Source of the DNA: Amoeboradix gromovi X-113
Lineage: Eukaryota; Fungi; Sanchytriomycota
DNA: 8,129 bases
Reading direction: 5' to 3'
Assembly: GCA_018985225.1 (NCBI GenBank)
Contig: JADGIF010000464.1
Span: forward strand, 1-8,129
Within the stretch, counting starts at the first letter, position 1; every line of letters begins with the position of its first letter. Both the position numbers and the translations under genes were made by a program. A model generated the notes under the pieces. The model searched no databases and was not told the DNA's origin. It saw only the letters and a program-made list of their open reading frames with translations. Below, one piece after another: positions 1 to 8,129 of the stretch.

Positions 1-142
1 GATAGGTGTAATTGCACTTGGATCGTGCCTCTCGTTTTGAAGGTGGTCTGCTCTCTTCATCAGCGGAATTGCGCTCTCTTTTCATGCTTTTTAAGTGGCA
101 ATCCTCTTCTTTCAACTCTGATTGAATTGTATTTGAAATCAT
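1..142 (-). CDS. Possible 5' part of an ORF truncated by the window edge (charged, NLS-like)
   Basis: ATG at 142 opens MISNTIQSELKEEDCHLKSMKRERNSADEESRPPSKREARSKCNYTY, with no stop before the window start. Only 47 codons are visible. Confidence 0.3.
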   Translation of the reverse strand, partial: MISNTIQSELKEEDCHLKSMKRERNSADEESRPPSKREARSKCNYTY

Positions 143-272
143 AAAGTCAATAGTTACCGTACAAATCTAAAATAAAGGCTAGATGAAAGAGCAAAAGAAT
201 AGCTATACAGAATATTTATTTTTGAAATTTGGATACAAATTGTCTAGTCTAGTTTTTACAGAGCATGCACCC
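1..272 (-). mobile_element. Probable third, degenerate or longer family B copy running off the window start
   Basis: 186-222 (AAAGAGCAAAAGAATAGCTATACAGAATATTTATTTT) closely matches 3811-3847 inside family B copy 1. 245-258 (TAGTCTAGTTTTTA) matches the TIR core. Confidence 0.5.
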
Positions 273-415
273 TATGTTCAACTTCTGAAGTCAAGCAAAG
301 TAAGATTTTTTATTAATCCATCTATCCGTACCTTAAGAAAATGAGCAGTATCGCCTAGTTATATCTGCGCAAGCCTGAATTGTACCTCTAGCAAATATTT
401 TAATTATCATCTCCT

Positions 416-935
416 CGTTAAAAGTCCTGATTTCCGAGAAAATCGAGAATTTCCACAGAGAAATTTGCAGCGCTAGTGATTCCGTTGTAGTGATTCCTCA
501 CGCTTTCACCACCTTGAGGAGGGATTGAATTAGTATGTATATACTTGCTGTATATATTCCTTGTTGCCATATGATCTCTATTGTTGCACACGTGGTAAGA
601 CCAATGACACAAGAATTATTAAATAAACGGTTTACAAGTTTATTTGTCGTTGATCTCTTTCCTGGCGTTCAGAGACATCTAATTGTTCCATGTTTGGACC
701 AGTTCCTTAACGTTGATGTATACTATAACTGTTACTTATTCTTCAGATCTGACATGTTCAGGGTTACATCTATTGATTAAATTTACCTTTAGTCAAAACG
801 GAGAATATTTAGTATTTGAGGTATTTGAGAAATCTAGAAAAGTCATGCAATTATATGTAAATATATACAGATTCTCGATAATTGATTTATTTTACAAAAT
901 TTAATAGCTGTCTGTCTACCATATTAGAAAATGAA
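416..935 (-). repeat. Family A copy 1: degenerate repeat with RuvC-III-like motif NRDHMATRNI (553-582)
   Basis: Aligns directly with 2944-3425, with near-identical blocks GTCCTGATTTCCGAGAAAATCGAGAATTTCCACAGAGAAA and CAAGAATTATTAAATAAACGGTTTACAA...GTTGATCTCTTTCCTGGCGTTCAGAGACATCTAATT. The right boundary is approximate. Confidence 0.8.
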
Positions 936-1226
936 AAGCCATTAGGCAGGATCCCGTGGTAAACCTTTAAAGAAATGGAGACAAATGCTAGTTACAAACG
1001 GACCTTATCGCAGATAAATTCACTACGACAAAGTTGAAGTTAGGTTTTTGAATGCCTACCTATATAATTGCTACGCTTATGTAAGCTATTCTTAAAAAGT
1101 GAGTGACAAACTGCGGAAACCTCTAGAATTACTTGGTATAATCAAATGACGAAGAGTGAGATTAGTTTAATGATTTTTGCATATTCTGGATTGTACTAGT
1201 ATTACGAAAGTCCTTTAGATATCTAA

Positions 1227-2927
1227 ATGAAATCTAACATGGAGGTCTTCATATCTCTTCATGAAAATACCGAATATGAATACATTTTAGAAGACGAAAA
1301 ATCGTTATCATTTGCTAAGAGATTGTTTACTAGTAGAAAAGAGTATATTTTTTCCGAGTTAACTAATCTTCCTGCAGTATTTCGAATTGTACAGGACCCA
1401 TACATTTTACTAAACCATTTAACCAACGCAGAGCTTTCTACCATCTTTAGCACTAAAGGAAGAAATTCAGATATGATACATGCCATTTTGAATCCTCAGC
1501 AACAGCGATTGTCTGATGGTTACATATCTAATTTAGTTTCCAAAGTTCAATCTGTCAAGGGTAAGCTGTATAGATTAGATAGAAATTACGAGATAAATCT
1601 AAAGCGCACTTTGATTAAGACTTATTATGTTAGAGATACCAAAGACTTGACTCGAATATTCTTATTTCCAAAACCCATTCCGCTTCTTAACAACCATGCT
1701 CCATTATCAGATGAATATGCAGATGCTCTGATGCTCCTTTACCACTCAAAGCGCATCTTGGATCCAAACGATGAACGCTTTATAGAGATTGGGGATGCAA
1801 AACTTCCCTATGTTAATCATGTAATGCAAATGATAGAGGGTAATTATTCCCAATGCAAACCACACGATATTCCTTATTTAAACAGATACACAGTTGGTGA
1901 TATTTACACAAAGCTTCTGCTGCTCTGCATTCCTGTTGTAGATGAAGTTACAAAATATAAAATTTATAATATTTTGCTAGCTCAATTCAAATTTAGAATA
2001 GATTCAAGAGGTTCTTGGTATATAGAGGGTGCAAAATTGATGGATCTGTATGGAATTCAGCAGGGAATGAGCGAAAAACAGCGAAACGAGAAGATTTTAG
2101 CTATCTGCGAAAAAGGAATCAGGGATGAATACTGTCACAATATAGAGAAGATAATACTCACACGTAAAGCCAAAAAACTGCAAAACAAATTAAATACAGT
2201 AAAATCAACTCGACAACGATTTCATATGAATTTAAAGCCCGCACCAGTATTGGAAATACCAGCGAAAATCACGAGAAATGCTAAGTCTAGTAGACCTCTT
2301 TACTCCAGTGGGGACTTCTCAATTGCGCCAGTGTTAGTTGAACCGTTTGTTTTGGAATATTTCAAGAAGTCAGGATATGTAGGAATACACTGTGAAAGCC
2401 GTTTATTCTCTTGTATTTTCTCATTCTTTATGTATCACATTTTATTTAAGCCTGTTCCACATGTATTTGTATACGATAACCAGGAGTATCCATTAGATCT
2501 ATTTTCTCCTCATTTTTTTAAAAATAGATCTACTGATATAATGGAATGGCTAACTATAATAAACACCTTTGATGAAGATAGAATATCAAGATACGTTAAG
2601 AGAAACAACCCAAGATTCGAAAAGTTAGTAATAGGGTTAAATCTGCCGAAAGATGAATCTTATTCTATGAATATTGCGGATTTTAGTAAAGTTTGCTGTC
2701 TACTTGGAGGCAAAGTGATATCTAGCATTTGCAGATATGTATCTTATAATTACAGAAGAAATTTAAGCGGTGGTCCGGACTTGCTCATTTGGAATGATAC
2801 CGAATGTAAAATGATTGAAGTCAAAGGCATTGGTGACAAACTGCAAGTAAATCAACAAATATGGGCAGATTTGCTAGTTGAATGTGGTGCACCCATATAT
2901 CTTTGTCAGATAAGAGAAGAAAATTAG
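1227..2927 (+). CDS. FAN1: FAN1-like (Fanconi-associated nuclease 1) VRR-NUC / PD-(D/E)xK structure-specific DNA repair nuclease
   Basis: 566-aa ORF. The C-terminal motifs GGPDLLIW, MIEVKGIGDKL and QQIWADLL are the VRR-NUC catalytic core. They are preceded by FAN1-typical HCESRLFSCIFSFFMYHILF and QEYPLDLFSPHFFKNR. The N-terminal half is divergent. AATAAA lies at 2931-2936. Confidence 0.88.
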   Translation: MKSNMEVFISLHENTEYEYILEDEKSLSFAKRLFTSRKEYIFSELTNLPAVFRIVQDPYILLNHLTNAELSTIFSTKGRNSDMIHAILNPQQQRLSDGYISNLVSKVQSVKGKLYRLDRNYEINLKRTLIKTYYVRDTKDLTRIFLFPKPIPLLNNHAPLSDEYADALMLLYHSKRILDPNDERFIEIGDAKLPYVNHVMQMIEGNYSQCKPHDIPYLNRYTVGDIYTKLLLLCIPVVDEVTKYKIYNILLAQFKFRIDSRGSWYIEGAKLMDLYGIQQGMSEKQRNEKILAICEKGIRDEYCHNIEKIILTRKAKKLQNKLNTVKSTRQRFHMNLKPAPVLEIPAKITRNAKSSRPLYSSGDFSIAPVLVEPFVLEYFKKSGYVGIHCESRLFSCIFSFFMYHILFKPVPHVFVYDNQEYPLDLFSPHFFKNRSTDIMEWLTIINTFDEDRISRYVKRNNPRFEKLVIGLNLPKDESYSMNIADFSKVCCLLGGKVISSICRYVSYNYRRNLSGGPDLLIWNDTECKMIEVKGIGDKLQVNQQIWADLLVECGAPIYLCQIREEN

Positions 2928-2930
2928 CTA

Positions 2931-2936
2931 AATAAA
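2931..2936 (+). terminator. Putative polyadenylation signal of FAN1
   Basis: AATAAA 3 nt after the stop; the same motif follows all three genes. Confidence 0.5.
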
Positions 2937-2943
2937 TTTACTC

Positions 2944-3396
2944 CGTTAAGTCCTGATTTCCGAGAAAATCGAGAATTTCCACAGAGAAACTAGCAATGCT
3001 AGATGCTACATTACAGCGATTGCTCACGCTTTCACTACCCTGAGGCGGGATTGAATAATGATGCAGATACTTGATGTATATATGTTCCTTGCTGCCATAT
3101 GGTCTCTACTATCGCATATTCAGTTAGACCAATTACAAGAATTATTAAATAAACGGTTTACAATTTTATTTATCGTTGATCTCTTTCCTGGCGTTCAGAG
3201 ACATCTAATTCTTCCATGCTTGGACCAGTTCCTCAGTGTTGATGAATTTATGCTGTATCTGTTAGTTATTTCTTTAGAATTGATTTACCACTTGTGAAAA
3301 GGAAGAATATCAAGCATTTAACCTATTAGAAGAGTCTTGAAGTTATACAAAAATGCATACAAATTCGCAATAAATGATTTATTCAAGAAAACAATC
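2944..3396 (-). repeat. Family A copy 2: degenerate repeat with SRDHMAARNI motif (3081-3110)
   Basis: Direct repeat of 416-905 with the same left breakpoint (CGTTAA..GTCCTGA). The minus frame reads ..VNRLFNNSCNWSN*ICDSRDHMAARNIYTSSICIIIQSRLRVVKA* (stop at 3024-3026). Confidence 0.8.
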
Positions 3397-3512
3397 GAGC
3401 TGCTTTTCTAGCAAATCAAGAATTTTGACTGAGCAACTAAAAAAGATAGTCGATTCATTAAAGTGGCTACTCATGCTTTTAACAGCTTGAAGCGGGATTG
3501 AACAACGATATA

Positions 3513-3727
3513 TGGGACACAAAATATAAAAACTAGACTAACTCGTCTTTAAAGGTGCTCCATACGGAGGAAATGCTATCATTAATAAAAGATCTTCTAT
3601 TATACCAATTTTCTTTCATTACTTTCAATCCCCTTTTCAAAATAAAAGTAGAAGACCCTGCATCTCGTTGAAATATATGAGGTCTTTGGGCCTCTAAGCA
3701 AAAGGTGCATTTTCTTAGACGGTACTC
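3513..3727 (-). ncRNA. Candidate omegaRNA scaffold overlapping the end of the Fanzor-like frame (copy 1)
   Basis: This segment is retained in both B copies and ends at the element right end. It has conserved stems TCTAAG..CTTAGA, AAGACC..GGTCTT and CTCC-GTAT-GGAG. The call is inferred by analogy with TnpB/Fanzor loci. Confidence 0.4.
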
Positions 3728-3895
3728 TTTTCTAGAGTCATTTTGTAATGTTATACTAACATCATTACTCTTGTCAATTTCTTTGAAGTGTAATAGTGAT
3801 ATTTTATTTGAAAGAGTAAGAGAATAGCTGTACAGAATATTTATTTTCCTTTTATACTCGTCAACTCCGCAACTAGCTGAATGTCCACTCGCCTC
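3533..3895 (-). pseudogene. ATG-less open frame (121 codons incl. stop) resembling the TnpB/Fanzor Zn-ribbon + RuvC-III C-terminus
   Basis: Manual translation: ...GVDEYK...EYRLRKCTFCLEAQRPHIFQRDAGSSTFILKRGLKVMKENWYNRRSFINDSISSVWSTFKDELV*. CxxC is followed 10 residues later by RD and then a hydrophobic helix. The TAG stop (3533-3535) lies inside the TIR. The canonical xNAAxNI asparagines are absent. Confidence 0.6.
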
Positions 3896-4877
3896 TTAAA
3901 TAATGTTCCAAGTTGTTACACAAAGTTGGTCCAGTTTTTATATTTGATGTCCCATTTGTAATAAATATTATATGTTCCGTGCTCCCATATGGCCTCTATC
4001 CACTTGTAAATGATCACTTCTATTGTCTTTAATATTTAAGGTGCTTGGGAAACCTATTTTTGCTCATTGATGAGACTCCAGCAAAAACAGTCTCTTTTGA
4101 CGAGGATGTGAAAACACTCAAAGATTATCAAATGTCTTGTAATTGCAGAAGAATCTTTTATTGGTGTTGAGAGATATCAAATAAGCCTTGATGAAGTATA
4201 TGTTCTGTATTTAGTAGTTTCTTTAGACTTGACGTGCCGACGAAACTATTTAAATGCAGTTGGAAAAGTCTAGAAAGAGAGCAAACTGGAGAGATATAGC
4301 TGATCTAATTGCTTAAAATGGCTTGCTCAATTTGGGACCGAGAGATGCCAGTGGTAGAAGTTTCAAGAATGTTTAAGCTACAAGTCGGGAGGACTCCTAG
4401 GAGAATGTGCAATAGCAAGCCCGTTGAGGCTGTTTGATGCCTTCTTGGTTTTTCATGTGTATTCATAAATATATTTAAATTTTTTAGTATTGACAACAGC
4501 GAAGTCCCATAAGACTGTTAGTGATGACACCTGAATTTGCTGATCAACTTCATACTAAGTGCTGCAAGATGTTAACATATTTTGTTCAACCGTCTCACAG
4601 TCCTTCTCTTCTTATCATTGAAATATAAATTGCGAGCAACTTTCTTTCCTACCTATAATTCATCGATGGTGATAATGAAGATAAAAATGCCGCAAAGTGT
4701 ATAATGACTGGACTCCCAAGCTTGATATTTTTGCTATTCTTGTTATCTAAGTGAATATAATCACAAACAGGACTCAATTTACTCTAAAACACATACAGGG
4801 AGTGTCTCCTGGCCGCAGTTGGCCATTACATAAAAATTGGAAGTTATTGGTACTTTATTTCTCCTTGTTTCTTTCGT

Positions 4878-6209
4878 ATGACTTCGTCTTTGTATTCATT
4901 TGCACGGACTGAAATCGTAAATAAACATCAGAAACAAATTGGAGATTACCTGCTGTTAAAAACAATAGGTAGTGGATCAATGGGCAAGGTCAAATTAGGA
5001 ATACATTATGCCAACAAATGCCAGGTAGCAATAAAGTTACTGCCTAGAAAACAGGATGCGCGATGTATTCGTGAGATAGCAGTTATGAAATATTGCAGTC
5101 ACCCTAATATACTGAAGCTTCACTGTGCCTATGTTTCTCCAAATTGGTGGTATTTAATAACAGACTATATAGATGGTGTTCAGGTGTTGGATTGGGTTAT
5201 TGCGAACCAAAAAATACCGGAGGATAAAGCTAGGGATGTAATAAGAATGTTAGCTAGTGCTTTGGGATACCTACATCGCCATTGCATTAGTCACCGAGAC
5301 TTGAAAATCGAAAATTTATTGATTGATCGACAGGGTCAGCTTAAGTTAATTGACTTTGGATTGTCTAACTTCTACAGTGACAAACTACTGGATACTTTTT
5401 GCGGGTCTCTATATTTTGCAGCTCCTGAACTTTTAAAGGCCAACCCTTATAATCCACTTATCGCCGATTGCTGGTCATTTGGCATTATTATTTATGTTAT
5501 TTGCAGCGGAAAGGTTCCATTTGATGATCATAATCTAGCAAAGCTTCATGCCAAAATAAAGTCTGGAGATTTAAAATATCCTGAACATTTCAGCACATCG
5601 CTAGTTAATTTACTTTCAAGGATTATTGTAGTTGATCCTAACATGAGAGTAGATATTGAATGGATCAGAATGTCTAGATGGTTGAATATTAATTATACCA
5701 GTTTTGTAGATTGCCGGGTACCTTATCATCGTGGTGACATCAAGCCAACCCATGTTGACATCTTGAAAGAGATAGGTTTTCACGACATACATTCTTCGGC
5801 TGCTATTCAAATGCATCACTTAATAGATGAGTACACACCAGTGAACCTTGAATCTGTTATTGAGGAGCCAAGCAACAATTTCTTCTCTTTCGTCAAATGT
5901 GCTATAATAACAAGGTGCTCTATTGAATCTTTAACAGATAAGATCATTAAAATGTGCCATGCACATCAATACCTGCTGCAAAAAGAAACAGCACTATCAT
6001 TGAAAATTAGCTCAGAAACTGCAATGTCAGTGGAGGTAACACAACAAAGCTCTGTGCCCAGTATATATAGTGACTTTGGAGCAGAGGTTGTGTTGCAGAT
6101 AGAGATATTAAAGATGTGGAAATGGTATGGTCTGAAATGTACTCGATTAGCTGGAGATATGTATAGTTATAAAAATTTAATTCGGTTGATTAAAAATTCC
6201 TTGATTTAA
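4878..6209 (+). CDS. KIN1: Kin1/Kin2 (PAR-1/MARK) family Ser/Thr kinase with C-terminal KA1 domain
   Basis: 443-aa ORF with GSGSMGKVK, VAIK, HRDLKIEN and DFG. TFCGSLYFAAPELL and GKVPFDD..LHAKIK are characteristic of fungal Kin1/Kin2. The C-terminal LQIEILK..GLKCTRLAGDMYSYKNL is KA1-like. Confidence 0.9.
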   Translation: MTSSLYSFARTEIVNKHQKQIGDYLLLKTIGSGSMGKVKLGIHYANKCQVAIKLLPRKQDARCIREIAVMKYCSHPNILKLHCAYVSPNWWYLITDYIDGVQVLDWVIANQKIPEDKARDVIRMLASALGYLHRHCISHRDLKIENLLIDRQGQLKLIDFGLSNFYSDKLLDTFCGSLYFAAPELLKANPYNPLIADCWSFGIIIYVICSGKVPFDDHNLAKLHAKIKSGDLKYPEHFSTSLVNLLSRIIVVDPNMRVDIEWIRMSRWLNINYTSFVDCRVPYHRGDIKPTHVDILKEIGFHDIHSSAAIQMHHLIDEYTPVNLESVIEEPSNNFFSFVKCAIITRCSIESLTDKIIKMCHAHQYLLQKETALSLKISSETAMSVEVTQQSSVPSIYSDFGAEVVLQIEILKMWKWYGLKCTRLAGDMYSYKNLIRLIKNSLI

Positions 6210-6215
6210 AATGTG

Positions 6216-6221
6216 AATAAA
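6216..6221 (+). terminator. Putative polyadenylation signal of KIN1
   Basis: AATAAA 6 nt after the stop. Confidence 0.5.
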
Positions 6222-6471
6222 ATACTGTTTATTTTAATTTGCCTTCAATATCATGCTCTTAACAAGTGGGACATCAAATAGAAAAACTGGACCAACTTTC
6301 TGAAAAAGTTGGAATCATTATTTCTATTGTATTAACCGATAATAAATTAAAATAAATTAATCTGTTCAAGTAGCTTATTTTAGTATAAAAGCTTTTCATC
6401 CATCAAAATCTTAGAAACAATGATTGCAAGAAGAAGAGAAAACAAAACATAAGTTATATGAAAGGTGGTAG

Positions 6472-6696
6472 AAAGAAAAAGAAAAAGGAACAGATAATGA
6501 GTACCGTCTAAGAGAATGCACCTTTTGCTTAGACAATCAAAGACCTTCACTATTTGAAAGAGAGAGCGGGTCATCTAGTTTTGTTTTAAAGAGGGGAATG
6601 TCATTAATGAAAGAAAATTGGTTTGAAAGAAGGACTCTTATTAATAATAGTATTTCCTCCTTATGGAGCATCTACTTTAAAAACGACTTGGTCTAG
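6472..6696 (+). pseudogene. Open frame (75 codons, 5'-truncated) homologous to the 3533-3727 fragment; RD changed to RE
   Basis: Translation: EYRLRECTFCLDNQRPSLFERESGSSSFVLKRGMSLMKENWFERRTLINNSISSLWSIYFKNDLV*. By hand, 42 of 65 columns are identical to copy 1, with mostly conservative changes and one 3-nt indel. Confidence 0.6.
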
Positions 6697-6716
6697 TTTT
6701 TATATTTGGTGTCCCA
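6499..6716 (+). ncRNA. Candidate omegaRNA scaffold (copy 2)
   Basis: Stems GTCTAAG..CTTAGAC, GACC..GGTC and CTCC-TTAT-GGAG sit at positions equivalent to copy 1. Conservation stops at GTCCCA. Confidence 0.4.
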
Positions 6717-6751
6717 ATTACTCTCAAATTGACGAGGACCCCTTGTAACGC

Positions 6752-8044
6752 ATGTCTTTCAAAGGATTGACCAAGGCGATAAACAGATTACCACAGCATT
6801 TAAAAGAAAAGACTAGCAGCGGTAGTGACATTACTAGTGACAGCGATTTTGCACTAGTCTTGAACTCATTTAGAGTGTTCTCCACTAGCATTGACAAAGT
6901 CTTTTTAAGTGGATCAAAGTATGCAAAACAGCTAGATGTAATGCTGAAAGAGCTTCAAAACTACTGTGAAAATATTGAGGATATATTGAGAGGGGATCTA
7001 GCTGGTAAAAAAGTGTCTTCCTCTGCTGATAACATCGTAACGCCAGTCGAAGTCACTTCTGTTAAAACTTGTATTGAAGGTGTTTCTGCACAATTAAGAC
7101 CATATATCGATCAGTTATTGGCCACAGTAAATAAGTTAGAACTGGTAAACAAGGCAAATCAAGGAATTGAAAAAACCATTATCAAAAGAGAACACAAAAG
7201 AGTGGATTATGATAGATATAAAGCCGATTTAGCGGAAATGGAAAAGAAGAGAGCCAATACTAATGTTGTTTTCAGTGTTAAAGACGAGAAGAAATTACAG
7301 GATATCAGCGCCAAATATAGCCAAGCGGATTATGAGTACAATACAATCCATAGTGAACTGAAACAGCAAATTCCAATGATTATTTCACTTAAACCTTCAC
7401 TAGTAGAGCCGATATTGTTTAAAATGTTTGAAATCCAATCAATATTTTATTCCTCACTTAGCCAGACTCTGCCACAGTCACTTGTTAACCAAACGTTGGA
7501 TGCTTTATATACGGACATGTCGACAGCGGATACAAAAATAAGAGCACTGGAATCCATTGCAGGTCCAAACGCAAATAGTAAACAAAGCCTAGATAGAAGG
7601 ACTTCTAAAGACAAAACTATACCTCCAGCTGTAAGTCAAGAAAGTGTGAATAGAGATCCACCAAATAAGATCAGACCTAACCCCTCTATGCCTACACCAG
7701 TTCATAACCCATTTGAAGAACCTAAAAATACTTTGCCACTGTACACCGCTATTCCAGCTGCTGCTCCAGTTAATTCTAATCCCTGGGTAAACCAACCTCC
7801 CCTACAAACTAGTAACTACTCAAGCTCTCAGCCTGGCATACCGCCAAAGCCTAAAGTTCAAATCAAACAAGTCACAGCCACGGCTCTGTTTGACTTTTCA
7901 GGACAGGAGAGTGGTGATTTGTCGTTCAAACAGGGTGATACGATTATCATATTGGAGAAGACGAATACTACGGAAGATTGGTGGAAAGGCATGTTAAACG
8001 ATAAACAAGGCATGTTTCCCGCTAATTATGTAAGGTTGAACTGA
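6752..8044 (+). CDS. RVS167: Rvs167/amphiphysin-like N-BAR + Pro-rich linker + SH3 endocytic protein
   Basis: 430-aa ORF. It has an N-terminal amphipathic MSFKGLTKAINRLPQ, the BAR motif KREHKRVDYDRY and a Pro-rich linker with NPF. The C-terminal SH3 reads ALFDFSGQESGDLSF...DWWKG...GMFPANYV. Confidence 0.9.
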   Translation: MSFKGLTKAINRLPQHLKEKTSSGSDITSDSDFALVLNSFRVFSTSIDKVFLSGSKYAKQLDVMLKELQNYCENIEDILRGDLAGKKVSSSADNIVTPVEVTSVKTCIEGVSAQLRPYIDQLLATVNKLELVNKANQGIEKTIIKREHKRVDYDRYKADLAEMEKKRANTNVVFSVKDEKKLQDISAKYSQADYEYNTIHSELKQQIPMIISLKPSLVEPILFKMFEIQSIFYSSLSQTLPQSLVNQTLDALYTDMSTADTKIRALESIAGPNANSKQSLDRRTSKDKTIPPAVSQESVNRDPPNKIRPNPSMPTPVHNPFEEPKNTLPLYTAIPAAAPVNSNPWVNQPPLQTSNYSSSQPGIPPKPKVQIKQVTATALFDFSGQESGDLSFKQGDTIIILEKTNTTEDWWKGMLNDKQGMFPANYVRLN

Positions 8045-8066
8045 AGTTGCTAATCGATTTTAATTG

Positions 8067-8072
8067 AATAAA
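8067..8072 (+). terminator. Putative polyadenylation signal of RVS167
   Basis: AATAAA 22 nt after the stop. Confidence 0.5.
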
Positions 8073-8129
8073 TCATTTATCGTAAATTCATGAGTTTTAT
8101 TGTCCCAGAATTCCATCTTACCAGGGTAG

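Follow-up and report, generated by a model that had tools for sequence, protein, structure and literature searches.

To our knowledge, Fanzor1 ghost loci have so far been characterised in one chytrid only. This is Spizellomyces punctatus, whose SPu-1 is a single-ORF element of ~2.1 kb with IRs of 30–33 nt and CA upstream of the left IR; 134 ghost loci supply working omegaRNAs, and the TAM is CATA (PMC10432273, PMC3627910). TnpB and Fanzor proteins share the motif D-X(125,275)-[TS][TS]-X-X-[C4 zinc finger]-X(5,50)-RD (PMC3627910), and Fanzor1 is marked by an alternative RuvC-II glutamate just before the TS, together with a glycine about 36 residues upstream (G500/E536 in SPu-1-1p) (PMC3627910, PMC10530073). 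Fanzor1 is also carried by the dictyostelid Sola2-Fanzor1 elements DFa-1/2/3 and PPa-1/4/5, which have AT-rich 4-bp TSDs and some of which have their transposase deleted (PMC3627910).

We analysed a stretch of 8,129 nucleotides (the window) from Amoeboradix gromovi. The published genome of this fungus was made from amplified single sporangia, and a search of the genome paper turned up no mention of transposable elements, repeats or RNA data (PMC8371127). No publication pairing ‘Fanzor’ with ‘Amoeboradix’ was found in the literature searched. The window contains two elements, A and B, in inverted orientation to each other, each with TIRs of ~30 nt that are 88–90% complementary. The preliminary description had reported an inverted pair of ~445-bp elements; both are where it placed them, but its TIR boundaries were one base off on each side, since the first T and the last A of TGGGAC...GTCCCA belong to the TSD as its outermost bases, and the element proper is GGGACA...TGTCCC. 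The elements, their ends and their coding remnants, together with a third relic of the family, are as follows.

Positions 170–222, reverse strand: third relic of the Fanzor element family, a fragment of 53 nt with 89% identity to positions 131–183 of the 1,662-bp copy described below
Positions 3514–3953, reverse strand: A-type ghost copy, the element A proper, running GGGACA...TGTCCC; 3513–3954 (442 bp) with the outer T/A
Positions 3514–3543: right TIR of A (ORF orientation)
Positions 3536–3781, reverse strand: what is left of the Fanzor ORF in A, its final 82 codons; stop codon at 3533–3535 inside the TIR, start codon absent
Positions 3924–3953: left TIR of A (ORF orientation)
Positions 6268–6715, forward strand: element B proper (GGGACA...TGTCCC), a B-type ghost copy; 6267–6716 (450 bp) with the outer T/A
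Positions 6268–6297: left TIR of B
Positions 6487–6693, forward strand: what is left of the Fanzor ORF in B, its final 69 codons; stop codon at 6694–6696 inside the TIR
Positions 6686–6715: right TIR of B

A and B have in common their first ~57–69 nt and their last ~220 nt (81% identity), while their middles differ. In both, the tail is a single open frame that encodes the second CxxC (CTFC), 10 further residues and the catalytic RD, which B has changed to RE. The two tail peptides share 42 of 66 aligned residues, and the TAG stop lies inside the right TIR in A and B alike, 20 nt from the element end. The differing middles and the C-terminal tail kept in frame up to a stop in the right TIR had already been recognised from the letters, and both observations hold. 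The remnant in A comprises the zinc-ribbon linker, the second CxxC, RD and the C-terminal tail, and deleted copies in general retain only the last 60–82 codons of the ORF.

The origin of this tail is revealed by longer copies of the element, of which examples of 1.66 kb and of at least 1.3 kb occur. One copy (L081, C33:14729-16390) is 1,662 bp long and has both TIRs, with N-terminal and RuvC remnants of a nuclease between its arms. Element A is composed of the left ~146–169 nt and the right ~272 nt of this copy, whose left 169 nt and right 240 nt (the latter over 277 alignment columns) match A at 82–83%; the internal deletion proposed in the preliminary description is thus supported. A second copy (L076, on C1157) has a 436-aa open frame followed by the same right TIR, the frame being open up to the contig edge. 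The longer same-TIR copies carry RuvC-I GIDPG, the Fanzor1-type G...E pair, a C4 zinc ribbon (PF07282) and RD. The spaced motif D-x(171-220)-TS-xx-CxxC-x(18-28)-CxxC-x(5-10)-RD was found in L076, L078 and L079, as well as in the nearest intact relatives, P0007 (616 aa, 38% identity to the C1157 frame) and P0010. WG[DN]G, 34–38 residues and E-x-x-TS-x-x-C succeed one another in six of six long sequences, an SPu-1-like spacing of about 36. PF07282 (Cas12f1-like TNB / OrfB zinc ribbon) matches all seven family members; its 26.3-bit cut-off is passed by L078 (33.2 bits) and L079 (35.9 bits) and narrowly missed by L081 (24.3 bits, E 3.6e-5) and by L076 (20.9 bits, E 4e-4); the 66–119-aa ghost peptides alone gave no Pfam match. 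With RuvC-I, the alternative Glu/TS, both CxxC pairs and RD all present in the long copies, the peptide of A and B had rightly been taken for a Fanzor/TnpB C-terminus, and we regard the derivation of both elements from a Fanzor-encoding TIR element as almost certain.

We place the family in the Fanzor1 clade provisionally, from motifs and architecture and not from a tree, since its profile had no match to the solved Fanzor1 (SpuFz1) in the PDB and the AlphaFold model, made from a 7-sequence alignment, had a pLDDT of 37.7. The same profile matched the Cas12m RuvC/TNB region in the PDB (E 0.0025), and phmmer searches of the PDB with P0007 and with the C1157 frame returned nothing. Two k-mer-limited protein searches found just two to three relatives. 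The ESM-Atlas model of P0007 gave TM scores of 0.42–0.44 (by query) and 0.56–0.64 (by row) against bacterial IS605 OrfB/TnpB clusters, and hhalign against a Fanzor2-like ORF of the Amoeboradix genome aligned the right motifs at a probability of only 5.8%. As for the full-length parent that had been expected elsewhere in the genome, the longer copies speak for it in part, but no intact full-length gene of the A/B family was found in the assembly, where the best frames are of 436 aa (cut by the contig edge), 291 aa and 273 aa. Intact ORFs of 693 and 748 aa belong to a more distant family, with 28–33% identity over the C-terminal ~170 residues.

The flanks of A and B retain traces of the insertion events.

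Positions 3510–3513: ATAT flanking A on the ORF-downstream side; pairs with ATTT at 3954–3957 (3/4 match), a decayed TSD
Positions 3954–3957: ATTT flanking A on the ORF-upstream side, followed at 3958–3960 by the conserved left-flank motif (GTA here, TAC on the ORF strand)
Positions 6264–6267: AAGT, left flank of B, preceded by AAC (6261–6263), the conserved left-flank motif; pairs with 6716–6719 (3/4 match)
Positions 6716–6719: AATT, right flank of B; pairs with AAGT at 6264–6267

The ATG of a BAR-SH3 gene lies at 6752, 33 nt past the right 4-bp flank of B. Among 54 copies, the TSD is AT-rich and 4 bp long, as in Sola2-type elements, with the consensus AWWT; it is exact in 13 of them, compared with 3.3 expected by permutation, and rare fourth bases agree across both sides. 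A 2-bp TSD on a Tc1-like model was superseded by the 4-bp TSD once the outer T/A had been assigned to the flank. Directly outside the TSD on the ORF-upstream (left) side is a (T/A)AC motif, with C in 49/54 and A in 43/54 copies. The mirrored G on the right flank is present in 26/54 copies, against 49/54 for the left-flank C (P 2e-6), and by these counts (T/A)AC is strongly asymmetric and looks TAM-like.

MITEs of a DDE transposon (e.g. Tc1/mariner) would likewise have TIRs, a short TSD and many copies; the peptide would in that case be the C-terminal zinc finger of a transposase, and there are four DDE_3 genes in the Amoeboradix genome. However, the longer copies sharing the TIRs encode RuvC-I, the TS motif, the C4 ribbon and RD but no DDE domain, and their TSD has 4 bp instead of TA. 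We consider a DDE origin very improbable; the preliminary description had itself named a DDE transposase whose C-terminal zinc finger matched the peptide as the finding that would overturn it, and the RuvC nuclease of the long copies excludes this. Considered as mobilisers, the four DDE_3 loci were rejected: none has a matching TIR (0/4), and at the single locus whose ends could be defined the TIR, of 24 bp, is unrelated. Neither feature of Tc1/mariner, a TA TSD and a DDE_3/mariner transposase with matching TIRs, was therefore found for this family. A search of the genome with PF01359 gave no match, but neither did it give any in control genomes.

The A/B family is repeated far above chance. 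A 19-nt TIR pattern with up to two mismatches has 1,596 matches in the 10.5-Mb assembly and none for the reversed control, and these ~1,600 TIR ends amount to ~800 copies; the 66-aa tail peptide gave 150 scored matches out of 996 candidates, all with E < 5e-29. The B subfamily, with at least 40 copies 80–87% identical to B, is older. The ghost copies total roughly 0.37 Mb, about 3.5% of the assembly. Many copies are located at contig ends and the family breaks short-read assembly, a point of relevance for annotators of the Amoeboradix gromovi genome.

The coding remnant now drifts and decays neutrally. Per-site diversity is near-equal across codon positions 1, 2 and 3 (0.090/0.068/0.088), and many copies have frameshifts, the frame still being open in most. 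A slight excess of conservation is seen at third codon positions 90–210 nt away from the element end (30/40 vs 134/236, post hoc P 0.036), and even a metagenomic relative that is 73–77% diverged has a nearly invariant right TIR. The open frame could suggest a real small protein-coding gene, but the start codon is absent, diversity is equal across codon positions and many copies are frameshifted. The TG...CA ends and a yeast-like gene density had first suggested solo LTRs of a Ty-like retrotransposon, and dispersed copies of ~450 bp would agree with this. That idea was dropped given the TIR-bounded long copies with a Fanzor ORF as their interior; 30-nt TIRs, a 4-bp TSD and the absence of direct-repeat pairs around gag-pol likewise argue against it. 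Small gene or solo LTR, this interpretation has next to no chance of being correct.

Folding of the right end yielded one recurrent structure, a short hairpin at the terminus.

Positions 3513–3565, reverse strand: terminal two-stem hairpin in A (GGAGCAC/GGUGUCC enclosing AAAAAC/GUUUUU), a candidate piece of an omegaRNA scaffold
Positions 6664–6716, forward strand: the same terminal two-stem hairpin in B, also a candidate

This hairpin, the only RNA fold to recur, is paired in 97.5% of cells. Its covariation is borderline (24–39 of 500 shuffles attain the observed values), and in L076 a different fold has the minimum energy. Compared with shuffles, the 230-nt tails show no gain in folding (z 0.10 and 0.57), RNAalifold with 58 tails gave a weak consensus of -4.06 kcal/mol with a covariation term of -0.04, and Rfam had no match over the whole window. 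The best-conserved internal hairpin has lost its 5' arm in one B-type subgroup, whose copies are still many. Because the stop codon is inside the right TIR, any scaffold of ~75 nt must overlap about 18 codons. Given the neutral decay of the remnants, the lack of an intact nuclease gene among those found and the near-null results for folding and covariation, guide-RNA production is no more than putative.

MITEs in general keep subterminal sequence for transposase binding. The ORF tail of A and B could likewise have been kept since a transposase needs subterminal DNA in cis, the ghosts being dead MITEs that never had an RNA function. Both ends are retained and not the right one alone, and deletion breakpoints are unlike among the A, B1 and B2 types, as this would predict; the neutral drift of the remnants, the z scores of the tails and the borderline covariation of the terminal hairpin also agree with it. 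Yet the retained right arm, of 190–270 nt, consistently exceeds the left arm of B types (~69 nt), the asymmetric flank motif is hard to attribute to a symmetric transposase target, and the precedent of SPu-1 favours functional ghost omegaRNAs. We judge the chances of this explanation to be about even. Alternatively, the ~800 ghosts would be a live repertoire, transcribed into omegaRNAs that program an active Fanzor whose gene either escaped the fragmented assembly of the host or is borne by a giant virus. Ghost omegaRNAs of SPu-1 do function with SpuFz1 (PMC10432273), and the near-invariant right TIR, the strong asymmetry of the left-flank motif, the slight over-conservation of third positions and the C1157 frame open to the contig edge would all be consistent with such a repertoire. 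Against it stand the failure to find an intact cognate gene in the assembly, the neutral and frameshifted state of the remnants, and a fold and covariation signal limited to the short terminal hairpin, and we consider it unlikely.

We propose that A and B are very probably non-autonomous, internally deleted ghosts of an SPu-1-type TIR transposon, with the retained right end as the presumed omegaRNA template. The parent would be about 2.1 kb long (by analogy), with ~30-bp TIRs and one ORF for a Fanzor1-like RNA-guided nuclease of the TnpB family, which internal deletions stripped down to its C-terminal codons. Movement would have been by a transposase acting in trans, of the 4-bp-TSD type and possibly Sola2-like. 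As in SPu-1 and TnpB elements, the right end would template an omegaRNA, with its scaffold stopping at the TIR and its guide taken from the flank, and the left-flank (T/A)AC would serve as the TAM of the nuclease. At a guide locus of the SPu-1 ghost type, such an RNA would run about 11–21 nt past the right end. For B, a guide, if made, would by extension from SPu-1 be read from 6716–6719 into 6720 onward (PMC10432273). The copies may still yield omegaRNA-like transcripts, although from the present analysis we lean against this, and that a working nuclease–guide system exists in the Amoeboradix genome today seems doubtful.

The likeness to the SPu-1 ghost loci, drawn in the preliminary description, is apt (PMC10432273, PMC3627910). 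It extends to the ~2.1-kb size class (here by analogy), a single TnpB-like ORF of ~600–630 aa, TIRs of 30–33 nt without an internal transposase, a short conserved motif immediately upstream of the left IR, the Fanzor1 G...E pair, and many ORF-less copies that retain the ends. The Amoeboradix element differs in having its stop codon inside the right TIR and a 4-bp AWWT TSD, compared with a putative TA in SPu-1, and in its density, with ~800 ghosts in 10.5 Mb as opposed to 134 in 24 Mb in Spizellomyces. Furthermore, the Amoeboradix assembly yielded no intact gene for the nuclease of this family, a sequence-level match to SpuFz1 was not found, and its omegaRNA, TAM and cleavage activity are putative.

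Other carriers share part of this architecture. The dictyostelid DFa and PPa elements are likewise Fanzor1-carrying TIR elements with AT-rich 4-bp TSDs (AWWT, ATAT, AAAT, ATTT), but their TIRs are 12–21 bp and some of their copies have a Sola2 transposase. The closest ESM-Atlas neighbours are clusters with PF26935 and PF07282, for the most part with Nucleocytoviricota annotations, and, by structure, bacterial TnpB clusters. P0007 and P0010 fall, by language-model features and structure, in the PF26935 (DUF8286)+PF07282 clusters of Nucleocytoviricota ‘transposases’ and have the same motifs, whereas the gene flanks of P0007 showed no similarity to the A/B-family TIRs above shuffles. IS200/IS605 TnpB elements resemble the Amoeboradix family in the RuvC and C4 TNB ribbon, the overlap of the ORF 3' end with the right end, and a conserved left-flank motif in the fashion of a TAM. 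In contrast to their HUH peel-and-paste mode, the Amoeboradix elements are of the eukaryotic cut-and-paste type with TIRs and a TSD, and they use the alternative RuvC-II glutamate. As a TIR/TSD transposon, the Amoeboradix element also differs from Fanzor2, which is of the IS607 type without TIRs or TSDs.

Ghost elements of this kind are already known; what is new here is a further family and its unusual density. Amoeboradix becomes the second early-diverging fungal lineage with the ghost architecture, with about six times the copies in under half the genome size. The 54 flanks, with their AWWT duplication and asymmetric (T/A)AC, provide a concrete and testable prediction of the TAM and a hint about the mobilising transposase. 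A bolder idea, which we hold to be a long shot, is that the ~800 ghosts form a genome-wide library of flank guides read by an active fungal Fanzor or by the nuclease of an infecting giant virus, with (T/A)AC as the TAM. If true, host mini-elements and a virus-borne nuclease would make up one split RNA-guided system, serving homing or host–virus conflict.

With a GC content of 35%, the window is AT-rich; its genes are compact and poor in introns, and elements A and B sit between them in opposite orientations. The features referred to here are as follows:

1227–2927, gene for a FAN1-like VRR-NUC protein
3513–3954, element A, with terminal inverted repeats (TIRs) of ~30 nt
4878–6209, protein kinase gene
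6267–6716, element B, with TIRs of ~30 nt
6752–8044, BAR-SH3 gene

Elements A and B have their first 57–69 nt and last ~220 nt (81%) in common, with unlike middles. Each retains a single open frame on the strand reading towards the common tail, ending in ...YRLR(K/E)CTFCL-x7-FxR(D/E)xGSSxF(I/V)LKRG...LV, with a TAG stop 20 nt from the element end and 42 of 66 aligned residues identical between the two peptides. The preliminary description of an inverted pair with TIRs, differing middles and a tail frame carrying CxxC...R(D/E) and TAG was accurate. Element B ends 36 bp before the ATG of the BAR-SH3 gene (6716–6752), and its right flank, the would-be guide, falls within the 5′ region of that gene. 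Upstream of the FAN1-like gene, a 53-nt fragment (170–222) with 89% identity to positions 131–183 of a 1,662-bp copy of the family is a third, fragmentary relic.

We searched the genome assembly (10,549,678 bases in 1,319 contigs, the window being contig C729), the published Amoeboradix gromovi genome being 10.5 Mb with 36% GC (PMC8371127). Element A as query returned at least 40 full-length copies, scored among 1,347 candidates, and element B at least 40 further copies, scored among 1,189 candidates, with 80–87% identity, indicating that B represents a separate, older subfamily. The 66-residue peptide gave at least 150 matches scored among 996 candidates, every one with E < 5e-29. A 19-nt TIR pattern (up to two mismatches) had 782 and 814 occurrences, and its reversed control had none; since it matches both TIRs of each copy, the family numbers about 800 copies and makes up roughly 3.5% of the assembly. 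Many of them lie at contig ends. A 5′-truncated copy adjoining an ABC-transporter gene fragment was found in a metagenome (L106:200–1169, ENA ERZ28573549), with 73–77% identity overall and an almost identical right TIR, so the family occurs beyond this assembly.

A profile built from 20 in-frame copies (A2) was searched against 1.84 billion proteins, returning short frames of the A/B family and, matched at its extreme C-terminus, the 616-residue protein P0007, encoded among closely spaced genes on an 11-kb metagenomic contig of 27% GC. With P0007 as query, longer relics of the family were recovered from the window's own genome. On contig C1157 (locus L076), a 436-residue frame, open as far as the contig edge, terminates in the A/B right TIR, its tail 74% identical to that of A. 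The 1,662-bp copy (L081, C33:14729–16390) has both TIRs and aligns with A at 82–83% over 169 nt on the left and 240 nt on the right (277 alignment columns), the stretch between holding N-terminal and RuvC remnants. Element A thus consists of both arms of such a copy, brought together by internal deletion, as had been proposed. The full-length parent expected elsewhere is borne out as far as longer copies with the same TIRs are concerned; the search with P0007 found no intact full-length gene of the family in the assembly.

The ghost peptides alone gave no Pfam matches. The long sequences carry GIDPGVK (RuvC-I), YRQW(K/R)FRKYG, (I/L)FWGDG, then NE-x-x-TSK-x-CSVC, which combines the alternative RuvC-II glutamate, the TS motif and the first CxxC, with CTFC as the second CxxC and x10-RD as RuvC-III. 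They contain the defining motif D-X(125,275)-[TS][TS]-X-X-[C4]-X(5,50)-RD and the Fanzor1-specific G...E pair of Bao and Jurka (PMC3627910), as well as the 'alternative glutamate' of Jiang et al. (PMC10530073). All seven aligned members match PF07282, two exceeding the curated cut-off, and the family profile matched the RuvC/TNB end of Cas12m in the PDB (E 0.0025). The ESM Atlas places both P0007 and the frame on C1157 with PF26935+PF07282 clusters annotated mostly as Nucleocytoviricota, and the Atlas model of P0007 matches bacterial TnpB clusters. The RuvC/TS/C4/RD nuclease motifs of the long same-TIR copies rule out the alternative that had been named at the outset, a DDE transposase carrying a zinc finger at its C-terminus.

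In 46 tails of the A type, codon positions 1, 2 and 3 have equal per-site diversity (0.090, 0.068 and 0.088), as in neutral decay. Frameshifts or truncations are present in about 40% of A-type and most B-type copies, the remnant has no start codon, and RD is changed to RE in B. From these features together, the remnant is not a gene, and its openness in many copies is due only to their youth.

The ends were examined in 33 A-type and 21 B-type copies (n = 54; loci L001–L060 and L082–L101). Of the ends first given as TGGGAC...GTCCCA, the GGGAC/GTCCC part holds; the outermost T and A vary far more than GGGACA/TGTCCC do, and in step with the flank at the other end. With the element taken as GGGACA...TGTCCC, the two 4-nt flanks match exactly in 13 of the 54 copies, where permutation gives 3.3. 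The consensus of this 4-bp target-site duplication is AWWT, as reported by Bao and Jurka for Sola2-type Fanzor1 elements (PMC3627910), and rare two-sided variants include ATAG, ATAA, ATTA, AAAC and ACTC. Beyond the duplication, the flank upstream of the frame reads (T/A)AC, with C in 49 and A in 43 of 54 copies, against only 26/54 at the mirrored positions (P 2e-6 and 1e-3). The preceding base is subfamily-specific (T in 23/33 A-type, A in 17/21 B-type). In Spu-1, the Fanzor1 element of Spizellomyces punctatus, a conserved CA precedes the left inverted repeat, and the TAM is CATA (PMC10432273). We infer that such asymmetry would be expected from a nuclease TAM requirement, not from a symmetric transposase target. 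No matching TIR was seen at the four DDE_3 (Tc1/IS630-type) loci of the genome (L103:1091–4001 on C99, L102, L104 and L105), which have open frames of 208–407 residues and, in common, extra ORFs; at L103, the one locus with definable ends, the TIRs are 24 bp long, perfect, and unrelated to those of the Fanzor family.

As in TnpB and Spu-1, an omegaRNA would take the right end as template and read its guide from the flank; with the stop codon inside the TIR, a scaffold of ~75 nt would share about 18 codons with the frame. For the 230-nt tails of A and B, folding was no better than for shuffled sequences (z 0.10 and 0.57). With 58 tails as input, the one structure given by RNAalifold was a two-stem hairpin at the terminus (−4.06 kcal/mol; 97.5% of cells paired, covariation borderline); A, B, L081 and L004 have it as their minimum-energy fold, and L076 does not. 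Comparing the two longest relatives with open frames, conservation of third codon positions is somewhat raised 90–210 nt from the end, an interval chosen post hoc (30/40 versus 134/236; P 0.036), and the TIR is nearly invariant even in the metagenomic copy of 73–77% identity. These results are compatible with a constraint on the right end, acting on RNA or DNA, and do not prove guide production from it. A B-type subgroup (L084, L093, L094, L096–L101) has a different deletion breakpoint (alignment A4, columns 30–47) and so lacks one arm, the 5′ one, of the internal hairpin that is best conserved (GUCUAAGAAAA...UUUUGCUUAGAC, at the CTFC codons); its copies are still many.

Other Fanzor-like sequences are present. 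Intact ORFs of 693 and 748 residues (L078:1463–3541, minus strand, C363; L079:746–2989, C1184:3545–5788) have a canonical DRDVN, PF07282 above cut-off and the D...TS-C4...RD motif, with no TIRs evident around them; they represent a related but distinct family, which may still be active. A third Fanzor1-like lineage is represented by L077:742–1560 (C574; 53% identity, 273-residue frame), the relic of a P0007-like gene with an internal deletion and no similarity to the A/B TIRs. The window holds a second repeat family in three copies (422–924, 2948–3395 and 3395–4310), two in tandem, with element A nested in the last; its minus strand encodes a RuvC-III-like NRDHMATRNIY, in a region matching the C-terminus of a 569-residue TnpB/Fanzor2-like ORF on C542 (L070:1420–3126, minus strand; BLASTP E 3e-4). 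Candidate PF07282 sites number 560 in the genome, and those sampled all lie outside family-A tails.

Among known systems, SPu-1 and its ghost loci come closest, with the size class, single Fanzor1 ORF, TIR length, left-flank motif and ORF-less derivatives in common. The A/B family differs in its stop codon inside the TIR, its 4-bp AWWT duplication, its far higher copy density and a genome apparently without an intact cognate nuclease. Its nearest intact relatives are giant-virus-like, and the gene flanks of the one examined, P0007, have no similarity to the A/B TIRs.
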